Source: an uncultured archaeon
GTDB lineage: Archaea > Asgardarchaeota > Lokiarchaeia > Sigyniarchaeales > SOKP01
Length of the DNA: 64,000 nucleotides
NCBI GenBank assembly: GCA_964486045.1
Contig: CAZALK010000006.1
Coordinates: 128,001-192,000 of the forward strand
Reading direction: 5' to 3'
Shown here: piece after piece, positions 1 to 64,000 of the stretch
Numbering within the stretch: position 1 is the first letter of the stretch
Layout: each line of letters opens with the position of its first letter
The notes under the pieces: generated by a model
What the model was told of the DNA's origin: nothing
Databases searched by the model: none
Seen by the model: only the letters and a program-made list of their open reading frames with translations
Translations under genes and position numbers: made by a program

Positions 1-14
1 TTATAGTTTGAAAA

Positions 15-60
15 TTTATTATTATTATTATTATTATTATTTGTTATTATTATTATTATT
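15..60. repeat. (ATT)n trinucleotide microsatellite, interrupted once
   Basis: tttattattattattattattattatttgttattattattattatt read directly from the sequence. Confidence 0.9.
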
Positions 61-189
61 TCACTCATAGATTTTAATTTCTTAATATCAACCAACTCTT
101 GAAATTTTACTTTATCATCTTTCTTGATGAATATCTTTAATAATCACTTTTTTGTAAAATTTTAATATATTCTAGAGAGAATTTGAATT

Positions 190-1122
190 TTATCCTCCTA
201 TTTGAGCCTTTACTCCGCAAGATTCAACAATTTCCTTAAGTTTTATCATATGGTCCTCACTAGGTGGTTCAACATCTGTAAGGTTATAGTCCATTCCAAT
301 ACGACTGTATGTTTGAGTACCAAATTTATGGTAAGGCAAAAGATCTATTCTTTTAAGATTATCACCTAAATTCAAAGCAAATCTTGCTGTAGCTGTTATG
401 TTGTCATCAGTATCATTAAAACCCGGTATTATGGGGATGCGTATTATCATAGGATTTATCGTAGAAATCTTTTTAGCATTCTCTAAAATAAGTTCATTAG
501 AAACACCAGTTAATTCTTTATGGACAATGGGATCCATATGTTTAATATCTATAAACACGAGGTCCACATACTTAAGGATATTTTCCATATTATTCCATTT
601 TACATAACCGCATGTTTCTATTGCTGTATGTATGTAAATCTGCTTACATCTTTTAAGGAATGCAGAGACAAACTCGGGTTGCATGGTAGGTTCACCGCCA
701 CCAACAGTGACACCACCATTTGATCGTCTATAAAATGGGCTATCCTTATTAACTTCTTGGAATAGTTCCTCAAACGTTATATGATAACCAATAAGTTTCA
801 ATGCCTGATTTGGGCAGGATTCAAGACATTTCCCGCAATATGTACAGAGTTTTCTGTCAATAATTATCTTATCTTCACCAGAAATTGTAATACCATGAAT
901 AGGGCATACATCAACACAGCTACCGCACTTTTTACAATTAAATTCATTATGCATAATTTCAGGTTTTGATTTCTGCGTTTGAGGAGAAGAACACCACAAG
1001 CACTTTAAGGGACATCCCTTCATGTAAACCAGAGTCCGAATTCCGGGACCATCATGGATGGCAAACCTTTGTAAGTCATAAACGAAACCCTTACGTATAG
1101 GTTCATTTTTTGGCTGGACCAT
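190..1122 (-). CDS. Glycyl-radical enzyme activating enzyme (radical SAM, with ferredoxin insert)
   Basis: HDGPGIRT..KGCPLKCLWC radical SAM motif, two CxxCxxCxxxCP motifs, GGEP; next to a GRE. Confidence 0.95.
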   Translation of the reverse strand: MVQPKNEPIRKGFVYDLQRFAIHDGPGIRTLVYMKGCPLKCLWCSSPQTQKSKPEIMHNEFNCKKCGSCVDVCPIHGITISGEDKIIIDRKLCTYCGKCLESCPNQALKLIGYHITFEELFQEVNKDSPFYRRSNGGVTVGGGEPTMQPEFVSAFLKRCKQIYIHTAIETCGYVKWNNMENILKYVDLVFIDIKHMDPIVHKELTGVSNELILENAKKISTINPMIIRIPIIPGFNDTDDNITATARFALNLGDNLKRIDLLPYHKFGTQTYSRIGMDYNLTDVEPPSEDHMIKLKEIVESCGVKAQIGG

Positions 1123-1564
1123 GCTGTTTTACCTCATAATGTAGATAGGATTGTGATGTAAATAAAAAATTAGATAAATCTTTGAGTTTGTTTTATTAAA
1201 GTACTATTTCTAACTTAAATTTTTTTTATTTGAGATAAAGATCTGAAAGATTCCTATAAGATTTATTTCAGATACTGCAATTCTTTGTTTTATTTTATAG
1301 AAATCAATTATTTTTTCAATGCATTTTAACTAAATAGGAAGCATTTTCTTTAATTAATATCCGTCTTTTTGTTTCTTCTATTCCAATCCAATTTCTAAGA
1401 TTAATTCTTTTGTAGACTAAATCTTTACTTCGGAGTGTTCTTTAAATTATTTATTTTCAATTAATGTTCTATTATTTTATTAATAGAGATTTTAATCAGT
1501 GAAAGGAATTTGCGAATAATATAAAAAAAAACAAAGAAATACTAAACTAACCTTTTCATTTCTT

Positions 1565-4003
1565 CTACAGTCGATGTTCCGTTCGAGCGATGATACTGTC
1601 TTGGACTTGCTTATGCAGATCCACAAACCGGGCATTATATCCTGCCACCTTGACGACTAAATCTTTAAACTTTTCTGGATTTTTTTGAGCGGCTTTTAAA
1701 GTCTCAACAGAAACGACATTAATCTGAATATGATCGACTTTTTGATCTACAAAAGCCCTGATAAGGGCTGCTAACCTTTGGATTCCATTATCATTTTCAA
1801 AAACAATTGGATCTAGCTTCATATTCAATGATTGACCAAGTGAAAGTTCTGCGTTATTGATTTTTCCGACAGACTTGAGAACTGATGTGGGACCATTTAT
1901 ATCACTCCCCATTGTTGGAGAGACTCCGTCTGAAACAGGAGCTCCAGAATTTCTTCCTGAAGGTAGTGCCCCCACCATTAAACCGTGAGGTACATACGAT
2001 GACATTGGTACTTGATAGGCATATTTTGTTCCCCCATATGTTGTCTTGTATTTCATCGCTTCCTTTGCGACAAGGTGACTTACCCAGACAACCTGTTCAT
2101 CAGCATAATCATCATCATTGCCAAACTTAGGGGCTTCCAAGCACATTTTATGGATTTCTTCAAACCCTTCAAAATTACTTTCTAGTGCCTGACACAACTG
2201 ATCCATTGTAATCTTTTTTTCATCATACACCAGCTTTTTAATTGCAGCAAGAGAATTGCCCGCATCGACTGTTCCTAATGTAGTAACCGCACCGAGATTG
2301 TATCGCGCACCACCTTCTTCTCTACATTTGCCATTTTCAATGCAATCTTCGGTTAAGGCTGATGTGAAAATGGTTGGTTGAAGCATTTGCTCACCGAGGT
2401 TAGAGGCGACTGCACCTCTTTTCATCTCAAAAACAACTTGCTTACGAAATGCATCTCTTACCTCTTCAAATGATTTAAATTGTTTGGGATCACCTGTCTC
2501 TAATCCTCTTCTTTTACCGAAAATTCTACTCCAACCATTAGTCATCACGAGTTCCGTGGTAAGAGCCAGTAGCTGTGATTGGTTAACTGCCCATCCTCCT
2601 TCCATCGTATGCAAACTGGGTTCATGACAACCCACGCAACCTCCGAATTCCCGCGCCATCTCTAATGTAACCGGTCGTCCTCCAACGGTGGCTCCCCGTC
2701 CGAGAAGATTATTTACCAGAACATCATGATTGATATATTGGGGGTTTCCGCTCCCCACCGAAGTCAGTTGACATGCTTTTATTAGCAGATCATCCGGTGT
2801 TTTACTGTGGACTAAAAGACCGATAGCAGGTTCAACCATCCCAGGAGTATGCATTATTGCCTCGATGAACATGTAAGACAATTCGTTGGTGGCATCTGTT
2901 CCATCGGCTTTTAAACCACCAATATCAACATGATGACCAGGTGTATATTGCGAAATAAATCCTCCTTTCGTCCAAAGACCAAACGACTGAGAAAATCGCA
3001 TAAACCAACAATCAATCAACTCTTGGGCTTGTTCCTTTGTTATTCTTCCCTCTGTTATATCCTTTTCATAGAATGGGTATAAATATTGATCGGCTCTTCC
3101 TAGGCTTATTCCGCCGTGAAATGATAACTCCCATCCGAGCATCATATGAATGAACCAGACTGATTGTAGCGCTTGGTAGAATGAATTTGCTGGATTTGCT
3201 GGAACATTTTCACAGATATCACCAATTTTTAACAGTTCAGCTTTTCTCTTGCCATCCTCTTCCACTTCTGCTAGGGATTTTGCCTTGATCGCAAATCTTT
3301 TCCCGATCTCAGCAGCTGTTTCTAATGCTAGGATAACACCCTGAAGGAAGGGAGCCTTTTTAACCTCTTCCGAATCCGTTAGGTTTAATCTGTCCAATCT
3401 TTCCTCAGCATCTCGTTTTATCCCCAGAAGACCTTTTTTCAGAACTTTTGGGTAGTTAACAACATAATGGTCAACTTTCGGTGATGGAATCGCATATTTT
3501 ATTCCCAATTTCTTTGCCTCTGGAGGTATTGTTGGCATAAAATGATGTTCTTTCCAATAAGGATAGATCTCCTCCCTTAAAATTTTCTTATCTTCATCAT
3601 CAATAAGGAATGGATCGATCGTTCTAGTACTTAGAGAATCTAATTCCTTTTCCAGCCCAAATGCTGTATAAGGAATTGAATAAAAGGGGATTTCAGTACC
3701 CCGTGGCTCAGAAAATAACCACCCCACGAAAAGCTCATCAGGATAAATATTTATCGGTACTCCTTTAACAATTGCGCCAAATGATTTAGCCCGTCGAGTG
3801 ACCAATGGTTCTCCTTCAGTTTCCTTCCTACTTTGGGTTCGATTACGTGCAATATCGATAACTACCTTATTCCGAATGTTCAAATATCGCTGTCTTAGTA
3901 TTTCAACCCTTGGTGATGGTTTTATCGTAAAATGCCTGGCCCACATCGCTGTTGGATTAGCAATGGGTTCTTTAACAATTTGTTCCTTTATTATCTGGAC
4001 CAT
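1565..4003 (-). CDS. Glycyl-radical enzyme (PFL superfamily), substrate unknown
   Basis: SLGRADQYLYP, Cys loop GCVGCHEP, C-terminal Gly-radical motif LVVKVAGYNARF. Confidence 0.93.
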   Translation of the reverse strand: MVQIIKEQIVKEPIANPTAMWARHFTIKPSPRVEILRQRYLNIRNKVVIDIARNRTQSRKETEGEPLVTRRAKSFGAIVKGVPINIYPDELFVGWLFSEPRGTEIPFYSIPYTAFGLEKELDSLSTRTIDPFLIDDEDKKILREEIYPYWKEHHFMPTIPPEAKKLGIKYAIPSPKVDHYVVNYPKVLKKGLLGIKRDAEERLDRLNLTDSEEVKKAPFLQGVILALETAAEIGKRFAIKAKSLAEVEEDGKRKAELLKIGDICENVPANPANSFYQALQSVWFIHMMLGWELSFHGGISLGRADQYLYPFYEKDITEGRITKEQAQELIDCWFMRFSQSFGLWTKGGFISQYTPGHHVDIGGLKADGTDATNELSYMFIEAIMHTPGMVEPAIGLLVHSKTPDDLLIKACQLTSVGSGNPQYINHDVLVNNLLGRGATVGGRPVTLEMAREFGGCVGCHEPSLHTMEGGWAVNQSQLLALTTELVMTNGWSRIFGKRRGLETGDPKQFKSFEEVRDAFRKQVVFEMKRGAVASNLGEQMLQPTIFTSALTEDCIENGKCREEGGARYNLGAVTTLGTVDAGNSLAAIKKLVYDEKKITMDQLCQALESNFEGFEEIHKMCLEAPKFGNDDDYADEQVVWVSHLVAKEAMKYKTTYGGTKYAYQVPMSSYVPHGLMVGALPSGRNSGAPVSDGVSPTMGSDINGPTSVLKSVGKINNAELSLGQSLNMKLDPIVFENDNGIQRLAALIRAFVDQKVDHIQINVVSVETLKAAQKNPEKFKDLVVKVAGYNARFVDLHKQVQDSIIARTEHRL

Positions 4004-4282
4004 ATTCTTTCCTCATTGTGTAGATAGGATGATAGATTTAAATAAAATTAGGTAAATTTTTGATTCTTTAATAATAAAATTACATTACTTACTTAAATCT
4101 TTTTCATATGATTAAAGATTTCAAATGTGATTAAAGTCTCATTACAAACATTAGAATAATAAAATGAAAAAAGATTTTCCCTACGGAAGGTCCACCAATA
4201 ATATTATTCTTGTTGAGATCTTTAAATTTATAAATGTCTAATCCTACTAGGTGTTTGCTTTTATTAGGTGGGGCAAATTTTT

Positions 4283-4888
4283 ATGAGTACAATTCAAGAT
4301 TTTGTGAAGGAAGCAAGCGAGAAATTATCCAAAACGGGAAAGAAAACCGGTTTAATGGTAAGAATTGGAGAAAAAGAGTCATACATCGTTCCTATATTCG
4401 AAACATTCGTCGTGAACCACGCAATAATAAATTTTGAAATCACTGGAGAAATTATAGCAAAATATTTTAGGAGATTAGGACAACAAGAAAGTGGTGGAGG
4501 GAGTAGTGGTCCAAAAGTTTCCGATAGACTAATAAAATATAGGAATAGGTCGGTGTATGTTGCATTGGATCCAGATAAGGAATCAGCCCGTATTAAAAGA
4601 GAAAATGATTCCCCTGAGCCCAAGGAAACGCGGCAAAAACTGAAAGAATCACATTATATGGCAGCAGAATGTATTTTCAAACCAAGTTTAGTAGGGAAAG
4701 ACAGTGAAGCATTAGATGGAGCGATATTGAGTGTGTTAAGCCTGTGTGAAGTTAATTTTAGGCGCGGATTATGTAATAATATCGTGGTATATGGACCAGC
4801 AGTATTCCGTGGGCTAAGTGAGAGATTACAATTAGAAATTCAAAAGAAATTTCAAGGTAAAATAGAAGTTAACGTCTCTAGTCTTTAA
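4283..4888 (+). CDS. Truncated actin-related protein (subdomains 3/4 only)
   Basis: Collinear matches to actin: TGLMVRIGEKESYIVPIFETFVVNHAI, YVALDPDKE, ECIFKPSLVG, CEVNFRRGLCNNIVVYG, GLSERLQLEI. ATG 4283 follows SD-like AGGTGG; the ORF track starts at GTG 4268. Confidence 0.8.
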   Translation: MSTIQDFVKEASEKLSKTGKKTGLMVRIGEKESYIVPIFETFVVNHAIINFEITGEIIAKYFRRLGQQESGGGSSGPKVSDRLIKYRNRSVYVALDPDKESARIKRENDSPEPKETRQKLKESHYMAAECIFKPSLVGKDSEALDGAILSVLSLCEVNFRRGLCNNIVVYGPAVFRGLSERLQLEIQKKFQGKIEVNVSSL

Positions 4889-5117
4889 TTATTTTTTTCC
4901 CATACTCCAACAATTTTTTAGGATTACTCTTTTCTTTAAGGATATTCAAGATAAGATGTATATTCGTTCGAAATATTGCAAAGCATAATATATCAATGAC
5001 TTTAAATAAATTCTCGAAATCTACTTATCTAAGAAATAATTATAAAAAATTAATATACTCCTACAAAATACAGATTAGGTTTATTTTAATTGAAGAAAAG
5101 AATTTAGTAAGAAAAAA

Positions 5118-5978
5118 ATGGTTGAAATTCTAAATGGTTTGGTTCTGAAAGAAGAAATTTTTGAAGATTTAACCAAAAAAATTAAGTTATCAACAGAGGA
5201 ATATGAAAGAGCTCCTGGTCTTGCAACTATTCTTATTGGAGAAGATGAAGCAAGTAAAATGTATATCAGAATGAAACATGAAACATGTAGGAGGTTAGGT
5301 ATATATTCTCTCAACGTGCATCTTCCCATCGAAAGTTCGATAGAGAGTATTAGAGAAAAAATTCAAAAGTTAAATAGAAATGATAATATTGATGGAATTC
5401 TTCTACAACTCCCTCTTCCTCTCAAGTTTAGAAAAGACCTCGATGAATTATTGAACTTAATTTCACCAAATAAGGACGTGGATGGATTAACTCCAAAAAG
5501 TATGGGTTTATGTATGATGGGTGATGAAACTTTTGCTGCGGCTACCCCAAAGGGGATCTTAAAGTTATTGGAAAATGCAGAAATTACAATTGAAGGTAAA
5601 GAAGTTGTTATTATTAATCGGACAACAGTAATAGGTAAACCTCTTGCTATGATGTTCTTAAAAAGGCACGGAACTGTAACAGTATGTCATACGAAAACGA
5701 AAAACCTTGATTTCCATATGAAAAGAGCAGATATCTTGGTATCAGGAACTAGTAACCTTAATTTTATCACTGCTGATAAAATCAAATATGGTGTTGTTAT
5801 CATTGATGCTGGTATTAATAAAAATGCAGAAGGAAAACTATGCGGTGATGTTGATTTTGAGGGAGTCAAGGATAAATGTTCTGCGATTTCTCCAGTTCCT
5901 GGTGGTGTTGGTCCAATGACAATTGCCATGCTTATGCAAAACACACATAACTCATTTCTAAAAAGAATTTCAGCCTGA
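5118..5978 (+). CDS. folD: Bifunctional methylenetetrahydrofolate dehydrogenase/cyclohydrolase
   Basis: PGLATILIG, GILLQLPLP, KDVDG, PVPGGVGPMTIAML motifs. Confidence 0.97.
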   Translation: MVEILNGLVLKEEIFEDLTKKIKLSTEEYERAPGLATILIGEDEASKMYIRMKHETCRRLGIYSLNVHLPIESSIESIREKIQKLNRNDNIDGILLQLPLPLKFRKDLDELLNLISPNKDVDGLTPKSMGLCMMGDETFAAATPKGILKLLENAEITIEGKEVVIINRTTVIGKPLAMMFLKRHGTVTVCHTKTKNLDFHMKRADILVSGTSNLNFITADKIKYGVVIIDAGINKNAEGKLCGDVDFEGVKDKCSAISPVPGGVGPMTIAMLMQNTHNSFLKRISA

Positions 5979-6596
5979 AAAACCTTCTTGGGAGACTAAG
6001 GATTTAATCTTAATATATATTTAAAATTTATATTGGACTTGGATGATCAGATTTGATCCAAAAACGGTGAGAGAAAGAAAAACTAACAAATATTTTTAGG
6101 TTAATAAAATGCATCCAAGATCCCACAATTAAGAAGTCTCATTAGTTTAATAAAGATGCAGGGTGGAATTAGCAAAGGAACTCTTTTTTATACAATAATT
6201 AAACAATGTGAGAAGGAATGGTAAGAGAAAATAGAAAAAATAATAAGGATTTTGACAGATTTATCCATATTTTATTTTGCTTAACTTGACTTTTTACCAT
6301 CCGAATATTTCTGAGGTCACATAAATATATTCATCGAGATTCTTGTTGTTAAATTTCTCGCCGTCTTAATCTTAATCTATATTTTCTTAATTCATCTATT
6401 ACAAACACACTAAAAGCTCCAAGAAAAAGTGCTAGCCAATATTCCCCTCGAAGTAAGGGCACAACATTAAACAAACCTCCAATGGGGGTAAATAATATTA
6501 ATAATTGAGAGAATTACTAATTCAATTTCGAATAAATTGACGGAATTATAAAATTAATAAAAATTAAAGATAAGAGCTAGATTAGATAATTATCTA

Positions 6597-9434
6597 CTAA
6601 GATTTTCTAAGGATTAACATTCCTCTCTTTTTTCGAATTCTCCATTTTCTCAGTTCATCCACTACAGAAACGCTAAACGCAGCAAGGATAAGGGTTATCC
6701 AATAAAACGGATGAAATAAAGGCACAACATGAAATGCGATTCCCATAGGTGTATATAATATAAGGAGCTGTAGCGCTAAAGAAAGACCTGTTGCCCAAAA
6801 TAAATGTTTATTTGGAAATAAGTAAAATGGTTTTATGTTTGAAGTACATGTGTAGACAAACAGTAATTCACAAACAACCAGATTCGTAAATATTATCGTT
6901 TGAGATAACTGGATAGCATAATAGTAAGCATCAGAACCGACTGTTGAGTAAGCCATTGTGAGTTGAGGGTCTATTCCAGCTTGAGCCCAACCAGGGATTA
7001 AAACACTCCATAATAATAAATAGAGAGCGATATCCGTGATAGAAGTATATATCCCTAAGAGAAGAACCGGTCCCTTAATTTCAGGCAATAAAGTAAATCC
7101 TATTCGTGGTTTCTCTTGCATGACATCTGGATCTGTTGGTGTAAGTCCTAACACCATAGCCGGAATTCCATCTGTTGCTATATTAAGCCATAAAATTTGA
7201 ATTGGCTTAACTGGGAGTGCCAGAAATACATTGACAAACAGTTTCATAACAATATATGCCGTAAGAATTAAAAATATTTCATCAAAATTAGTACTTAACA
7301 TATATCTAAAGAAACCTTTAGTGGTCTCGAAGATACCTCTCCCTTCTTCTATAGCATTGACTATTGTTGCATAATTATCATCAATCAATATCATTTCAGA
7401 AGCTTCTTGAGTAACTTCTGTACCCTTTAAGCCCATAGCCACACCTACATGTGCTCCTTTCACAGCGGGGGCATCATTTACGCCATCTCCAGTCATTGAA
7501 ACTACTAAATCTAATTCCTTCAATCTACGTAATATTCTTAATTTATGCTCAGATGTAACTCTAGCAAAAACATCTACCGTTTTTACCCTCTCACGAAGTT
7601 CCTCATCATTCATTTCTTCTAAGTCTATTCCAGTAATTGCTTCTGATGATTCAGTTAAACCAATCTCATGCGCAATCGCAATTGCAGTAATTTTATGATC
7701 ACCTGTAATCATAATTGTTCTAATTCCCGCCATCCTTGCCTCCGCAATTGCATCCTTGACTTCATCCCTAGCTGGATCAATAATACCTGCCAAGCCAAGA
7801 TAAATGTAGTCTTGCTCCATTTCTTCTTCCTTATATCCTTCATTTAATGGTTTATAAGCAATTCCTAAAACTCGTAGCGCATTTTTAGCAAATTCCTCAT
7901 TTTTTCCGAGGATCTTATCTTTTACTTCATTTATTGGTTTTACCTGATCATCATATATAGCATGACTCGCATTATTTAGCAGAATATCTGGGGCACCTTT
8001 TATTAATGAATACAATTTACTATCGATTCTTACTGCAACTGACATCATCTTCCTATCAGAATTAAAGGGTATCTCAGCTAATTTCTCTGATTTGGTGTCA
8101 AGTTCCATTTTCATAGCCAATATTTTCATTGAAATTTCAGTTGGATCCCCAACGACATCAGTATCATTTGTCCCATCATTTCTAAGCGACACATTTGAGT
8201 TATTACAAAACATACACACTTCTAAGTATTTTCTTAAATTATCTGTAATTTGGACCTTTTGACTTTTGTCATCAATAATTTTACCTTCAAGAGCATAACC
8301 TACACCCTCCACGTTATATTCAATACCTCCCATAAAAATCTTTACCACAGTCATTTCATTCTTTGTTAAAGTTCCCGTTTTATCTGAACAAATTACATTC
8401 ACTCTTCCTAATGTCTCGACGGCAGTTAATTTTCTTACTAAAGCATTTCTATCAGCCATTTTACGCATTCCGAGAGACATGACTACTGTAATTACAACGA
8501 TTAAACCTTCAGGAACAGCTGATACCGCTAAACTAATTGATATTTCAAATGCTTCAATTATTTCATCAAGTCCCCCTCCTGGAAAGGCTAGAACTAATAC
8601 AAGCTCAGTTACAAACACTATAGCACATATTATCAATATTAAAATTCCAAGAAGCTTTCCAAATCGATTCACCTCTTTTTGAAAAGGACTAAGCTCAAAT
8701 TCTTCTTCTTGTAAACTTGTCGCAATTTTTCCAATCTCTGTGTTCATACCCGTTCCAATTACGATCCCCTCTCCATTTCCTCTCGTAATAATAGTATTCA
8801 TATATCCGAGGTTAGTTCTATCAGCTAAAATCATTTTCTCCTCAACAGGTTTTATCTGCTTTTTAACTGTTTTTGATTCCCCAGTTAGAATCGCCTCATC
8901 CACATATAACGAAAATTCTTTATGAAATCGAATATCCGCGGGAAATTTGTCTCCTTCTCCTACGAGAACAATATCTCCAGGAACAACCTCTTCAACAGCA
9001 ATTTCTATTACTCTTCCACCTCTACGAACTTTAGCAAAATGAGGTGCTAATTTCTTTAAGCTATCTAAAGATTTCTCTGCCTGGTATTCTTGGTAAAATC
9101 CAAGTACAGCGTTTACAATTAAAATAGCCCCTATTACAAGAGCATCAGTATATTCTGTGGACCAAGTTTCACCTGATGTTGCCGCTTTATATAATCCAAT
9201 TACAATTGATATAATAACTGCAAAAATTAATAAATAGATAAGAAAATCCTTAAATTGTCCTATAAAGATTTGTAATGCTGTCTTTCCTTTTTCTTTTACT
9301 AGCTCATTTCTACCGTATTTTTCAAGTCTAGCTTTTACTTCTACTTCTGTTAATCCTTTATCTGTTGAAGTATTCATTACTTTTAGAACTTCGCTAACAT
9401 CTATAGAATGTGCGTTAATATTTTCCAAGTTCAA
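6597..9434 (-). CDS. P-type cation-transporting ATPase (P2A, Ca2+-type)
   Basis: TGES, PEGL, DKTGTLT, TGD, GDGVND motifs and multiple TM segments. Confidence 0.95.
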   Translation of the reverse strand: MNLENINAHSIDVSEVLKVMNTSTDKGLTEVEVKARLEKYGRNELVKEKGKTALQIFIGQFKDFLIYLLIFAVIISIVIGLYKAATSGETWSTEYTDALVIGAILIVNAVLGFYQEYQAEKSLDSLKKLAPHFAKVRRGGRVIEIAVEEVVPGDIVLVGEGDKFPADIRFHKEFSLYVDEAILTGESKTVKKQIKPVEEKMILADRTNLGYMNTIITRGNGEGIVIGTGMNTEIGKIATSLQEEEFELSPFQKEVNRFGKLLGILILIICAIVFVTELVLVLAFPGGGLDEIIEAFEISISLAVSAVPEGLIVVITVVMSLGMRKMADRNALVRKLTAVETLGRVNVICSDKTGTLTKNEMTVVKIFMGGIEYNVEGVGYALEGKIIDDKSQKVQITDNLRKYLEVCMFCNNSNVSLRNDGTNDTDVVGDPTEISMKILAMKMELDTKSEKLAEIPFNSDRKMMSVAVRIDSKLYSLIKGAPDILLNNASHAIYDDQVKPINEVKDKILGKNEEFAKNALRVLGIAYKPLNEGYKEEEMEQDYIYLGLAGIIDPARDEVKDAIAEARMAGIRTIMITGDHKITAIAIAHEIGLTESSEAITGIDLEEMNDEELRERVKTVDVFARVTSEHKLRILRRLKELDLVVSMTGDGVNDAPAVKGAHVGVAMGLKGTEVTQEASEMILIDDNYATIVNAIEEGRGIFETTKGFFRYMLSTNFDEIFLILTAYIVMKLFVNVFLALPVKPIQILWLNIATDGIPAMVLGLTPTDPDVMQEKPRIGFTLLPEIKGPVLLLGIYTSITDIALYLLLWSVLIPGWAQAGIDPQLTMAYSTVGSDAYYYAIQLSQTIIFTNLVVCELLFVYTCTSNIKPFYLFPNKHLFWATGLSLALQLLILYTPMGIAFHVVPLFHPFYWITLILAAFSVSVVDELRKWRIRKKRGMLILRKS

Positions 9435-9652
9435 TCAATTCTTTTTATTTTCATATTAATTCGGGGATAATTAAAAAAATCTTAAAATTGAATTTTTTTT
9501 AAATTTTTGTTTCGTTATAATATGTTATTTTAGGCGATAAAATAATAAATGTATTATTAAATTATTGTACAAATTCAGTATATTTAAATTTATGATTTTA
9601 CTATAATTTTTGATTTTTATCAAAGATTGACTATCTGATTAGAGTGGAAAAA

Positions 9653-10121
9653 ATGAAAAAAAACAAAGTAGTGTTTATATGTGCCATCAGCGGCATCTTA
9701 ATGTTCTCGTATCCTATAATCGGGATGTTTTTATTTTCGATTGATTTTTTAATCTTATAATTATCTTTTCATATTCCGGTCTTTATGCAGGTTTCTTAAC
9801 ATTATTTGGGGCAATTATTTCAAAGATGGATTATAGTCTTCTTGGCATAGATTATATTAAAATAGGAATAAATTCTATAAGGATTGGAATTATATTAGGG
9901 CTTACTAGTTTAATGGTCTTTATAGTTTTAAGCATATTAAATATTATTTTTTTTGATAGATATTTTATCTAAACGATTATTTTTTTTAGTTTTATATACA
10001 GGATCTTCAATAAAAAGTTCAGTATTATAATATGGGCAGATATGTCAGCATTGAGCATAATCAGTTTATGTGTCTTCATCCCAGATAGTATTATATTCAC
10101 CCCAAATGCTCGGGTTAATTA
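9653..10121 (+). pseudogene. Degraded multi-pass membrane protein gene
   Basis: ATG 9653 opens hydrophobic MKKNKVVFICAISGILMFS..; hydrophobic reading continues in another frame (IIIFSYSGLYAGFLTLFGAII..IGIILGLTSLMVFIVLSIL) and past a TAA. Confidence 0.35.
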
Positions 10122-10187
10122 AACAACTACTAAAATTAATAATTTCTTCTTCATCACAGTGCTATACACCAACTTTTAAAGATTTTA

Positions 10188-11657
10188 TCAACCGAGGAAT
10201 TTTCTTATATTTGCTGCACTTAAAATATATTCTTCTAGATTTCCTTTTTCACTATTTTTTATATCTTGAATTTTTTCTGTTATCTTCTTATGAACTTCAT
10301 CGATTTCTGGAAATTTTGGAAAATCTTTCAGAAACTCTTTAAGTTCTTTTGGTATAAAACGACTTTCAATGTTAAAGTATTTCAATGAGTCTTTTAAATC
10401 TTTTTCAAAATGTACATAGACTTCACTAACAAATTGGTAGTCATCGTTATCTAATGCATTCAGACCTAAGATTTCTGGGGGTAATCCCAAAGAATAGAGA
10501 GCCGCGGTAAACTTAATTGCTCTAGGCAAAGCAATTCCTCCCATGTTGCGAGAATAACCAAATAGACCTATGTGTAACTTCCTTTTTCTTCTACTAGGTA
10601 CATATCTTGCAATATCATTGATTACTGGTGCTAATTTTACTACTTGTTTTTGATATTCTTTCAAATATTTATAAATTATCTCTAAGCATCTTTCTTCATT
10701 TATTTCTTGAGGTTGTTTTATTCTTATTTTTTTTAACTTGCTAATGGCTTTAATAACGTCTTCAGGAGGATTATCATACTTAAATGCTGATTGTATAGTA
10801 AATGTGCTTACACTTGGATATTCCTCAGTGACATTTTCTACATTTTGTGGTCTAAGATTACCTCTAAATGGAGCAGACCCGACCCCTATAATTGGACAAA
10901 TTTTAACCCCTATATCTTCTGATAATCTATATAATCTTTGTAGGGTAATCTTGTTCAAAAGAACAGCGCTAATTAGACCATAATTTAATGCGGGGTCTGA
11001 TCTTGCTAAAAAAACTCGTTGATATTCTAAATTCTTATCTTGTAAGTAGTCTCGTGTTATGTTGTGTGCATTTAGCATGTGCTCAATATCTTCAAAAAGA
11101 GGTATAACGTTAATTTTTTTAGGTTTGAATTCTCCGATCCAATCACCAATCGTTGTCTTTCCACTTGTTAATATTTTCTTTTCTTTTCCTACTACGATAT
11201 CTGAGTAATACCTGTAAACATTGTTTATTTCCATTGATGATGCAGTCATTGGTAGGATAATCTCAAAAATTGGTGCTTTATCGTTATTGTAAAATATTCT
11301 AGCAGCATCAAACGACCTTGGAATGCTTTCTAATGCTTCTAATAAGACTTTTCCTTCCGCTTTTTCAACTGATGGGTTTGGTCCTCTTAAAGTTAGATTT
11401 AAATCCTCGCCTAATGTTTTTTCTTTGAAAAAAGATTTATATTTTGTTAATAATTTTTTAACAACATAACTATCAACTTCCTTCCCTTCACAATCCCACA
11501 TTTGCTCGTCACATCCTAAATGAGAAAATGCATAATATGCTTCTTTTATTTCATCTTCACCACCAATAACTGCATTATTCACAAAAAAAGGAGAATTTAC
11601 ATTATCAGGGTGTTGCGTACTCATACATCTGGGGATTTTTACCTTTGTATTTACCAT
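10188..11657 (-). CDS. ppcA: Archaeal-type phosphoenolpyruvate carboxylase
   Basis: IPRCMSTQHPDN, QMWDCEGK, FLARSDPALNYG, GSAPFRG, LPRAIKF; ATG at 11657 preferred. Confidence 0.95.
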   Translation of the reverse strand: MVNTKVKIPRCMSTQHPDNVNSPFFVNNAVIGGEDEIKEAYYAFSHLGCDEQMWDCEGKEVDSYVVKKLLTKYKSFFKEKTLGEDLNLTLRGPNPSVEKAEGKVLLEALESIPRSFDAARIFYNNDKAPIFEIILPMTASSMEINNVYRYYSDIVVGKEKKILTSGKTTIGDWIGEFKPKKINVIPLFEDIEHMLNAHNITRDYLQDKNLEYQRVFLARSDPALNYGLISAVLLNKITLQRLYRLSEDIGVKICPIIGVGSAPFRGNLRPQNVENVTEEYPSVSTFTIQSAFKYDNPPEDVIKAISKLKKIRIKQPQEINEERCLEIIYKYLKEYQKQVVKLAPVINDIARYVPSRRKRKLHIGLFGYSRNMGGIALPRAIKFTAALYSLGLPPEILGLNALDNDDYQFVSEVYVHFEKDLKDSLKYFNIESRFIPKELKEFLKDFPKFPEIDEVHKKITEKIQDIKNSEKGNLEEYILSAANIRKFLG

Positions 11658-11802
11658 AGTTTTAATATTTAATTGTTTTGATAAAAAAATTACCTTCAAT
11701 TGTTGCTTAAATATTTATTTTTATATTTACAATGAAATATTTCTGTGTAATAATAAAGACAGTTACTGCATGAAAAAAGACAGCTTAAATGGTTTATTAA
11801 AT

Positions 11803-12606
11803 CTATTCCAGTTCATCTACTCCCTTAGTTCTTATGTCAGGACGTGGTGGTACTTGATAATATCTCTGTGTGGGATATCCAAGGATTATAACACCCCAAA
11901 CATTTCCAGTTACACCAAATTGTTCTCGGACTCCTTTATTTGATCTCAGAACTCCATGAGCTAACCCGATCCAGCAAGATCCCAACCCTAAAGTTTGGGC
12001 GCATAACATCCCATATGTCAGAGCTATTGTAGAATTCATAGCATCTCCTGGATTTCTTGAATGTATTATCATAACATGAGGGGCGTTATAAAATATGGTA
12101 TCTATACTAAGTTTTTTAGCTTTTCTGAAATTCTCGCTGTACCTTGGGTTGCTAGAAGCAATTATCGAATCCATAACCACATCTGACAACTCTTTAATCT
12201 TCTCAGCTTCAGAAATTATTTTACATCGCAACGTTCGGATATTTGCCCCTGTAGGAGCATATTTCATGGTATCTAAAACTTTTTCTAATAATTCTTTAGG
12301 AACTTTTTTCTTTTTATATCCTCTAATCGATCTTTTAGCACTCATGAATTTATGCATGTTTTCGTATGAAATTAATTTACTCGGGTCTTGAACTTGCTCA
12401 AACGTTAAAAATTCTCCCATATTCTTGTGTAAAAACGCATCAGATTTGCATCTTGCCATGCACCGTCCGCATGAATCACATAAATGATTAGGATCTTCAA
12501 ACACTATTTTATTTTGTTCTTTATCATGTTGAAAAAATCGTGCACATGAATTTATGCATATCTGACAATTATTACATTTTTCATAATCTATTCCTAATAT
12601 TGGCAT
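11803..12606 (-). CDS. Nitroreductase family protein with N-terminal 4Fe-4S domain
   Basis: CxxCxxCxxxC motifs; KRSIRGY, APTGAN, GLGSCWIG. Confidence 0.9.
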   Translation of the reverse strand: MPILGIDYEKCNNCQICINSCARFFQHDKEQNKIVFEDPNHLCDSCGRCMARCKSDAFLHKNMGEFLTFEQVQDPSKLISYENMHKFMSAKRSIRGYKKKKVPKELLEKVLDTMKYAPTGANIRTLRCKIISEAEKIKELSDVVMDSIIASSNPRYSENFRKAKKLSIDTIFYNAPHVMIIHSRNPGDAMNSTIALTYGMLCAQTLGLGSCWIGLAHGVLRSNKGVREQFGVTGNVWGVIILGYPTQRYYQVPPRPDIRTKGVDELE

Positions 12607-12674
12607 AATAAATAGAAATTCAGTTTAAGTAATTTTTCGATTTATTTCTGTTTCTTAGAATAATAAAGAGTGAT

Positions 12675-13652
12675 TTAATTATTTTTTTTAATTTCAAAAT
12701 TGACATTTTCGAACTTATTATGGATAGTTCGGTAAATTCTAAATTTTCCATCATCTACAGCATGAGTTATAATTTCGTCAATCTCTTTTTCATTTAGAAA
12801 TCCTTCTGAAATGATTTTGTCTATCTTTGAATACACCAATTCCCTAATTTTATATCTAAACCTATTTTTTTTCTTTTCATTAATAGCTTCAGACAATTCT
12901 AAATGTTCTTTGTGATCCATAATATTTTGCACTAAATCTTCCACTCCTTCCCCTGAAATAGCGTCAGTCATAGAAACTGGTGGTCTCCACCCACTTTGGA
13001 AAGTAGAATCGTCAAGCATCATCTCTATTTGTACAGCGATATCTTCGCCACCTAAATCTTTTTTGTTAATATCGTAAATATCACCTATTTCAATGATGCC
13101 TGCTTTCTGCATCTGTATCGCATCTCCATAACCGGGCACAAGAATAACAACAACTGAATAAACTAAATTATAAATGTCAAACTCTGCTTGACCGACACCT
13201 ACAGTTTCGATAATTATTAAATCCATCCCAAATGCTTCATATAATAAGCTTATATCAAAAACTGCTCTCGAAATCCCACCTTTATACCCTCTTGATGCGA
13301 GGCTTCTCATGAATACATTTGGGTGTAAAGAAATATTGGTCATCCTTATCCTATCACCAAGAAATGCTCCCCCGCTAAATGGACTTGTAGGATCTACGCA
13401 GATTATTCCGATCCTTTTTCCTTCATCTAATAACTTCTTGCAGATTGCCCCTGTTAATGTACTTTTTCCAACCCCAGGAGAGCCAGTAATCCCGATAATG
13501 TATGAATTATGTTTTACGTCTTCAAAATGTTTAAAAATTTCATGAGCTTTTTCTGGCTCATTTTCTATGATTGTTATTAATCTTGCTAAGGCGATTTTAT
13601 CATTATTTTTAAATTTAGTGATCAAAGCATTAATGTCATAGTTTTTTTTCAA
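12675..13652 (-). CDS. meaB: MeaB/ArgK GTPase chaperone of B12 mutases
   Basis: GITGSPGVGKST, DPTSPFSGGAFLGDRIRM, ETVGVGQ; in mutase operon. Confidence 0.95.
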   Translation of the reverse strand: MKKNYDINALITKFKNNDKIALARLITIIENEPEKAHEIFKHFEDVKHNSYIIGITGSPGVGKSTLTGAICKKLLDEGKRIGIICVDPTSPFSGGAFLGDRIRMTNISLHPNVFMRSLASRGYKGGISRAVFDISLLYEAFGMDLIIIETVGVGQAEFDIYNLVYSVVVILVPGYGDAIQMQKAGIIEIGDIYDINKKDLGGEDIAVQIEMMLDDSTFQSGWRPPVSMTDAISGEGVEDLVQNIMDHKEHLELSEAINEKKKNRFRYKIRELVYSKIDKIISEGFLNEKEIDEIITHAVDDGKFRIYRTIHNKFENVNFEIKKNN

Positions 13653-13720
13653 GAAGTAGCAACCCCATTCAAAAATAGCTTAAAATTATATTATAGAAAA
13701 GAAAATATTACATAGTTTTT

Positions 13721-14119
13721 TTATTTTTTGATGTTATTTCTAATAAATTCAATAATATCTTTCGTGAGAGTTCCAGGTCCGTAGACGTTCGCTACGCCCA
13801 TTTCTCGTAGTTTTGGAAAATCTTTCGCAGGGATAACTCCCCCAAGCAGAATCATAATATCATCAAAAACACCTTTTTCTTTTAACAAATCAATGATTTC
13901 TTGAGTATAAGCAAAGTGAGCCCCTGAATGAATACTCAACCCAATTATATCAACATCTTCTTGAATTGCTGCTTCCACAATTTCCTGAACATTTTGAAAT
14001 CCACCAAATATAAGCTCCATACCTGCATCTCTAATAGCTCTTGAGACAACAATCCCACCCCGCCAATGACCATCAATTCCAGGTTTTGACATTAGTACTC
14101 TTATTTTCTTATCATCCAT
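13721..14119 (-). CDS. Acyl-CoA mutase, cobalamin-binding small subunit
   Basis: DGHWRG (DxHxxG), GLSIHSG, GGVIP. Confidence 0.95.
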   Translation of the reverse strand: MDDKKIRVLMSKPGIDGHWRGGIVVSRAIRDAGMELIFGGFQNVQEIVEAAIQEDVDIIGLSIHSGAHFAYTQEIIDLLKEKGVFDDIMILLGGVIPAKDFPKLREMGVANVYGPGTLTKDIIEFIRNNIKK

Positions 14120-14137
14120 ATGATTTCACCTCAAGAT

Positions 14138-15814
14138 TTAAATTGCTAATGGAGGTTCCCAGATACCCCAAATTTCTCTATAAATATCACAAATCTCACC
14201 CACAGTTGCCCCTTCTCTAGTTGCTTCCATTATGATAGGCATAACATTTTCTTCTTTTTCGCACACATCTCTCAATTTGTCTAAAATCTTTTCTAATTTT
14301 GCGTTATCTCGTTTGGCTTTCAAATTATTAATTCTCTCAATTTCAACGGTAATAGCTTTCTTATTGGTTCTAAATACATCAGTAACATCGTCATATGGAA
14401 CGGGATACTTATTGACACCAAGCATAATTTCATCACCACTTTCAATACGTGTTCTTCTCTTGTGGAAGGCATCCCTCATTTCCTTATATAAAAATCCAGA
14501 CGAAAGAGCTTTATCAATTGATCCGGCCTGTTGGATTTTATCCATATACTTCCATACCCTCTCCTCGATTTCGTCAGTTAGCCATTCAATAAAGTATGAG
14601 CCTGCGAGAGGATCGATTGTATTATGAATCCGAGTTTCATCTGAAATTATTTGTTGGGTTCTTAAAGCAACTAAGGCAGCTTCCTCAGATGGTAAACAAA
14701 TTGCTTCATCATAAGAATTAGTGTGTAATGATTGACAACCACCGAGATTTGCTTCTAAAGCTTGAATTGCGGTTCTTACAATATTCACCTTAGGTAGTTG
14801 TGCTGTCAAAGAAGAACCTGCAGTCTGAACATGGAATCGAAATCCAAAATTTTTTGGATCCTTAGCTTCATACTTATCTTTCATTAACTTATACCAAATT
14901 CTCCTAGCTGCTCTAAATTTTGCAATTTCTTCAAAGAAGTCTTTATGGGCCGCTAAATGGAAGGCTAAACGCCCCACAAAATCATCAGCTTTCCATCCCC
15001 GTTCTATTAGATTGTCAATATGAGAACAAGCGCTAGCAAATACGAATCCAAGTTCTTGAACCGCATCTATTCCACCTTCTCGATAATTATATCCAGTAAA
15101 ATTAATAGGATGCCAATTTGGAACGTTTTTCATTGGTACTGTCCATTCAATAAAATCGCAGGCTAAACGTAGAATGTGATTAGGAGGACAATTTTTATAA
15201 GGAATGTAGCCTACTGTCATTGTTAAAATGTCATTTTGAGTAGTTCCCCTTAATTGACTTATATCATACCCACGCATTTTTGCCATATTAAAATACATAG
15301 CACATACAGGAGCAGATGTGAAAGGTTCTACTACTAAGGCTACACTTATTTTATCAATTGGAATATCTTCAGTTAAGGCAAAAAGACTATCAATACAATA
15401 TAATGGTACTCCAGATGTTCCAACTTCAGGGGCAGCATCTGGATTAGTAGGGTCAATTCCATTAAAAGTTAATGCATCAACTGCAGCGCTAAAACCCGTT
15501 TCACCATTTTCAAAGAGAAACTTCCATCTTTTATTAGTTTCTTCAGGAGTTCCGTGACCCGAAAATAATCTCATAGTCCACAATCGCCCCCTATACATAG
15601 AAGGATAAACTCCCCTTGTATATGGAGGGACTCCTGGAAAACTGATATCGCTTAAATAATCCTTTTCTTTGAGATCTAAAGGAGTATATAATTGCTTAAT
15701 TGGAATCTCAGAGTCGGTTACAAATTTAACATCGCGTTCTTTTAGACTTTCATAAAGCTTTTCCCACTTCTCTTTTTCTTCTCTGACTTTTTCCAAATAA
15801 TTTTTATCAAACAA
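14138..15814 (-). CDS. Acyl-CoA mutase large (substrate-binding) subunit, MCM family
   Basis: PYTRGVYPSMYRGRLWTMR, QNDIL, EEIAKFRAARRIW, QSLHTNSYDEA, DPLAGSY. Confidence 0.95.
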   Translation of the reverse strand: MFDKNYLEKVREEKEKWEKLYESLKERDVKFVTDSEIPIKQLYTPLDLKEKDYLSDISFPGVPPYTRGVYPSMYRGRLWTMRLFSGHGTPEETNKRWKFLFENGETGFSAAVDALTFNGIDPTNPDAAPEVGTSGVPLYCIDSLFALTEDIPIDKISVALVVEPFTSAPVCAMYFNMAKMRGYDISQLRGTTQNDILTMTVGYIPYKNCPPNHILRLACDFIEWTVPMKNVPNWHPINFTGYNYREGGIDAVQELGFVFASACSHIDNLIERGWKADDFVGRLAFHLAAHKDFFEEIAKFRAARRIWYKLMKDKYEAKDPKNFGFRFHVQTAGSSLTAQLPKVNIVRTAIQALEANLGGCQSLHTNSYDEAICLPSEEAALVALRTQQIISDETRIHNTIDPLAGSYFIEWLTDEIEERVWKYMDKIQQAGSIDKALSSGFLYKEMRDAFHKRRTRIESGDEIMLGVNKYPVPYDDVTDVFRTNKKAITVEIERINNLKAKRDNAKLEKILDKLRDVCEKEENVMPIIMEATREGATVGEICDIYREIWGIWEPPLAI

Positions 15815-15973
15815 TCTTAAATCACAGAAATTTGCTAATTATCTTTATGTAATTTAAGAAATGATATTTATATTTATTTTTTTAAAATAAACATATTTTA
15901 AATTTCAAAAGAAACTAAAATGCTTTACTTATTATTTAAAAATATAATAATTAAACATATTCAATTCAGCTAA

Positions 15974-16320
15974 TCAATCTGTTTTTTCTTTCTTTTCTAT
16001 TCTATCCAATACCTCTTGAATCTTTTTCAATTCTCCCAGTATTAAATTGGCATTTTGAATTTCTCGGGATTTTTTAAATCTTGATCTTGAGCATCTATAT
16101 TCCGTATTTTATCCCTTATTGCCGTACGAATAAACTCCGATTGAGTTTGATGAGAATTACGAGCATATTTTTTTAAATCATCTAATTCTGGGATAAAAAC
16201 TACAAATTTAACTTGCTTCTCTTTTAATGCTTTTTTAACTAAATGTAATTCTTCTCTTCTTCTCTCCTTCTCAATTTCTCTTGCTCTTTGTTCCTCCTCA
16301 TTAAGTTTTTCTAGATTAAA
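15974..16320 (-). pseudogene. Ribbon-helix-helix (CopG-like) regulator remnant, no start codon, frameshifted 3' end
   Basis: Manual translation KQVKFVVFIPELDDLKKYARNSHQTQSEFIRTAIRDKI; the tail continues in another frame (..ELKKIQEVLDRIEKKEKTD*). Confidence 0.6.
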
Positions 16321-16511
16321 TCTATCACATGTTCGTTCTCTATTTTCACTCCAAAGCTACCCACAAAGGATTTGCGCCCAATGTATTTTTTATTCAAATC
16401 CAACTGAGGAATAGAGACACCAATTAATTCTTCTAAATCTCTTAATGATTTAGCCTCAACGGGTTTTAATTTGAGTTTTTTTTCCATCCAAGAACTTTCT
16501 TTTTCAATCAT
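16311..16511 (-). pseudogene. Short ORF resembling the N-terminal cap of Asgard leucine-rich-repeat proteins, truncated
   Basis: EAKSLRDLEELIGVSIP..FGVKIENEHVIDL pattern; stops before any LRR. Confidence 0.4.
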
Positions 16512-16733
16512 TTTTAAATCTCCTTTTTTTTACAAAAAATTTCTTTCCTAATGAAACTGAACCATATAAATTCCAGTTTCAGCAAACCGGATTTTCTGCT
16601 TGGAAAGAATTAGTTCTTTTTTCTTAATAAAATAATTATTGCACAAATTTGGTACATATTTTATTGGGAGACAACAAAGTTATCCAAAAAAATTTAAAAA
16701 TCCGAAATCTGAAAAGCTTGATAATCAAATGTT

Positions 16734-16910
16734 TTACAATCGGGATATATAATATCTAAATTTTTTATAATCAATCTGTCATGCCTCAAAAAAATCAAAA
16801 GCTCTCTTAGTATCCCATAGGTTCTTGATGTTCTTGATACCGTTATAAAGATCTGTTAAAAGGTTTTGATCACAGGGGTACATCTGATGTGATGGATAGA
16901 ATTCAAGATT
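16734..16910 (-). pseudogene. 3' fragment of a paralog of the MBL-fold hydrolase at 25413-26261
   Basis: Collinear nucleotide similarity to 25413-25590; Trp codon replaced by TGA; 5' part absent. Confidence 0.85.
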
Positions 16911-16952
16911 TTTATTTTTTTCAAATAAATCTATTAAATAAATCTCCCATTA

Positions 16953-17381
16953 TTACTCCCATAATTCAAGAAAATCAAATTCTGAAAATGCGTTAATTCG
17001 TGGAAAATGCTTTTTATCCTTTGTTATTAAAATAATCTTGTTGGCGATTGCTATAGAAGCATTTAATAAATCAAATTGAGGCACTCGCATCCCGCTTCTG
17101 TCCAATTCCGCACAAATCTCTCCATATATTTTACTAGAATTTGAATCTAATGTTTTTATTTCGGAAAGATTAGTGATAAAATTATTTAATTTTTTTGCTT
17201 CAACAATTTGTTTCTGTTTTGATTTTAGAGTATAGACTCCGTACCACAATTCACATGAAGTTAAATAAGTAATCGTTAAATCTGTTCCTTGTGATATTAA
17301 ATTTTTGATTTTTTTTTCTACTTTTGAATCATTTCCTCTCAAAAAATCAATAGCTATATTTGTTTCTACTATTTTAATCAT
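16953..17381 (-). CDS. vapC: VapC PIN-domain toxin
   Basis: ETNIAIDFL, ELWYG, FDLLNASIA, TKDKKHF; overlaps the upstream antitoxin. Confidence 0.85.
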   Translation of the reverse strand: MIKIVETNIAIDFLRGNDSKVEKKIKNLISQGTDLTITYLTSCELWYGVYTLKSKQKQIVEAKKLNNFITNLSEIKTLDSNSSKIYGEICAELDRSGMRVPQFDLLNASIAIANKIILITKDKKHFPRINAFSEFDFLELWE

Positions 17382-17601
17382 TCTTTCCACTACCAGTTAA
17401 ATTTTCCTCTCTGATTTTTGTTAATTTTTCCCCCAATCCTTCCCATAATTCAGGATCAAATTTTTTTTGCATCATTAACCAAGGATTTTTTTTCGTAGAT
17501 ACAAGTCTCTCAATCACATTTGAAAAAGATTCTCCTTCCCTTTTTTCTTTCTTTAATAATTTAAAAACTCGTTCTGATAATGAAATTGTTTTTTGAGTCA
17601 T
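17374..17601 (-). CDS. Archaeal VapB-type antitoxin
   Basis: KTISLSERVFKLLKKEKREGESFSNVIERL; coupled to vapC. Confidence 0.85.
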   Translation of the reverse strand: MTQKTISLSERVFKLLKKEKREGESFSNVIERLVSTKKNPWLMMQKKFDPELWEGLGEKLTKIREENLTGSGKND

Positions 17602-17722
17602 ATTTTAAATAAATAAATAGATCTATTTAAACAGATCTGTTTACTAAAGTTAAATGTATTTAGCATTTAGAATAAGGAACTATTAAATTAATTTATAATA
17701 TGATTAGTCTACAAAACTTGTA

Positions 17723-17825
17723 TTTTCTAAATTGTTTTTATTAAACAATCTGAAATCACTGAAATTTGCTAATTATCTTTATGTATTTTAAGAAATGATA
17801 TTTGTATTTATTTTTTTTAAAAAAT
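17723..17825 (-). repeat. Diverged copy of the mutase 5' end and upstream region (15788-15890)
   Basis: aaacaatct.aaatcac.gaaatttgctaattatctttatgta.tt.aagaaatgatattt shared by both sites. Confidence 0.85.
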
Positions 17826-18190
17826 AGAATAAAAAAGATATCTATATAAACTACATTAATGAAAATTAATATTGATCTTTAAAGATTATTATTTTTGAAA
17901 GCTAGAGAATATCCAAAATAATTCCTGAAAACACTAAATCTATTACCTCAGAATGGTTTAATTCCGTATTACATAAGAATGGAGTTTCAAAGGGAGAGAA
18001 TTTTAAATCAATATCCAATTTTATTTTTCCTAAATACATTTTATCAAACATTTATAAAATCACAATAGTTTTTGTAAACTTAAGTTATAGAAATTACTAC
18101 ATCTAAAAAATTTTAATAAAAAATATATTTGAATCTAATAATTATTAAAAATCTATAATTATCTAGATTTATAGTTTTATTTTAAAATAA

Positions 18191-18308
18191 GTATCTCAGA
18201 ATTTGATCTAATTTTTTAATACTTCAAATTCTTAAGCTCAAGTTTAAGTTAATTAGGTATCTCAAAATTTGACCTAATTTTTTAGTTCTTCAAATTCTTG
18301 TTCTCAAG
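18191..18308. repeat. Two imperfect direct repeats, 66-bp period
   Basis: gtatctcagaatttgatctaattttttaatacttcaaattctt at 18191 vs gtatctcaaaatttgacctaattttttagttcttcaaattctt at 18257. Confidence 0.8.
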
Positions 18309-18459
18309 TATTAAATTTGCGGAACATCAGGCTTCATTAATATTAACACTTCTCAATTTTAACGAAAAAAGAGAATCGCACGAGATTGATCATTTTCATA
18401 GTTTGGAATTTTGTCGTGTATTTTTTTATATTTCTTTTCCCATAAAATTAAGTTAAGGT

Positions 18460-18554
18460 AAAAATCTTTAAATAAGTAAAAGATAATTATCTATATAACA
18501 AACTCTTTAAAAATAACAAAATTTAATAAAATTATAAAAAATTATAAGTGGAGG
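18460..18554 (+). promoter_or_regulatory. Putative TATA box (TTTAAATA 18467-18474, preceded by an A-run) and SD (GGAGG 18550-18554) of the histone gene
   Basis: Motifs and spacing upstream of ATG 18563; TATA call is weak in AT-rich DNA. Confidence 0.55.
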
Positions 18555-18562
18555 AAAAAAAA

Positions 18563-18856
18563 ATGGCAGGTTCTGAATATATTAGTTGGAGTCCTATTAG
18601 GCGTCTTATGAAACTATAATAATCGACTGGATTATTTCTTCAAAATAATGGCGCTTTAATCGTTGCTCGTGATGCAGTTAACGAGCTCGTTGAATGGATG
18701 GGTAGTTCCGCTGAGAAACTTACTAAAAATGCTTTAGTTTTAACTAAACACTCTAAAAGAAAGAAAATCACGAGTTTCCTTTAGAATTCCTAAAAAAGCG
18801 TGAAAAATGATATTCTTTTAGCGATTAAATACTTCAAATCAGTTAAAATAAGCTAA
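18563..18856 (+). CDS. Archaeal histone-fold protein, split gene: join(18563..18614,18645..18774,18805..18856), 77 aa
   Basis: Joined translation MAGSEYISWSPIRRLMKHNGALIVARDAVNELVEWMGSSAEKLTKNALVLTKHSKRKKITRNDILLAIKYFKSVKIS has histone-fold hallmarks (PIRRLMK..GA..V..DA; H.KRK.I..xDI.LA); SD upstream, T18 tract downstream. Confidence 0.9.
18615..18644 (+). other. Putative BHB/BHL-type mRNA intron 1 (30 nt)
   Basis: Central helix TGAA/TTCA, bulges AC^T and AA^A, exon stem GCGTC-TTA/TAA-(T)-GGCGC, intron stem AATAATC/GATTATT; two in-frame TAA. Confidence 0.8.
18775..18804 (+). other. Putative BHB-type mRNA intron 2 (30 nt)
   Basis: Central helix CACG/CGTG, bulges AG^T and AA^A, intron stem TTTAG/CTAAA, exon stem CTAAAAGAA/TTCTTTTAG; in-frame TAG and TAA. 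Confidence 0.8.
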
Positions 18857-18878
18857 TGCGAACTTAAAATTATATATC

Positions 18879-18896
18879 TTTTTTTTTTTTTTTTTT
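18879..18896 (+). terminator. Poly-T terminator of the histone gene
   Basis: 18 consecutive T shortly after the stop codon. Confidence 0.7.
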
Positions 18897-18944
18897 ATAT
18901 TCTTATCTTATCAAAATTGATACAATTCAAGTTAAATGTTCCTC

Positions 18945-19430
18945 TTACTCCCATAATTCAAGAAAATCAAATTCTGAAAATGTGTTAATTCGTGGAAAAT
19001 GCTTTTTATCTTTTGTTATTAAAATAACTTTATTTGAAATTGCTATAGAAGCATTCAATAAATCAAATTGAGGCACTTGCTTCCCACTTTTATCTAAATC
19101 CGCGCAAATTTCGTCATAAATTTTACTAGAATTTGAATCTAATGTTTTTATTTCGGAAAGGTTGCTAATAAAACTATTTAATTTTTTTGCTTCAACAATT
19201 TGTTTCTGTTTAGATTTTAGAGCATAGATGCCGTACCACAATTCACCTGAAGTTATTTGAGTTATTGTTAAATCATTTCCCTGTGATATTAAATTTTTGA
19301 TTTTTCTTTCTACTTTTTCAAATATTTCTTGAATAAATTTTTTTGCCTTTTCAGGTGAACCTTTTGAAATATATTCAGATATAGCATCGAGGTCTAAGAG
19401 AGCGTCGGTAGACCATTTTATGTCAACCAT
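18945..19430 (-). CDS. Chimeric ORF: ParE/RelE toxin N-terminus fused to VapC C-terminal part
   Basis: IKWSTDALLDLDAISEYISKGSPEKAKKF is ParE-like; from KVE onward it closely matches the VapC at 16953-17381. Confidence 0.8.
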   Translation of the reverse strand: MVDIKWSTDALLDLDAISEYISKGSPEKAKKFIQEIFEKVERKIKNLISQGNDLTITQITSGELWYGIYALKSKQKQIVEAKKLNSFISNLSEIKTLDSNSSKIYDEICADLDKSGKQVPQFDLLNASIAISNKVILITKDKKHFPRINTFSEFDFLELWE

Positions 19431-19609
19431 TTTTTCATTCTTTCCTTTGCATCTTCATGTGTAAGAAAATTTCCATCTTTAATTTGTTGCTGAGCTTTAA
19501 TAATTCTCTCATTAACATACAATCGATATGTAATTTCTTCTACAGGTAAATCATCAGGAAGAGATTTAATAAAATTTAATACTTTATCTTTTGAAGATAA
19601 TGGTGGCAT
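19418..19609 (-). CDS. Putative antitoxin of a ParE/RelE module
   Basis: 63 aa, KDKVLNFIKSLPDD..LTHEDAKERMKKW; overlaps the start of the ParE-like ORF. Confidence 0.7.
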   Translation of the reverse strand: MPPLSSKDKVLNFIKSLPDDLPVEEITYRLYVNERIIKAQQQIKDGNFLTHEDAKERMKKWLT

Positions 19610-19984
19610 ACTAGAGATATAGAAATTTGATAATAAATATTTTTATACAGCTTGAAATTGTATGTGAACAATGTAATTTCTTTAAGTATTTTCCCAACAC
19701 CCCGATTTAATTCAATTTGTTATTTTAGTATGGTCACTAAGGGATAGGGGACAAATTTTGGCATATAACACTTGTTCTTTGAAAAATTTAAAGGTAAATA
19801 ATATTCTGCATCATGATCTAAATGATATCTATTTATATCAATCCGATAAATAAAGATATTATCTCAATACAATACAGCTTGATTTTTTTTTACTTTCTTT
19901 CTCTTAAACTCTTTTTTAATCTACTTCATATTTTTCTGTATTATCTAATTAAGGTGGATAAAAAAGACAATCGTTAACTGCAGT

Positions 19985-22786
19985 TTATTTCAAAAATAAT
20001 CGTATAGTAAAAGTGGATCCTTTATTCCGTCCTTTAGATTTTACAAAAATTTCACCTTTATGTAATTTAATGATTTCACTTGCGATATACAATCCAAGAC
20101 CTGGTCCTTCAATATCCACATCCATGCGTTTTCCGTACCTTTCTATTTTACCAAATTTTTTAAACAGGGTTGTCATTTCTTTATCGGTTAATCCTACACC
20201 CGTGTCTCTTATGATTATATCCATAAAATTTTGATGTTTAACTGATTTGATATATACGTCACCATTGGGTTGGGTGTTCTTAACAGCATTAGATAATAGA
20301 TTTAAAATTGCTTTTTTAATCATTCCTTTATCTATGTCTGCAATTAAATCGGTAGGAAGCTCAAGATTTATGATTATTTTACGTTTGTCAGCCTGAAAAA
20401 CTAATACTTCAACACACTCCTTTATTATAAGATTTATATCTTCTCTTTTTATATTTATCCTTATTTGACCAGTTTCTATTTCAAAGGCGGTAATTAAATT
20501 ATCAACCATTTCTTTTAATCTATAACCTCCTTGATGGATAATTTTAATAACATTTTCTACTTCATTATTCATCTTGTCATTAAAATAATCTAAAAGAAAT
20601 TGAGAACCAGTCAAAATGGAAGTTAACGGAGTGTTTAGTTCATGGGAAATTCTTGATATAAGATCATTTCTTAATTGATCGAGTTCTTTTAATTGTTTTA
20701 TTTCTCTTTTTATCATATCATCAATTTTTTTTCTTTCTGTGTTATCGCTTACTAATCCAAAAACTTTAAATTCATTATTAATTTCCACTAGGCTCCATCT
20801 AGCAGAGATTGGTACAAAGTATCCTTTTTTATGTTTTATTCTACATTCTATAAATACAGCTTTTTTAGTTTCTAATGCTTTTTCAGCTGTTTCATTAAAC
20901 AAATTCAAATCTTTAAGGTGTACAAATTCCCTAAAATTCAATCCAATTAATTCCTCTGATTGATATCCAATTAAATTATTTATTTGGGGACTAATATAGG
21001 TTAGAATCCCACTAGGTTCAGCTTCCAACAAAACATCAGAAATGTTGTTTATTAAATTTTGGATTTTTTCCTCTGATTCCTTTAATTTTATAGTCCTATC
21101 CTCTACTTTTTGTTCTAAAATGTTACTCAATCTTCTATATTTCTGCTCTGATTTCTCCAATGACTTTAGTGTTTGACTATTAAAAAGCGATATTGAAGTT
21201 AATTCGGCAAATGCGGTAACTATCCTTGATTCTTCGTCTGTAAATTCCCTTTCCTCCCTTGTTAAACCCATCAAACCTTTTACCTCATCGTTAATTATTA
21301 ATGGGGCAATTAATACATTTTTGAGTGGAACATGCCCTTTGGGTAAGAATTTTATCCAATCACTAGTAGAAAAGTCATTATAGTACATTGTTTTTTTGGA
21401 TTTGATTACCTCAGCTCGCATTCCTCTAATTAGCATTGGTAAATCTGGATCTACTTCGTTTGTCAAACTTTTAGGATTTATAAAAATTTTTTGCTGTTCT
21501 TTCTTACTTGGTGCTAATATTGCAATATAACCTGCATCCGCTCCAATTAAATTATTACAAGAATTAAATATCATTCTTTGGGCTTTTTCAAAATTAATAT
21601 ATTGTAAAACCGCCGTTGAAGCATCAAAAAGCATTGAAATTTCTTTATTTCGATTTTTTAAAGCTTCTTCCGCCTCTTTGCGTTCGGTGATATCTCGAGC
21701 AACACTAATAATTGTGTTTTTTCCCCCGAACTTAAAAACTCGAGAGCTAATTTCAATAGGAACGATGTTTCCATCTTTTGTTATATGTTCAGCTTCTATC
21801 ATGAGCTTTCCTTTTTCATGAAGAGTTTTTATATTTGCTTGTATATCAATTTTATATCCTGGAGGAGTTATATCTTTAGGAGTCAACTTCAATAATTCTT
21901 CTCTGGTATAACCCAATCGTTCGCAAGCTGTTTGATTTACCTCAATAAATTGACTACCTCTGTCATGAATGAAAATCGCATCATTAGTATTTTCAAATAG
22001 GGCTCTAAATTTTTCCTCAGAATTTTTTAAAGCTTCTTCCGCCTCTTTGCGTTCGGTGATATCTCGAGCAACACTAATAATTGTGTTTTTTCCCCCGAAC
22101 TTAAAAACTCGAGAGCTAATTTCAATAGGAACGATGTTTCCATCTTTTGTTATATGTTCAGCTTCTATCATGAGCTTTCCTTTTTCATGAAGAGTTTTTA
22201 TATTTGCTTGTATATCAATTTTATATCCTGGAGGAGTTATATCTTTAGGAGTCAACTTCAATAATTCTTCTCTGGTATAACCCAATCGTTCGCAAGCTGT
22301 TTGATTTACCTCAATAAATTGACTACCTCTGTCATGAATGAAAATCGCATCATTAGTATTTTCAAATAGGGCTCTAAATTTTTCCTCAGAATTTTTTAAA
22401 GCTTCTTCCGCCTCTTTGCGTTCGGTGATATCTCGAGCAACACTAATAATTGTGTTTTTTCCCCCGAACTTAAAAACTCGAGAGCTAATTTCAATAGGAA
22501 CGATGTTTCCATCTTTTGTTATATGTTCAGCTTCTATCATGAGCTTTCCTTTTTCATGAAGAGTTTTTATATTTGCTTGTATATCAATTTTATATCCTGG
22601 AGGAGTTATATCTTTAGGAGTCAACTTCAATAATTCTTCTCTGGTATAACCCAATCGTTCGCAAGCTGTTTGATTTACCTCAATAAATTGACTACCTCTG
22701 TCATGAATGAAAATCGCATCATTAGTATTTTCAAATAGGGCTCTAAATTTTTCCTCAGATTCTTTAATTTCTTGTTCTGTCTTCAT
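19985..22786 (-). CDS. PAS-PAS-PAS-GAF-PAS sensor histidine kinase
   Basis: SHELNTPLT H-box, NLLSNAVK, DTGVG, GLGLYI; repeated PAS domains. Confidence 0.95.
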   Translation of the reverse strand: MKTEQEIKESEEKFRALFENTNDAIFIHDRGSQFIEVNQTACERLGYTREELLKLTPKDITPPGYKIDIQANIKTLHEKGKLMIEAEHITKDGNIVPIEISSRVFKFGGKNTIISVARDITERKEAEEALKNSEEKFRALFENTNDAIFIHDRGSQFIEVNQTACERLGYTREELLKLTPKDITPPGYKIDIQANIKTLHEKGKLMIEAEHITKDGNIVPIEISSRVFKFGGKNTIISVARDITERKEAEEALKNSEEKFRALFENTNDAIFIHDRGSQFIEVNQTACERLGYTREELLKLTPKDITPPGYKIDIQANIKTLHEKGKLMIEAEHITKDGNIVPIEISSRVFKFGGKNTIISVARDITERKEAEEALKNRNKEISMLFDASTAVLQYINFEKAQRMIFNSCNNLIGADAGYIAILAPSKKEQQKIFINPKSLTNEVDPDLPMLIRGMRAEVIKSKKTMYYNDFSTSDWIKFLPKGHVPLKNVLIAPLIINDEVKGLMGLTREEREFTDEESRIVTAFAELTSISLFNSQTLKSLEKSEQKYRRLSNILEQKVEDRTIKLKESEEKIQNLINNISDVLLEAEPSGILTYISPQINNLIGYQSEELIGLNFREFVHLKDLNLFNETAEKALETKKAVFIECRIKHKKGYFVPISARWSLVEINNEFKVFGLVSDNTERKKIDDMIKREIKQLKELDQLRNDLISRISHELNTPLTSILTGSQFLLDYFNDKMNNEVENVIKIIHQGGYRLKEMVDNLITAFEIETGQIRINIKREDINLIIKECVEVLVFQADKRKIIINLELPTDLIADIDKGMIKKAILNLLSNAVKNTQPNGDVYIKSVKHQNFMDIIIRDTGVGLTDKEMTTLFKKFGKIERYGKRMDVDIEGPGLGLYIASEIIKLHKGEIFVKSKGRNKGSTFTIRLFLK
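21653..22759. repeat. Three tandem 369-bp repeats, identical by eye (one PAS domain each)
   Basis: Units 21653-22021, 22022-22390, 22391-22759; identical translations in the ORF track. Confidence 0.97.
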
Positions 22787-22815
22787 ATCTTAATCTCTCT
22801 CTAATATTTTTTTTA

Positions 22816-22854
22816 ATATTCATATCATATGATTATATCATATAATATGAATAT
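22816..22854. promoter_or_regulatory. 18-bp inverted repeat (1 mismatch, 3-nt spacer), candidate operator
   Basis: ATATTCATATCATATGAT-TAT-ATCATATAATATGAATAT, 30 bp upstream of the kinase start. Confidence 0.5.
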
Positions 22855-23195
22855 GATCATGTATTTAGATGGTGAGATAAATGATACAAAAAACACCATC
22901 AACAAGGCTTCTCAATCATTTGATAATTATAAAGACGACGTCAAAATGAATCAATAAGAACATCAATATTTAGTTGACATCAAGACTGATCTCTTGATAT
23001 CTTTAAAAGTAAAACATTTCCTTGCTGGAAATATGAAAAAGATGTCATTTTTTCTTCAGTAAACTTCTAATTGAAAAGAATTTTATATATTTCAAAATTT
23101 GTTAAACTTCGCTGATGAACTAATTTGATTTAGTGAGTACATTGCTATATTTGTTCCTAAGGGAAAATATTATGAAAGATTTTTTGTTTTACTAA

Positions 23196-25379
23196 TTGTT
23201 AAATATAGGGATTTATACTAAATATTTACATAAAAAAGATCTAACAATTATGTCATATGACGGTAAAAACATCAGTGGAAAATTACAAGCAAGTGAAATA
23301 AAATATAGAGCCATCTTCGAGCAAGCAGCAGACTCAATTATTATTATTGATCCAGAGACAGGTGAGTTGGTATTATTTAACAATAAAAGCTACGAAAGTT
23401 TAGGATACACGCATGAGGAATTTGAAAAAATTAAAATTCCTGACTTAGAAGTTATTGAATCTCCAGAGGAAGTCAAGAAACATATTGAAAAAGTTCTTAG
23501 AGATGGAGATGATGTTTTTGAAACCAAACATCGAACGAAAGATGGAAAAATCAGAGATATTTTAGTAACCTATAAGGTTATTTCTATTCATGGGAAAAAA
23601 TATATTCAATCTCTCTTTCGTGACATTACTGATATAAAGAAAACAGAAAGACAATCAAAAGAATCAAAGGAAAAACTTAGCTATGTAAAAAATAATATTT
23701 CTATAATTTTAGGTTTTGTTTTTTCAGCTTTTTATTTACTTATAGAGGGATTACTTGACAACTATATTTTCCTTCATACTGAGTTCCTCTTTCAGGATAT
23801 ATTTACAATTGATCCTCACGAGATTCTTGTGCATCTAATCCCAATCAGTTTAATGGTATTTGCTGGTATATTCAGCCAATATTTGATCAACGCACAAAGA
23901 AGAGCTGAAGATAAATTAAAAGAAGCTCAACGTGATCTTATGGAGAGAGTTAAGGAAATAACTTGTTTATATGAATTAACTAAGCTTATTGAGAAACCAG
24001 AAATATCACAAGAGGCAATACTACTAGGGACCCTAGATTTGATCCCCCCTGCATGGCAATTTCCAGAAATAACATGTGCAAGAATAAATTTTGATAATAC
24101 AGAGTTTAAAACAAATAATTTCAAAGAAACTGAATGGAAATTGTCTTCTAGTGTAATTGTAAATGAAAAATTGATGGAGATTGAGGTCTACTATTTTGAA
24201 GATAAGCCTTTTCTTGAAGAAGAAAGATCTTTAATTTATGATATTGGATACCGTTTAAAAGTAATTATCGAAAAAAAGGAAGCTAAACAAAAATTAAAAG
24301 ATTCAAAACAAAAATTTAAGGTACTATTTAATAGCGTAAACGATGCAATCTTTATTATTAGCACTAGTGGTCGATTTATAGAGGTTAATAAAACCGCTTG
24401 TGAAAGATTAGGCTATTCAAAGGAGGAATTTTTAAAGATGACCCCTAATGATATCGCTCCTCAAGAATTAAGATCCGTGTTAGAGAAAGGAATTAAGAAA
24501 ACGTTAGGAAACGGTCATACGTTTATTGAAACGATTCATCAAACAAAAACCGGGCGTGAGATACCAACTGAAGTTAATACTCGAAAGATTAAATATGATG
24601 GAAATTGGGCGATTATTGGTGTGGCTCGTGATATTACTAAACGAAAACGAGCTGAAACTTTATTAAAAGAATCTGAAGCTAAATATCGTGAAGCATTTGA
24701 TAGAACAAATTTTTATAAAGATATCTTAACTCACGACATGAACAATATTCTTCAAGTTATTCAGTTGTCTTTAGAGATAAGCTTAATGGATGAGAAAATT
24801 TCTAAGAAATCGAAAGAATCACTTGATTCGATTCAAAATCAAGTCATTAGAGGGTCAAAGCTAATTTCTAACGTTCAGAAATTAACTCAACTTGAAGAAT
24901 CTCAATTACATAACATTGATATATATAAAGTTTTGATGGATTCTTTAAATTTCTTACAACTGAGTTTTCCAAAGAAAAAGATAAATGTAAAAGTTGAAAC
25001 TCCTCGGAAAAGCTATTTAGTTAAAGCAAATAAAATTATCCGAGAAATATTTGAAAATATACTAATTAACGCTGTAAATTATAACCAGAATTCAGCGGTA
25101 GAAATTCTGATAAGATTTTCCGAAAAACAAAAAGATGACAATAATTTTATAAAAATAGAATTCATGGATAATGGGAGAGGTATACCTGATTCAATAAAAA
25201 AAATAATTTTTCATAAAGGTTTTTTGGAGGAAAAACAATCTACAGGAATGGGTATTGGGTTAACGCTTGTAAAAAAAGCTATTGAAACTTATAATGGACA
25301 AATATGGGTTGAAGATAAAATCATTGGAGATTATACTAAGGGGAGTAATGTTATTATAATGATTCCTGAAGTTGTTTAG
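23196..25379 (+). CDS. Membrane-bound PAS sensor histidine kinase
   Basis: PAS, 2 TM segments, PAS, THDMNN H-box, NILINAV, DNGRGI, GMGIGL; alternative ATG at 23250. Confidence 0.93.
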   Translation: MLNIGIYTKYLHKKDLTIMSYDGKNISGKLQASEIKYRAIFEQAADSIIIIDPETGELVLFNNKSYESLGYTHEEFEKIKIPDLEVIESPEEVKKHIEKVLRDGDDVFETKHRTKDGKIRDILVTYKVISIHGKKYIQSLFRDITDIKKTERQSKESKEKLSYVKNNISIILGFVFSAFYLLIEGLLDNYIFLHTEFLFQDIFTIDPHEILVHLIPISLMVFAGIFSQYLINAQRRAEDKLKEAQRDLMERVKEITCLYELTKLIEKPEISQEAILLGTLDLIPPAWQFPEITCARINFDNTEFKTNNFKETEWKLSSSVIVNEKLMEIEVYYFEDKPFLEEERSLIYDIGYRLKVIIEKKEAKQKLKDSKQKFKVLFNSVNDAIFIISTSGRFIEVNKTACERLGYSKEEFLKMTPNDIAPQELRSVLEKGIKKTLGNGHTFIETIHQTKTGREIPTEVNTRKIKYDGNWAIIGVARDITKRKRAETLLKESEAKYREAFDRTNFYKDILTHDMNNILQVIQLSLEISLMDEKISKKSKESLDSIQNQVIRGSKLISNVQKLTQLEESQLHNIDIYKVLMDSLNFLQLSFPKKKINVKVETPRKSYLVKANKIIREIFENILINAVNYNQNSAVEILIRFSEKQKDDNNFIKIEFMDNGRGIPDSIKKIIFHKGFLEEKQSTGMGIGLTLVKKAIETYNGQIWVEDKIIGDYTKGSNVIIMIPEVV

Positions 25380-25412
25380 ATTTCTAATTTATTTAATCTT
25401 ATAAAATAAATT

Positions 25413-26261
25413 TTACGACCTAGATATATAATACCTGAATTTTTCATCATCAATCTGCCATGCTTCAAAAAAATCAAAAGCTTTCTTAATGTTCCATAGG
25501 TTCTTTATGTTTTTGACGCCATTATAGAGATCTGTTAAAAGGTTTTTATCACAAGGATACTTCTGGTGTGACGGATAGAGTTCAAGATCTGGTTGCTCTT
25601 CACAAATTCTCATTAATTTGGACAGAGATTCAAGAACAACTGGAAATAAATCTCTCTTAGGTAGAAATATATCTCCATAATATGCTACATCACTTGTAAA
25701 AAGTTCTCCCTTGCTTGAAAGTAAACAAATTGAACCTGGAGAATGTCCAGGGCAATGGATAATCTCAACTTCTAATTCTCCTAAATCAAAAATGTCTCCA
25801 TCTCTTAATGGTTTAACCCTTTTTGCTGGGGGGATTAAAAAGTTTTGTTTCGCATATCGTTTTACAATTTCATTTGGAGAATCTTTAAAGTAGGATACAT
25901 CATAGGGTTTTGAAACAAGTTCTACTTCACTTTCATGGATATAAACCTCCCCAAATTCAACATTTCCAAGAGGATGATCCCAATGATAATGAGTGTTGAG
26001 AACTAATAGCTTTCTCTTATCTATTAAATCGTCTACAATTGGTTTTAGAGGAGACAAACCACATCCAGTATCGATTTGGAGTGCTGTATGAGATCCCAAA
26101 AGTAAGTACATATTTAGAGGATCATTTCTATAAACAGGATGAACAATTGAGATATTCTCCTTAATTACATATAAATAGTCTTTATGCTTTGAAATTTCAA
26201 AATGATGGGTATCGTTACTCATAATTCCTATTAATTTTTGACGTTTTATAATGAACCACAT
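25413..26261 (-). CDS. MBL-fold metallo-hydrolase
   Basis: THYHWDH, PGHSPGS; alternative ATG at 26222. Confidence 0.92.
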   Translation of the reverse strand: MWFIIKRQKLIGIMSNDTHHFEISKHKDYLYVIKENISIVHPVYRNDPLNMYLLLGSHTALQIDTGCGLSPLKPIVDDLIDKRKLLVLNTHYHWDHPLGNVEFGEVYIHESEVELVSKPYDVSYFKDSPNEIVKRYAKQNFLIPPAKRVKPLRDGDIFDLGELEVEIIHCPGHSPGSICLLSSKGELFTSDVAYYGDIFLPKRDLFPVVLESLSKLMRICEEQPDLELYPSHQKYPCDKNLLTDLYNGVKNIKNLWNIKKAFDFFEAWQIDDEKFRYYISRS

Positions 26262-26448
26262 TTAAAATTTATAATATTGCATAAAAATCTTTGGCATCCG
26301 AGATATGTGGATTTCATCATGAAGAGATAAATCAAGATGAATACTTTCTTTAAACTAGCTTGGATTGATAAAATATAATTATTATCATTAACTAATTTTT
26401 TCAATAGTTAGATTTTGAATAAATAAACAAACTATAAGTTGTTGTAAA

Positions 26449-27612
26449 ATGGATTTTGCATTAAATGACCAACAAAAAATGTTGAAAAAGATCACAAGAG
26501 AATTTGCTGAAGAATATATCGCCCCCGTTGCAGAGGAGAGCGATCATAATTCAAAGTTAGATGAAAAAGTTTTTCAAAAAATGAAGGAAATGAATTATTT
26601 TGGCTCATGTATTCCTGAAGAATATGGTGGAGCCGGCCTTCATGAAGATACAATCAGTTTTAGTATCGTAACTGAGGAGATTGGTAGAGTAGATGCATCG
26701 TGGGGAATTACTACGGGTGTTCATTGTAGTGTTTGTGCATACCCTATTTTTAAATTTGGGACTGAAGACCAAAAGCAAAGATTTCTAATAGATCTTGCCA
26801 AGGGAAATAAAATAGGGGCGTTTTGTTTAACGGAAGCCAATGCTGGTTCAGATGCAGGAGGAGTTCAACTAAGCGCTGTAAAAGATGGCGATGAATGGAT
26901 ATTAAATGGAAGCAAGATTTTTGCTACAAATGGTGGAATTGCTAAAACTTTACTTATAGTGGCAAAATCGGGAGAAAAAGGATCCAGAAAAGAGTTAACG
27001 ATCTTTATCGTTGATGCTGATACTCCTGGTTATTCATTAGGTGTAAAGGAAGACAAGCTTGGAGTTCGAGCTTCAGACACATCCGAACTCGTTTTTCAAG
27101 ATGTTCATGTTCCTCATGAAAACATTTTGGGTAAGGTTGGAGAGGGTTTTAGGCTAGCTATGAAAATTTTAGATTACGGTAGAATATCTATTGCGGCTCA
27201 ATGTGTAGGCTTAGGTCAAGCTTGTTTAGAAGCTTCCATTAAATATGCAAATGAAAGAATACAATTCGGACAACCGATTGGACGATTTCAAGGTATTCAA
27301 TGGAAAATATCAGATATGGCGTGTGGAGTTGAATCTGGAAGATTATTAACATATAAAGCTGCATACATGTGTGACACTGGAGTGGAATATGGATTGGCTA
27401 GTGCTATGGCAAAATTAGTTGCATCTGAAGCAGCGATGAAAGCCGCTCATAGTGGGGTTCAAATTCATGGAGGGTATGGCTTAATGAAAGCATATGCAGT
27501 AGAAAGATACTTTAGGGATGCCAAAGTGGGAGAAATATATGAGGGGACTAGTGAAATTCAAAGGATGGTTATAGCAAATCGATTATTAAAAAAGGGGGCT
27601 AACATCTTATAA
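26449..27612 (+). CDS. Acyl-CoA dehydrogenase (butyryl-CoA dehydrogenase-like)
   Basis: FCLTEANAGSD, GRISIAAQ, QIHGGYG, IYEGTSEIQR. Confidence 0.95.
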   Translation: MDFALNDQQKMLKKITREFAEEYIAPVAEESDHNSKLDEKVFQKMKEMNYFGSCIPEEYGGAGLHEDTISFSIVTEEIGRVDASWGITTGVHCSVCAYPIFKFGTEDQKQRFLIDLAKGNKIGAFCLTEANAGSDAGGVQLSAVKDGDEWILNGSKIFATNGGIAKTLLIVAKSGEKGSRKELTIFIVDADTPGYSLGVKEDKLGVRASDTSELVFQDVHVPHENILGKVGEGFRLAMKILDYGRISIAAQCVGLGQACLEASIKYANERIQFGQPIGRFQGIQWKISDMACGVESGRLLTYKAAYMCDTGVEYGLASAMAKLVASEAAMKAAHSGVQIHGGYGLMKAYAVERYFRDAKVGEIYEGTSEIQRMVIANRLLKKGANIL

Positions 27613-27639
27613 GCTCACCCATTGAAATTGTGAATAATT

Positions 27640-28443
27640 TTGAAGATTTTCGTCTGTATTAAACAAGTACCAGGAGTCTCTGAAGTTAGAATTGATCCTA
27701 AGAGAAACACTTTAGTTAGAGAAGGTATTCCGTCTGTTACCAATCCTTTTGATAAGAATGCAATCGAGTTAGCTTTAACGATCAAAGAAAAACATGGCGC
27801 TGAAGTTATCGCATTAAGTATGGGTCCACCCCAAGCCAAGGAAGTTTTAAGAGAAGCTTTAGCAATGGGAGTAGATCGGGCATTTTTATTAACAGATAAA
27901 GCGTTTGCAGGAGCTGATACTTTAGCTACTTCTTATACTTTAGCTCTTGCCATTAAAAAACTATTGAAAGGTTCTAAAGACAAAATTAATTATCTTGTTA
28001 TCGTTGGTGCTCAAGCAATTGATGGAGATACAGGTCAAGTAGGACCGGAGTTAGCTGAAGAGTTAAATATACCTCAAATTACCTATATTCAGAAGTTTGA
28101 ACTAATAGAAAATAGAATTCTAGTTGAAAGGATTTTTAGAGAAGAAGAGATTGTTATTATTGAGACAAAAATACCAGCCTTAATCTCTGTTTTAAGAGAA
28201 ATCAATTCTCCCAGAAATCCCCCGATGTCTGGAATTGTAAATGCTTATAAGAAGGAAATTAAAGTTTTTAGTGTAGAAGAATTAAAACCTGATAAACGTA
28301 AAATAGGTAGACATGGTTCAATGACAGAAGTTTGGAAAATTTTTGTCCCAGAAAGAAAAGGTGAACAACTTATCCTCGAAGGCACTAATGAGGAAAAAGT
28401 TCAGGAATTATGTAGGAATTTAAAGAATGACAAAATGCTTTAA
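27640..28443 (+). CDS. etfB: Electron transfer flavoprotein beta subunit
   Basis: CIKQVP, NPFD, GADTLATS, QAIDGDTGQVG. Confidence 0.95.
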   Translation: MKIFVCIKQVPGVSEVRIDPKRNTLVREGIPSVTNPFDKNAIELALTIKEKHGAEVIALSMGPPQAKEVLREALAMGVDRAFLLTDKAFAGADTLATSYTLALAIKKLLKGSKDKINYLVIVGAQAIDGDTGQVGPELAEELNIPQITYIQKFELIENRILVERIFREEEIVIIETKIPALISVLREINSPRNPPMSGIVNAYKKEIKVFSVEELKPDKRKIGRHGSMTEVWKIFVPERKGEQLILEGTNEEKVQELCRNLKNDKML

Positions 28444-28456
28444 GAGAATTTTAGAA

Positions 28457-29656
28457 ATGAGCATATTTATAAATGATGAGCTTTGTACTGGGTGCGGGAG
28501 TTGTACGGAGACTTGTCCCTTTGTAGGGATTGAAATCATTGATAATAAAGCGGTTATTACTGAAAATTGTAATTTTTGTGGCGCCTGTCTTGACGTTTGC
28601 CCTGTTGATGCGATTTTAATTGAAAAAAAGGAATTTGAAGTAGAAAAAATCGATCTTTCAGAATATAGAGGTGTTTGGGTCATAGCTGAGCATTATAAGA
28701 ACAAAATCCATCCTGTGGTATTTCAATTGTTAGGAAAAGGACGAAACTTATCAAAAGAATTAGAAGTGAATTTAACACTTGTTATTTTAGGGTGGGATTT
28801 TGATAACCAGCTAGAAGAATTTAACTTATATGGTCCAGATGAAATAATTTATGTTAAATCACCAATTTTGAAGAATTATTACTCTGATTTATATGTTCAA
28901 GCCTTAACAGAATTGATTAATGAGAATAAGCCTGAAATTATATTAATAGGAGCTACACCAACAGGAAGAGATTTTGCTCCAAGAATTGCAAAGAGGTTAA
29001 ATGCAGGTTTAACAGCGGATTGTACGGGATTAGAGATCGATCAGACTACAAGAAACCTTTTACAGACTCGACCAACATTTGGAGGATCTCTTATGGCAAC
29101 AATTAGAACACCAAATAGTCGACCACAAATGGCAACGGTTAGACCGGGTATCTTTGAATCTCCAGAAAAATGCAAAGGGAAATCAAGAATCAAAAAAATA
29201 AACGTTGATTTCAAGGAAAAAGATTTAGTAACTAAAATAGTAAAAGTAATTGAAAGGAAGAAAATCGCAGTAAACCTTGAAGATGCCGAAATTATTGTTG
29301 CTGGGGGTAGAGGAGTTGGATCTAAAGAGAATTTTAGGATAATTGAAGAATTAGCCGAAGTATTGGGTGCTGAATTAGGAGGGTCTCGTGTTACAGTTGA
29401 ACTTGGCTGGTTAGATCAAAACAGACAAATAGGTCAAACTGGAAAAACAGTTTCTCCTAAATTATATATAGCTTGTGGTATATCCGGGGCTACTCAACAT
29501 TTAGTGGGAATGGAAAATTCAGAAATTATCGTAGCAATTAATAAGGATCGGAAAGCACCAATTTTTAATGTAGCTCACTATGGAATTGTTGGGGATCTAG
29601 ACGAAATTGTACCCTTGTTAATAGAAACCTTGAAAAAAGAATTAAACCCAGATTAA
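28457..29656 (+). CDS. etfA: Electron transfer flavoprotein alpha subunit with N-terminal 2[4Fe-4S] ferredoxin domain
   Basis: Two CxxCxxCxxxCP motifs; GLTADCT, RPTFGG, QIGQTGKTV, GISGA.QH. Confidence 0.95.
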   Translation: MSIFINDELCTGCGSCTETCPFVGIEIIDNKAVITENCNFCGACLDVCPVDAILIEKKEFEVEKIDLSEYRGVWVIAEHYKNKIHPVVFQLLGKGRNLSKELEVNLTLVILGWDFDNQLEEFNLYGPDEIIYVKSPILKNYYSDLYVQALTELINENKPEIILIGATPTGRDFAPRIAKRLNAGLTADCTGLEIDQTTRNLLQTRPTFGGSLMATIRTPNSRPQMATVRPGIFESPEKCKGKSRIKKINVDFKEKDLVTKIVKVIERKKIAVNLEDAEIIVAGGRGVGSKENFRIIEELAEVLGAELGGSRVTVELGWLDQNRQIGQTGKTVSPKLYIACGISGATQHLVGMENSEIIVAINKDRKAPIFNVAHYGIVGDLDEIVPLLIETLKKELNPD

Positions 29657-29728
29657 AAGGTGTATACTTTTACTTCAATTAAACATTAGGAAAAGAATAA
29701 AATAAAAATAATGTAATATATTTTGACG

Positions 29729-30520
29729 TTAAACTTTGTCCAGACGCCCACCATTGATACCTATAATTTCTCCATTCATAAACCACGCAGCATCACTGCA
29801 TAAAAATAGTATCACTTGAGATACATATTTAGCTTTACCAATTCCCAAAGGTATTCTACCCGAATAATATTTTCGCCATTTCTCTTCTTGCTTGCTTAAT
29901 AAATCTTTCAGGATAGGCGTTTCGATTAAAGTTGGCATAACAGCATGAGTTCTTATGTTGTAGCGGATCAATTCTAATCCTGCAGTTTTGACCATCCCGA
30001 GCATCCCCGCTTTGGCTGCAGAATAATTCAACTGACCAATATTCCCTTCTGCTGCTTGACTACTAATCGTAATTACCCTTTTATCTGGGTATTCTGAAAT
30101 ATCATTTTTTGGATTTTCTTTGCAATAAGCGATCCACCGTTTGGCACATGCTTGTAAACTTAAGTAGAAACCCTTTAAATGAGTATTTATTACATCATCC
30201 CAGTCCTCTTCAGATAATTTATGTATCATTCCATCCTTGAGAATTCCTGCTGAATGTATTAAAAAATCGACTGTACCATATTTTTCGAATGCTTTATTAA
30301 CCCCCGATTCGATTGATTCAGAGCTTCGTACGTCTCCCTCAATGAATAAAACTTCCCCGCCAGCCTCTTTTATTTCGTTTTCAACCTGTAGACCATTTTC
30401 TTTATCAAAATCAAAAAGAACGACTTTTGCCCCTTCAGAAGCGAGTTCTTTAGCAGTTTTTTTTGCTAAGCCTGAAGCCCCACCTGTGAGAAAAGCGACT
30501 TTATCATTAAATCTTCCCAA
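29729..30520 (-). CDS. SDR family oxidoreductase (FabG-like)
   Basis: TGGASGLA, NYSAAKAG. Confidence 0.9.
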   Translation of the reverse strand: MGRFNDKVAFLTGGASGLAKKTAKELASEGAKVVLFDFDKENGLQVENEIKEAGGEVLFIEGDVRSSESIESGVNKAFEKYGTVDFLIHSAGILKDGMIHKLSEEDWDDVINTHLKGFYLSLQACAKRWIAYCKENPKNDISEYPDKRVITISSQAAEGNIGQLNYSAAKAGMLGMVKTAGLELIRYNIRTHAVMPTLIETPILKDLLSKQEEKWRKYYSGRIPLGIGKAKYVSQVILFLCSDAAWFMNGEIIGINGGRLDKV

Positions 30521-31268
30521 TATTCTAAACCTCTAGTTTTTGATATTTAAATGAATTATTATTTCTTTTCATAAAAAATTAGGTAATGAATCTATAAATT
30601 AAATTCATTGTTCAATATAAATTTGAAGATAGGTATAAATTTAGAATTTATTGAATGTAGGGTAATTTTAATATAGTGAAGAATAAAAGAAGCTATTAGT
30701 AAAAAAAAAGTAATGGAATGAGTTTTTAGTCAAATTATTGTGGAGGAATAAATTATGGCAAAAAAACATTCCACTACAACGTAGAAAAAAAAAAATCTTT
30801 TTTCTGTTATTTATGTAGTGACCTATCCTAATAAATGTTTGGAATTTAACGTCAATTTCATGAACGCTCTATTCTATTATTCCGTAAATTTTATTGGTAT
30901 GATACAGTTTTGAGATATATAATTCTAATTTTCCTTATATCATCCTTGTTTTAAAAATAAAGGCTAAATAAAGCCATAATTTTAATGAACAAAAGAATTT
31001 TTTCTTGAAAAATATGTGAACCCAAACAATTTTTTTCAATGGCTATACCCGAATTATTAAAAAGATTTTTGATCTAAAAGTTATGGGTATATACATATTT
31101 TAATTTTATTAAGTTTTTAATAACGGCGATATCACTTTAAAACAATGATAACGTTGAATTTTTTTACAATCACTAGATTTTAAAGCAATACCGAATTTTT
31201 CTAGAGAAGATTGGGGGATTATATTTATGTTATTCTATAAATAACTATTAATTGCTCATAGATTCGAG

Positions 31269-33320
31269 TTGATCAAAATAACAGATGAAATAAAAGTTAG
31301 AAAAGGCATGTCAATTCAAGAAATTGATGAATTCGTTGAATATGCTCTTAACGAAATGACTTTGGAGGAAAAAACATATACAATGACCGGTCATGACTTT
31401 TTTAAGTATTTTATTAAAGATAAGAAGTTTGGTGTGAGAGCCTATCCCGGGGGAGGAGTTAAGCGATTAAATATTCCTTCTTTTTTATTTACAGATGGAC
31501 CTCGGGGTGTGATAATAACGGGATCTACTTGTTTTCCTGTTTCTATGGCTAGAGGTGCCAGCTGGGATGTGAAATTAGAAGAGGAGGTGGGAGAAACAAT
31601 TGGTAAAGAAGTTCGTGCTCATGGTGGAAATCTTTTTGGCGGTGTATGTATCAATTTATTACGTCATCCCTCATGGGGAAGAGCTCAGGAAACATATGGT
31701 GAAGATCCCTTCCATATTGGACAACTTGGTTCATCATTGGTAAGAGGAGTTCAGAAACACAATGTTATGGCTACCGTAAAACATTTTGCAGCAAATAGTA
31801 TTGAAGATGCACGTTTTAAGGTTAATGTTCTAATGGAGGAACGAACCCTTCGTGAGGTTTATCTTCCCCATTTTAAATATTGCATCAAAGAAGGTTGCGC
31901 TACAGTAATGACGGCGTATAACAAACTTCAGGGAGATTTTTGTAGTCATAATAAGTATTTATTACGAGATATACTGAAAAATGAATGGAAATTTAAAGGT
32001 TTTGTTCATTCAGATTGGTTTAAAGGGTTACATAAAACTTTAGGTGGAATTCTCGGAGGTTTAGATGTTGAAATGCCCCGCCCAAAATATTATAGCAAAG
32101 GATTAATAAGAAAGGTTGAAAGTCAACAAGTACCAATAATGTTAATTAATGATGCAGTAAGAAGGATAATCCGCACAGTTTTAATATTTACTACGAGAGA
32201 AGATCCTCAAAATTATGACTCAAATTTAATCGCGTGTAAGGACCACATCCAATTAGCACGAAAAGTTGCAGAAAAAAGTATGGTCTTACTTAAAAATGAG
32301 TCAAATATTTTACCGTTAAAATTAGAAGGAACTAAAAAATTAGCTGTTATTGGTAATTTAGCCGATTTAAAGAATACGGGTGATAATGGAAGCAGTAACG
32401 TAAATCAACCCAATATTGTAACTCCTTTACGGGGATTTAAGAACCAAATTGGAGATAAGGTAGATATATTATACAATAATGGGAAAAATGTTGGTAATGC
32501 TCAAAAAATTGCACAGGACGCTGATACTGCTGTTATTGTAGTTGGTTATACATATAAAGATGAAGGAGAAAATGTTGAACTACTTTTGAAGGGTGGAGGA
32601 GATCGAATTAATCTTGGTTTGAAAACCAAAGACGTAGAATTAATCCAATCGGTCTTGAATGTGAATCCAAGATGTATAATTGTTCTGATTGGTGGTAGTG
32701 CGATCATCATGGAAGAGTGGAAAGGTAAAGCTCCTGCAATATTAGTGGCATGGTATTCTGGGATGGAAGGAGGGAATGCTTTAGCTGACATTATCTTTGG
32801 TAGAGTAAATCCATGTGGAAAATTACCTTTTTCTATACCAAAAGATCCTGGTCATTTGCCATTCTTTGATAAAGATGCCGAGGAAATAAAATATGGATAT
32901 TACCATGGATATACTTTGTTAGAAAAGCAGAATATTCAACCCGCATTTCATTTTGGGTTTGGGTTGAGTTACACTGAGTTTAAATATGAAAATCTTAGTG
33001 TAAATCTTTCAAATGATTCTATAATAGCTTCTATAGACGTAATAAATCTAGGCAATAGGAAAGGAGAAGAAGTTGTACAATTGTATGTTGGATTTGAAAA
33101 TTCTAAAATAGATCGTCCTAAGAAATTGTTAAAGGGCTTTAAAAAAGTCGAGATAAAACCAAAAGAAACAAAAAATGTAAAAATTAGTGTCAATAACAAT
33201 GATTTAGCATACTATAACCCCGAAACTAAAACATGGGAAATTGAAAGGATGAAATATATCATCTTTGTTGGTTCATCATCAGACATAAAAGATCTCTTGA
33301 ATACTGAAATACTTATTTAG
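31269..33320 (+). CDS. GH3 beta-glucosidase
   Basis: DGPRG, GRAQETYGEDP, KHF, SDW nucleophile, FGFGLSYT, Fn3-like tail. Confidence 0.95.
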   Translation: MIKITDEIKVRKGMSIQEIDEFVEYALNEMTLEEKTYTMTGHDFFKYFIKDKKFGVRAYPGGGVKRLNIPSFLFTDGPRGVIITGSTCFPVSMARGASWDVKLEEEVGETIGKEVRAHGGNLFGGVCINLLRHPSWGRAQETYGEDPFHIGQLGSSLVRGVQKHNVMATVKHFAANSIEDARFKVNVLMEERTLREVYLPHFKYCIKEGCATVMTAYNKLQGDFCSHNKYLLRDILKNEWKFKGFVHSDWFKGLHKTLGGILGGLDVEMPRPKYYSKGLIRKVESQQVPIMLINDAVRRIIRTVLIFTTREDPQNYDSNLIACKDHIQLARKVAEKSMVLLKNESNILPLKLEGTKKLAVIGNLADLKNTGDNGSSNVNQPNIVTPLRGFKNQIGDKVDILYNNGKNVGNAQKIAQDADTAVIVVGYTYKDEGENVELLLKGGGDRINLGLKTKDVELIQSVLNVNPRCIIVLIGGSAIIMEEWKGKAPAILVAWYSGMEGGNALADIIFGRVNPCGKLPFSIPKDPGHLPFFDKDAEEIKYGYYHGYTLLEKQNIQPAFHFGFGLSYTEFKYENLSVNLSNDSIIASIDVINLGNRKGEEVVQLYVGFENSKIDRPKKLLKGFKKVEIKPKETKNVKISVNNNDLAYYNPETKTWEIERMKYIIFVGSSSDIKDLLNTEILI

Positions 33321-33415
33321 TACAATTTTTTTCAATTTTGTTCCATTCTTTTGATAAAAGCTTAGGTATAATTTAAATACAAAATAAAAAAAAAAAGTAA
33401 TTTTATTAATTATTC

Positions 33416-36400
33416 TTATCTAGGAGTTTTTGTTAAAATTTTTCCTTTCTTCCTCAAGATGTAGACAACTACTGCTGCACCGGCTACTGATGGGATAACT
33501 ATTGCTAGTGTAAGGACTAATGCAGGATCTAGGGGGGGTGTATAAGATGCTCTCAAATCACTTGTCCCTAGTGCTACAGTATCATACTGACTTAGGGAAA
33601 TATAAAACGAAATATTTTCAGCTGAATCAGCAACTTCAAATAATAATGTAAATGTTTCAGAGAACACTCCAAATTCAATGGTCCTGTTAGTATTTACTGT
33701 TGAAGCTAATAATTGATTTTCGGCGTTTGGTCCAGTAGTATCATCCCAGGGAAGATCTTGCAGTAAATAGATCTCAAAATCCGCAACTCCCTGAAAAGTT
33801 AATACTAATTGAGTCCATTGATATGGCTCACCAATACATTCAAGAGCAAAATAACTCTCATCACCACCAAATGGTAGGGTTGTTTCAGTATGGTTATACT
33901 CTGTTATTAATCCGTAGTTGTAGATAGAACCGGTAATATTAGAATATCCCGAAAGTGTATAATTTGTAATATCGATTGCATGAAGATTTGGTGTCGGGGA
34001 TAGTGTGGTAATATCATAAGTTTCTACGTGCCTATAATCCCAGTAATTCTCAACAGCAAAATCAACATTAATCGCCCCCGGATATGTCCATTCCTCGGGA
34101 ATAATCAGAAGTTTGTATGTTCCTCCTTCAAAACCTATAGTCATTGGGTCGCCACCTCTAATAATAGATGATTCTCTACTATCGTATTCACTGTAATAAT
34201 CATCTAAACTAACTACTAGATTACTAGGATCAGTTGGTTGAGTTATTCCAGATGGACCCCAAAAATCATCGTATTCATATCCAGATTCTCCTATTAGGAA
34301 AAATTGTAAATCTCCCATAACAGTAGCATTTAGTAAAGTTAATTCTTGTATAACAGGTATAGTTACATAATCATTTGTACAATCTAATCTCATCCAGAAA
34401 TAATCATTTTCATCTATACTTGGATCTATATCAAAACCTCCAGTTCCCCTGGTCCATTGACTAAAATCTACATCTGTTAAATCAAATTCAATTGTACCAT
34501 CTGCTGTAAGTTCACTAGTACCATCATTATCTTCCGATAATACAACCCAACTACCATCATAAATTTCACACTCCATAATCCCACCACCTCCAAGAACTGA
34601 AAAATCAAATGTCATCCCAGTCCATATAGTTGGAGCTCCTATGTAAAAGAAATCAGTCGCAGTAGAATCACCATCAAGTGAAAAAACAGGTTGAGGGTAA
34701 CCAAAACTATAATAAGCTGAATCAGTTCCGTTATATGCATAGATGTATGTTGGAGTAATTGTTGAATTTGCTCCAGTATTATTAGAAAGCCAGATCGTAG
34801 TGTTCAATCTAAACTGACCAATATCCGGAATCTCAATGTTAATTCCTACAGGATCTTTAAGACTACCAAACTCTGAATCAGATTGGAACTCAATAGAGGC
34901 AAACTCTGTAGGATTTATCGAAGGATAAGTTAAGCTAGTAACTGGAATTGTTTCCTCAGACCAACTAAATACTTTGGAACTAATTTGAAAAAGTCCATTT
35001 GCTAAAGGGTTCGTATTTTTAATAACAGCTTTATAAGTTCCTGCAGGTAAATAATGCCAGTAGAATGTTGTTGAATCAACTGTTCTTACTAATAGCGCAG
35101 AGTTTATATCATAGCGTTCAAATTCTTTTGAATCTCTAAATATAAAGGCATTAAAGTTTCCTAAAGAATCAATAGCTGGTGCTCCTAAAGGATTAGGTAA
35201 ACTCGTATAATTAAAGCGCACAATTGAATCTTTTTGAAGTGAAAATTCAACAGTTTTTATCTCATCCATAGAAATGCTAAACGTTGTTTTTTCACCAAGT
35301 GTAAATTTCTCATTATTAGCTTTAGTTAAGAAGAATGAATATCTATACCAGTCTTCAAAATCAACGTCGGTTAATGAAACATAAGCATAACCACTTTTAG
35401 CAAAATATACTTCGTAATTTCCTGTACCAACATTTTGTACAAAGTAACCATTCGCACTTGGTGTCCAAATATCTATATTTGGAGTAAACCCAGTTGAAAG
35501 GTCTTCGTATATATCTACTCTAAATACTTCTCCTCTTTTACCACTAATTCTAAACCAATTTGATTGCCACATAGCAATTTTAGAGACATCTAGAGTCGTG
35601 AAATCATTAAAATTTCCTCCAAATTTTACTATATTTAATGGTAGGGAAGAAATATCAATATCTAGAAATTCTAAATTTAAGGAGGCAGGAGATGTATGAG
35701 AAGCGCCGACAAGTAAGCGATAAGCACCTATTTCATTTGCTGTAAATATCAGATAATTATATAGTAAGTCGGTTCCCTGAAATACAGCTGAATCTTCATA
35801 ATAATCAACATGTTCTCCAGATGGAGCTATTAAAAAATGCATATATGCAACTGCACCAGGATTAATTGTTAACCAATCAAACTTTAAAACTTTAGGGCCA
35901 GTACTTTTAATAATTATATCAATTTGCATAGGTTTTTCATAATTAAATGATTGAGCAAAAACTCCACCTTCTTCCATTGCATAGTAATCAAAAACTGTAC
36001 TTACTGTAAAGGGTGATAAAGTTTCTGCTTCAGCATTATACGCGGACACATTTAACCAATGAACCTCGTTCCAAGGATCAATATCATCTGTACTTGCCAT
36101 ACTACCGGCCCAATAAAGATCCAAAGATGTTGGATAATATAAAGAAATATCCTCTCCTGGGTTGTTCACTATTTTTTCTGCAATTGGTCCACCTCCTCCT
36201 AGCCAATCGGTTACGGTAAATTTACCTTGATTTCTACCATCAATATAAACGGCTCCTAACGTGTTAGGGGATGGGATAATCGCACCATAACTTTCAGGAC
36301 CTAAAGGGTCTTCTTTATCTAGATTAAAAACAGCATCTTGCTGGGCAGTAACTGCAAATCCATTAGATATCGCAAATACATTAAATAAAAGGAATATCAG

Positions 36401-36448
36401 TAATGTACATCCTATTGCTATTTTTTTTTTCTTCAGTATGGATTTCAT
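33416..36448 (-). CDS. Large secreted protein with C-terminal membrane anchor
   Basis: N-terminal signal/TM segment, acidic T/S/D-rich body, C-terminal TM plus basic tail. Confidence 0.8.
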   Translation of the reverse strand: MKSILKKKKIAIGCTLLIFLLFNVFAISNGFAVTAQQDAVFNLDKEDPLGPESYGAIIPSPNTLGAVYIDGRNQGKFTVTDWLGGGGPIAEKIVNNPGEDISLYYPTSLDLYWAGSMASTDDIDPWNEVHWLNVSAYNAEAETLSPFTVSTVFDYYAMEEGGVFAQSFNYEKPMQIDIIIKSTGPKVLKFDWLTINPGAVAYMHFLIAPSGEHVDYYEDSAVFQGTDLLYNYLIFTANEIGAYRLLVGASHTSPASLNLEFLDIDISSLPLNIVKFGGNFNDFTTLDVSKIAMWQSNWFRISGKRGEVFRVDIYEDLSTGFTPNIDIWTPSANGYFVQNVGTGNYEVYFAKSGYAYVSLTDVDFEDWYRYSFFLTKANNEKFTLGEKTTFSISMDEIKTVEFSLQKDSIVRFNYTSLPNPLGAPAIDSLGNFNAFIFRDSKEFERYDINSALLVRTVDSTTFYWHYLPAGTYKAVIKNTNPLANGLFQISSKVFSWSEETIPVTSLTYPSINPTEFASIEFQSDSEFGSLKDPVGINIEIPDIGQFRLNTTIWLSNNTGANSTITPTYIYAYNGTDSAYYSFGYPQPVFSLDGDSTATDFFYIGAPTIWTGMTFDFSVLGGGGIMECEIYDGSWVVLSEDNDGTSELTADGTIEFDLTDVDFSQWTRGTGGFDIDPSIDENDYFWMRLDCTNDYVTIPVIQELTLLNATVMGDLQFFLIGESGYEYDDFWGPSGITQPTDPSNLVVSLDDYYSEYDSRESSIIRGGDPMTIGFEGGTYKLLIIPEEWTYPGAINVDFAVENYWDYRHVETYDITTLSPTPNLHAIDITNYTLSGYSNITGSIYNYGLITEYNHTETTLPFGGDESYFALECIGEPYQWTQLVLTFQGVADFEIYLLQDLPWDDTTGPNAENQLLASTVNTNRTIEFGVFSETFTLLFEVADSAENISFYISLSQYDTVALGTSDLRASYTPPLDPALVLTLAIVIPSVAGAAVVVYILRKKGKILTKTPR

Positions 36449-36618
36449 TTTATTTCAATTTTTTTTCAAATTTAAGATCAATAATATGATCTGTATGCTA
36501 AGACATCACCATTCGATTATATAAATTTGATTTCTTTCTTACTTAATAAAATGTCAAATTTAGTCTCAATCACCTAAATTTATTAGATGAATGATTTCAC
36601 GATCACAAACTAATTTTT

Positions 36619-37404
36619 CTATAAATTACGAATTTCTAGTGCGAATAATGCTGCCCCAAAAGCCCCTATTAGTTGGGGATTTGGGGGAATTAATACTTCG
36701 GCTCCAGTTTCTCTCTTTAAAATTTCTACGATGATGCTATTATGAGCAACGACACCACCAGTAACAACGATAGTCCCTTTTAGTTCAGTCATCTCAATTA
36801 CTCTTCTTATTACTGATTCAAACGTACTTCTTATCAAATCTTCAACTTTTTCTCCCTCTTTTATACGAGTAAGAATTTCCGTTTTTGCAAAAACAGTACA
36901 AAAGCTCCCAAGAGGATTTTTCATTGAAGATTTGATAGCTAAATTATTCAAGTCATCCAATTGAAGATCAAGTCTATGTGCGATCTCCTCAATAAATACA
37001 CCTGTTCCCGCAGCACATTTTCTATTCATTTTAAACTTTAAAATTTTCCCTTTATCATCGAGCTTAATAACTTTAGTGTCTTGTCCTCCTATATCGATGA
37101 TAGTGACCTTTTTGGGAAAATAATGATAAACCCCTTTAGCATGGCAACTAATTTCGGTTTTTGTGGCATTGGCAAAGGTAACGTTATTTTTGCCAAACCC
37201 TGTTGTCAGGATATTTTTTATCGAAGATTTTTCCAATGATGCCTTTAAAAGAACATTCTTAAGAACTATGTCACTCAATTCCCCAAGAGATGTACCAGTT
37301 CGTTTAATGAAGTAGTTTATAATCTCTTTAGCATCATTAATAATCATTGATTTAATATAAGATGTTCCAACATCAATACCTACAAAATATTTATATTTCG
37401 GCAT
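36619..37404 (-). CDS. Acyl-CoA dehydratase activase (HgdC/BcrAD ASKHA ATPase)
   Basis: GIDVGT, EISCH, DIGGQD, KCAAGTG, CTVFA. Confidence 0.93.
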   Translation of the reverse strand: MPKYKYFVGIDVGTSYIKSMIINDAKEIINYFIKRTGTSLGELSDIVLKNVLLKASLEKSSIKNILTTGFGKNNVTFANATKTEISCHAKGVYHYFPKKVTIIDIGGQDTKVIKLDDKGKILKFKMNRKCAAGTGVFIEEIAHRLDLQLDDLNNLAIKSSMKNPLGSFCTVFAKTEILTRIKEGEKVEDLIRSTFESVIRRVIEMTELKGTIVVTGGVVAHNSIIVEILKRETGAEVLIPPNPQLIGAFGAALFALEIRNL

Positions 37405-37444
37405 TAATTCTTTAGAAAATTATTAAAAATTTAAATTTTACATA

Positions 37445-38386
37445 TTAGGGAGGAACTGGTGGAAGTTCAGACCCCTTAATCAGGCAGACAAGAATATCAT
37501 TAATTGGAGTCGGGATTTCTTTTATTTTTCCATATTCAACTATTTTTCCATTCAAGAATTCTATTTCTGAGGGATTTCCTAATTCTATATCTGCTTGCAT
37601 TGAAACTTTATGGTGTCCTGCTTTATCCAAATAGTTTATGCAATATTCCAAAAATCCCTTGTCGAAATCTATATCACAGGCTCTACCAACTTGAATACCC
37701 TCAATCAATAATTCTCTTGCAAGTTTTCTTGTTTCTTTAAACTCCATTATTTGTTTTATCGTTGCTCTGGTTGTAGCACAAATAGGACTAATTGTATTTA
37801 GTATACATTTCTCCCATTCATACTTTTTAATTCTCGGAGTAAAATTAGTTTGTAATTCGGCTCCAGTTAAAACTTCTGCTAATTGCATCGCTTTTTCTTG
37901 GGCTTTAGGTGTTAATCCACCAATATAATTAGGAGGATTGAAAAATGACATCCTTATTATACCTGGAAATTCTAAATTTCCAGCATAGTTGACTACAATT
38001 CTCAAGGAATTATCTTTCCCAAAAAAATCTGCTAAAATTTCTTCGGTATCTAAACCATTCTGTAAACTAATTAGTGTAACCTTAGGGTTTATTACATTTT
38101 TAATTTGTGGTAAAACTTTCTTGAGAAGCGAAGCTTTAACCGCAATAAACAAAAAATCTACTTCTCTGTCTTGAAGAGCATCAATCGAATAACAAACCTT
38201 ATTCGATGGGAATTCTGCTTTGAAATCTCGATAATTAGTTATCTTGAGCCCATTATTTTTTATCTCATCTAAATGACTTTTTATAATATCAATTAAGATC
38301 ACATCACACCCGTTTCTGGCAAGATGTGCTGCCAAAATCCCTCCTGTTGGGCCCACGCCCACAATTCCAAATTTAATGCTTTTCAT
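37445..38386 (-). CDS. panE: 2-dehydropantoate 2-reductase family
   Basis: GVGPTG, AVKA, LQNG, WEK, SMQAD..EIEFLNG. Confidence 0.85.
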   Translation of the reverse strand: MKSIKFGIVGVGPTGGILAAHLARNGCDVILIDIIKSHLDEIKNNGLKITNYRDFKAEFPSNKVCYSIDALQDREVDFLFIAVKASLLKKVLPQIKNVINPKVTLISLQNGLDTEEILADFFGKDNSLRIVVNYAGNLEFPGIIRMSFFNPPNYIGGLTPKAQEKAMQLAEVLTGAELQTNFTPRIKKYEWEKCILNTISPICATTRATIKQIMEFKETRKLARELLIEGIQVGRACDIDFDKGFLEYCINYLDKAGHHKVSMQADIELGNPSEIEFLNGKIVEYGKIKEIPTPINDILVCLIKGSELPPVPP

Positions 38387-38459
38387 CTTATAGTCACATA
38401 ATTTCTCTTCTTAGAAATATAACTTTTTTTTTGTCAAAATTTGTTAAATTCCCTCTCCC

Positions 38460-38789
38460 TCAACTTGCTTTTATTCTCCTGCTTTTCCGAAATTTCTGCA
38501 TTAACTCTAAAAAGCTTTCGACTGCAGCTCTTTTTTTTCTAAGGTTATCTGCGGTGGCATCTATAAATTGAAGAGCGTTAGGAACACAAAACTTTACACA
38601 TGTGGGATTACCATTACATAAATCACATTTCATAGTTATTGGAACGTAAAAACCATCAACTTGCCATTTTACAACATGAATTCTTGCTAAAGATGGATTA
38701 CAAACATTTTCATGATACATAGAGCACACAATTTCACAGAGTCGACATCCTCTACATTTTTCTGGATCAATAAACAAGATTTTTTGCAT
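38460..38789 (-). CDS. 4Fe-4S ferredoxin-like subunit of AOR
   Basis: CRGCRLCEIVC, KCDLC..PTCVKFC; directly downstream of AOR. Confidence 0.85.
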   Translation of the reverse strand: MQKILFIDPEKCRGCRLCEIVCSMYHENVCNPSLARIHVVKWQVDGFYVPITMKCDLCNGNPTCVKFCVPNALQFIDATADNLRKKRAAVESFLELMQKFRKSRRIKAS

Positions 38790-38804
38790 TTTAAAACCTC
38801 AGAT

Positions 38805-40694
38805 TTAGATGATATGATACTTTTCTTTTTTAATACCAAGTTTCTGAAGAGTTTTCTCAGTCGGAACCCCATTGTTGTCCCAATTATGAAGTGAATAATA
38901 TTCATCTAGCATTTTTTCAAATTTCTCATGATCAATTTTCCTATTTTTAACTCTTGGAAGCCCTATAGGCGTAGATTCTGTGAAGAATCGTTCAGGTAAT
39001 TTATCATCCTTTCTTGAAAATCCCTCCCTAATGTTAAATAACCTTTCAATAGTACAAATTCGCTCCCCAATTTGCATAAGTTGGGGACGAGAAAGCTTCA
39101 TTCCGGAGACCAGATAAATTAACCTTGAAAACTCATCCCAATTTGGTGCATGTACTGCTAAAAATACAGTTTGATATTTGCATATACCAATCGAATCTGT
39201 AACAGCATACAAGAGTTCATGCCACCAAACCATGCGACTTTTCCCTCTGTAAGATCGATAATCTGACGAAACAGGAGCACCATAGATTTCCTCTAAAAAA
39301 TCTTCTGGTAAGCCATAAAGATCAATTGCTGGTCGACTTCTCAAGTGATCAGCTCCTCTAGTCGAAGTTGCAATTCCTAACGCTAAACCAGGTGTAGGAC
39401 GTTCATCAGAATGCAAACTACTCATATTTTTTATTTGAATGGCATAATATTCAGATTTTTTACCGAATTTCTCAATTGCTGTTTTAAATCCATTAGCAAG
39501 TATATCGCCAAATCCTTCTCTAAAAGCAATCTTTCGTATAAGCTCAAATAAAACTTCCTCATTACCCCATTCAAGTTTTAATCCATCTGTCATTTTGTCA
39601 GTTAGTATTCCCTTCTCGTAGAGTTCCATTGCCCAAGCAATTAATCCACCAATTTCAATAGTATCAAGACCATATTTATTAACAAGATGGTTTGCAACCA
39701 AAATTGTTTCTAATTTCCTACAATCAACCATTGTCCCAAAAGCACCGAGTGAAGTATACTCAGGTCCTTCCGCGTATATTGGTGCGAAGGGACCTTCATT
39801 TAATTTATACCGATGTCGACAACCAATCGGGCATGCATAACAGCTAGACATTCCAATTGTATATCTATCCATTTCTTCAGGTTCTAAATCCTCCCCTTCC
39901 TCTAACCTATTAAGCTGAAAATTTCTAGTTCGAACCAACCCAGTAGTATTCGTAGCACTATATATTACAAGCGATCCCCATTTTTGAGCAGCTCTAGAAA
40001 ATCGATTTTTCATAGTCATATCGATCATTTCTTTACAATAATCTAACAACTGTTCTGGGTACGAAAATTCTATGTTCATAGTTCCCCGTACAGCTATTGC
40101 TTTCAAGTTTTTTGATCCTTGAACACATCCCATTCCGGTACGCCCTGCTGCGCTTTTCATCCCAGTTCTAATGTTAGCAAATCGTACAAGATTTTCACCT
40201 GCCTTACCTATAACTAAGGATTTAATCTCTTCATCATCATGATCTGACTGTATTAGAGATTGCGTCTCAAAAGTATCCATTCCCCAAAGATGTTGGGCAT
40301 CCAAAATCTCAATCTCTCCATTGTGTATCCAAAGATAAACAGGTTTGTTAGCCCTACCAGTTATAACTAAGTGGTCAAAACCAGCCATTCTTAATTCTGG
40401 TGCAAAGAAGCTACCAATATTAGAATCCCCAATAGCACCTGTTATAGGAGATTTCGCAGCAATGTCACATCTACCGCTTCCAAGTGCAGGTATTCCTGCA
40501 AGAAATCCAGCACCTATGAGTAAAATATTTTCAGGGCTCAAGGGATTAATTCCAGATGGTAAATAATTGTATAAAAGGTACATATTTACACCTCTACCTC
40601 CAAGAAATTGAGTCCGGATTGGTTTTGGTATCAATTTTTTAATAATTTTTCCGGTAGATAAATCAATAAACGCTATTTTTTTCTTCCACACCAT
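38805..40694 (-). CDS. Tungsten aldehyde:ferredoxin oxidoreductase family protein
   Basis: LGGRG, KSPITG, AGENLV, AAGRTGMG, KNLKAIAV, EGPEY, GLDTI, TRGADHL. Confidence 0.93.
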   Translation of the reverse strand: MVWKKKIAFIDLSTGKIIKKLIPKPIRTQFLGGRGVNMYLLYNYLPSGINPLSPENILLIGAGFLAGIPALGSGRCDIAAKSPITGAIGDSNIGSFFAPELRMAGFDHLVITGRANKPVYLWIHNGEIEILDAQHLWGMDTFETQSLIQSDHDDEEIKSLVIGKAGENLVRFANIRTGMKSAAGRTGMGCVQGSKNLKAIAVRGTMNIEFSYPEQLLDYCKEMIDMTMKNRFSRAAQKWGSLVIYSATNTTGLVRTRNFQLNRLEEGEDLEPEEMDRYTIGMSSCYACPIGCRHRYKLNEGPFAPIYAEGPEYTSLGAFGTMVDCRKLETILVANHLVNKYGLDTIEIGGLIAWAMELYEKGILTDKMTDGLKLEWGNEEVLFELIRKIAFREGFGDILANGFKTAIEKFGKKSEYYAIQIKNMSSLHSDERPTPGLALGIATSTRGADHLRSRPAIDLYGLPEDFLEEIYGAPVSSDYRSYRGKSRMVWWHELLYAVTDSIGICKYQTVFLAVHAPNWDEFSRLIYLVSGMKLSRPQLMQIGERICTIERLFNIREGFSRKDDKLPERFFTESTPIGLPRVKNRKIDHEKFEKMLDEYYSLHNWDNNGVPTEKTLQKLGIKKEKYHII

Positions 40695-40998
40695 CGTTGT
40701 CTAATTCCTTGAACTTTTCATTTTTCAATAAAGTAGGTTTTAAGCTTCAAATCTGCGATAAGATTCACTATATTAGAGTAAATTTTTAAAAGTATTACCC
40801 CATAACAGCAATTTTTTTTATTTTCACTCAAATCATCCATTAGATTTAAATAGTATTGACGAAAAACAAATAAGTAACTAAATAATTTAAAATTTTGTAA
40901 TAGAATTCGTTTAGTGGGAAAATGTGACCATTTTATTATCAAATCCCATAAATGATATTAGCCATATCTAATTTTGTAATAGAGGTGATGATTTATAT

Positions 40999-41154
40999 AT
41001 GAGTGAATCTTCTAGATGCAGATGCCTAAATTGTTTAGAACATTTCCCTATCCAACCAGATGCTAAAGAATCAACTTGTCCTCGCTGTAAAATTAAGTAC
41101 AGAATTTCTTGGCCTTGGCCAGGTCAACCAAAGATTCGAGGTTTAGCAAAGTAA
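40999..41154 (+). CDS. Small zinc-ribbon protein (51 aa), not in the ORF track
   Basis: MSESSRCRCLNCLEHFPIQPDAKESTCPRCKIKYRISWPWPGQPKIRGLAK; SD GAGGTGA at 40982-40988. Confidence 0.75.
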   Translation: MSESSRCRCLNCLEHFPIQPDAKESTCPRCKIKYRISWPWPGQPKIRGLAK

Positions 41155-41403
41155 ACCTTAGTAGAGAAAAAGATAGTTTCTTTAAATTTACTCTTAAAAA
41201 TCTTATCAGGTGGACTCTAGGAAAGCCGTCTATAAATATTTTAAAAAAAAAATAGTTGGGATGTCCGCTTTGATGAAAGAAAACTTAGGGGAAAAAGTTT
41301 ATCTTAAAATTAGAAAATATTAGTAAAAAATTTTTACATTATCATCATATTTTATAATTCTGTTGAAAAAGATTTTTAATAACATCAGAATATAAGAAAT
41401 TTA

Positions 41404-41685
41404 ATGGCAAATGTAACATTGAGATTAATGACAATGATTTCGAGTGATGTTGGACTAACTTATATCAACTATACTAATGTTAATACCCTAAGCGATATTA
41501 TAGATCAATTTATGAGGGATCATGGAAGAAAAATACGTAAAAGTCTTGTCAACAAGCAAGGAAATTTAGAGAGTCATGTGATTATTATGGTCAATGGAAG
41601 AAATTATCTATTTTTAGAAGAATTAAAGACAAAATTAAATGATGGAGATGAAGTAATTCTCTCTCCCCCCCTCATTGGGGGATAA
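41404..41685 (+). CDS. MoaD/ThiS/SAMP ubiquitin-like sulfur carrier
   Basis: VNGRN..L.DGDEV...PPLIGG C-terminal diglycine. Confidence 0.9.
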   Translation: MANVTLRLMTMISSDVGLTYINYTNVNTLSDIIDQFMRDHGRKIRKSLVNKQGNLESHVIIMVNGRNYLFLEELKTKLNDGDEVILSPPLIGG

Positions 41686-41740
41686 AACTATACTTTTACA
41701 TATTTACTGTTAAATAACAAGTATTATACTAATCCTTATT

Positions 41741-42208
41741 TTATAAAATAAGTAAATTTATCCATTCCGCAACTACAGCAGGCTGAGTCTGTTCTTTTAT
41801 TTCGATCGTATGATGTGACGTGAATTTCATACCTCTTTTAACTAACTCTACCTTTGAGATGTATGAAACATCTCGAATAAAAGATCCGACTGGTACAGCG
41901 GAAATAAATCTAACTTTATCAAATCCATAACTAAGTATTGCTTTTGCATCAGTTATATAAAATTGCATTAAATCTCTCTCCCCGTCTTGTAAAGTAAAGA
42001 AACCTAACATTGATAAAACAAAGAACCCATGAGCAACAGTTCTCCCATAAATTGATGCAAGTGCTTTTTCAGGATTAATATGGATATATTGGTGATCTTT
42101 GGTAAGGTCAGCAAATTTATCTATAGCTTCTTGAGTAACTTTATACCATCTTGTAACAAATTTTTGACCTATATAATTTTTTATTTCAATTGCCTTAATA
42201 TTTACCAT
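41741..42208 (-). CDS. MaoC-family dehydratase
   Basis: FADLTKDHQYIH, AHGF, YGFDKVRF. Confidence 0.9.
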   Translation of the reverse strand: MVNIKAIEIKNYIGQKFVTRWYKVTQEAIDKFADLTKDHQYIHINPEKALASIYGRTVAHGFFVLSMLGFFTLQDGERDLMQFYITDAKAILSYGFDKVRFISAVPVGSFIRDVSYISKVELVKRGMKFTSHHTIEIKEQTQPAVVAEWINLLIL

Positions 42209-42332
42209 TTTAATTCTCGTGATGAATGACTTTAACTAGGATTCCAATTTTTATTCAAAAGTGATTTACAAAGTTATTTATTTATAATTCTATAAAAATT
42301 GTACTTAAATAATTCTGGATATTTTTTTTCTT

Positions 42333-43574
42333 TCATTTTTTCTCCTCTGAAAGTTGTTCAATAAAGGCTTCAATGCTTGTTTTTGATTGTTCATCAGAAA
42401 GACACCTTAAATCATTTAAATCTCCATCTATAATCAAATTTGGTATTCCTACTTTTTTTTCGAGTCTTTGTGGCATACCATAGCGAGAGTTGGTATTATG
42501 CGGACAAGTTTTTGAATCATGAAATAGGATTCCATCAATTTTAAAAAATTCAATCATTTGCTTAAGGTAATCTTCTTTATAACCATCTGAACGTACTATG
42601 AATAACTCAGTATAAGCTTTTGCCATACTCTTAAAGGGGTCTCTTTCATCAAAAGAAGTAAAAATCCAGCTATTACAATAAGTAGATGCAACAACACATA
42701 CATTAAGGCTAGCAAATAACTCAGAATAATGCCGAAGTCTTCCCCAAATAGGCATTCCATCCCAATATATTCTAAAACGTTCGTCTTCCACAGCTCCTTC
42801 ATGTCTTTCTACTCTCTTTATCAATTCAGGTAATAAAAGGTTATAGTAGTCCACAGCATGTTGGGTTCCTCTTAGGACCACAGCGGGTCCCATTTGAATT
42901 GTGCCATCGAAAAATGTAATTGGTGAAGGTATGTTCGCTGCTGTATCTAATACATTTTTCCATAAATCGGAACATTTGCGTGAGAGTGAAATAACTTTTT
43001 TAAGTTTATTCATCTCAAACTTAACACTTGAAATTTTCTCTAGAGGTTCTATGAGTTCCTCCAATTCTTGTGCTACATATGATATTACTGTTTTATCAAC
43101 AACATCAATAGTTCTGGGTGTAAAGATACCAATTAAGGGGACTTTAAATTCCTCAGCAAACCATCGGAACCAGTCCTGAACCTCTCTACATTGATTTGTA
43201 TTAAACACCAGCACATCAGGTTTTGGTATAGATTTTATTTTAGGATAGGCTCTTGTTAATGGTGTAATATTTTTTAGATAAGCACCAATATCAGCTGTAA
43301 GATAAGAACATATTTCAGGAGAATATCCAATCGCATTTGCATATGGAATTAAATCAGTTGCCATTCTAGTAGAGCCTAGCATAGCACTATGGTTTTCTGG
43401 GAAGTAAACGTAGAATCCTAGAGCTCTTAAAATTTCAGCAGGTCCAACGCTAGAACACCACGCAATTTTCTTATTTTCATGTTTAGATGCGTCATCTAAT
43501 TCGTTATAATAATCAGCCATAATTTGCTTTAATTCATTTGTCGAAGTTATTTCTTTTCTATGCAAATAATTCAC
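42333..43574 (-). CDS. 2-hydroxyacyl-CoA dehydratase subunit (HgdAB/BcrBC family)
   Basis: FPENH, ICSY, DGILFH..KTC, DGD..D.R. Confidence 0.85.
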   Translation of the reverse strand: MNYLHRKEITSTNELKQIMADYYNELDDASKHENKKIAWCSSVGPAEILRALGFYVYFPENHSAMLGSTRMATDLIPYANAIGYSPEICSYLTADIGAYLKNITPLTRAYPKIKSIPKPDVLVFNTNQCREVQDWFRWFAEEFKVPLIGIFTPRTIDVVDKTVISYVAQELEELIEPLEKISSVKFEMNKLKKVISLSRKCSDLWKNVLDTAANIPSPITFFDGTIQMGPAVVLRGTQHAVDYYNLLLPELIKRVERHEGAVEDERFRIYWDGMPIWGRLRHYSELFASLNVCVVASTYCNSWIFTSFDERDPFKSMAKAYTELFIVRSDGYKEDYLKQMIEFFKIDGILFHDSKTCPHNTNSRYGMPQRLEKKVGIPNLIIDGDLNDLRCLSDEQSKTSIEAFIEQLSEEKK

Positions 43575-43625
43575 CTAATTATTGATTTAACAGAATTTCA
43601 ATTTAGAAATTTTAATTATTTAATA

Positions 43626-44834
43626 CTAATCTACTATTACTTCTAATACCAAAGCTGCTGCAGTATCCCCAGCTGCGCAACCATCTGCGAGTCCATAACC
43701 CCCTCCTTTCAGAACTAATTCTTCAATTAATTCAATTATTATCCGTAACATTGTAGGTGCTTGTGGATGGCCAAATATCAGTGAACTTCCATAGTTATTC
43801 ATACTGTTCCAATCAATATCCATCTCCTTACAGAAATATACATCATTTACTGCAAATGGGTTATGAGTTTTAATTACTGACAAATCAGCTATAGAAACAT
43901 TGGCTCGCTCTAAAGCTTTTTTTGCCGCAGGGACAATAGCCATAGCCATATATCCCTTTTTTGTTTTATAATCTCCATAAGAAACTATTTTAATCTCGAT
44001 ATTCTCCCTTTTTCTTAAGTTTTTGGCATGTTCTTTTGTAGTAACTATTACACCACAATTTGCATCAGCGGGATGCGTTTGAGTCCCATAAGTAATAGTA
44101 CCCTCTGGAAGTACGGGTTTAAGTTTTAAAAGCCCTTCCATTGTAGTTGGATATACACCCTCATCTCCTTCTATAGTAGCTACTATCTTTCGACCTGAGC
44201 GATTTTTTATCTCGATTGGATCAATCATATATGTCTTTTGGAAGGCTCTGTCATCCTTTAATGAGTCTTGATACTGGTTGTATCGTAATAGGGTGATGTT
44301 ATCTTGATCTTTTCTTGTAATACCTGCTTCTTTTGCCACATTTTCGCCAGTTTCTAACATTGAATTCTTAGCATAAGGGTCATAACCAAAATTATCCCAA
44401 ACCCAGTTCTCAGAGTCCACCGTGTTACCAGGTGCTTGAGGATTAGGATAGGCAAGATGCGGTCCATTGGAACATCGATCAGTGCATACTAGAAGGATAT
44501 TTTTGTGTACTCCCGTCTCGATATTCTGTGCTGCAATGGATACGGAACTGGTTCCTGTAGCACATGCTTGACTAATAACAGGACCAGTAATATTTTCCGC
44601 TCCGATCATACTCGCTAACCAAGGTCCTCCATAGAAACAGTTGAGTTGTGGTATTGTAATTCCTAATATAAGCTCATCAAAATCCTTGGGAGATATTCCA
44701 CTACTATCTAAAAATTTTGTAGTTATTTCCGCTGCAAATTTCATGGCATGGAGATTTTGAAAACTACCTTGCCATCTACTAAACGGTGTACTCCAATATT
44801 GACCATATGGTATGAATGCGTTTTTAAAAGACAT
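43626..44834 (-). CDS. Thiolase family protein
   Basis: QACATG, HNPFA (in place of NEAF), GHP, GCAAG. Confidence 0.9.
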   Translation of the reverse strand: MSFKNAFIPYGQYWSTPFSRWQGSFQNLHAMKFAAEITTKFLDSSGISPKDFDELILGITIPQLNCFYGGPWLASMIGAENITGPVISQACATGTSSVSIAAQNIETGVHKNILLVCTDRCSNGPHLAYPNPQAPGNTVDSENWVWDNFGYDPYAKNSMLETGENVAKEAGITRKDQDNITLLRYNQYQDSLKDDRAFQKTYMIDPIEIKNRSGRKIVATIEGDEGVYPTTMEGLLKLKPVLPEGTITYGTQTHPADANCGVIVTTKEHAKNLRKRENIEIKIVSYGDYKTKKGYMAMAIVPAAKKALERANVSIADLSVIKTHNPFAVNDVYFCKEMDIDWNSMNNYGSSLIFGHPQAPTMLRIIIELIEELVLKGGGYGLADGCAAGDTAAALVLEVIVD

Positions 44835-44878
44835 TTATTTTATATCCTCTTAGTTCTTATTCAATTTTTTAATGTAAT

Positions 44879-46459
44879 TTAATCATTCTTTTTTTGTTCA
44901 TTAAATCTTTCGCGTAGAATCCGGTGAATAACCTTACCAGAACCAGTTCTTGGAATCTCTTCAGAATTAATACATATAACCTTTTTTGGAATTTTAAATC
45001 GTGTAAGCTTATCCTCACAAAATTGACGAATTGTTTTGGTAATTTCGCTTGAAGGTGCCATTTTTTCCTTTAAAACACAAACAGCAGTCACTTCTTCTCC
45101 CCATTTATAATCTTGTAAACCAATTACAGCACATTCAACTACATAAGGATGTGTTGCTATAATTTTTTCAACTTCAGAAGGAAAAACATGTTCTCCACCG
45201 GTAATAATCATATTAGCTTTCCTATCTACAATGTAATAGAATCCATCCTTATCTTTTTTAGCCATATCACCCGCACTAAAAAATTCTCCTTTAAATGAGT
45301 CTTTAGTCTTCCCAGATAATTTATAATACTCATCAAACATTTGAGGTCCGCGCGAATACAATTCACCAATTTCACCTAATTGTGCTGGGTTTCCTTGTTC
45401 ATCTAATATTTGAATACAATCAGTTCCAATACATTCTTTTCCAATTGAACCTAGCTTATCCATCTGATCCTCAGGTCTAAGGATTGTTACCAAACCAGCC
45501 TCCGTTGAGCCATAAGCTTCAAAAAGATGAGTTTGATTAAATAATTCCATTACATTAAGTTTCATTTGTTTAGTTGCTGGAGCTGAGGAGGTCAGAAGAG
45601 CTCGCATGGAACTTAAATCGTATATCTTTTTAACATCTTCGGGTAGATTTAATATTAAATTGTAATGAGTGGGAATCATAGATGTGAAAGTTATTTTCTC
45701 TCGATCAATAATCCTTAAAACATCTTCAGGGTTAAAGTTATATTCAATATGAATATATACAGGGGCTCCTAAGTAAGTAAAAACAAAAGAATAAAAAGTG
45801 GAATTTACATGAGATAATGGCATCAATATCATCCCATAATCTTGAGGAGTAAAGGAGAATTCCGCCCCATTAATTAAAAAAAAAGCTATATATGACCGAT
45901 GTGACCGTACTGCACCCTTAGGACTCCCTGTTGTACCTGATGTATAAAGAATAACCCACGTATCTTCTGGATTAACTTTAATAGGAGGGTAATTATTTTC
46001 ACCCAATTCTACAATATCCTCATAATGAGTCCAATTTTTTACAGGATTATCAGATATCAGTACACGTTCAATATTATCATATCCCAGTTCATTTGATCTT
46101 TGCCAAATTTCTTCTGTAGCTTCACGGAATCGAGATTCTACAATTAAATATTTAGCATCGCAGTTAGTAAGTATGAATGAAATCTCATTTGGATGCAACC
46201 GAAAATTTAATGGTACGATAATAAATCCTCCTTTTGCAGCTGCTATGTATACTTCCATAAATTCAATTGAATTATTAGATAGGATTGCTACCTTATCTCC
46301 CTTGGATATCCCACTCTTAAGAAATCCATTAGCCAGTTTGTTTGTTCTTTCGTTAAGTTCATTAAATGTTAATTGTTGTTTTCTATCTTTTAATGCAAGT
46401 TTATTTGGATATTTTGATGCATTTACAGTAATTATTTCACCAATATTAAGCCAAGTCAT
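44879..46459 (-). CDS. AMP-forming acyl/aryl-CoA ligase
   Basis: YTSGTTGSPKG, YGSTE, GD..DR, PRTGSGK. Confidence 0.93.
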   Translation of the reverse strand: MTWLNIGEIITVNASKYPNKLALKDRKQQLTFNELNERTNKLANGFLKSGISKGDKVAILSNNSIEFMEVYIAAAKGGFIIVPLNFRLHPNEISFILTNCDAKYLIVESRFREATEEIWQRSNELGYDNIERVLISDNPVKNWTHYEDIVELGENNYPPIKVNPEDTWVILYTSGTTGSPKGAVRSHRSYIAFFLINGAEFSFTPQDYGMILMPLSHVNSTFYSFVFTYLGAPVYIHIEYNFNPEDVLRIIDREKITFTSMIPTHYNLILNLPEDVKKIYDLSSMRALLTSSAPATKQMKLNVMELFNQTHLFEAYGSTEAGLVTILRPEDQMDKLGSIGKECIGTDCIQILDEQGNPAQLGEIGELYSRGPQMFDEYYKLSGKTKDSFKGEFFSAGDMAKKDKDGFYYIVDRKANMIITGGEHVFPSEVEKIIATHPYVVECAVIGLQDYKWGEEVTAVCVLKEKMAPSSEITKTIRQFCEDKLTRFKIPKKVICINSEEIPRTGSGKVIHRILRERFNEQKKND

Positions 46460-46506
46460 AAACCCATCATCTATTTCTTCTTTTAATCAATTAAATATCT
46501 CAATTA

Positions 46507-46755
46507 TTAATTTTTTTTTTGCTTGATATAGATTGTTCTCAAATTATCAAAATCAGCTTTAAAGCATGCCTGACAATTAGCTGCCTCATTGGGAGTTGCA
46601 GGTTCAATAAGCACATCGTAACCAATTGATTCATACAGTTCTACATATTCTTTTACTCTATTTTCTTCAATTGTGAATCCCCTCTCCCAGTCTTTCCCTC
46701 TCACTGGAATCCCAAGACTTTTTTTTTCATAGGATTTTTCTTTATCGGAAACCAT
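46507..46755 (-). CDS. Small hypothetical protein with CxxC in the aromatic-degradation cluster
   Basis: WERGFTIEENRVKEYVELYESIGY..CQAC; co-oriented with the CoA ligase. Confidence 0.65.
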   Translation of the reverse strand: MVSDKEKSYEKKSLGIPVRGKDWERGFTIEENRVKEYVELYESIGYDVLIEPATPNEAANCQACFKADFDNLRTIYIKQKKN

Positions 46756-46981
46756 AATAATTCTGAGTCATTTTCAATTTTTTTCGAATATACAATATGT
46801 ATTATTATAATCTTCTGTTTAAACATTACTTTTTTCCAATTCCCTTCTGATTTATAATCATAGTGGTACTTTATTCCCACCATACGTTCCCCATTAAAAA
46901 ATTTTAAATTGATTTGTAAAATTATCTAAGAATAATAATAAAAATAGAAGAAATCAAAAAAGAATAAAGATGTGATTTATA

Positions 46982-47950
46982 ATGACTTATACAAAAGAAC
47001 CAAATTTTATACCTAAAGCTCCAAAAGATTTTGATTTTAAAGAAATAATATATGAAAAGAAAGACTGGAAGGCAAAAGTAACAATTAATCGTCCGGAGGT
47101 TTATAACGCTTATTCAACTCTTACGTTAATGGAAATGATTGAGGCTTTTCATGATGCCGCCTGGGATAACAAAGTCGCAGTGATAATCTTAACAGGTGCA
47201 GGTGATAAAGCATTCTGTACTGGTGGGGATGTAAAAGAATATAGGGAACGTTTTACGGTCCGACCTGCTGAGTATTGGAAATGGATGAGTATTTTTCAAG
47301 AAGCTCATGATGTATTCCGTAATATAGGAAAACCTACTGTGGCAAGGCTTAATGGAATTGTCGCAGGCGGAGGGAATGAATGGCAAATGGCTTGTGATTT
47401 AGCGATAGCAGCAGAACACGCAACAATCCAACAAGTAGGAACTCGAGTGGGTTCAGTGGCTTGTGGGGGAGCAACTCAGTGGTTACCCATTATAGTTGGT
47501 GATCGACGTGCGAGGGAAATTTTATTCTTATGTGAACCAATCTCCGCTAAAAAAGCATTAGATTGGGGATTAGTGAATGAAGTAGTACCATATGCAGAAA
47601 TAGATGAGGCAGTTGATAAAATGTGCCAGAAGTTGATTGATAAGTTTCCAGAATGCATGAGATATACTAAACAACAAGTTAATTTCTGGAAGGATTTTGT
47701 ATGGCATCAAACAATTGGGCATGCAAAAGATTGGTTATCTATACACTATGCAAGTTGGGAACCACTCGAGGGGATGTCAGCCTTTGTAGAAAAACGCCCT
47801 CCAAACTATAGAGGTGTACGTGAGAGTCCACATCCAGAATTTTTATGGGGTCCACCTTCGATAACATGTCCTTCATGTCAAGCTAAAAGTTTACCTTCTG
47901 ATTTCGAATTTTGTGGAAAGTGTGGTACTAAATTAAAGGAAAATTCCTAA
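46982..47950 (+). CDS. oah: 6-oxocyclohex-1-ene-1-carbonyl-CoA hydrolase-like crotonase with C-terminal zinc ribbon
   Basis: GDKAFCTGG..KEY, GGAT..LP, LCEP.SA, FPECM as in Oah; CPSC..CGKC tail; adjacent to dch and had. Confidence 0.75.
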   Translation: MTYTKEPNFIPKAPKDFDFKEIIYEKKDWKAKVTINRPEVYNAYSTLTLMEMIEAFHDAAWDNKVAVIILTGAGDKAFCTGGDVKEYRERFTVRPAEYWKWMSIFQEAHDVFRNIGKPTVARLNGIVAGGGNEWQMACDLAIAAEHATIQQVGTRVGSVACGGATQWLPIIVGDRRAREILFLCEPISAKKALDWGLVNEVVPYAEIDEAVDKMCQKLIDKFPECMRYTKQQVNFWKDFVWHQTIGHAKDWLSIHYASWEPLEGMSAFVEKRPPNYRGVRESPHPEFLWGPPSITCPSCQAKSLPSDFEFCGKCGTKLKENS

Positions 47951-48009
47951 ATATCATGTACCTTCTTTTTTTTTCTCTTTAGAAAAATCAATATAATTAT
48001 AGAAATTAG

Positions 48010-48786
48010 GTGAAAAAGGTGGAAAATGATCTAATTATAATCGAAAAAACGAAAGAGATTGCGAAAATAATTTTCAACAATGGAGATTATAATATAATGA
48101 ATATGAAAATGATGGAGCAAATCAATGAAGCAATTAAAAAATTCATTGGGGATGATTCATTAAAGGCTTTGGTTTTTGATCACAATGGAAAGGCTTTTTC
48201 TGCGGGTGTTGATATAGGAGACCATATGGGTGATAAGGCACCAAGGATGATTAAGATATTTCATGATATTTTTAGAAATTTAAATAAACTGAAATGTTTA
48301 ACGATAGCATCTGTGAAAGGATCCGCGCTTGGAGGTGGGTGTGAAATTGCCATGTTTTGCGACATAGTAATAACTTCTGAAAAGGCAAAATTTGGACAGC
48401 CAGAAATAAAAGTGGGTGTATTCCCACCCATAGCCATGCTTGTACTACCTCAGATTATTGGAAATAAAAAAGCAATTGAAATTCTTTTATTAGGTGAATC
48501 AATCACTGCTAAAGAGGCTCTTCAATTAGGTTTAACTAATCATATCTTCCCGAAGGAATCTTATGAACAAAATTTTACCCAATTTATTGATTCTTTAAGA
48601 AATTTAAGCACAATCGTATTAAAATACTCAAAAAAAGCTTTTTATGATGGATTGGGATTAGATTTTGAAACTCAACTTGACCAAATTGAAGAATTCTATC
48701 TTAATGAATTGATGACAACTCATGACGCAAATGAAGGACTCAAGGCATTCATGGAAAAAAGACCCCCAAATTGGCAAAATCGTTAA
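48010..48786 (+). CDS. dch: Cyclohexa-1,5-diene-1-carbonyl-CoA hydratase
   Basis: AFSAGVDIGDH, LGGGCE, GQPEIKVGVFPP; gene context. Confidence 0.8.
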   Translation: MKKVENDLIIIEKTKEIAKIIFNNGDYNIMNMKMMEQINEAIKKFIGDDSLKALVFDHNGKAFSAGVDIGDHMGDKAPRMIKIFHDIFRNLNKLKCLTIASVKGSALGGGCEIAMFCDIVITSEKAKFGQPEIKVGVFPPIAMLVLPQIIGNKKAIEILLLGESITAKEALQLGLTNHIFPKESYEQNFTQFIDSLRNLSTIVLKYSKKAFYDGLGLDFETQLDQIEEFYLNELMTTHDANEGLKAFMEKRPPNWQNR

Positions 48787-48863
48787 AAAATATCATAGTT
48801 TTAAATATTTTATTGGTTAAATTCATAATAATAAAAAAATTAAAAAATGTGTAGGAAATAAAG

Positions 48864-49910
48864 ATGAGAGCGGCAATTTTTGAAAAGGTTAAAGAACCAT
48901 TTAAGTTAATAGAAGACTATCCTTCCCCAAGTATTTCTGGTGAATTAGGAAAAATCATAATTGACGTTGTAGCGTGCGGTGTGTGCCATACTGATATAGG
49001 ATACATAGATCATGGAGTTCCAACTGTTACTCCACCACCACTTATTTTAGGTCATGAAATTTCTGGAATTGTTAAAGAAGTTAGTGAGGATGTTACTACT
49101 TTCAAACAAGGAGATCATGTTATTATCCCAGCAGTTCTTACTTGCGGATATTGCTTTAATTGTCGAAGTGGACGGGAAAACATCTGCAATAATCAACAAA
49201 TGCTCGGTAATCATATTAATGGAGGATTTGCAGAACAAATAATGGTACCTGTGAAAGATATTGTTCATCTCCCTAATGAATTATCATTAGAAGAGAGTTG
49301 TATTATAGCTGATGCCGTATCAACACCCTATCATGCAGTTAAAAATCGAGCAAAAGTACGGCCAGGTGACTGGGTTGTAGTTTTCGGATGCGGTGGAATT
49401 GGTTTAAATGTGATTCAGAATGTAAAAATAGCAGGAGGGTTACCTATTGCTGTTGATTTAGTCTCAAGAAAACTCGAAGTCGCAAAACAACTTGGGGCTG
49501 TAAAGACGATATTAGCTAAAGATTTAGATGAACGCGAAGTTGTAGGAACCATTCGCAAAATTACTGGGGGTGGGGCAGACATTGCTATCGAAGCTATTGG
49601 AAGCCCAATCACAATGAAACAAGCATTTAACAGTTTGCGAACTGGTGGGAGATTAGTTGCTGTAGGATATTCACCTAAACGTTGGGATGGATTTGATATC
49701 GGAAGAGTAATGTTTAGAGAAATGGAGATAAAGGGTAGTCTTGGCTGTCGTCCGGTTGATTACCCAAGAATTATAGATTTAGTCCAAAATGGCTCAATTT
49801 TATTGAAACCTTTAGTTACGCACAAATTTCCTCTTTCAGAAATTAACAAGGCTTTTGATATGATGAGAAGAGGTGAAGGAATTCGGATTGTAATTTTATG
49901 CCAAAACTAG
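48864..49910 (+). CDS. had: 6-hydroxycyclohex-1-ene-1-carbonyl-CoA dehydrogenase (Zn-ADH)
   Basis: CGVCHTD.GY, GHEISG, PAVLTCG.C..C, ADAVSTPY; gene context. Confidence 0.82.
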   Translation: MRAAIFEKVKEPFKLIEDYPSPSISGELGKIIIDVVACGVCHTDIGYIDHGVPTVTPPPLILGHEISGIVKEVSEDVTTFKQGDHVIIPAVLTCGYCFNCRSGRENICNNQQMLGNHINGGFAEQIMVPVKDIVHLPNELSLEESCIIADAVSTPYHAVKNRAKVRPGDWVVVFGCGGIGLNVIQNVKIAGGLPIAVDLVSRKLEVAKQLGAVKTILAKDLDEREVVGTIRKITGGGADIAIEAIGSPITMKQAFNSLRTGGRLVAVGYSPKRWDGFDIGRVMFREMEIKGSLGCRPVDYPRIIDLVQNGSILLKPLVTHKFPLSEINKAFDMMRRGEGIRIVILCQN

Positions 49911-50285
49911 AAATACTAAAAATCTAAACAGAACAAGTTTCTAGGCAATCAATAAGGAGAAAAATATAAATACACTAATAAGTACACTTATTCTTCAACA
50001 TCAAAATTAGAAAATAATTTTTAAATACAATAATTGACACATTTAATTTGCAAAAATTTTATACTAAAAATAAAAAAATTTAAAATATTCAAGTTTGTTT
50101 ACTGAGGTTGAATAACTTGGAAGTTCAAAATTTCACTTCTATTCATTCCTAGTGGGGCAGAAGTTTACCCACAAATTTCCCGTTTTGAGACTTAATGATA
50201 ATAATTTAATATGGATTTATAATTATAGTAATTTGACTTCCCTATAATTAGAAACATAAATAAAAATTATTTTTATTTTTCAATT

Positions 50286-51416
50286 TTGGAAATGTTTAAT
50301 CAGTTTAGAGTTTGGTATGAAAATCGACACGATTATGCTAAAAAGTGGAAGGAACGCACTGGTGGTAAAGTAATAGGCTACTTTTGTACATATGTGCCGG
50401 AAGAGATATTATATGCTGCTAATATTCTCCCCGTAAGAATACTAGGTAGTCATGAGCCACAAGATGTTTCAGAACAATATATTTTTGCTATGTTCTGCCC
50501 TTTTTGTCGTGATTGCTTAGCGCAAGGTTTGAAAGGGAGATTTGATTATCTTGATGGAATTATGATTGCTCAAAGTTGCTTACATATTAGGCAAGCTTTT
50601 ACAAGCTGGGATCTTCATATTCCTGTTGATTTTAAATATTATTTACCTCATCCAATGAATGTCCAAAGTCCTCATGCAATTCCTTATTTAACGGAGGAAT
50701 TAAAATTATTCAAGAAAACTGTTGAAGAATGGATTGGAAAACAAATCACAGATGATGATATTAAACGAGGAATTGAGTTAATGAATAAAAATAGACAACT
50801 TTTACAAAAAGTATATGAATTTAGAAAAAAACCTAACCCACCATTAACTGGTCTTGAAGCGATGATCATGGTAGTTTCTGCGCAGACAACAGATAAACTA
50901 GAACATAACCAAGAATTAGAAGCTGTTTTGCAAAAACTCCCATCAAGGAACATCGATAATTCAGGTGAACGACTTATGATCATAGGTTCCGAAGATGACG
51001 ACACGAAATTTATAGAAATGGTTGAAAATTTGGGAGCAAAAATTGTGATTGATGACCATTGTACAGGCACAAGATATTTCGATAAGGAAATAAAAATTGT
51101 TGGAGATTTGCTGAATTCAATTTCAGAAAGGTATATAAAACGTATACCATGCCCAAGTAAGGATTGGCCTCAAAGAACAAGACTAGATCATATTGTACAA
51201 TTCGCAAAGGATTATAATGTTCAAGGTGCTATCATAATGCAAATGAAATTTTGTGATCCCCATGAGCTAGATACTGTTGCAATCAAGGATAAACTAGAGA
51301 AAGACCTTGGTATTCCTACTATATTCCTTGAATTTGATGTTACAGTTCCGATGGGTCAATTTAAGACTCGGGTTGAGGCATTTCTTGAAATCCTTAGGGA
51401 GGAGGATCTTTTTTAA
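50286..51416 (+). CDS. bzdN: Benzoyl-CoA reductase, Bzd-type subunit N
   Basis: [46 protein letters not shown]. Confidence 0.92.
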
Positions 51417-51427
51417 GAGATAATAAA

Positions 51428-52744
51428 ATGACAGAAAGTAAATATCCAACGGAAAATTTGAAATGTTGGGGTAATGCTAAAGCCCTTCGAAAGAAATATT
51501 ACAAAGATTTTGCAGAGGCTCACGATAAAGGTGGATTACGCTGGGCTGGTGGTGCTTGGGCTTTTGATGCGATACCCGCTGGTTTGGGGGAGGATGTATA
51601 TTCTCTAACGGGAGAACCTTATGGAGCAACTATAGCGTTTAATAATAAATTTGCTTTAGAATGCCAAGAAGCAACTGAAGCGAGAGGATTTGCACGAGAT
51701 CTTTGTTCTTACATGAGGAATTATTGGGGATCTATACTTATTAATAAATATGCTTGGCCTCAATTTAGTGAAGAATTCCCAAAACCAGATTTTATGTGGC
51801 AAGATCAGATCTGTTGTTCCCATTCTAAATGGTATCAAGTAGCAAACGATCTTGAAGGAGGTGGAATTCCACTCTTTAGCATCGATGTTTCAGTCGGTCC
51901 CTATAGTGACCTTACAGAGCACAGGATCAACTATATAGTTAACCAGATGCACGATGGAATTAAATGGCTCGAAAAAGTAACTGGACGAGATTATGATGAT
52001 GAGCTTTTGATAAAAGCAGTACATAATGAATTCCGTTCCTGTCACTATTGGTCAGCAATATGTGAACTCAATAAAGCAATCCCAGCACCATTGGATGAAA
52101 AATCAATGTACTCACTATATGTTCTCGGTACATTAAGAAAATCGGCACAGTGGACGGCAGATTTTTATGAAAAGGAATTATATCCTGAAGTAAAAGATAG
52201 AGTAGCTCGGGGAATAGCGGCAGTTCCAAATGAACGATGCCGTATCATGACAGATACTCAACCGCCATGGGCTTTTTTGCGAATTTTCCGCTATTTAGAA
52301 CAATATGGATGTGTATCTATAGGTAGTCTTTATTCGTTCGGTCTAATTGGATTATGGGACGTAAAAGAAGATGGCACATGGGGACCTAAACCTATTCCAG
52401 AAATAGAAATCACTAATCGGGATGAAGCACTGCGTGCCTTGGCCGATTGGAATTTGAGTAAACCAGAATGGCAACATTTTTATCATCCTAAACTCAAATC
52501 TGAGATGATGATTCGAATTGCACGTGAATGGAAGGTAGATGGTGTATTTCTTCATTATAATAGAGGGTGCGAGGGTTTAAGTCTTGGAATCGCAGAAAAT
52601 CGATTAGCAATTCAAAAAGCAGGTATACCAACCATGCCTTTTGAAGGAAATATGGGTGATGAGAGAGAATTCGATCTTGCTAGAACTATGCAACGTGTTG
52701 ATGCTTTTATGGAATCAATAGGAATGGAAAAAGATGTTTTATAA
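51428..52744 (+). CDS. bzdO: Benzoyl-CoA reductase, Bzd-type subunit O
   Basis: [46 protein letters not shown]. Confidence 0.92.
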
Positions 52745-52821
52745 TATTCAAAGTTAGATGTAGAATAATAAACTATCCTCTTAATAAAATTTTTAAAAAA
52801 GAATGGAGAAAATGTTTTAAT

Positions 52822-53607
52822 ATGAGAACTGCAGGAATTGATGCTGGAAGTAAATTTACTAAAGTAATCATTTTGAATGACAATTCTATTTTGTCTATGG
52901 CTTCCATTTTAAGTGGCTTTGATCAGGAAAAATCAGCAAAGGAAGCATTAAATAACGCTCTTGAAAAAATTAAAGTTTCTTCTGAAGAAATTAAACATAT
53001 CACAGCTACTGGAGCTGGAATGGAAGCAATTTCTTTTGCTGACGATACTATTACAACAATCACTGCTAATGGTCGTGGAGCGAACTTTTTATTTCCTACT
53101 GCACGAACTGTGATTGATATTGGAGCAGAGGAAGGGCGAGTATTACGAATCGACGACCAAGGAAAGGTTAAAGATTTTGGTATTAATGAGAAATGTGCGG
53201 CGGGAGCGGGTGCATTCATAGAGGCGATGTCAAGAGCTTTAGAGGTAGATATTGACATGATGGGGGTGCTTTCTTTAAGATCAACAAAGAAAATCCCAAT
53301 AAATGCTCAATGTACGATTTTTGCTGAATCCGAGGTTGTATCATTAATCCACCAAAAAACAGCAAAAGAGGATATAATTCGCGCTGTGCACGATGCAATA
53401 GCAGATAGGAATACAAGTATGGTGCGACAATTAGGTATCGAAAAAGAAATTGCATTGATAGGTGGCGTTGCAAGAAACACTGGCTTTGTAAATTCCATGA
53501 ACAGAAATTTAGGATTTGATCTTTTGGTACCGAAAGAACTTGTTTCACCAGAATATGTTACTGCTTTAGGAGCTGCGCTTGTAGCTCGTGATAAAATTGG
53601 AGGTTAA
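52822..53607 (+). CDS. bzdP: Benzoyl-CoA reductase, Bzd-type subunit P (ATPase)
   Basis: GIDAG, DIGAEEGR, NEKCAAGAG, NAQCTIFAESE. Confidence 0.9.
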   Translation: MRTAGIDAGSKFTKVIILNDNSILSMASILSGFDQEKSAKEALNNALEKIKVSSEEIKHITATGAGMEAISFADDTITTITANGRGANFLFPTARTVIDIGAEEGRVLRIDDQGKVKDFGINEKCAAGAGAFIEAMSRALEVDIDMMGVLSLRSTKKIPINAQCTIFAESEVVSLIHQKTAKEDIIRAVHDAIADRNTSMVRQLGIEKEIALIGGVARNTGFVNSMNRNLGFDLLVPKELVSPEYVTALGAALVARDKIGG

Positions 53608-53611
53608 AAAA

Positions 53612-54499
53612 ATGCCAGATTCAGAGTCGGAAAAGGAATATTGGAGATGGACAGAATCACGTTATACAAATCCTGATACAAAATGGGAAGCTGGAGATAT
53701 CATTTCGGCTGGAGTAGATGTAGGATCAGTGAGTACTCAAGCCGTAGTTATGGTAGACAGTAAAATCTATTGTTATGCAAGTATGCGAACTGGGAGTGAT
53801 AGCCCAGACAGCGCTAATAATGCAATAGATTGGGCATTAGAAGGAACAGGTCTTACACTAGATAAAATTGAATTTGCTGTAGGAACAGGATATGGAAGAG
53901 TTAATGTTCCATTTGCAGATCGAGCCATTACTGAAATTGCATGCCATGGGAGAGGAGCCAACTTTATCTATGGTCCTGAGATTAGAACAGTATTGGATAT
54001 GGGTGGGCAGGATTGTAAAGCAATTCGAGTTGATAATCGTGGAAAGGTTACAGCATTCCTCATGAATGATAAATGTGCTGCAGGTACTGGAAGAGGGATG
54101 GAAGTATTTGCCGATTTACTCCAAGTTCATATAAATGATGTTGGAGAAATGTCATTAAAAGTTGAAGAAGAGCCAGAACCAGTTAGTAGCACATGCGTAG
54201 TGTTCGCTAAGTCTGAGGCTGTTGGATTACTTAGAAAAGGATGGGGAAAAGAAAAAGTTTTAGCAGCTTATTGCTCAGCTATGGCTCATCGCGTGGTAAC
54301 TCTCTTATTGAGACTTGGAATAGAAGAGAAATTTGCGATAACAGGTGGAATTGCTAAAAATATTGGAGTTGTTAAAAGAATTGAAGATGAGCTGAATATT
54401 AATGCCCCAAAACCAAAAATTGACCCACAACTTGCCGGAGCGATTGGAGCGGCATTATTTGGTAAAGCTCTCGTTGAAAAACAACGTAAAAAAACCTGA
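53612..54499 (+). CDS. bzdQ: Benzoyl-CoA reductase, Bzd-type subunit Q (ATPase)
   Basis: EYWRW.E, GVDVGSVS, TGYGRV, DMGGQD, MNDKCAAGTG; ATG 53612 after SD GGAGG. Confidence 0.92.
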   Translation: MPDSESEKEYWRWTESRYTNPDTKWEAGDIISAGVDVGSVSTQAVVMVDSKIYCYASMRTGSDSPDSANNAIDWALEGTGLTLDKIEFAVGTGYGRVNVPFADRAITEIACHGRGANFIYGPEIRTVLDMGGQDCKAIRVDNRGKVTAFLMNDKCAAGTGRGMEVFADLLQVHINDVGEMSLKVEEEPEPVSSTCVVFAKSEAVGLLRKGWGKEKVLAAYCSAMAHRVVTLLLRLGIEEKFAITGGIAKNIGVVKRIEDELNINAPKPKIDPQLAGAIGAALFGKALVEKQRKKT

Positions 54500-54532
54500 A
54501 TTTAAATTATAAATTAAAAATGGAGAAATTGA

Positions 54533-54823
54533 GTGACAAAAGCAAATTATGGTTATAAGGATGGTTCAGGAGAGTATTTTATAACTATAGACACAGATTT
54601 ATGTAATTCTTGTGGAAAATGTGTTGAAGTTTGTCCAGAAGGTGTTCTTGAAATGGCTGAAGATGATTTAGATCCTTTGGGTGATGAAGTTATCGCAATC
54701 GTTAATGAAAAACACCGAAAGAAAATTAAATATTCATGTGCTCCTTGTAAATCCGCTGGTGAAACAAAATCTTTAATTTGTGTCCAAGTTTGTGAGTCTG
54801 GAGCTATTAAACACTCATGGTAA
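54533..54823 (+). CDS. bzdM: Ferredoxin of the Bzd cluster
   Basis: ANYGYKDGSGEYFITID, CxxCxxCxxxCP, KIKYSCAPCK, HSW. Confidence 0.8.
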   Translation: MTKANYGYKDGSGEYFITIDTDLCNSCGKCVEVCPEGVLEMAEDDLDPLGDEVIAIVNEKHRKKIKYSCAPCKSAGETKSLICVQVCESGAIKHSW

Positions 54824-54931
54824 TCTATATTTTCCCCCAAATTTTAATTAAATCACTGGTTGTATTTAATTAAGTTTTTGGTGAAAAGAAATTAATTTAA
54901 AGACAAATTTTTATTTTCGAGATTGTTAACC

Positions 54932-57466
54932 ATGGAAACAACTTTAATAACAATAAATGGAATCAAAATTGAAGCACAAGAAGGAGAAAAGATCTTAGAA
55001 GCTTCTCTTAATGCCGGAATCTATATTCCAAGCTTATGTGCTCACCCTGATTTACCCGAATTAGTAGGAATGAAACCAACGGAATGTATTTACCAAGGTA
55101 ATAATCAAATTAATAATGAAAACACTATAAATTCTTCCAATGGGCATGAAGGGTGTCAATTATGTGTTGTAAAGTTAAATCGTTCTGAAGGACTTATAAC
55201 ATCTTGTAGCACTACTGTAGAACAAGGGATGAGTATTCAAACAGAAACTCCAGAGATTAAGGAATATAGGAAAGAAAAATTAATGAATATTTTTTCAACT
55301 CATCCACATGCATGTTTGATTTGTGCCCAAAAGGAGGGTTGCAGCCGAGAACCCTGTTCAACTAATGTTGCTGTTGAAGAACGATGTTGTCCAGAATTGG
55401 GACGATGTGAACTACAGAAGATTGCTGAATACATTGGAATTCGCGAAGACACTTTACGTTATAAAACACGTGGACATGTAATTATCGAAGATGAACCTCT
55501 GTTCATCCGCAATTACGAGTTGTGTATTGGTTGCACCCGATGTGTAAGGGCTTGTGGAGACCTTCGAGGAGTTAAAGCGCTAGGATTTGTTTATTCTAAT
55601 GGGGATACTGTAGTTGGAAATATAGCCCCTACGCTTAGAGAATCAGGGTGTAAATTCTGCGGAGCCTGTGTGGAGGTTTGTCCTACAGGAGCACTTACAG
55701 ATAAAGATATTTTTTGGGCTGAACGAGAAAAATTACTTGTTCCTTGTAAAAATACTTGTCCATTAGGAATGGATGTACCACGATACATTAGATTAATTAC
55801 AGAGAACAAATATAGTGAAGCAGCAGCAGTCATACGGGAAAAAACACCTTTTCCCTACGTTCTTGGTAGAGTTTGTTTTCATGATTGTGAAGTTGCATGT
55901 CGCCGAAACCAAATTAATGACCCTATAGCTATTTGTGGTCTAAAGCGTTTTGCAATGGATCAGGATGATGAAGCATGGAAATCAAAATTAATAATGGGTA
56001 CGACAACGGGGAAAAAAGTAGCGATTATAGGTTCTGGTCCTTCAGGACTCACAGCAGCATATTATTTGAGAAGATTGGGTCATTCGGTTACAATATTTGA
56101 ATCTAATTCTTACGTAGGAGGTATGTTGAGCATAGGAATTCCTGAATATCGATTGCCACGATCGGTTCTTCAAAAAGATCTTTACCATATTTTAAGTATT
56201 GGAATTGAAACCCAGGGAGATACGGTTGTAGGTGATCACCTATCATTAGAAGATTTGAAATCTCAAGGATTTAATGCAACATTTCTAGCTATTGGTGCTC
56301 AGAAAACTAAAAAACTTAACATAGAGGGTTCTGAACTTCCATCTATTCTGTGGGGTCTTGAATTTCTTAGAAGAGTTAATACTGGTATAAAATTTGAATT
56401 ACCTTACAAAATCGTTGTTATAGGTGGAGGGAATGTAGCTATAGACGTTGCTTTAACAGCCCAACGACTAGGTGCTAAAGAAGTTCAACTATTTTGTTTA
56501 GAATGTAGAGAAGAGATGCCGGCTCATGAATGGGAAATTCAAAAAGCAATAGATGAAGGTATAACTCTCAATTGCTCTTGGGGGCCAAAAACAATTGTTG
56601 ATACTGGCAATGAAGTATCAAATTTAGAATTTATCCGCTGTGATTCAGTTTATGATGTTATGAATCAATTTAATCCCGTTTTTAATGAGGCTAATGTTAA
56701 ATCTATTCAAACTGATGTTGTAATTATAGCCATAGGTCAATCTCCTGATCTATCTCTGCTAGGAACTGATAGTAATTTGAATATTTCACCAAATGGGTTA
56801 ATTCAAACAAAAGAAGGAACATTTGAGACGAACTTACCTGGAATTTTTGCCGGTGGTGAAGTTATCAAAAATCCTAGTTCTGTAGTTGATTCGATTGGTA
56901 TGGGACGAAAAGTAGCTTCTTCGATTGATAAGTATTTAGGAGGAAATGGTAAAATAGGTGATATATTCGTTAATGTTGATGGTTCTAATCCTTTATTGGG
57001 ACGTGATGAAAGTTTTAATAATAAAACACGTATTCAAATGCCCGTTTTATCATTAAATGAACGTCAGAATAATTTTAAGGAAATTGAGTTAGGTTTTGAC
57101 GAGAAATTAGCAATAGAAGAGGCTAATAGATGTTTAAGATGTGATTTACGCTTTGAAATCTCGCATGTTGTGCTACCGCCTCAAAAATGGTTAGAATTGA
57201 CCACAGAAAATATCCAAAACGTTCCTGAAACAGAAGGGACTATTCAAATCTTAAATGAGAATCAAGAAATAGTCTTAATTCAAGGGACTCAGAATATGCG
57301 TCTGGTATTGGGGGGGCAGTTATCAACGAATCCGAAAGCGTGCTTTTTTAATTATGAGGAAGACCCAATGTATACAAAAAGAGAGAGTGAATTACTCCAG
57401 CAATTCATGCAAGAATTCGGAAGATTTCCCGAAGGAAATGAAGATCTTGATGATGATCTTTTTTAG
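54932..57466 (+). CDS. Multi-FeS FAD/NAD(P)H oxidoreductase (GltD-like, BzdV-like)
   Basis: N-terminal 2Fe-2S/4Fe-4S domains, GRVCFHDCE, GSGPSG, GGGNVA, EANRCLRC; follows bzdM. Confidence 0.85.
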   Translation: METTLITINGIKIEAQEGEKILEASLNAGIYIPSLCAHPDLPELVGMKPTECIYQGNNQINNENTINSSNGHEGCQLCVVKLNRSEGLITSCSTTVEQGMSIQTETPEIKEYRKEKLMNIFSTHPHACLICAQKEGCSREPCSTNVAVEERCCPELGRCELQKIAEYIGIREDTLRYKTRGHVIIEDEPLFIRNYELCIGCTRCVRACGDLRGVKALGFVYSNGDTVVGNIAPTLRESGCKFCGACVEVCPTGALTDKDIFWAEREKLLVPCKNTCPLGMDVPRYIRLITENKYSEAAAVIREKTPFPYVLGRVCFHDCEVACRRNQINDPIAICGLKRFAMDQDDEAWKSKLIMGTTTGKKVAIIGSGPSGLTAAYYLRRLGHSVTIFESNSYVGGMLSIGIPEYRLPRSVLQKDLYHILSIGIETQGDTVVGDHLSLEDLKSQGFNATFLAIGAQKTKKLNIEGSELPSILWGLEFLRRVNTGIKFELPYKIVVIGGGNVAIDVALTAQRLGAKEVQLFCLECREEMPAHEWEIQKAIDEGITLNCSWGPKTIVDTGNEVSNLEFIRCDSVYDVMNQFNPVFNEANVKSIQTDVVIIAIGQSPDLSLLGTDSNLNISPNGLIQTKEGTFETNLPGIFAGGEVIKNPSSVVDSIGMGRKVASSIDKYLGGNGKIGDIFVNVDGSNPLLGRDESFNNKTRIQMPVLSLNERQNNFKEIELGFDEKLAIEEANRCLRCDLRFEISHVVLPPQKWLELTTENIQNVPETEGTIQILNENQEIVLIQGTQNMRLVLGGQLSTNPKACFFNYEEDPMYTKRESELLQQFMQEFGRFPEGNEDLDDDLF

Positions 57467-57571
57467 CTTTCACTTTTTTATAAATTAATAATTGTGAATA
57501 TAAAAAATAGATTGGATCTAACTATTCTATTATTGTAAAATCTGTAAACTCTTTTGATATGATTCCGAGAT

Positions 57572-58615
57572 TTATGGTGTTAACCAGGATCCCAACTTCA
57601 GTTTTGATTCCTTGAAGGCTTCTCTATCATAAGTGCTGATTTCCTTTTCAGCCAAGTTGAGGTAATAATTAAAACTCTTTGGGTCGAACCCAGCAAGATT
57701 ACCAAGGATAGCATCAAGAGAAACGAGATCTCTCCCGAAAGAAATAAATCCTAGATTTTTTATAATGTTGTATTTAAGTCCCGAATATTCGTCATCAAAT
57801 TTTCCTTCAGGATGAAGGACTGACCGAGTATTCAATCCCTCACAGATACCATACACGTTGAAGAGAGCATGGTAGATTTTATTAATACCAATGATACTTC
57901 TAGGGAGTAAAACGTCTTTTGTTCCATGCCACCAAGGTCTTAAAGGATCGGGGATCATTCCAAAAATATTTTTCATCGTGAAGCTAGCATAATGTTTCAG
58001 CTTAGCTAGGCTGATGAACATTGCTCCGCGTAGATCGTAAAGTTTTTTTGGTACCATATTGTAGAGTTTATCAATCTGAACGGGTTTGAAAGATTTTTCA
58101 ACGTCTTTTTTTACTTCATTTTGATCAGCTATTCTACCACTCCATATTTCATCTGTCACATTGATGTATTTAACATTAAACTCCTTGAAAAGATCGGTAA
58201 ACCCATTTTGGTCTAGGAATATTTTAACGCCCTTCTTAAGCCGATCCCAATGCCCGTCTCTTTTAAACCAATCCCAACTTGGATTTTTAATCAACCATTT
58301 CCAACCATGGCCTGCTAATAACCATTTCCAGTTTACTTCCTTGCCTTCAGCAATGAAATTCAACCCATCCTCTAAAGGTTCATTGAATACATGAGTAGAA
58401 GACTCTGTGACCACTATTTTGGAATCAAGACTTTCTAACAACAACCTTAATGTTTTTAAGCTAGTGAAATGTCCAGGCAAAGTTGAAACCCAATTAGGCT
58501 TGATAATGATTGTTTCTGATTCAAACCAGGGATCAACCAAAATCTGGTTTAATTTATATGAGTTGCTTAATTTTGCTATTGTGGTCTTTCCGAACAAATG
58601 TTGAGTGACAGTCAT
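57572..58615 (-). CDS. DUF362-like protein
   Basis: IIIKPNWV, SLAKLK..TMKNIFG, DLVSLDA. Confidence 0.7.
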   Translation of the reverse strand: MTVTQHLFGKTTIAKLSNSYKLNQILVDPWFESETIIIKPNWVSTLPGHFTSLKTLRLLLESLDSKIVVTESSTHVFNEPLEDGLNFIAEGKEVNWKWLLAGHGWKWLIKNPSWDWFKRDGHWDRLKKGVKIFLDQNGFTDLFKEFNVKYINVTDEIWSGRIADQNEVKKDVEKSFKPVQIDKLYNMVPKKLYDLRGAMFISLAKLKHYASFTMKNIFGMIPDPLRPWWHGTKDVLLPRSIIGINKIYHALFNVYGICEGLNTRSVLHPEGKFDDEYSGLKYNIIKNLGFISFGRDLVSLDAILGNLAGFDPKSFNYYLNLAEKEISTYDREAFKESKLKLGSWLTP

Positions 58616-58626
58616 CTTTATCTACC

Positions 58627-59034
58627 TTAAGTTTCAAATATTGTGAGTCCACTCTTTTCTAGAGTTTGTATGGATTTTAAAATATCATCATTATTTACAC
58701 GCAAGATAAGCATAGGATCTTCCTTAACTATCGTAGAATAACAGTAATCAATGTTGATATTATTATCTCCTAATGTTTTTGGAATCTCATATAAAGCCTT
58801 AGGGTGACCATTCAGTTTTATAGCGATAACATCAGTAGTAGACAGGAGATAACCATTTTCTTCTAAAAGAGTAATACATTTTCTTGGTTTATCAACCAAC
58901 ACCAATAGTAATCCATATTCGGGTGTTTTAGCAACAGTTAAGGCTCTTATAAAGATTTTATTATCCATTAGACTCTTAATTAGTTTTGCTAACGCTCCAG
59001 GACGATCTTCTAAGAATACACTAAGTTGTATCAT
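58627..59034 (-). CDS. Tandem ACT-domain protein
   Basis: QLSVFLEDRPGALA..INIDYCY. Confidence 0.85.
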   Translation of the reverse strand: MIQLSVFLEDRPGALAKLIKSLMDNKIFIRALTVAKTPEYGLLLVLVDKPRKCITLLEENGYLLSTTDVIAIKLNGHPKALYEIPKTLGDNNINIDYCYSTIVKEDPMLILRVNNDDILKSIQTLEKSGLTIFET

Positions 59035-59132
59035 TATATTTCAAATCTTTCATTAATAGATGTAAATTTTAATATTACTTTTGTTTTAAACTTAATATAG
59101 AATTTCTTTTTAATTGGTCGGTCTCAAAACAG

Positions 59133-59921
59133 ATGTTAAAAGATTTTTACGACAAACATAGAAATTTCTCTTGTAGATCTTTAACAGAATACAACATATC
59201 TCCCGGGATAAGATGTAAATTTGACATTTTAAAAGCGAACCTAAACACTAAAAAACCTTTTAATAACGCGCTGGATCTTGGTTCTTCTGGAAATTCATTT
59301 CTATTCTTATTAGAAAATTTGAAGACCAGATCATTCTTAGATATCACAGAGCTTCCATTACAACAATATAAATATAGAATTACAGGGCACCCCGTATGTG
59401 CTGATCTAAAAAAATTACCTTATCGGAATGAATTCTTTGATTTTATTAGTGCTCTAGATGTTCTAGAACATATAAAAAATGACCAAATTGCTGTTTCAGA
59501 AATTAGCAGAATATTAAAGAATGCAGGGATAATCGTTATTACTGTTCCTCATAGAATGAAATACTATACGAATCAAGATCGAATAATAGGTCATTATAGA
59601 AGATATGAAGTTCATGAATTAGTAAATCTATTTAGAAAATTTAATTTAATTCATTTAAAGACTTTCGGAATATATGGACGGTTAATGCGAATTTCTGATA
59701 TCCAGTCGGTAAATCCCAATAATATTGAAGAAAATATTGCAAATTTGAGATATCGATATGAAAATAATCAAACTTTTCGCACTGTCTGGAATTTAATTGT
59801 TAAGATTTTATCTAAACTGATGAAGATTGATGCAAAATATCAACCTCTAAAGAAAATTATGAATATTGGGTTAATATTTAAAAAAAATTCTTCTCTCGGT
59901 AGCAGTAAAAATTTATGTTAA
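59133..59921 (+). CDS. Class I SAM-dependent methyltransferase
   Basis: ALDLGSSG, LPY..FD...LDVLEHI, GHYRRY. Confidence 0.85.
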   Translation: MLKDFYDKHRNFSCRSLTEYNISPGIRCKFDILKANLNTKKPFNNALDLGSSGNSFLFLLENLKTRSFLDITELPLQQYKYRITGHPVCADLKKLPYRNEFFDFISALDVLEHIKNDQIAVSEISRILKNAGIIVITVPHRMKYYTNQDRIIGHYRRYEVHELVNLFRKFNLIHLKTFGIYGRLMRISDIQSVNPNNIEENIANLRYRYENNQTFRTVWNLIVKILSKLMKIDAKYQPLKKIMNIGLIFKKNSSLGSSKNLC

Positions 59922-60329
59922 GTCTTCTTTTATCTTGTCAAATAACTTCTTATAGTCTTCGATGTATTTCTCGTCATTAGATTCATCTATTTTTTGCAAT
60001 AGTTCGATTGATTTTGTCAGTGCTTGAGATCTTTTCTTAATTCTCTCTAAAAATTGTTGTTTATTAAACTCAGTTTTTGAGATATCAATTTTATCTTTGA
60101 CTTCTAAAATTGAAGCTTCAATTTCTTTATGTGATTCGATTACGTTGTTTAATACACCCAATTGTAGTTGTTTCTTTCTTTTTTCTAATTTTATACAATT
60201 TTCACATACTATTTCTTCATTGTTTTCTTGTTTTCTTAATTTTTCTCCCTCTTTCATCATAAAGGGATTTTTACAACGATTACAGGCGACTAATTCAAGG
60301 AGAAGTTTATCAGCATTAGAATCGGGCAT
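59913..60329 (-). CDS. Hypothetical zinc-finger plus coiled-coil protein
   Basis: CNRC..CENC followed by heptad-rich helix. Confidence 0.7.
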   Translation of the reverse strand: MPDSNADKLLLELVACNRCKNPFMMKEGEKLRKQENNEEIVCENCIKLEKRKKQLQLGVLNNVIESHKEIEASILEVKDKIDISKTEFNKQQFLERIKKRSQALTKSIELLQKIDESNDEKYIEDYKKLFDKIKEDLT

Positions 60330-60460
60330 ATCAACACAAAAATAAATCCAAATTTTAAATATTTTTCTATAATATTGATCTCGTTTAACTAATTTATTAT
60401 TGTTCCATTTGGCTCCCCATTTTTAGAAAACTAATAATTGAGTTTTATATTTCACTTTTT

Positions 60461-61261
60461 ATGGATGTAATTTTAATCATCATTTTACTTGCATTTGGTG
60501 CGTTATTTGGCATTATTGGCACTGTCGCAGGAATAGGCGGTGGAGCTCTTCATATGAGTTTAATGATTTTATTATTTGCTATCCCCATAGATGAAGCGAG
60601 AAATACATCTTCGTTTATCATTTTTCTCTTCTCTGGCATAGCATTCATTAACTATTTTAAACAGGGGAAAGTTAATATCAAACTTACTTTAATCTTTGCT
60701 AGTTTTGCATTATTGGGTAGTATTACCGCAACTGTCTTATTTATGTTCTTGCCAATTGATAATACAGCTTTAAAGATTATTATAGCATCAGTAGTCCTGG
60801 CTTCAGGATTAAACATGATCCGGAAAGCTTTTGCATCTTTAAAACTAGAAAGATTAAATAATAATGAAGAAATACAGTTTTTTTTTGATAATTTTGACTA
60901 TAGTTCAAATTTAAAGAAGGGAATCCCTTTATTTTTCTTGGCAGGTTTTGTAGCCTATCTAAGTGGAATTGGGGGTGGTATGTTATTTGTACCAATTCTC
61001 AGCATTATTTTTGGAATGCCAATATTTATTTCAACTGCAACATCAACAACGATGATATTTTTCATTGGAATATATAATGCTTCTGCTAGAATGGTTGTTG
61101 GAAAAATTCATTATTTAATAGGTATTTTAATAGGAATGGGGGCTATCTTAGGTTCACTTTATGGAACCAGGTTATCTAAAAAAATAAAAAAGCAGAATTT
61201 ACAATTTTTTGTTGCAGTGATTCTATTAGGGTTAGCAATTAGAATGTATTTTATTGTTTAG
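60461..61261 (+). CDS. TSUP (TauE/SafE) family transporter
   Basis: Two GIGGG repeats, multiple TM segments. Confidence 0.9.
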   Translation: MDVILIIILLAFGALFGIIGTVAGIGGGALHMSLMILLFAIPIDEARNTSSFIIFLFSGIAFINYFKQGKVNIKLTLIFASFALLGSITATVLFMFLPIDNTALKIIIASVVLASGLNMIRKAFASLKLERLNNNEEIQFFFDNFDYSSNLKKGIPLFFLAGFVAYLSGIGGGMLFVPILSIIFGMPIFISTATSTTMIFFIGIYNASARMVVGKIHYLIGILIGMGAILGSLYGTRLSKKIKKQNLQFFVAVILLGLAIRMYFIV

Positions 61262-61285
61262 TATAAAAAAATTTCATCTAAAAAT

Positions 61286-61756
61286 TTACTTAAAGCTTCT
61301 GTGTTCGTGTTTGAGTTCAAAATAAGTCTGGTCACTGAGGATGTCATTGTGTATTTCACCTAAATATTTGTTTTGCAAAATTTTATCAAAATATCGTAAA
61401 ATTGATTCATAAATTTCTTTAAGGAAAGTATCTGTTTGAGAAAATCCGTAAGAAATTTCCTTCATTAATTCAAAATCAAATTTGAGATCAACTTCTTTCA
61501 TCTCAAAGATTTTTTTTTTTAAACGTTTGTCATGAAAATTAGTCCATACTGATTCATAAATAAAATAATTAATAAATTAAACTGATTCTGTGATAAGTCC
61601 AAGGGAAAGGGCAGCAGCTAAGCTTCCCGTAATTATAAAAGCAACTAACATTCCGAGAGAAATTGTTATTACTCTATAAATCATGCTTTTTAAGAGACTC
61701 TCTTTTAAATTCTCTTTCCACTCTGTTGGTTTCTCTTTCCATTTAATTTTTCTCAT
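61286..61756 (-). pseudogene. DUF2061-like membrane protein gene with one in-frame TAA
   Basis: MRKIKW..ESLLKSMIYRVITISLG..TESV*FINYFIYESVW..KIFEMKEVD..; stop at 61577-61579, same frame as the 61286-61501 ORF. Confidence 0.75.
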
Positions 61757-62011
61757 AGATAAATCTTTCCAATAAAAGGAGTGCTATTTTGATAATAATA
61801 ATATCTATTTTAAATATAATCCTTTAGATGATAGTAAGGATAATACAAAGACTACTTTTTATGTGTTTTTAAATCCCTTCAGAAAAAACAATAGAAAAAA
61901 AGTTTTAAAATTAGTGAATTCTAAATTAGATAAAATATATACTAAATTTAACACATCAATGTTCAAGGTAATATATCCATCAAATATTGATTAAGATTAG
62001 GTAATTGAAAA

Positions 62012-62242
62012 ATGGTTAAAGTGAAGGATCTCGAAAAACTTATGGATGATTTTATGATTGAACCAGATGAAAAATTTATCGATATAAAAAGATATCTCCT
62101 AAGTGAATTTAAATGGGAAATTAATCCTCTAAAAAAATCCCAATTTATGATTAGAGGGATTCCCATAGCGGACGACAAGAAACTCGGTGATTTGTTAAAA
62201 AGTTTTTTACCAGATGAAGTAGTTGTACTTAAAGAATTTTAA
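62012..62242 (+). CDS. Hypothetical protein
   Basis: 76-aa ORF, protein-like composition, fills the gap between genes. Confidence 0.65.
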   Translation: MVKVKDLEKLMDDFMIEPDEKFIDIKRYLLSEFKWEINPLKKSQFMIRGIPIADDKKLGDLLKSFLPDEVVVLKEF

Positions 62243-62252
62243 AGGAAATACC

Positions 62253-63104
62253 TTACTCGAAGATTATAGTCTTATTATTGCTTAAAAAAACTCTATCTTC
62301 AAAAACAAGTCTTAAAGCTTTCGAGAGAGTCGCTATTTCTACTTCCCTACCCGCTTGTTTCATATCTTTCACAGTATATTTATGATTAACACTTATTATT
62401 TCTTGAACTATTATAGGCCCTTTATCTAATTCTTCTGTAACAAAGTGTGATGTAGCTCCAATAATCTTTACACCTCGTTTGAATGCTCGCTCGTAGGGAT
62501 TTGCACCAATAAAAGCGGGTAAGAAAGAATGATGGATATTTATAATTCGGTCTTTGAATATAGATACAAAATTAGGAGTTAAAATTCTCATGTATTTTGC
62601 GAGGATCAAATAATCAGTCTCATATTTACTTAGGATTTCTAAAATAAATTCCTCATGTTCTTCTCTGGTCTTATCTTGGTGGCTCTCATAATGAAAGGGG
62701 ATTTTAAATTTTTTAACAAGTGTTTCCAAATCGGGGTAATTGCTGATAACAGCAAGAATTTCAGCGTTTATTTCATTATACTCATTCTTAATTAACAAAT
62801 CTCCCAGGCAATGATGTTCTTTACTAACTAGTATTACTATCTTCTTTTTCCTAATTTTAATAAGCTTGAAAGTTGCATCTCTTGGTAATGTCTCCTTTAA
62901 ATTCGTAAGAATGGATTTCTTATTGACTTCTCCCGGAAATTCTGAACGCATGAAAAAATGATTGTCTTCTTCTTCAACAAATTCACTATTACTAATAATA
63001 TTTAAACCTTCATTGTACAAAACTCCGGTTATTTTATGAATAATACCTATTTCATCCGTGCAATCTACTAAAAGAATATAGTTTTCCATGAACATATCAT
63101 TCAA
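62253..63104 (-). CDS. purU: Formyltetrahydrofolate deformylase
   Basis: ACT domain, SKEHHCLGDLL, LAKYMRIL, INIHHSFLPAF.GA.PY, GATSH. Confidence 0.96.
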   Translation of the reverse strand: MNDMFMENYILLVDCTDEIGIIHKITGVLYNEGLNIISNSEFVEEEDNHFFMRSEFPGEVNKKSILTNLKETLPRDATFKLIKIRKKKIVILVSKEHHCLGDLLIKNEYNEINAEILAVISNYPDLETLVKKFKIPFHYESHQDKTREEHEEFILEILSKYETDYLILAKYMRILTPNFVSIFKDRIINIHHSFLPAFIGANPYERAFKRGVKIIGATSHFVTEELDKGPIIVQEIISVNHKYTVKDMKQAGREVEIATLSKALRLVFEDRVFLSNNKTIIFE

Positions 63105-63282
63105 ATTTATGTTCTAAGATAAAGTGTTGGATTTTTCTTTTAATTTAACGAGATAATATAACTCATTTATTAGATTTGCTCCTTTCTCTCTTTTAATTTA
63201 TATGCATTTATCTAAAAAATCTTAAATCTTTTTGATTATACTATACATTAATTTATTAATATTAGTAATGTGATTAACGTAA

Positions 63283-64000
63283 ATGAGTAAAGGTTTTAGA
63301 CTCCTCCGAGTTGAATATGTTTTTTCTGTATTAATACCATGTTTACTGTCTATTTTTTTAAATAATTACGATTTGATGTCTAATGTTTGGATTTTAGCAG
63401 GTTTTGTGTTTTATGCTATAACCGGTAATACACTTAATGATGTAATAGATATGAAAGATCCGGGTGAGAAAGAAACTCTTGAAAGAGTTGAAGGATTTTC
63501 TCGTAAGGAAATATTAGTGATCTCAATTGGGAGCTTTGTCTTAGGAACTACCTGTTTTATGAATGAGATATTAATAAATCCATTAGGTTTAGTATTGGGT
63601 ATTTATCTAATAATTATCGTTTTTATGGTTATTTTTTACTGCTTATTCAAATCTCTAGTAGTTATAAACCATATAATATTAGGTACTTCACACATAGTTT
63701 TACCATGGTTTATGATAAAGATAAATGCTGGAGATAGTTTCATGGGTTTTTTACCAAGTCTCACCTTGGACGAATCGTTAATCTTAGGCACAATTGTTTC
63801 TGTAGCTTTTACAGGACAAATGGTTCATGAAATGATTGACGGAGATTCTCTGTCTAAATTAAAACCGAGAAGGTCTCAATTAGTAATATGGTGTGCCTCT
63901 ATTGTATCATTAATCATTGCAATAGTTTCTTTTTTTATAACTCGAGATTTAGTGTTTCTCCCAATTTTATTCTTTCCAATTGGAATATTGTACATATTTA
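63283..64000 (+). CDS. UbiA-family prenyltransferase-like membrane protein (partial, runs off the window)
   Basis: MSKGFRLLRVEY..GNTLNDVIDMKD (NDxxD motif), multiple TM segments. Confidence 0.7.
   Translation, partial: MSKGFRLLRVEYVFSVLIPCLLSIFLNNYDLMSNVWILAGFVFYAITGNTLNDVIDMKDPGEKETLERVEGFSRKEILVISIGSFVLGTTCFMNEILINPLGLVLGIYLIIIVFMVIFYCLFKSLVVINHIILGTSHIVLPWFMIKINAGDSFMGFLPSLTLDESLILGTIVSVAFTGQMVHEMIDGDSLSKLKPRRSQLVIWCASIVSLIIAIVSFFITRDLVFLPILFFPIGILYIF

Follow-up and report, generated by a model that had tools for sequence, protein, structure and literature searches.

A half-actin of Lokiarchaeia, its most likely descent from Lokiactin and its possible role as a filament cap

What is a gene that encodes the middle of actin and leaves out the rest? 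The window, that is, the whole stretch of 64,000 nucleotides of Lokiarchaeial DNA that was analysed, contains such a reading frame. Inspection of the frame shows 201 codons on the forward strand, open without interruption from the ATG at 4283 to the TAA at 4888, in agreement with the original prediction. An in-frame GTG upstream, at 4268, would give a protein of 206 aa, but it was rejected as the start of the family, since homologs align on the 4283 start. The SD-like site claimed for the gene is indeed present (4266-4273), and further upstream is a box whose role as a promoter we assume from the archaeal consensus. A sigma-70 promoter scan of this DNA stayed at the chance level, the model being unsuited to archaea. 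The neighbours, a divergent glycyl-radical enzyme, its activase and folD, are unrelated to the half-actin. The features are as follows, in window coordinates.

4224-4235, + strand: BRE/TATA-like box of the archaeal type, AAATTTATAAAT (homolog consensus AAACTTATAAAT); the upstream DNA shared by most homologs begins there or slightly before
4266-4273, + strand: SD-like AGGTGGGG, 9 nt ahead of the ATG; homologs have a G-rich patch at the same place
4283-4888, + strand: half-actin ORF, 201 aa, extended hinge helix and subdomains 3 and 4
4289-4333, + strand: N-terminal helix, residues 3-17, in which a new extension continues into the actin hinge helix (alignment and model); E10=Q137, A11=A138, L15=L142, S16=Y143
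4361-4375, + strand: degenerate phosphate-2 loop, RIGEK for DIGDG (Lokiactin alignment)
4394-4420, + strand: W-loop equivalent, actin 165-173, near-invariant in the family, with E167, F169 and H173 retained
4478-4552, + strand: hypervariable segment 1, on the pointed face of subdomain 4 (about actin 193-216); pN/pS 0.77, indels
4589-4654, + strand: hypervariable segment 2, about actin 231-253, tip of subdomain 4; pN/pS 0.79; the derived subfamily has lost its PDG turn
4676-4708, + strand: H-plug equivalent, actin 262-272, conserved; G268 kept, E270 replaced by an invariant D
4745-4765, + strand: CEVNFRR, actin 285-291, longitudinal-contact patch of subdomain 3
4790-4798, + strand: degenerate adenosine motif, Y-GP for SGGS (Lokiactin alignment)
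4889-4945, + strand: 3' flank common to many homologs, of variable extent and with no fixed end

The frame had been read as a stand-alone half-actin made of subdomains 3 and 4 (about residues 135-330), and this reading holds. The match to Pfam PF00022 (Actin) has an E-value of 1.6e-19 and a score of 70.3 bits, the gathering cut-off being 27, and covers positions 137-362 of the 410-position profile; the sequence matches in PDB fall on actin 141-325, Arp1 139-325 and HC1 actin 168-356. Residues were mapped with the Lokiactin of the same genome as the reference, its numbering being that of actin plus 7 throughout the region. In this alignment residue 10 corresponds to Q137 of actin and residue 201 to P332 in the last strand of subdomain 3, and nothing outside this span (actin about 137-332) is aligned, as expected from the proposed lack of the phosphate-1 lobe and the C-terminus. 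Residues 1-9 are not actin-like in either the alignment or the model: where actin has a strand, the model prolongs the hinge into a single helix, 3-17.

The model itself, built on a 146-row alignment that included actin segments, has pLDDT 88.5 and is low only in two variable loops. It superimposes on actin with Z 20.9 (VIA) and rmsd 2.2 over 189 residues, Foldseek TMq being 0.83, a fold match that is not independent evidence, as the alignment contained actin rows. AlphaFold on a family-only alignment yielded pLDDT 39, and that model was left unused. The good model also matches, at Z 8.6, a fragment of the Hsp70 ATPase, lobe II (PDB 1xqs_D). Hsp70 belongs to the actin superfamily, and this equivalent lobe was crystallised in a complex with HspBP1 and without lobe I; that fragment is engineered, whereas the half-actin is a natural gene. 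By HMM, fold and descent the half-actin is a member of the actin superfamily. At that, it has one lobe and not the two-lobed fold around a nucleotide cleft that marks the ARPs, and it lacks the defining features both of polymerising actin and of two-lobed ARPs.

Nucleotide binding was originally predicted to be lost on account of two degenerate motifs, and both are seen in the alignment: RIGEK at phosphate-2, where Lokiactin has DIGDG, and Y-GP at the adenosine motif, where Lokiactin has SGGS, one residue being deleted. The phosphate-1 motif is absent, and of the ATP-contact positions H161 is changed to Y and E214 to N. These changes together strongly argue that ATP binding has been lost. Subdomain 2 with the D-loop is missing too. 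With the nucleotide motifs gone and no D-loop, the protein is very unlikely to polymerise, in line with its earlier description as a non-polymerising actin derivative.

Could the missing half be encoded elsewhere? The host genome (5.2 Mb, 99% complete, about 31% GC) has five longer actin homologues, including a Lokiactin-type protein of 381 aa, and several gelsolins. No remnant of the missing lobe had been noticed near the gene, and tblastn with the full Lokiactin against the whole genome revealed no separate gene for subdomains 1 and 2, the half-actin piece being the only one at the locus. A split actin pairing with a separate subdomain 1/2 half, or else an assembly artefact or a pseudogene fragment, is suggested by the fragment-like shape alone. 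But a separate N-terminal half is found neither in this 99%-complete genome nor beside any homolog, and a weak search detected no fused form among the longer homologs or the 50% representatives. A pseudogene or assembly fragment was rejected on the absence of stops, on purifying selection and on the mid-contig position of the gene in many independent assemblies. Hence both the split actin and the artefact are largely refuted, and we consider them very improbable.

Several other actin-like genes were seen in the course of this analysis. Extra near-Lokiactin paralogs, 82-88% identical, are frequent beside the main copy in genomes of this family, an example being G000 C24:48508-49665 (L002), with relatives L014, L053, L055, L153 and L154; in G022 and G120 the Lokiactin-like genes number up to three. 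At G000 C10:161527-163050 (L004) is the gene for an actin paralog of 508 aa, with a double zinc-ribbon-like (CxxC) insert near the C-terminus, and such forms of 500-560 aa recur across the order. The 345-aa protein from G000 C30:19450-20484 (L008) has a ParM/MreB-like actin fold and a weak Pfam Actin match. Of two fragments, one corresponds to an N-terminal part of actin (residues 13-70, 67% identical) in a 1667-aa open frame of G060 (C2:96226-96399, L147), close to another actin-like gene, and the other a C-terminal actin remnant full of stops (G173:C1:970478-970816, L135).

The half-actin family consists of two subfamilies. The derived one, to which this gene belongs, falls into 70 clusters when the identity cut-off is 90%; their identity to the query is 59-88%, and they have the start and the end in common. 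Lengths are mostly 185-208 aa, a few members being partial. The members of the basal subfamily are 201-204 aa long, mostly keep the PDG turn, and are 44-52% identical to Lokiactin. Thus the existence of same-length orthologs, which the original prediction left to be checked, is established by about 70 relatives and the basal subfamily. The named homologs come from Lokiarchaeota or Promethearchaeota MAGs and from marine sediment metagenomes. Some are in GenBank (AKC94956.1, KKN43030.1 and KKN20073.1, the marine sediment metagenome being LCGC14) under generic labels, 'putative actin-related protein', as for AKC94956.1, or hypothetical. In a literature collection of incomplete coverage, no paper on a single-lobe actin family was found, nor any mention of accessions such as AKC94956.1, and an Atlas search with the half-actin returned generic actin clusters only. 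We regard the single-lobe family as real and conserved, and it is apparently undescribed.

In the full tree all half-actins form one clade (support 100/94), which is weakly joined (86/73) to a long-branch paralog. In a reduced tree, with the long-branch paralogs removed, the half-actins nest among the Lokiactins of the Loki order (100/99), which also give their best BLAST scores. The family is therefore most likely derived from Lokiactin, its closest sequence relative (PMC9834061). Unlike Lokiactin, the half-actin has no subdomains 1 and 2, C-terminus or phosphate-1, its phosphate-2 and adenosine motifs are degenerate, and it is a mobile accessory gene, Lokiactin being a conserved one across the Asgard lineages. 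In their patchy gain and loss, other divergent Asgard actin paralogues, such as the three non-Lokiactin homologues of L. ossiferum, are similar to the half-actin, and Asgard ARPs have been described as patchy (PMC9834061). However, the other Asgard paralogues seen here are 360-560 aa long and have both lobes, whereas the half-actin has a single one.

The gene is not evolving neutrally: the median pairwise dN/dS for 21 coding sequences, the pairs not being independent, is 0.31, which settles the selection check proposed for it. Within the protein the ratio is 0.21 in subdomain 3 versus 0.77-0.79, with indels, in the two segments of subdomain 4; since even these are below 1, positive selection on the variable loops was rejected. 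As the median of the neighbouring genes is 0.12, the constraint on the half-actin is real but looser than average. This looseness, together with a few broken or internally deleted copies (L097, P0063, P0119) and the rarity of the gene in GTDB genomes, would fit a passenger close to neutrality, one that arose by truncation of a duplicate, drifts from genome to genome and is only weakly kept, for its foldability or low toxicity. Such a passenger would not, however, be expected to show the constraint seen in subdomain 3, nor a start, a stop and a length kept across subfamilies only about 43% identical, nor conserved TATA-like and SD-like sites, nor more than 70 clusters, and we regard it as improbable.

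The distribution is patchy. Only two of 400 Asgard GTDB genomes carry a half-actin, this one and G022, the latter with the basal type, and these two are also the only carriers among 135 genomes of the family. Searches gave no match in viral contigs; nor were related loci matched in genome contigs, a set that perhaps does not cover the host's own and near genomes. The derived gene is found in about 20 different neighbourhoods of marine-sediment Lokiarchaeia, where it stands by itself behind a TATA-like box of its own. The DNA common to these sites extends from the box at 4224-4235 to about 0-60 bp beyond the stop, its ends not being fixed. By inspection, the sites have variable boundaries and no recurrent partner gene or shared mobility gene. 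An operon partner was rejected, as neighbours never recur across sites.

In several carriers the half-actin, by itself or accompanied by one or two further genes, is situated inside blocks collinear with half-actin-free blocks of this genome. Such empty sites in this genome correspond to L044 (Snf7-Vps4), L083 (C2 block) and L188 (C18 block), and the site of the basal half-actin, which has a GNAT on one side and an N6 methyltransferase on the other, is empty here as well. At L044 (5008-10541) a half-actin, a serpin and an FMN reductase are located between Snf7 and Vps4 of an ESCRT cluster, genes that are adjacent in G000. Measured against this genome, the half-actin has diverged less at synonymous sites than the median neighbour in 14 of 16 loci, some of the neighbours possibly being paralogs; at L083, for instance, pS is 0.38 for the half-actin and 0.70 for the median neighbour. 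The exceptions are L039 and L080, where the half-actin exceeds its neighbours. Codon bias is not an obvious cause of the low pS, since the half-actin has a GC3 of 0.28, close to the top of the genome range (median 0.24, 90th percentile 0.28). From the lower synonymous divergence we infer that the gene moves horizontally between Lokiarchaeia species. Both this movement and the patchiness go beyond the original prediction; that a cytoskeletal gene should pass horizontally from one Asgard species to another is notable.

The surface of the protein offers a hint at its function. In F-actin, subdomain 3 of the subunit on the pointed side (W-loop 165-172, D286, E270, H173) docks on the neighbouring subunits, at their subdomains 2 and 4 (bioRxiv 10.1101/309534), and the pointed face of subdomain 4 is formed by 193-201 and 228-252 (PMC9200798). 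The hypervariable segments of the half-actin coincide with the latter face. On the former, the protein keeps F166, E167, F169, H173, V287, R290 and R291, with the changes E270D, D286E and D288N; both subfamilies retain the filament-contact positions F169, H173, 270, 287, 290 and 291, to a somewhat greater degree than the remaining surface residues, and E167 is often K in the basal one. Conservation within the family is 0.96 for the barbed face versus 0.56 for the pointed face (Mann-Whitney p 8e-7).

The same polarity, with the barbed face conserved and the pointed face broken, is seen in Arp11/ACTR10 of dynactin, for which the same reasoning from the two faces led to the prediction of a pointed-end cap (PMC2174220). 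This pattern leads us to propose, tentatively and as quite possible though short of probable, that the half-actin, free of nucleotide, caps the pointed end of Lokiactin or blocks its monomers. A duplicate, most likely of Lokiactin, has lost subdomains 1 and 2 and become a protein of 190-208 aa, an extended hinge helix with subdomains 3 and 4, in which the ATP-contact residues are replaced. In the proposed scheme the product would fold as a nucleotide-free single lobe. The barbed face (W-loop, patch 283-291, H173 and the H-plug acid 270) would dock on subdomains 2/4 of Lokiactin, at the filament pointed end or on a monomer, and, given no D-loop and a decayed tip of subdomain 4, nothing could add on top. 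The half-actin would then close off pointed ends in the way of Arp11 in dynactin, and might also seed growth at barbed ends; capping would tune filament length or turnover in the carrier lineages. The presence of a full Lokiactin and gelsolins in the genome was counted in favour of the cap, whereas the absence of the gene from almost all Asgard genomes and the broken copies were counted against it.

The pattern could also reflect just a constrained subdomain 3 with floppy loops in subdomain 4, since the barbed face does not stand out significantly from the rest of the subdomain 3 surface: for hand-picked sets, the conservation comparison gives p 0.10, and the residues identical to Lokiactin are 10 of 21 versus 5 of 22 (Fisher p 0.12). 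Moreover, the pocket that takes the D-loop methionine is altered (Y143S, T148K, G168T) and the contacts of subdomain 1 (K113, 346-375) are absent, so that the affinity may be low.

The parallel with Arp11 has its limits. Arp11 is eukaryotic and keeps both lobes, only actin 38-57 being deleted, whereas the half-actin lacks a whole lobe. The half-actin is 18% identical to 5adx_J, Arp11 itself being outside the tree. Its most likely descent being from Lokiactin, it is not an Arp11 ortholog and arose independently, but the two may work alike. A more specific version, in which Lokiarchaeia have made half of an actin into a dedicated pointed-end capper or nucleation seed, a prokaryotic counterpart, in function, of Arp11 or of end capping in the style of Arp2/3, which is passed horizontally between species as a plug-in modifier of the cytoskeleton, is possible but rather doubtful.

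The original prediction suggested a capper or a decoy for actin regulators. Both would still be conjectural: the former is now narrowed to the pointed end, as a barbed-end capper needs the pointed face of subdomains 2/4, which is missing or decayed here, and is disfavoured. As to the latter, WH2 proteins and part of profilin use the cleft between subdomains 1 and 3 of actin, as does gelsolin domain 1 (PMC9433394). In the half-actin this cleft is gone (Y143S, T148K, no residues 346-375), which weakens a gelsolin/WH2 decoy; the gelsolins encoded in the genome were counted in favour of a decoy. Actin regulation in Asgards is described as mainly that by gelsolins and profilins (PMC13716822).

More broadly, a decoy or sponge would be an actin look-alike that titrates binders of subdomain 3, such as profilin or the actin-targeting proteins of viruses or competitors, and would be a patchy conflict-type gene. 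The patchy, horizontally moving distribution fits this, as does the conservation of a broad subdomain 3 surface beyond the polymer contacts. About half of the profilin footprint, which we take to be actin 166-173 and 284-291, is retained as well. On the other hand, R177, the target of ADP-ribosylation in actin, is changed to N, the viral contigs contain no match, the examined loci have no recurring defence-island context, and the variable loops show no sign of positive selection. We consider a decoy unlikely.

Finally, contact with actin may have been given up for a new function off the filament, as a small folded domain or a homo-oligomer, for example two lobes in a pseudo-two-fold arrangement or subdomain 3 binding another partner. 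Many surface positions fixed in the family differ from Lokiactin (177N, 315L, 322Q, 323G, 294C and the new N-terminal helix), and identity to Lokiactin, about 50% for basal members, is down to 33% at this locus. Against this, the six filament-contact positions listed above are retained in both subfamilies and no partner gene travels with the half-actin; this, too, seems to us rather unlikely.

A natural single-lobe actin, with a graded series from Lokiactin-like to derived forms, would show how a filament subunit can come to regulate the filament it once built, as is usually assumed of the eukaryotic Arps. The distribution is narrow and the function putative, and the protein is small and amenable to standard actin assays.

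One more feature of the window concerns the neighbouring genes. Two stretches of about 148 bp, 1101-1248 and 3982-4125, are 74% identical. The first spans the start and the upstream region of the glycyl-radical activase gene (190-1122, - strand), and the second is the corresponding part of the gene for the glycyl-radical enzyme (1565-4003, - strand). Both proteins start with MVQ, and the repeat is possibly a duplicated promoter or regulatory leader.

What the first reader, a model, noticed from the sequence alone, without database searches (positions are those of the whole stretch)
18563..18856. Histone gene split by two bulge-helix-bulge mRNA introns in a probable Asgard archaeon
Seen: the histone-fold reading frame is interrupted by two 30-nt blocks of unrelated sequence, each with two in-frame stops. 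Exons are 52/130/52 nt with no other lesion, a GGAGG SD upstream and a T18 tract downstream. Both blocks fold with the exons into a 4-bp helix flanked by 3-nt bulges (A-N-T and AAA). Cutting after the second bulge base, the rule for the archaeal tRNA-splicing endonuclease EndA, gives CAT (His, ..MKHNG..) and AGA (Arg, ..KITRND..) and a 77-aa histone. Established: EndA plus RtcB splice BHB introns from tRNA/rRNA, and the crenarchaeal cbf5 mRNA is the classic protein-coding case. I know of no multi-intron histone mRNA in archaea but cannot search to confirm. Inference: mRNA splicing of a chromatin gene in the lineage closest to eukaryotes, invisible to standard gene callers.
Basis: partly seen in the sequence, partly recalled or inferred. 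Interest (0 to 1): 0.97.

Follow-up and report, generated by a model that had tools for sequence, protein, structure and literature searches.

The report
Histone gene split by two mini-introns
A histone gene of an uncultured Asgard (Promethearchaeota) archaeon is broken by two 30-base inserts shaped exactly like the introns that archaea cut out of tRNAs, and comparison with dozens of relatives shows that the gene stays under selection while interrupted, so its mRNA is almost certainly cut and rejoined by the tRNA-splicing enzymes, something published so far for only one archaeal protein gene (cbf5).

Summary
No RNA data exist. Comparative evidence supports mRNA splicing by the tRNA-splicing endonuclease EndA and the RNA ligase RtcB.

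- **Boundaries:** Uninterrupted orthologues define them exactly.
- **Sites:** Close histone genes carry inserts at six sites, nearly all 30 nt.
- **Shared build:** 1 bulge nt, a 23-nt hairpin, 4 nt pairing with the upstream exon, and 2 bulge nt.
- **Pairing:** 90% of predicted pairs form, against 33–46% in shifted registers.
- **Allele integrity:** Thirteen interrupted alleles from independent assemblies all splice to intact ORFs.
- **Selection:** dN/dS is 0.03–0.17, with dS up to about 2.
- **Intron 1:** It varies only in its 5-nt loop.
- **Intron 2:** It shows a compensatory U-A→C-G swap.
- **Frame:** Some alleles are 29 or 32 nt, so read-through is impossible.
- **Essential genes:** The same inserts split the single-copy RpoA′ and EF-2 genes, and at least 10 other genes here.
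- **Enzymes:** The genome encodes an (αβ)2 EndA and RtcB.

This scan has noted such mRNA mini-introns before on other DNA and elsewhere in this genome. In print only cbf5 is known. I rate it a new variant of a known kind.

The parts
18389..18943 (+). Conserved histone cassette: upstream region, interrupted gene and T-tract terminator
   Evidence: This is the only block alignable between G000 and G049/G019 (about 90% identity over 555 nt), and the flanks are unrelated. A contig of run X22 also starts matching at 18389.
18550..18554 (+). Shine-Dalgarno-like GGAGG, 8 nt upstream of the ATG
   Evidence: Read directly. The same GGAGGA-N-ATG layout precedes the other histone genes.
18563..18614 (+). 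Exon 1 (52 nt; codons 1-17 plus the first base of His18). Its bases 18609-18612 (UGAA) form the exon strand of the central 4-bp helix of intron 1.
18615..18644 (+). Mini-intron 1 (site A, 30 nt, phase 1). Layout: bulge nt U, 23-nt hairpin (7/9 pairs, loop GACUG), UUCA pairing with exon UGAA, then AA. It contains in-frame TAA TAA.
   Evidence: The insert is absent from most orthologues, with exact boundaries. In 11 alleles of 30 nt, only the loop columns 11-15 vary.
18645..18774 (+). Exon 2 (130 nt). Its bases 18769-18772 (CACG) form the exon strand of the central helix of intron 2.
18775..18804 (+). Mini-intron 2 (site D, 30 nt, phase 2). Layout: bulge nt U, 23-nt hairpin (7/9 pairs, loop AAUUC), CGUG pairing with exon CACG, then AA. 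It contains in-frame TAG and TAA.
   Evidence: Allele L247 has a compensatory U-A to C-G change at intron positions 7 and 19. The paralogue in G007 has helix UACG/CGUA instead of CACG/CGUG.
18805..18856 (+). Exon 3 (52 nt, including the TAA stop)
18879..18896 (+). T18 tract, the likely oligo-T transcription terminator
   Evidence: Read directly. That archaeal RNA polymerase terminates at oligo-T runs is established knowledge; it was not tested here.

Best explanation
The locus is a functional archaeal histone gene carrying two 30-nt bulge-helix-bulge (BHB) mini-introns that are removed from the mRNA.

**Fold.** In each intron, the four exon bases that precede the last two exon bases pair with intron bases 25-28. 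This makes the 4-bp central helix. Intron bases 2-24 form a hairpin, which is helix h'. That leaves two 3-nt bulges on opposite strands.

**Cleavage and ligation.** The heterotetrameric (αβ)2 splicing endonuclease EndA cuts after the second base of each bulge. RtcB then joins the exons and probably circularises the 30-nt intron. The product is an mRNA for a 77-aa histone.

**Unspliced mRNA.** It can yield only a 17-18-aa peptide, because stop codons follow each 5' junction.

**What is shown.** The geometry, the exact junctions, conservation and covariation of the structure, purifying selection on the interrupted gene, and presence of the enzymes.

**What is inferred.** Cleavage and ligation themselves, the order of events, and any regulatory role.

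**Context.** The introns belong to a genome-wide population of structurally uniform, sequence-diverse mini-introns. They are gained and lost between close relatives.
For: **1. Exact junctions.** About 25 uninterrupted orthologues and paralogues read exactly as the spliced product does.

**2. One architecture at independent sites.** Six insertion sites (A-F) occur in three histone gene families of this genus.
- Nearly all inserts are 30 nt.
- The central helix is 4/4 in 9 of 11 inserts and 3/4 in two.
- The hairpin has 6-9 of 9 pairs.
- In nine inserts that were not found by structure, 89.7% of predicted pairs form.
- The controls give 33-46% in registers slid by 1-3 nt, and 46 ± 4% (maximum 58%) in 2000 shuffles.

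**3. Structural constraint in this very gene.**
- Intron A varies only in its 5-nt loop across 11 alleles, while 33 of 213 exon sites vary.
- Intron D has a compensatory U-A to C-G swap at positions 7 and 19, plus two C-to-U changes that repair mismatches.
- At site D the helix is CACG/CGUG in this gene and UACG/CGUA in a paralogue.

**4. The gene is functional while interrupted.**
- All 13 interrupted alleles splice to intact ORFs.
- dN/dS between alleles that share intron A is 0.03-0.17, with dS of 0.36 to above 1.8.

**5. The inserts cannot be translated through.**
- Codons are split (phases 1 and 2).
- Some alleles are 29 nt (L236, L238) or 32 nt (G049, site F).

**6. Essential genes carry the same inserts.**
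- The only RpoA' gene and the only EF-2 gene of this 99%-complete genome are split inside GHFGH|IELA and AH|IDHGKTT.
- The RpoA' intron recurs in four other species with covariation. One case is an exon wobble change, GGAC to GGGC, matched by GUCU to GCCU in the intron.

**7. Machinery.**
- The EndA α subunit carries the Tyr/His/Lys triad. Its best solved match is the A. pernix catalytic subunit 3p1z_B (E 1e-33).
- A second EndA protein lacks the catalytic His, which marks it as the β subunit.
- RtcB is intact.
- Kaneta et al. 2018 (PMC5829648) report the (αβ)2 type for Asgard archaea. They report that this type cleaves relaxed BHB motifs at non-canonical positions.
Against: - **No RNA evidence.** No RNA run holds the locus, so splicing itself is unobserved.
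- **Weak outer helix.** The exon-exon helix is weak, especially for intron 2 (4/8 contiguous pairs). These are therefore relaxed HBh'-type motifs that depend on a broad-specificity enzyme.
- **Folding predictions.** Minimum-free-energy folds with long flanks do not always draw the 4-bp central helix.
- **Degraded helices.** Two alleles have only 3/4 central pairs: G019 at site D and G049 at site F.
- **Low information content.** The motif is not over-represented genome-wide (869 hits against 905 in the reversed genome). Structure alone does not mark an intron.
- **Not essential.** The histone has three uninterrupted paralogues in the genome. Essentiality is argued from other genes, not from this one.
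- **Timing.** Archaeal transcription and translation are coupled, and how splicing precedes translation is unknown.
Confidence: 0.87

Rival explanations
1. The gene is a pseudogene, inactivated by insertion of small mobile hairpin elements. The BHB-like shape would then be incidental or a relic.
For: - The inserts carry stop codons.
- Three uninterrupted histone paralogues could cover the function.
- dN/dS among the three closest alleles is only 0.25-0.59, based on very few changes.
- One allele (G019, site D) has a mismatch in the central helix.
Against: - Thirteen alleles keep intact exons.
- dN/dS is 0.03-0.17 over dS up to above 1.8 between alleles that share intron A.
- Stems are conserved or compensated while loops vary freely.
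- Identical inserts split the only RpoA' and EF-2 genes, which cannot be pseudogenes.
- No target-site duplication or terminal repeats are visible, and each insert is unique in the genome.
Confidence: 0.04
2. The inserts stay in the mRNA and are dealt with by the ribosome. This could be translational bypassing (as in T4 gene 60 or the yeast mitochondrial 'byp' elements), or stop-codon read-through giving a histone with two 10-residue loops.
For: - The inserts are short hairpins with a stop codon close to the 5' junction, as in known bypass elements (from my own knowledge of those systems).
- 30 nt is a multiple of three.
Against: - Both junctions split a codon (C|AU, AG|A). Hopping cannot rebuild the conserved His and Arg codons.
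- No matching take-off and landing codons give the conserved sequence (read).
- Alleles of 29 and 32 nt break the frame.
- A read-through translation scores below the PF00808 cut-off (20.7 against 21.4 bits). The spliced protein scores 36.2 bits.
- Other long ORFs of the window and genome are open under table 11, which gives no sign of stop-codon reassignment.
Confidence: 0.03
3. The inserts are removed, but not by EndA/RtcB on RNA. Options are DNA-level excision in part of the population, or an unknown RNA-processing activity that recognises the hairpin.
For: - No direct evidence names the enzyme.
- Presence/absence polymorphism with exact boundaries would also arise from precise DNA excision.
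Against: - In every case the cut sites follow the EndA rule: the second base of each 3-nt bulge around a 4-bp helix. More than 20 inserts were checked.
- The exon strand of the helix covaries with the intron. That is expected only if this helix is what is recognised.
- Contigs laid on the locus show only the insert-bearing form, at depth about 245. Contigs can hide rare variants.
- No archaeal system of precise small-DNA excision is known to me.
Confidence: 0.05

Closest known systems
BHB intron of the cbf5 (pseudouridine synthase) pre-mRNA in Crenarchaeota (Watanabe 2002; Yoshinari 2006; Yokobori 2009, PMC2738675)
   Same: - It is a protein-coding gene interrupted by a short BHB intron.
- Removal is by the tRNA-splicing endonuclease of heterotetrameric (αβ)2 type.
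- Intron presence varies between related lineages.
- Gene callers miss it.
   Different: - cbf5 has one intron in one gene family. PMC2738675 states that splicing was confirmed for no gene other than cbf5. PMC7714728 (2020) still calls it the only coding example.
- Here one 77-codon gene has two introns, and its close relatives have introns at six sites.
- The introns share a uniform 30-nt build.
- At least 13 genes of the genome are affected, among them RpoA' and EF-2.
- The host is an Asgard archaeon.
- Splicing is not yet shown here.
Non-canonical and multiple BHB introns of archaeal tRNA genes, very abundant in some Asgard lineages (PMC5829648; bioRxiv 10.64898/2026.10.13.758758)
   Same: - The topology matches a canonical tRNA intron. 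The exon bases upstream of the 5' site pair with the 3' part of the intron, and an intron-internal hairpin follows.
- The same enzymes are implied.
- There is the same pattern of repeated gains at sites that can fold into the motif.
- This genome's tRNA set also looks heavily interrupted.
   Different: - The host RNA is an mRNA, with no tRNA body to help recognition.
- The preprint does not mention mRNA at all (0 occurrences).
BHB intron in the 5' UTR of Haloferax volcanii HVO_1309 (Schwarz et al. 2020, PMC7714728)
   Same: An mRNA is processed by EndA at a BHB motif, and the excised piece is circularised.
   Different: That intron lies in the untranslated leader (46 nt) and does not interrupt the reading frame.
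Unconventional splicing of HAC1/XBP1 mRNA in eukaryotes (own knowledge, not checked here)
   Same: This is protein-only, spliceosome-independent mRNA splicing at paired stem-loops. In animals the exons are rejoined by RtcB. Splicing changes which protein can be made.
   Different: The endonuclease is Ire1, not the tRNA-splicing endonuclease. It affects one regulated target and has no relation to BHB geometry.

Membership tests
Archaeal BHB intron (substrate of EndA, ligated by RtcB) | Two 3-nt bulges on opposite strands, separated by a 4-bp helix at the exon-intron boundaries | tested here: met
   Intron 1 has UGAA/UUCA with bulges ACU and AAA. Intron 2 has CACG/CGUG with bulges AGU and AAA.
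Archaeal BHB intron (substrate of EndA, ligated by RtcB) | Cutting at the symmetric bulge positions (after the second bulge base) gives a correct mature RNA | tested here: met
   The junctions equal the sequence of uninterrupted orthologues. All 13 alleles give intact histone ORFs. The cut position within the bulge is taken from my own knowledge of the motif; it fits position 37/38 of tRNA introns.
Archaeal BHB intron (substrate of EndA, ligated by RtcB) | Flanking helices h (exon-exon) and h' (intron-internal) of the strict hBHBh' motif | tested here: inconclusive
   The h' helix is present (7/9 pairs in both introns). The outer helix is plausible for intron 1 (3 bp, a bulge, then 5 bp) but weak for intron 2. 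These are best described as relaxed HBh' motifs.
Archaeal BHB intron (substrate of EndA, ligated by RtcB) | The structure is kept in evolution through compensatory changes | tested here: met
   variation confined to the loop, U-A to C-G at positions 7/19, CACG/CGUG against UACG/CGUA, and GGAC/GUCU against GGGC/GCCU in RpoA'.
Archaeal BHB intron (substrate of EndA, ligated by RtcB) | The host encodes a splicing endonuclease able to cut relaxed motifs outside tRNA, and the RtcB ligase | tested here: met
   Two PF01974 genes are present. One is catalytic and most like the A. pernix α subunit; the other lacks the catalytic His. One intact PF01139 gene is present. The link between type and specificity comes from PMC5829648.
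Archaeal BHB intron (substrate of EndA, ligated by RtcB) | Observed cleavage and ligation: spliced RNA, circular intron, or an in vitro assay | not testable with these tools
   No RNA run holds the locus. Only DNA contigs could be laid on it.
Archaeal histone (PF00808, HMf type) | Histone fold of about 65-70 residues matching the family profile over its whole length | tested here: met
   The spliced protein matches PF00808 at E 7.7e-9, profile positions 6-65 of 65. It aligns without gaps to HMfA residues 7-69.
Archaeal histone (PF00808, HMf type) | Conserved loop-2/helix-3 'RK(T/K)..(T)...D' motif and the N-terminal 'PI.R' DNA-contact residues | tested here: met
   The alignment to HMfA shows PIRR aligned with PIGR, and KHSKRKKITRNDI aligned with KHAGRKTIKAEDI. 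The role of these residues is from my own knowledge.

The most novel reading that the evidence does not exclude
Promethearchaeota (Loki-type Asgard archaea) may maintain a dynamic population of uniform ~30-nt mini-introns in their mRNAs. The tRNA-splicing enzymes would remove them.

The introns appear to turn over quickly.
- Six sites are used in one ~70-codon histone family.
- Presence varies between species in RpoA'.
- An allele 92-93% identical to intron-bearing ones lacks intron A precisely.
- Introns at two different sites are 21/30 identical.

This would mean that protein-enzyme mRNA splicing is routine in the closest archaeal relatives of eukaryotes. It would also mean that introns come and go by an RNA-mediated route, such as reverse splicing or recombination with cDNA of spliced mRNA. 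Such a route would favour highly expressed genes such as histones, EF-2 and RNA polymerase.
Probability: 0.35. Interest if true: 0.95.

Novelty: new variant of a known kind. Interest (0 to 1): 0.82.

Why it matters
**Gap in print.** In the papers I could search, splicing of a coding sequence by the tRNA-splicing machinery is documented in archaea for cbf5 only.

**What changes if the reading is right.** mRNA splicing would be a routine step of gene expression in an Asgard lineage. It would reach core genes for chromatin, transcription and translation.

**Practical consequences.**
- Standard gene callers truncate or miss these genes. This biases Asgard proteomes, histone catalogues and completeness estimates.
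- The system gives a natural, datable series of intron gains and losses in close relatives. That makes the open question of how archaeal introns arrive testable. The 2026 tRNA census states that this question remains open.

**Link to eukaryote origins.** It adds a spliceosome-independent precedent for interrupted protein genes in the lineage from which eukaryotes arose. This does not imply any homology to spliceosomal introns.

Tried and rejected
- **RNA evidence.** No RNA holder is listed for the 9.9-kb stretch or for the gene alone. Only DNA contigs (X1, X2, X4) and an unclassified run (X22) could be laid on the locus. Expression and splicing therefore could not be examined.
- **Rfam and ARAGORN on the window.** Both found nothing.
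- **First genome-wide scan (central helix plus ORF rescue).**
  - It was swamped by adjacent-gene fusions and gave only a weak excess at 30 nt (14,264 against 13,639 decoys).
  - I do not use it as evidence.
- **Strict architecture scan.**
  - It showed no enrichment against the reversed genome (869 against 905) or against other lengths.
  - It was useful only as a candidate list, which I then checked by homology.
  - A complete census was not achieved.
- **dN/dS among the three closest alleles.** There were too few substitutions for a conclusion. The metagenome alleles replaced this test.
- **tRNA introns by ARAGORN.** Its predictions in this genome are unreliable (31 genes, odd anticodons). 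I draw only the qualitative point that the tRNA set looks heavily interrupted.
- **Closed genomes among relatives (G006, G023, G032, G033, G038).** Their adk and RpoA' genes are uninterrupted. No cultured proxy for an RNA test was identified.
- **Sequence families among introns.** Each intron is unique in the genome. Only introns C and D resemble each other.
- **Candidates without Pfam support.** These are a Zn-finger-like ORF on C21 and an ORF on C23. I left them uncounted.

Full report
**1. The observation.**
A 294-nt frame starts with ATG, 8 nt after GGAGG (18550-18554). It ends with TAA and is followed by a T18 run (18879-18896).
- In-frame translation gives a histone-like protein broken by two 10-codon blocks. 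The first (18615-18644) holds TAA TAA. The second (18775-18804) holds TAG and TAA.
- Removing both blocks gives a 77-aa protein. It matches PF00808 (E 7.7e-9) and aligns without gaps to Methanothermus histone HMfA.
- With the blocks read through as X, the Pfam score falls below the family cut-off (20.7 against 21.4 bits).

**2. The inserts are real.**
- An independent Logan contig of run X1 (1717 nt) covers 18300-18864 with no difference.
- The same two-insert gene occurs in two other species' genomes, G019 and G049.
- It also occurs in ten metagenome contigs from several projects.
- Records holding the closest relatives are titled Promethearchaeota or Promethearchaeia. The 'probable Asgard archaeon' is therefore confirmed.
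- The genome is 5.18 Mb in 45 contigs and 99% complete.

**3. Exact boundaries from relatives.**
- A nucleotide alignment of 32 close histone genes from the genus shows that most are uninterrupted. They read ...AUGAAAC|AYAAYGG... and ...ACNNG|RRAYGA... across the two sites.
- Each block is therefore a clean 30-nt insertion.
- The alignment also revealed inserts at other places:
  - site B and site C in the paralogue on contig C12 of this same genome;
  - site D in a paralogue of G007;
  - site E in G020;
  - site F, resolved in a third, tail-bearing histone gene of this genome. Its 27 uninterrupted orthologues read ...EGYIAK|APIRR....
- In G000, three of six histone genes carry five inserts.

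**4. One architecture.**
- All these inserts share one build:
  - one bulge base;
  - a symmetric 23-nt hairpin, typically 9 bp with a 5-nt loop;
  - four bases that pair with the four exon bases lying just before the last two exon bases;
  - two bulge bases, almost always AA.
- This is the topology of a canonical tRNA intron, with a 4-bp helix between two 3-nt bulges. Cutting after the second bulge base gives the junction seen in uninterrupted genes every time.
- For a fixed 30-nt stretch of this genome, the chance of a 4/4 helix is 0.025. The chance of at least 7/9 hairpin pairs is 0.026.
- I took nine inserts found by homology rather than by structure. In these, 89.7% of the 13 predicted pairs form.
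- The controls give 33-46% when the 3' partner is slid by 1-3 nt, and 46 ± 4% (maximum 58%) in 2000 shuffles.

**5. Constraint on the introns of this gene.**
- A pattern scan of metagenome contigs returned 20 stretches: 10 interrupted histone alleles and 10 chance matches.
- With G000, G019 and G049 that gives 13 interrupted alleles.
- Among the eleven 30-nt alleles of intron A, the only variable columns are 11-15, exactly the loop. Meanwhile 33 of 213 exon sites vary.
- Intron D varies at eight columns.
  - Positions 7 and 19 are predicted partners and change together, U-A to C-G, in L247.
  - Two C-to-U changes in L247 turn mismatches into pairs.
  - U·G becomes U-A at the base of the stem.
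- At site D the paralogue of G007 has helix UACG/CGUA where this gene has CACG/CGUG. Its unrelated interior forms a perfect 10-bp hairpin.
- Exceptions are a G·A mismatch in the helix of the G019 allele and a 3/4 helix in G049 at site F.

**6. The gene is under selection while interrupted.**
- All 13 alleles splice to intact 71-77-aa ORFs.
- Between alleles that share intron A, dN/dS is 0.03-0.17, with dS from 0.36 to above 1.8.
- Such divergence with intact exons and conserved intron stems does not fit a dead gene.
- Two alleles (L236, L238) carry a 29-nt intron A and no intron D. G049 carries a 32-nt insert at site F.
- These lengths break the frame, so read-through cannot be the solution. 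Both junctions here also split a codon, which rules out ribosomal hopping.

**7. The same inserts split essential genes.**
- A structure-plus-ORF scan of the whole genome was too noisy for statistics, but it yielded candidates that homology confirms.
- The sole RpoA' gene is split in GHFGH|IELA. Pfam Rpb1_1 positions 2-312 match in one stretch with 10 extra residues.
- The sole EF-2 gene is split in AH|IDHGKTT.
- Also split are a thiolase (CASG|MD), an AMP/thymidine-phosphorylase-like gene and two Ras/Rab-like GTPases.
- Further split genes are two AIR-synthase-like genes, adenylate kinase (29 nt, inside the P-loop) and a mevalonate-kinase-like gene (31 nt).
- That makes 15 homology-supported inserts in 13 genes. 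This is a lower bound.
- The RpoA' intron is present in 5 of 30 genus genomes aligned.
  - An exon wobble change, GGAC to GGGC, is matched by GUCU to GCCU in the intron.
  - Several stem pairs are swapped.

**8. Machinery.**
- The genome has two PF01974 genes of about 200 aa.
- One keeps the Tyr/His/Lys triad and a KPR loop. It is most like the catalytic subunit of the Aeropyrum pernix heterotetramer (3p1z_B, E 1e-33).
- The other has Ser where the catalytic His should be.
- This is the (αβ)2 type that Kaneta et al. 2018 (PMC5829648) report for Asgard archaea. They link it to cleavage of relaxed motifs at non-canonical positions.
- RtcB is present and intact.
- ARAGORN finds only 31 tRNA genes, 20 of them 'with intron'. 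This fits the heavily interrupted tRNA sets described for some Asgard lineages (bioRxiv 10.64898/2026.10.13.758758).

**9. Mechanism.**
- Most likely the pre-mRNA folds locally at each site and EndA cuts both bulges. RtcB then joins the exons and circularises the intron. Only the spliced mRNA encodes the histone.
- The geometry, junctions, constraint and enzymes are shown. The reaction is inferred.
- A regulatory role is possible but unsupported. Polymorphism between close relatives, and insertion into conserved motifs of abundant mRNAs, look more like selfish or neutral elements tolerated by a permissive endonuclease.

**10. Turnover.**
- The G022 allele lacks intron A yet is 92-93% identical to intron-bearing alleles. 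Intron-A alleles L236 and L238 are only 77% identical to it. This suggests precise loss, or repeated gain at one site.
- Introns C and D, 20 nt apart in two paralogues, are 21/30 identical, against a null 95th percentile of 17.
- Similarity between G000 and G049/G019 is confined to a 555-nt cassette (window 18389-18943) with unrelated flanks. Their RpoA' regions are only about 70% identical. The interrupted gene may therefore move between genomes.

**11. Comparison with what is known.**
- PMC2738675 (2009) states that pre-mRNA splicing was confirmed for no archaeal gene other than cbf5.
- PMC7714728 (2020) still lists cbf5 as the only coding example and adds a 5'-UTR intron in Haloferax.
- Seven full-text searches found no report of BHB introns in Asgard protein genes or in any archaeal histone gene.
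- Earlier notes of this scan describe similar mRNA mini-introns on other DNA and elsewhere in this genome. I re-derived the cases I use.
- I file the finding as a new variant of a known kind. The enzyme system and the motif are known. The new elements are the uniform 30-nt class, several introns per gene, rapid turnover, and the reach into histone, RNA polymerase and EF-2 genes of an Asgard archaeon.

**12. Verdict.**
- Confidence that these are EndA/RtcB-spliced mRNA introns is 0.87.
- The missing piece is RNA or enzymatic evidence.

Noticed in passing
G000:C12:112703-112978 (locus L002:1501-1776): A paralogous histone gene in the same genome (88% protein identity) also has two 30-nt BHB inserts, but at other codons. 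Site B follows ..GGGGCUGU, with helix GGCU/GGCU. Site C follows ..CACUCUAAA, with helix UCUA/UAGG.
   Followed up: yes
G000:C7:137236-137499 (L006, L163, L194): A third histone gene, with a Lys-rich N-terminal tail (MAKKKAPAKKK...), carries a 30-nt insert between ..YIAK and APIRR.. (helix GCCA/UGGU). G049 has a 32-nt insert at the same site. G051 has two inserts. Twenty-seven other genus loci have none.
   Followed up: yes
G000 contigs C13:44101-44130, C13:92018-92047, C3:186175-186204, C7:186723-186752, C1:354340-354369, C17:96895-96924, C5:195271-195300, C1:759271-759300, C5:233440-233468, C11:28707-28737: Inserts of 29-31 nt with the same architecture split several genes. These are RpoA', EF-2, a thiolase, an AMP/thymidine-phosphorylase-like gene, two Ras/Rab-like GTPases, two AIR-synthase-like genes, adenylate kinase and a mevalonate-kinase-like gene. 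Most lie inside conserved motifs.
   Followed up: partly
L175 (G063) and L185 (G043), RpoA' region: These two genomes have a second, 35-nt insert five bases after the first RpoA' intron. Its central helix (UAUA/UAUA) uses a U that becomes adjacent only after the first intron is removed. This suggests ordered, sequential splicing.
   Followed up: partly
window 18389-18943: The histone cassette is about 90% identical (coding part 94-96%) between G000 and G049/G019, and the flanks are unrelated. The RpoA' regions of these genomes are only about 70% identical. This hints at lateral movement of the interrupted gene.
   Followed up: partly
L026 (G022:C189:3-131): This allele is 92-93% identical to the intron-bearing alleles but lacks intron A precisely. 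More distant alleles (77%) have it. This is a candidate for precise intron loss.
   Followed up: partly
L002 intron C vs window 18775-18804: Introns at two different sites (C and D) of two paralogues share 21 of 30 bases, including the loop region AGRAUUCCUA. The shuffled-sequence 95th percentile is 17. No other intron pair is that similar.
   Followed up: partly
window 18610-18614: Two contigs of run X22, a relative with about 93% identity upstream, end at 18610 and 18614, the exon 1/intron 1 boundary. A graph branch there could mean that alleles with and without the intron, or with a different intron, coexist in that sample.
   Followed up: no
window 19985-22786 (-): This 933-aa sensor histidine-kinase-like ORF begins with three nearly identical tandem copies of a ~125-aa PAS-like unit (EEALKNSEEKFRALFENTNDAIFIHDRG...). 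The near-identity suggests very recent internal duplication.
   Followed up: no
window 17374-17601 (-) and 18945-19609 (-): Small ORFs flank the histone cassette (75 aa; 161 aa overlapping a 63-aa ORF). By eye they look like toxin-antitoxin pairs, which would fit a variable genomic region. This was not checked against any library.
   Followed up: no
G000:C28:21946-22047 (-): ARAGORN's tRNA-Ala(CGC) has a 30-nt insert at position 32 with the same 1+23+4+2 layout (helix 3/4, hairpin 8/9, 3' bulge AA|U). Overall only 31 tRNA genes are found in a 99%-complete genome.
   Followed up: no

What the first reader, a model, noticed from the sequence alone, without database searches (positions are those of the whole stretch)
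18753..18821. Intron 2 is a BHB inside the DNA-binding L2 loop motif
Central helix CACG(18769-72)/CGTG(18799-802), bulges AGT and AAA, intron arm closed by T.G and T-A pairs then TTTAG/CTAAA with a 5-nt loop, plus a distal 9-bp exon stem CTAAAAGAA/TTCTTTTAG. It matches intron 1 in length (30 nt), loop size and bulge pattern but not in sequence. That suggests selection on geometry, or a mechanism that inserts introns into existing mRNA hairpins. It splits codon 61 in the RKKITRND motif.
Basis: partly seen in the sequence, partly recalled or inferred. Interest (0 to 1): 0.72.

Follow-up and report, generated by a model that had tools for sequence, protein, structure and literature searches.

The report
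tRNA-type mini-intron splitting Asgard histone gene
A 30-base insert that breaks a histone gene of a Loki-type (Asgard, Promethearchaeota) archaeon has the RNA shape cut by the tRNA-splicing enzyme. Relatives keep that shape through matched base changes, so the message very probably has to be spliced, which papers I could search report for only one archaeal protein gene (cbf5).

Summary
Bases 18775-18804 are a 30-nt insert with two in-frame stops in a 77-codon archaeal histone gene (18563-18856, +).

- **Junction.** Cutting after the second base of each bulge joins AG+A (Arg61). That gives RKKITRND, colinear with 56 intronless orthologues.
- **Conservation.** Across 10 distinct same-site introns, 93.5% of cells pair, against 38-52% when the partners are slid. 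Nine pairs change on both sides.
- **Exon stem.** It is 9/9 paired in all four intron-bearing genomes and in 0 of 61 intronless copies.
- **Selection.** Intron-bearing genes are under purifying selection (dN/dS 0.01-0.25, one close pair 0.51).
- **Enzymes.** The genome encodes a two-subunit splicing endonuclease with the broad-specificity loop, plus the RtcB ligase. Its tRNA introns are also mostly 28-31 nt.
- **Spread.** The histone subfamily carries such inserts at five positions.

No RNA data exist, so splicing is inferred. The strict match to intron 1 and the "insertion into existing hairpins" idea are not supported as stated. This scan had already noted such mRNA mini-introns in this and other Asgard genomes. 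I found no paper describing them.

The parts
18563..18856 (+). Histone gene (77 codons once both inserts are removed): exon 1 18563-18613, exon 2 18644-18774, exon 3 18805-18856 (stop TAA 18854-56)
   Evidence: Translation. Spliced product is colinear with intronless orthologues at 80-93% identity. Orthologue L007 matches Pfam PF00808 at 35.2 bits and HMfA/HMfB structures.
18550..18554 (+). GGAGG ribosome-binding site, 8 nt before the ATG; the same GTGGAGGAA context occurs in intronless and intron-bearing orthologues
   Evidence: Sequence.
18614..18643 (+). Intron 1, 30 nt, relaxed (not a strict BHB). Its junction can slide within the A run 18611-18614.
   Evidence: Present at the same site in G068 and G019.
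18753..18761 (+). 5' arm of the distal exon-exon stem (CTAAAAGAA; codons S54-K57)
   Evidence: 9/9 Watson-Crick pairs in all same-site intron-bearing genes, 0 of 61 intronless. Two pairs change on both sides.
18768..18768 (+). Single exon-side pair next to the 3' bulge (U18768 with A18806)
   Evidence: Paired in 10 of 10 sequences: U-A 6, U-G 4.
18769..18772 (+). Central 4-bp helix, exon strand CACG (last base of I59 plus T60 codon ACG)
   Evidence: T60 is ACG in all same-site intron genes and in 0 of 61 intronless genes.
18773..18775 (+). 5' bulge AGT; predicted cut between 18774 and 18775
   Evidence: The same register recovers the position-37/38 introns of three tRNA-Ser genes of this genome. 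It gives Arg61, as in the closest orthologues.
18775..18804 (+). Intron 2, 30 nt, with in-frame stops TAG 18782-84 and TAA 18791-93
18776..18798 (+). Intron hairpin: arms 18776-18784 and 18790-18798 (2x2 CC/AA mismatch at 18778-79/18795-96), loop AATTC 18785-18789
   Evidence: Six of its nine pairs change on both sides across relatives.
18799..18802 (+). Central helix, intron strand CGTG
   Evidence: C-G to U-A double change at the outer pair; one G/A mismatch in G019.
18803..18805 (+). 3' bulge AAA; predicted cut between 18804 and 18805
   Evidence: The 3' bulge is AAA or AAG in every histone intron of the strict type.
18813..18821 (+). 3' arm of the distal exon-exon stem (TTCTTTTAG; codons I64-A67)
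18879..18896 (+). 18-nt T run after the stop codon, a likely archaeal terminator; also present in orthologues
   Evidence: Sequence.

Best explanation
Bases 18775-18804 are an archaeal endonuclease-type (bulge-helix-bulge, BHB) intron in the pre-mRNA of a histone gene of a Promethearchaeota (Lokiarchaeia, Asgard) archaeon.

**Proposed course**
1. In the transcript, the 9-bp exon-exon stem brings the two exon ends together.
2. The last bases of exon 2 (CACG) pair with the intron's 3' end (CGUG). This leaves AGU and AAA as two 3-nt bulges on opposite strands, closed on the inside by the intron hairpin.
3. The two-subunit tRNA-splicing endonuclease cuts after the second base of each bulge.
4. RtcB joins AG to A, making the Arg61 codon, and probably circularises the 30-nt intron.

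Only the spliced message encodes the third helix of the histone fold.

**Shown:** the fold, its conservation by compensatory changes, the exact restoration of a conserved protein, purifying selection on intron-bearing genes, and the presence of the enzymes.

**Inferred:** that cutting and joining happen, where exactly, and by these enzymes.
For: **Exact restoration**
- Removing 18775-18804 gives ...KHSKRKKITRNDILLAIKYF..., colinear with 56 intronless orthologues in the genus.
- Only this register has a 4-bp central helix.

**Covariation** (10 distinct same-site introns from 4 genomes and 9 metagenome contigs)
- 93.5% of cells are paired, against 38-52% with partners slid by 1-3 columns.
- 9 of 23 pairs change on both sides; 0 of 500 shuffles reach the observed covariation score.
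- G007 and contig L164 carry the same intron with an almost wholly different but fully paired arm. Their exons differ by 15 synonymous and 1 non-synonymous change.

**Exon adaptation**
- The distal stem is 9/9 in all same-site intron genes and in 0 of 61 intronless copies.
- T60 is ACG only in intron genes, 0 of 61 otherwise.

**Lengths that are not multiples of three**
- A 31-nt intron sits at the same site in L130, and another at the K55|R56 site in G077.
- Their BHB-predicted ends restore the frame.

**Not a pseudogene**
- dN/dS between intron-bearing genes is 0.01-0.25, with one close pair at 0.51.
- Both copies of this subfamily in the genome carry introns. The other four histone genes are only 43-58% identical.

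**Real DNA**
- Contigs from three independent studies hold the insert with strain variants. No intronless joint was seen.

**Machinery**
- A catalytic endonuclease subunit retains His and the loop with the Lys that corresponds to A. pernix Lys44. Its best solved match is 3P1Z_B (PMC3241643).
- A second subunit has Ser in place of the catalytic His.
- RtcB is present.
- Asgard endonucleases of this type were described in PMC5829648.

**Same length class as the genome's tRNA introns**
- 7 of 10 mapped tRNA inserts are 28-31 nt.
- The tRNA-Ser introns use AGU/AGC and CAA/AAA bulges.

**Genome-wide**
- BHB hits that restore ORFs are enriched only at 30 nt: 17 observed, about 6 expected.
Against: - No RNA evidence exists: no junction read and no circular intron.
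- The exon-side helix next to the bulges is a single pair, so the motif is not the strict form and needs a broad-specificity enzyme.
- In this genome's version the intron arm has a 2x2 mismatch.
- The central helix has a G/A mismatch in G019.
- The two closing pairs are each broken in one of ten variants and in one low-depth contig.
- The cut positions are inferred from geometry. A junction one or two bases upstream would give Lys61, which some orthologues also have.
Confidence: 0.85

Rival explanations
1. The gene is a decaying pseudogene. The 30-nt inserts are debris, and the hairpin is a chance feature of AT-rich DNA.
For: Stops lie in both inserts. Four other histone genes in the genome could cover the function. 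A lax BHB filter hits about 0.6% of sites in such DNA, and a structure-only genome scan shows no excess.
Against: The exons are under purifying selection in several intron-bearing lineages. There are compensatory changes in three helices. The inserts are always 30-33 nt and exactly removable. Expression signals are conserved. Both copies of the subfamily in this genome carry introns, while 49 of 54 genomes of the genus keep the subfamily.
Confidence: 0.04
2. The insert is skipped by the ribosome (translational bypassing, as in phage T4 gene 60), or its stops are recoded, rather than being removed from the RNA.
For: A stop codon lies soon after the 5' junction and a hairpin lies in the gap, which superficially resembles a bypass site.
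Against: No matching take-off and landing codons flank the gap (the sequence reads ACG AGT ... GTG AAA). What is conserved is the tRNA-intron geometry, including 3-nt bulges and a helix between exon and intron. The same geometry and length class occur in the genome's tRNA genes, where no ribosome is involved. Reading through both TAG and TAA would add 10 residues at the start of helix 3.
Confidence: 0.03
3. The structure is cut by the endonuclease, but mainly as a control device. Splicing would be partial or conditional, so that histone output, or a truncated product lacking helix 3, depends on endonuclease/ligase activity.
For: The gene has two stop-containing introns in 77 codons. Transcription and translation are coupled in archaea (general knowledge). 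Introns come and go among close paralogues.
Against: Nothing tested here speaks to regulation. Most orthologues do without any intron. Similar introns sit in housekeeping genes such as the RNA polymerase A' subunit.
Confidence: 0.08

Closest known systems
BHB/BHL intron in the cbf5 pre-mRNA of Desulfurococcales and Sulfolobales (Watanabe 2002; Yoshinari 2006; Yokobori 2009, PMC2738675)
   Same: An endonuclease-type intron inside an archaeal protein-coding sequence. The host has a two-subunit endonuclease with the broad-specificity loop. The intron is gained and lost among relatives.
   Different: A different phylum (Asgard, not Crenarchaeota) and a different gene. Here there are two introns in a 77-codon gene, five positions in one small gene family, a near-fixed length of 30 nt, and a 9-bp exon-exon stem that co-varies. 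Splicing of cbf5 was shown by RT-PCR and in vitro; here it is only inferred.
Non-canonical archaeal tRNA introns (Marck and Grosjean 2003; SPLITS; PMC5829648)
   Same: The same bulge-helix-bulge geometry and cut register. This genome's own tRNA inserts share the 28-31-nt length class, and its tRNA-Ser introns share the A-rich bulges.
   Different: The host RNA is an mRNA, so exon pairing must be built from codons. There is no sequence similarity to any tRNA intron or other site in the genome.
Unconventional splicing of HAC1/XBP1 mRNA in eukaryotes (IRE1 cuts, RtcB or Trl1 joins)
   Same: A small intron is removed from an mRNA by a protein endonuclease that recognises stem-loops, and it is sealed by the tRNA ligase (my own knowledge).
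   Different: The nuclease is different (IRE1, not EndA), the substrate is twin stem-loops rather than a BHB, and the process is regulatory. No homology is implied.

Membership tests
Archaeal endonuclease-type (BHB) intron | Two 3-nt bulges on opposite strands separated by a 4-bp helix | tested here: met
   CACG/CGTG with AGT and AAA. There are 4 bp in 9 of 10 distinct relatives and 3 bp plus G/A in one.
Archaeal endonuclease-type (BHB) intron | Flanking helices on both sides (strict hBHBh' form) | tested here: inconclusive
   The inner helix is present (84% of cells paired, 6 pairs with double changes). The outer helix is 1 bp next to the bulge, then a 6x6 loop, then a 9-bp stem. It is therefore a relaxed form.
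Archaeal endonuclease-type (BHB) intron | Cuts after the second base of each bulge give a functional product | tested here: met
   AG+A makes Arg61, and the product is colinear with intronless orthologues. The register was calibrated on three tRNA-Ser 37/38 introns of the same genome.
Archaeal endonuclease-type (BHB) intron | Pairing kept by compensatory change in relatives | tested here: met
   9 pairs with double changes, 0 of 500 shuffles as high, and slid controls at 38-52% paired.
Archaeal endonuclease-type (BHB) intron | Host encodes the splicing endonuclease and RtcB ligase | tested here: met
   catalytic subunit with His and the Lys-bearing loop; second subunit without His; RtcB, 557 bits.
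Archaeal endonuclease-type (BHB) intron | Spliced RNA and excised (circular) intron observed | not testable with these tools
   No RNA run holds this stretch.
Archaeal histone (HMf type, Pfam PF00808) | Histone fold matching the family profile over its full length | tested here: met
   Exon 2 alone scores 19.1 bits, below the 21.4 cut-off. Intronless orthologue L007, 93% identical to the spliced product, scores 35.2 bits over profile positions 6-65 and matches HMfA/HMfB chains.
cbf5 mRNA intron lineage | The intron lies in the cbf5 gene of Crenarchaeota | tested here: not met
   The host gene is a histone and the relatives are titled Promethearchaeota. The likeness is in mechanism, not descent.

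The most novel reading that the evidence does not exclude
These 30-nt mini-introns are a spreading element class that repeatedly lands at defined codons of the histone family.

- The Arg61 site is occupied in at least three diverged intron lineages, plus one lineage 2 nt downstream.
- All three share the exon tag ACGAG, which no intronless copy has.
- This would point to site-specific gain (reverse splicing followed by reverse transcription, or gene conversion that carries exon flanks along). The host exons would then be reshaped into a perfect docking stem.

If so, Asgard archaea would have an active mRNA-intron gain process run by the tRNA-splicing machinery.
Probability: 0.25. Interest if true: 0.85.

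Novelty: new variant of a known kind. Interest (0 to 1): 0.74.

Why it matters
**Annotation.** Gene finders truncate or miss such genes. The Pfam genome search listed four histones and missed both intron-bearing ones. Asgard gene counts are therefore biased, including those for chromatin proteins.

**Biology.** In the papers I could search, splicing of protein-coding messages by the tRNA endonuclease and ligase is documented for one gene, in Crenarchaeota. Here it appears as a recurrent feature in the archaeal group closest to eukaryotes. It affects core genes and reshapes the exon sequence at synonymous sites.

**Open questions it makes testable.**
- How can introns be tolerated when transcription and translation are coupled?
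- How do protein-spliced introns spread?
- Did mRNA processing by tRNA enzymes predate eukaryotes?

Tried and rejected
- **RNA evidence:** no RNA holder is listed for this stretch, so no junction test was possible.
- **Structure-only genome scan:** it showed no excess at any length over a mirrored control. A lax ORF-restoration filter showed none either. Only the strict filter (at least 40 open codons on each side) gave the 30-nt signal.
- **Donor search:** the intron 2 30-mer has no other copy in the genome. The best non-self matches are 15 nt, as expected for AT-rich DNA, and they do not lie at the tRNA loci found. The other histone 30-mers I queried also gave only short matches in the output I could read, which was cut.
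- **tRNA intron mapping:** doing it with ARAGORN alone was too noisy, so I replaced it with Rfam alignments.
- **Exon-anchored metagenome pattern:** it returned 118 stretches, of which 13 were histone genes.
- **Intron 1 as a strict BHB:** rejected, with at most 2 of 4 central pairs in any frame-restoring register.
- **DNA-level excision:** no intronless joint was seen in the DNA contigs.

Full report
**What is there**

The window is contig C6:128001-192000 of a 5.18-Mb, 31% G+C genome. Its relatives in public records are titled Promethearchaeota or Promethearchaeia, including Loki_b31 and Loki_b32. It is therefore a Loki-type Asgard archaeon from marine sediment.

At 18563-18856 (+) lies a small gene read as MAGSEYISWSPIRRLMK, then 30 nt with stops. 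Next come 43 codons of histone fold, then 30 nt with stops, then NDILLAIKYFKSVKIS. A GGAGG box precedes the ATG and an 18-nt T run follows the stop.

Removing 18614-18643 and 18775-18804 gives a 77-residue protein. It is colinear with 56 uninterrupted genes of the same subfamily in the genus, at 80-93% identity. One of these, L007, matches Pfam PF00808 at 35.2 bits and the solved HMfA/HMfB histones.

**The observation**

In the usual reading of the archaeal splicing motif, the exon strand CACG (18769-72) pairs with the intron's 3' end CGUG (18799-802). AGU (18773-75) and AAA (18803-05) are the two 3-nt bulges. The intron hairpin (18776-98) closes the inside.

On the outside there is one pair, U18768-A18806. 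Beyond it come a 6x6 loop and then the 9-bp exon-exon stem (18753-61 with 18813-21).

Cutting after the second base of each bulge removes exactly 30 nt and joins AG to A, giving Arg61. I calibrated this register on the genome itself. The same rule recovers position-37/38 introns in three tRNA-Ser genes, whose bulges are AGU/AGC on the 5' side and CAA/AAA on the 3' side.

Of the three 30-nt deletions that restore the frame, only this one has a 4-bp central helix.

**Relatives**

- In 54 genomes of the genus, 49 have this histone subfamily.
- I recovered 64 genes. Eight carry 30- or 31-nt inserts, at five positions.

| Position | Carried by |
|---|---|
| K17\|N18 | own, G068, G019 |
| after residue 22 | own paralogue on C12, G061, G077 |
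| K55\|R56 | own C12; G077 with 31 nt |
| inside codon 61 | own, G068, G019, G007 |
| D63\|I64 | G020 |

- Except for the K17|N18 intron, each fits the strict central helix plus two 3-nt bulges at the frame-restoring site. The 3' bulge is always AAA or AAG.
- On a weakly resolved tree, the intron label needs at least five changes.

An exon-anchored pattern scan of metagenomes added 14 genes on 13 contigs with an insert at or next to codon 61.
- Seven have the window's intron type.
- Two have that type with compensated changes (L170, L186).
- One has the G007 type with a different arm (L164).
- One has 31 nt (L130).
- Three have 32-33 nt, starting 2 nt downstream, with a different central helix (L127 twice, L132).

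**Covariation**

Ten distinct 73-nt sequences aligned without gaps. On my structure, 93.5% of cells pair, against 38-52% when partners are slid by 1-3 columns. Nine of 23 pairs change on both sides, and no shuffle in 500 reaches the observed score.

The scan pattern fixed some exon columns. It did not fix the intron, the outer central pair, or the stem columns that co-vary.

The outer central pair switches C-G to U-A. Stem pairs switch U-A to C-G, and A-U to G-C in four sequences. The intron arm of G007 and that of L164 differ at most positions yet both pair fully. Their exons differ by 15 synonymous and 1 non-synonymous change.

- The 9-bp exon stem is 9/9 Watson-Crick in all four same-site intron genes of the genus.
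- In 61 intronless copies it is 5/9 (6 genes), 6/9 (23), 7/9 (19) or 8/9 (13), and never 9/9.
- Much of that baseline is forced by the codons for SKRK and ILLA. The site therefore has a built-in imperfect hairpin, which is perfected at synonymous positions only where the intron is present.
- The T60 codon is ACG in every intron gene of the three 30/31-nt lineages and in 0 of 61 intronless genes. Arg61 is AGR in the intron genes and in 10 of 61 intronless genes.
- Kinship limits the count to about three or four independent lineages.

**Selection and reality of the DNA**

- dN/dS between intron-bearing genes is 0.01-0.25, with one close pair at 0.51 on 9 differences.
- Contigs from three separate studies carry intron 2 with strain variants and show no intronless joint.
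- Both members of the subfamily in this genome carry two introns each. The other four histone genes are only 43-58% identical.

**Machinery**

- One endonuclease homologue (201 aa) keeps the catalytic His. It aligns best with the catalytic subunit of the A. pernix enzyme (3P1Z_B). That alignment includes the extra loop and the Lys matching Lys44, which confers broad substrate range (PMC3241643).
- A second homologue (200 aa) has Ser in place of the His, as expected for a structural subunit.
- PMC5829648 reports this two-subunit type with the loop for Asgard archaea.
- RtcB is present.

**Link to tRNA introns**

Rfam finds only 29 tRNA matches in the genome. Of ten mapped inserts, seven are 28-31 nt and several lie outside the anticodon loop. 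The mRNA introns thus share a length class and bulge style with the genome's tRNA introns. No 30-mer resembling intron 2 occurs elsewhere in the genome.

**Beyond histones**

BHB hits that restore open frames of at least 40 codons on both sides are enriched only at 30 nt. There were 17 observed, against about 6 expected from the random-site rate.

Three are convincing by well-known motifs:
- GHFGH|IELA of the RNA polymerase A' subunit (C13:44101-44130)
- CASGM|DAF of a thiolase (C3:186175-186204)
- DKHS|TGG of a nucleoside/AMP phosphorylase (C7:186723-186752, minus strand)

Earlier notes of this scan list more such sites in this and other Asgard genomes. I treated them as leads only.

**Literature**

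Searches for BHB introns in Asgard mRNAs or histones found nothing. The known case is cbf5 in Crenarchaeota (PMC2738675).

**Limits**

- No RNA data exist for this organism, so cutting, the exact junction and joining are all inferred.
- The motif is relaxed on the exon side.
- The window's own intron arm has a 2x2 mismatch.
- Whether the codon-61 introns of different lineages share one origin or were gained repeatedly cannot be settled with a 198-column tree.

Noticed in passing
G000:C12:112703-112975 (outside the window): The closest paralogue of this histone gene also carries two 30-nt BHB inserts, at two other positions: after NGAV (helix GGCT/GGCT) and after KHSK (helix TCTA/TAGG).
   Followed up: yes
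G000:C13:44101-44130; C3:186175-186204; C7:186723-186752 (minus strand): 30-nt BHB inserts that restore long ORFs across hallmark motifs of the RNA polymerase A' subunit (GHFGH|IELA), a thiolase (CASGM|DAF) and a nucleoside/AMP phosphorylase (DKHS|TGG).
   Followed up: partly
L127 (metagenome contig SDBV01132256.1), two tandem histone genes: Both genes carry 32-33-nt inserts 2 nt downstream of the codon-61 site. One insert is in frame with no stop (it reads ERERADLSMPV), so an unspliced message would still be translatable.
   Followed up: partly
L056 (G061, record titled Loki_b32), about 0.9 kb apart: Tandem duplicate histone genes that are nearly identical in their exons. One has the 30-nt intron after residue 22 and the other has none, which suggests a recent gain or a precise loss.
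   Followed up: partly
whole genome G000: Only 29 tRNA matches were found by Rfam and none in this 64-kb window. Most intron-bearing tRNA genes have 28-31-nt inserts, several at non-canonical positions, so part of the tRNA set is probably hidden by introns.
   Followed up: partly
window 19985-22786 (-): A 933-residue sensor histidine kinase whose N-terminal part holds three exact copies, plus the start of a fourth, of a roughly 124-residue PAS-like unit. This looks like a very recent tandem amplification, or an assembly collapse or expansion.
   Followed up: no
window 18945-19430 (-) and 19418-19609 (-): A 161-residue ORF next to the histone gene looks like a ParE/RelE-type N-terminus joined to a PIN-like C-terminus. 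It overlaps a 63-residue antitoxin-like ORF. I judged this by eye only.
   Followed up: no
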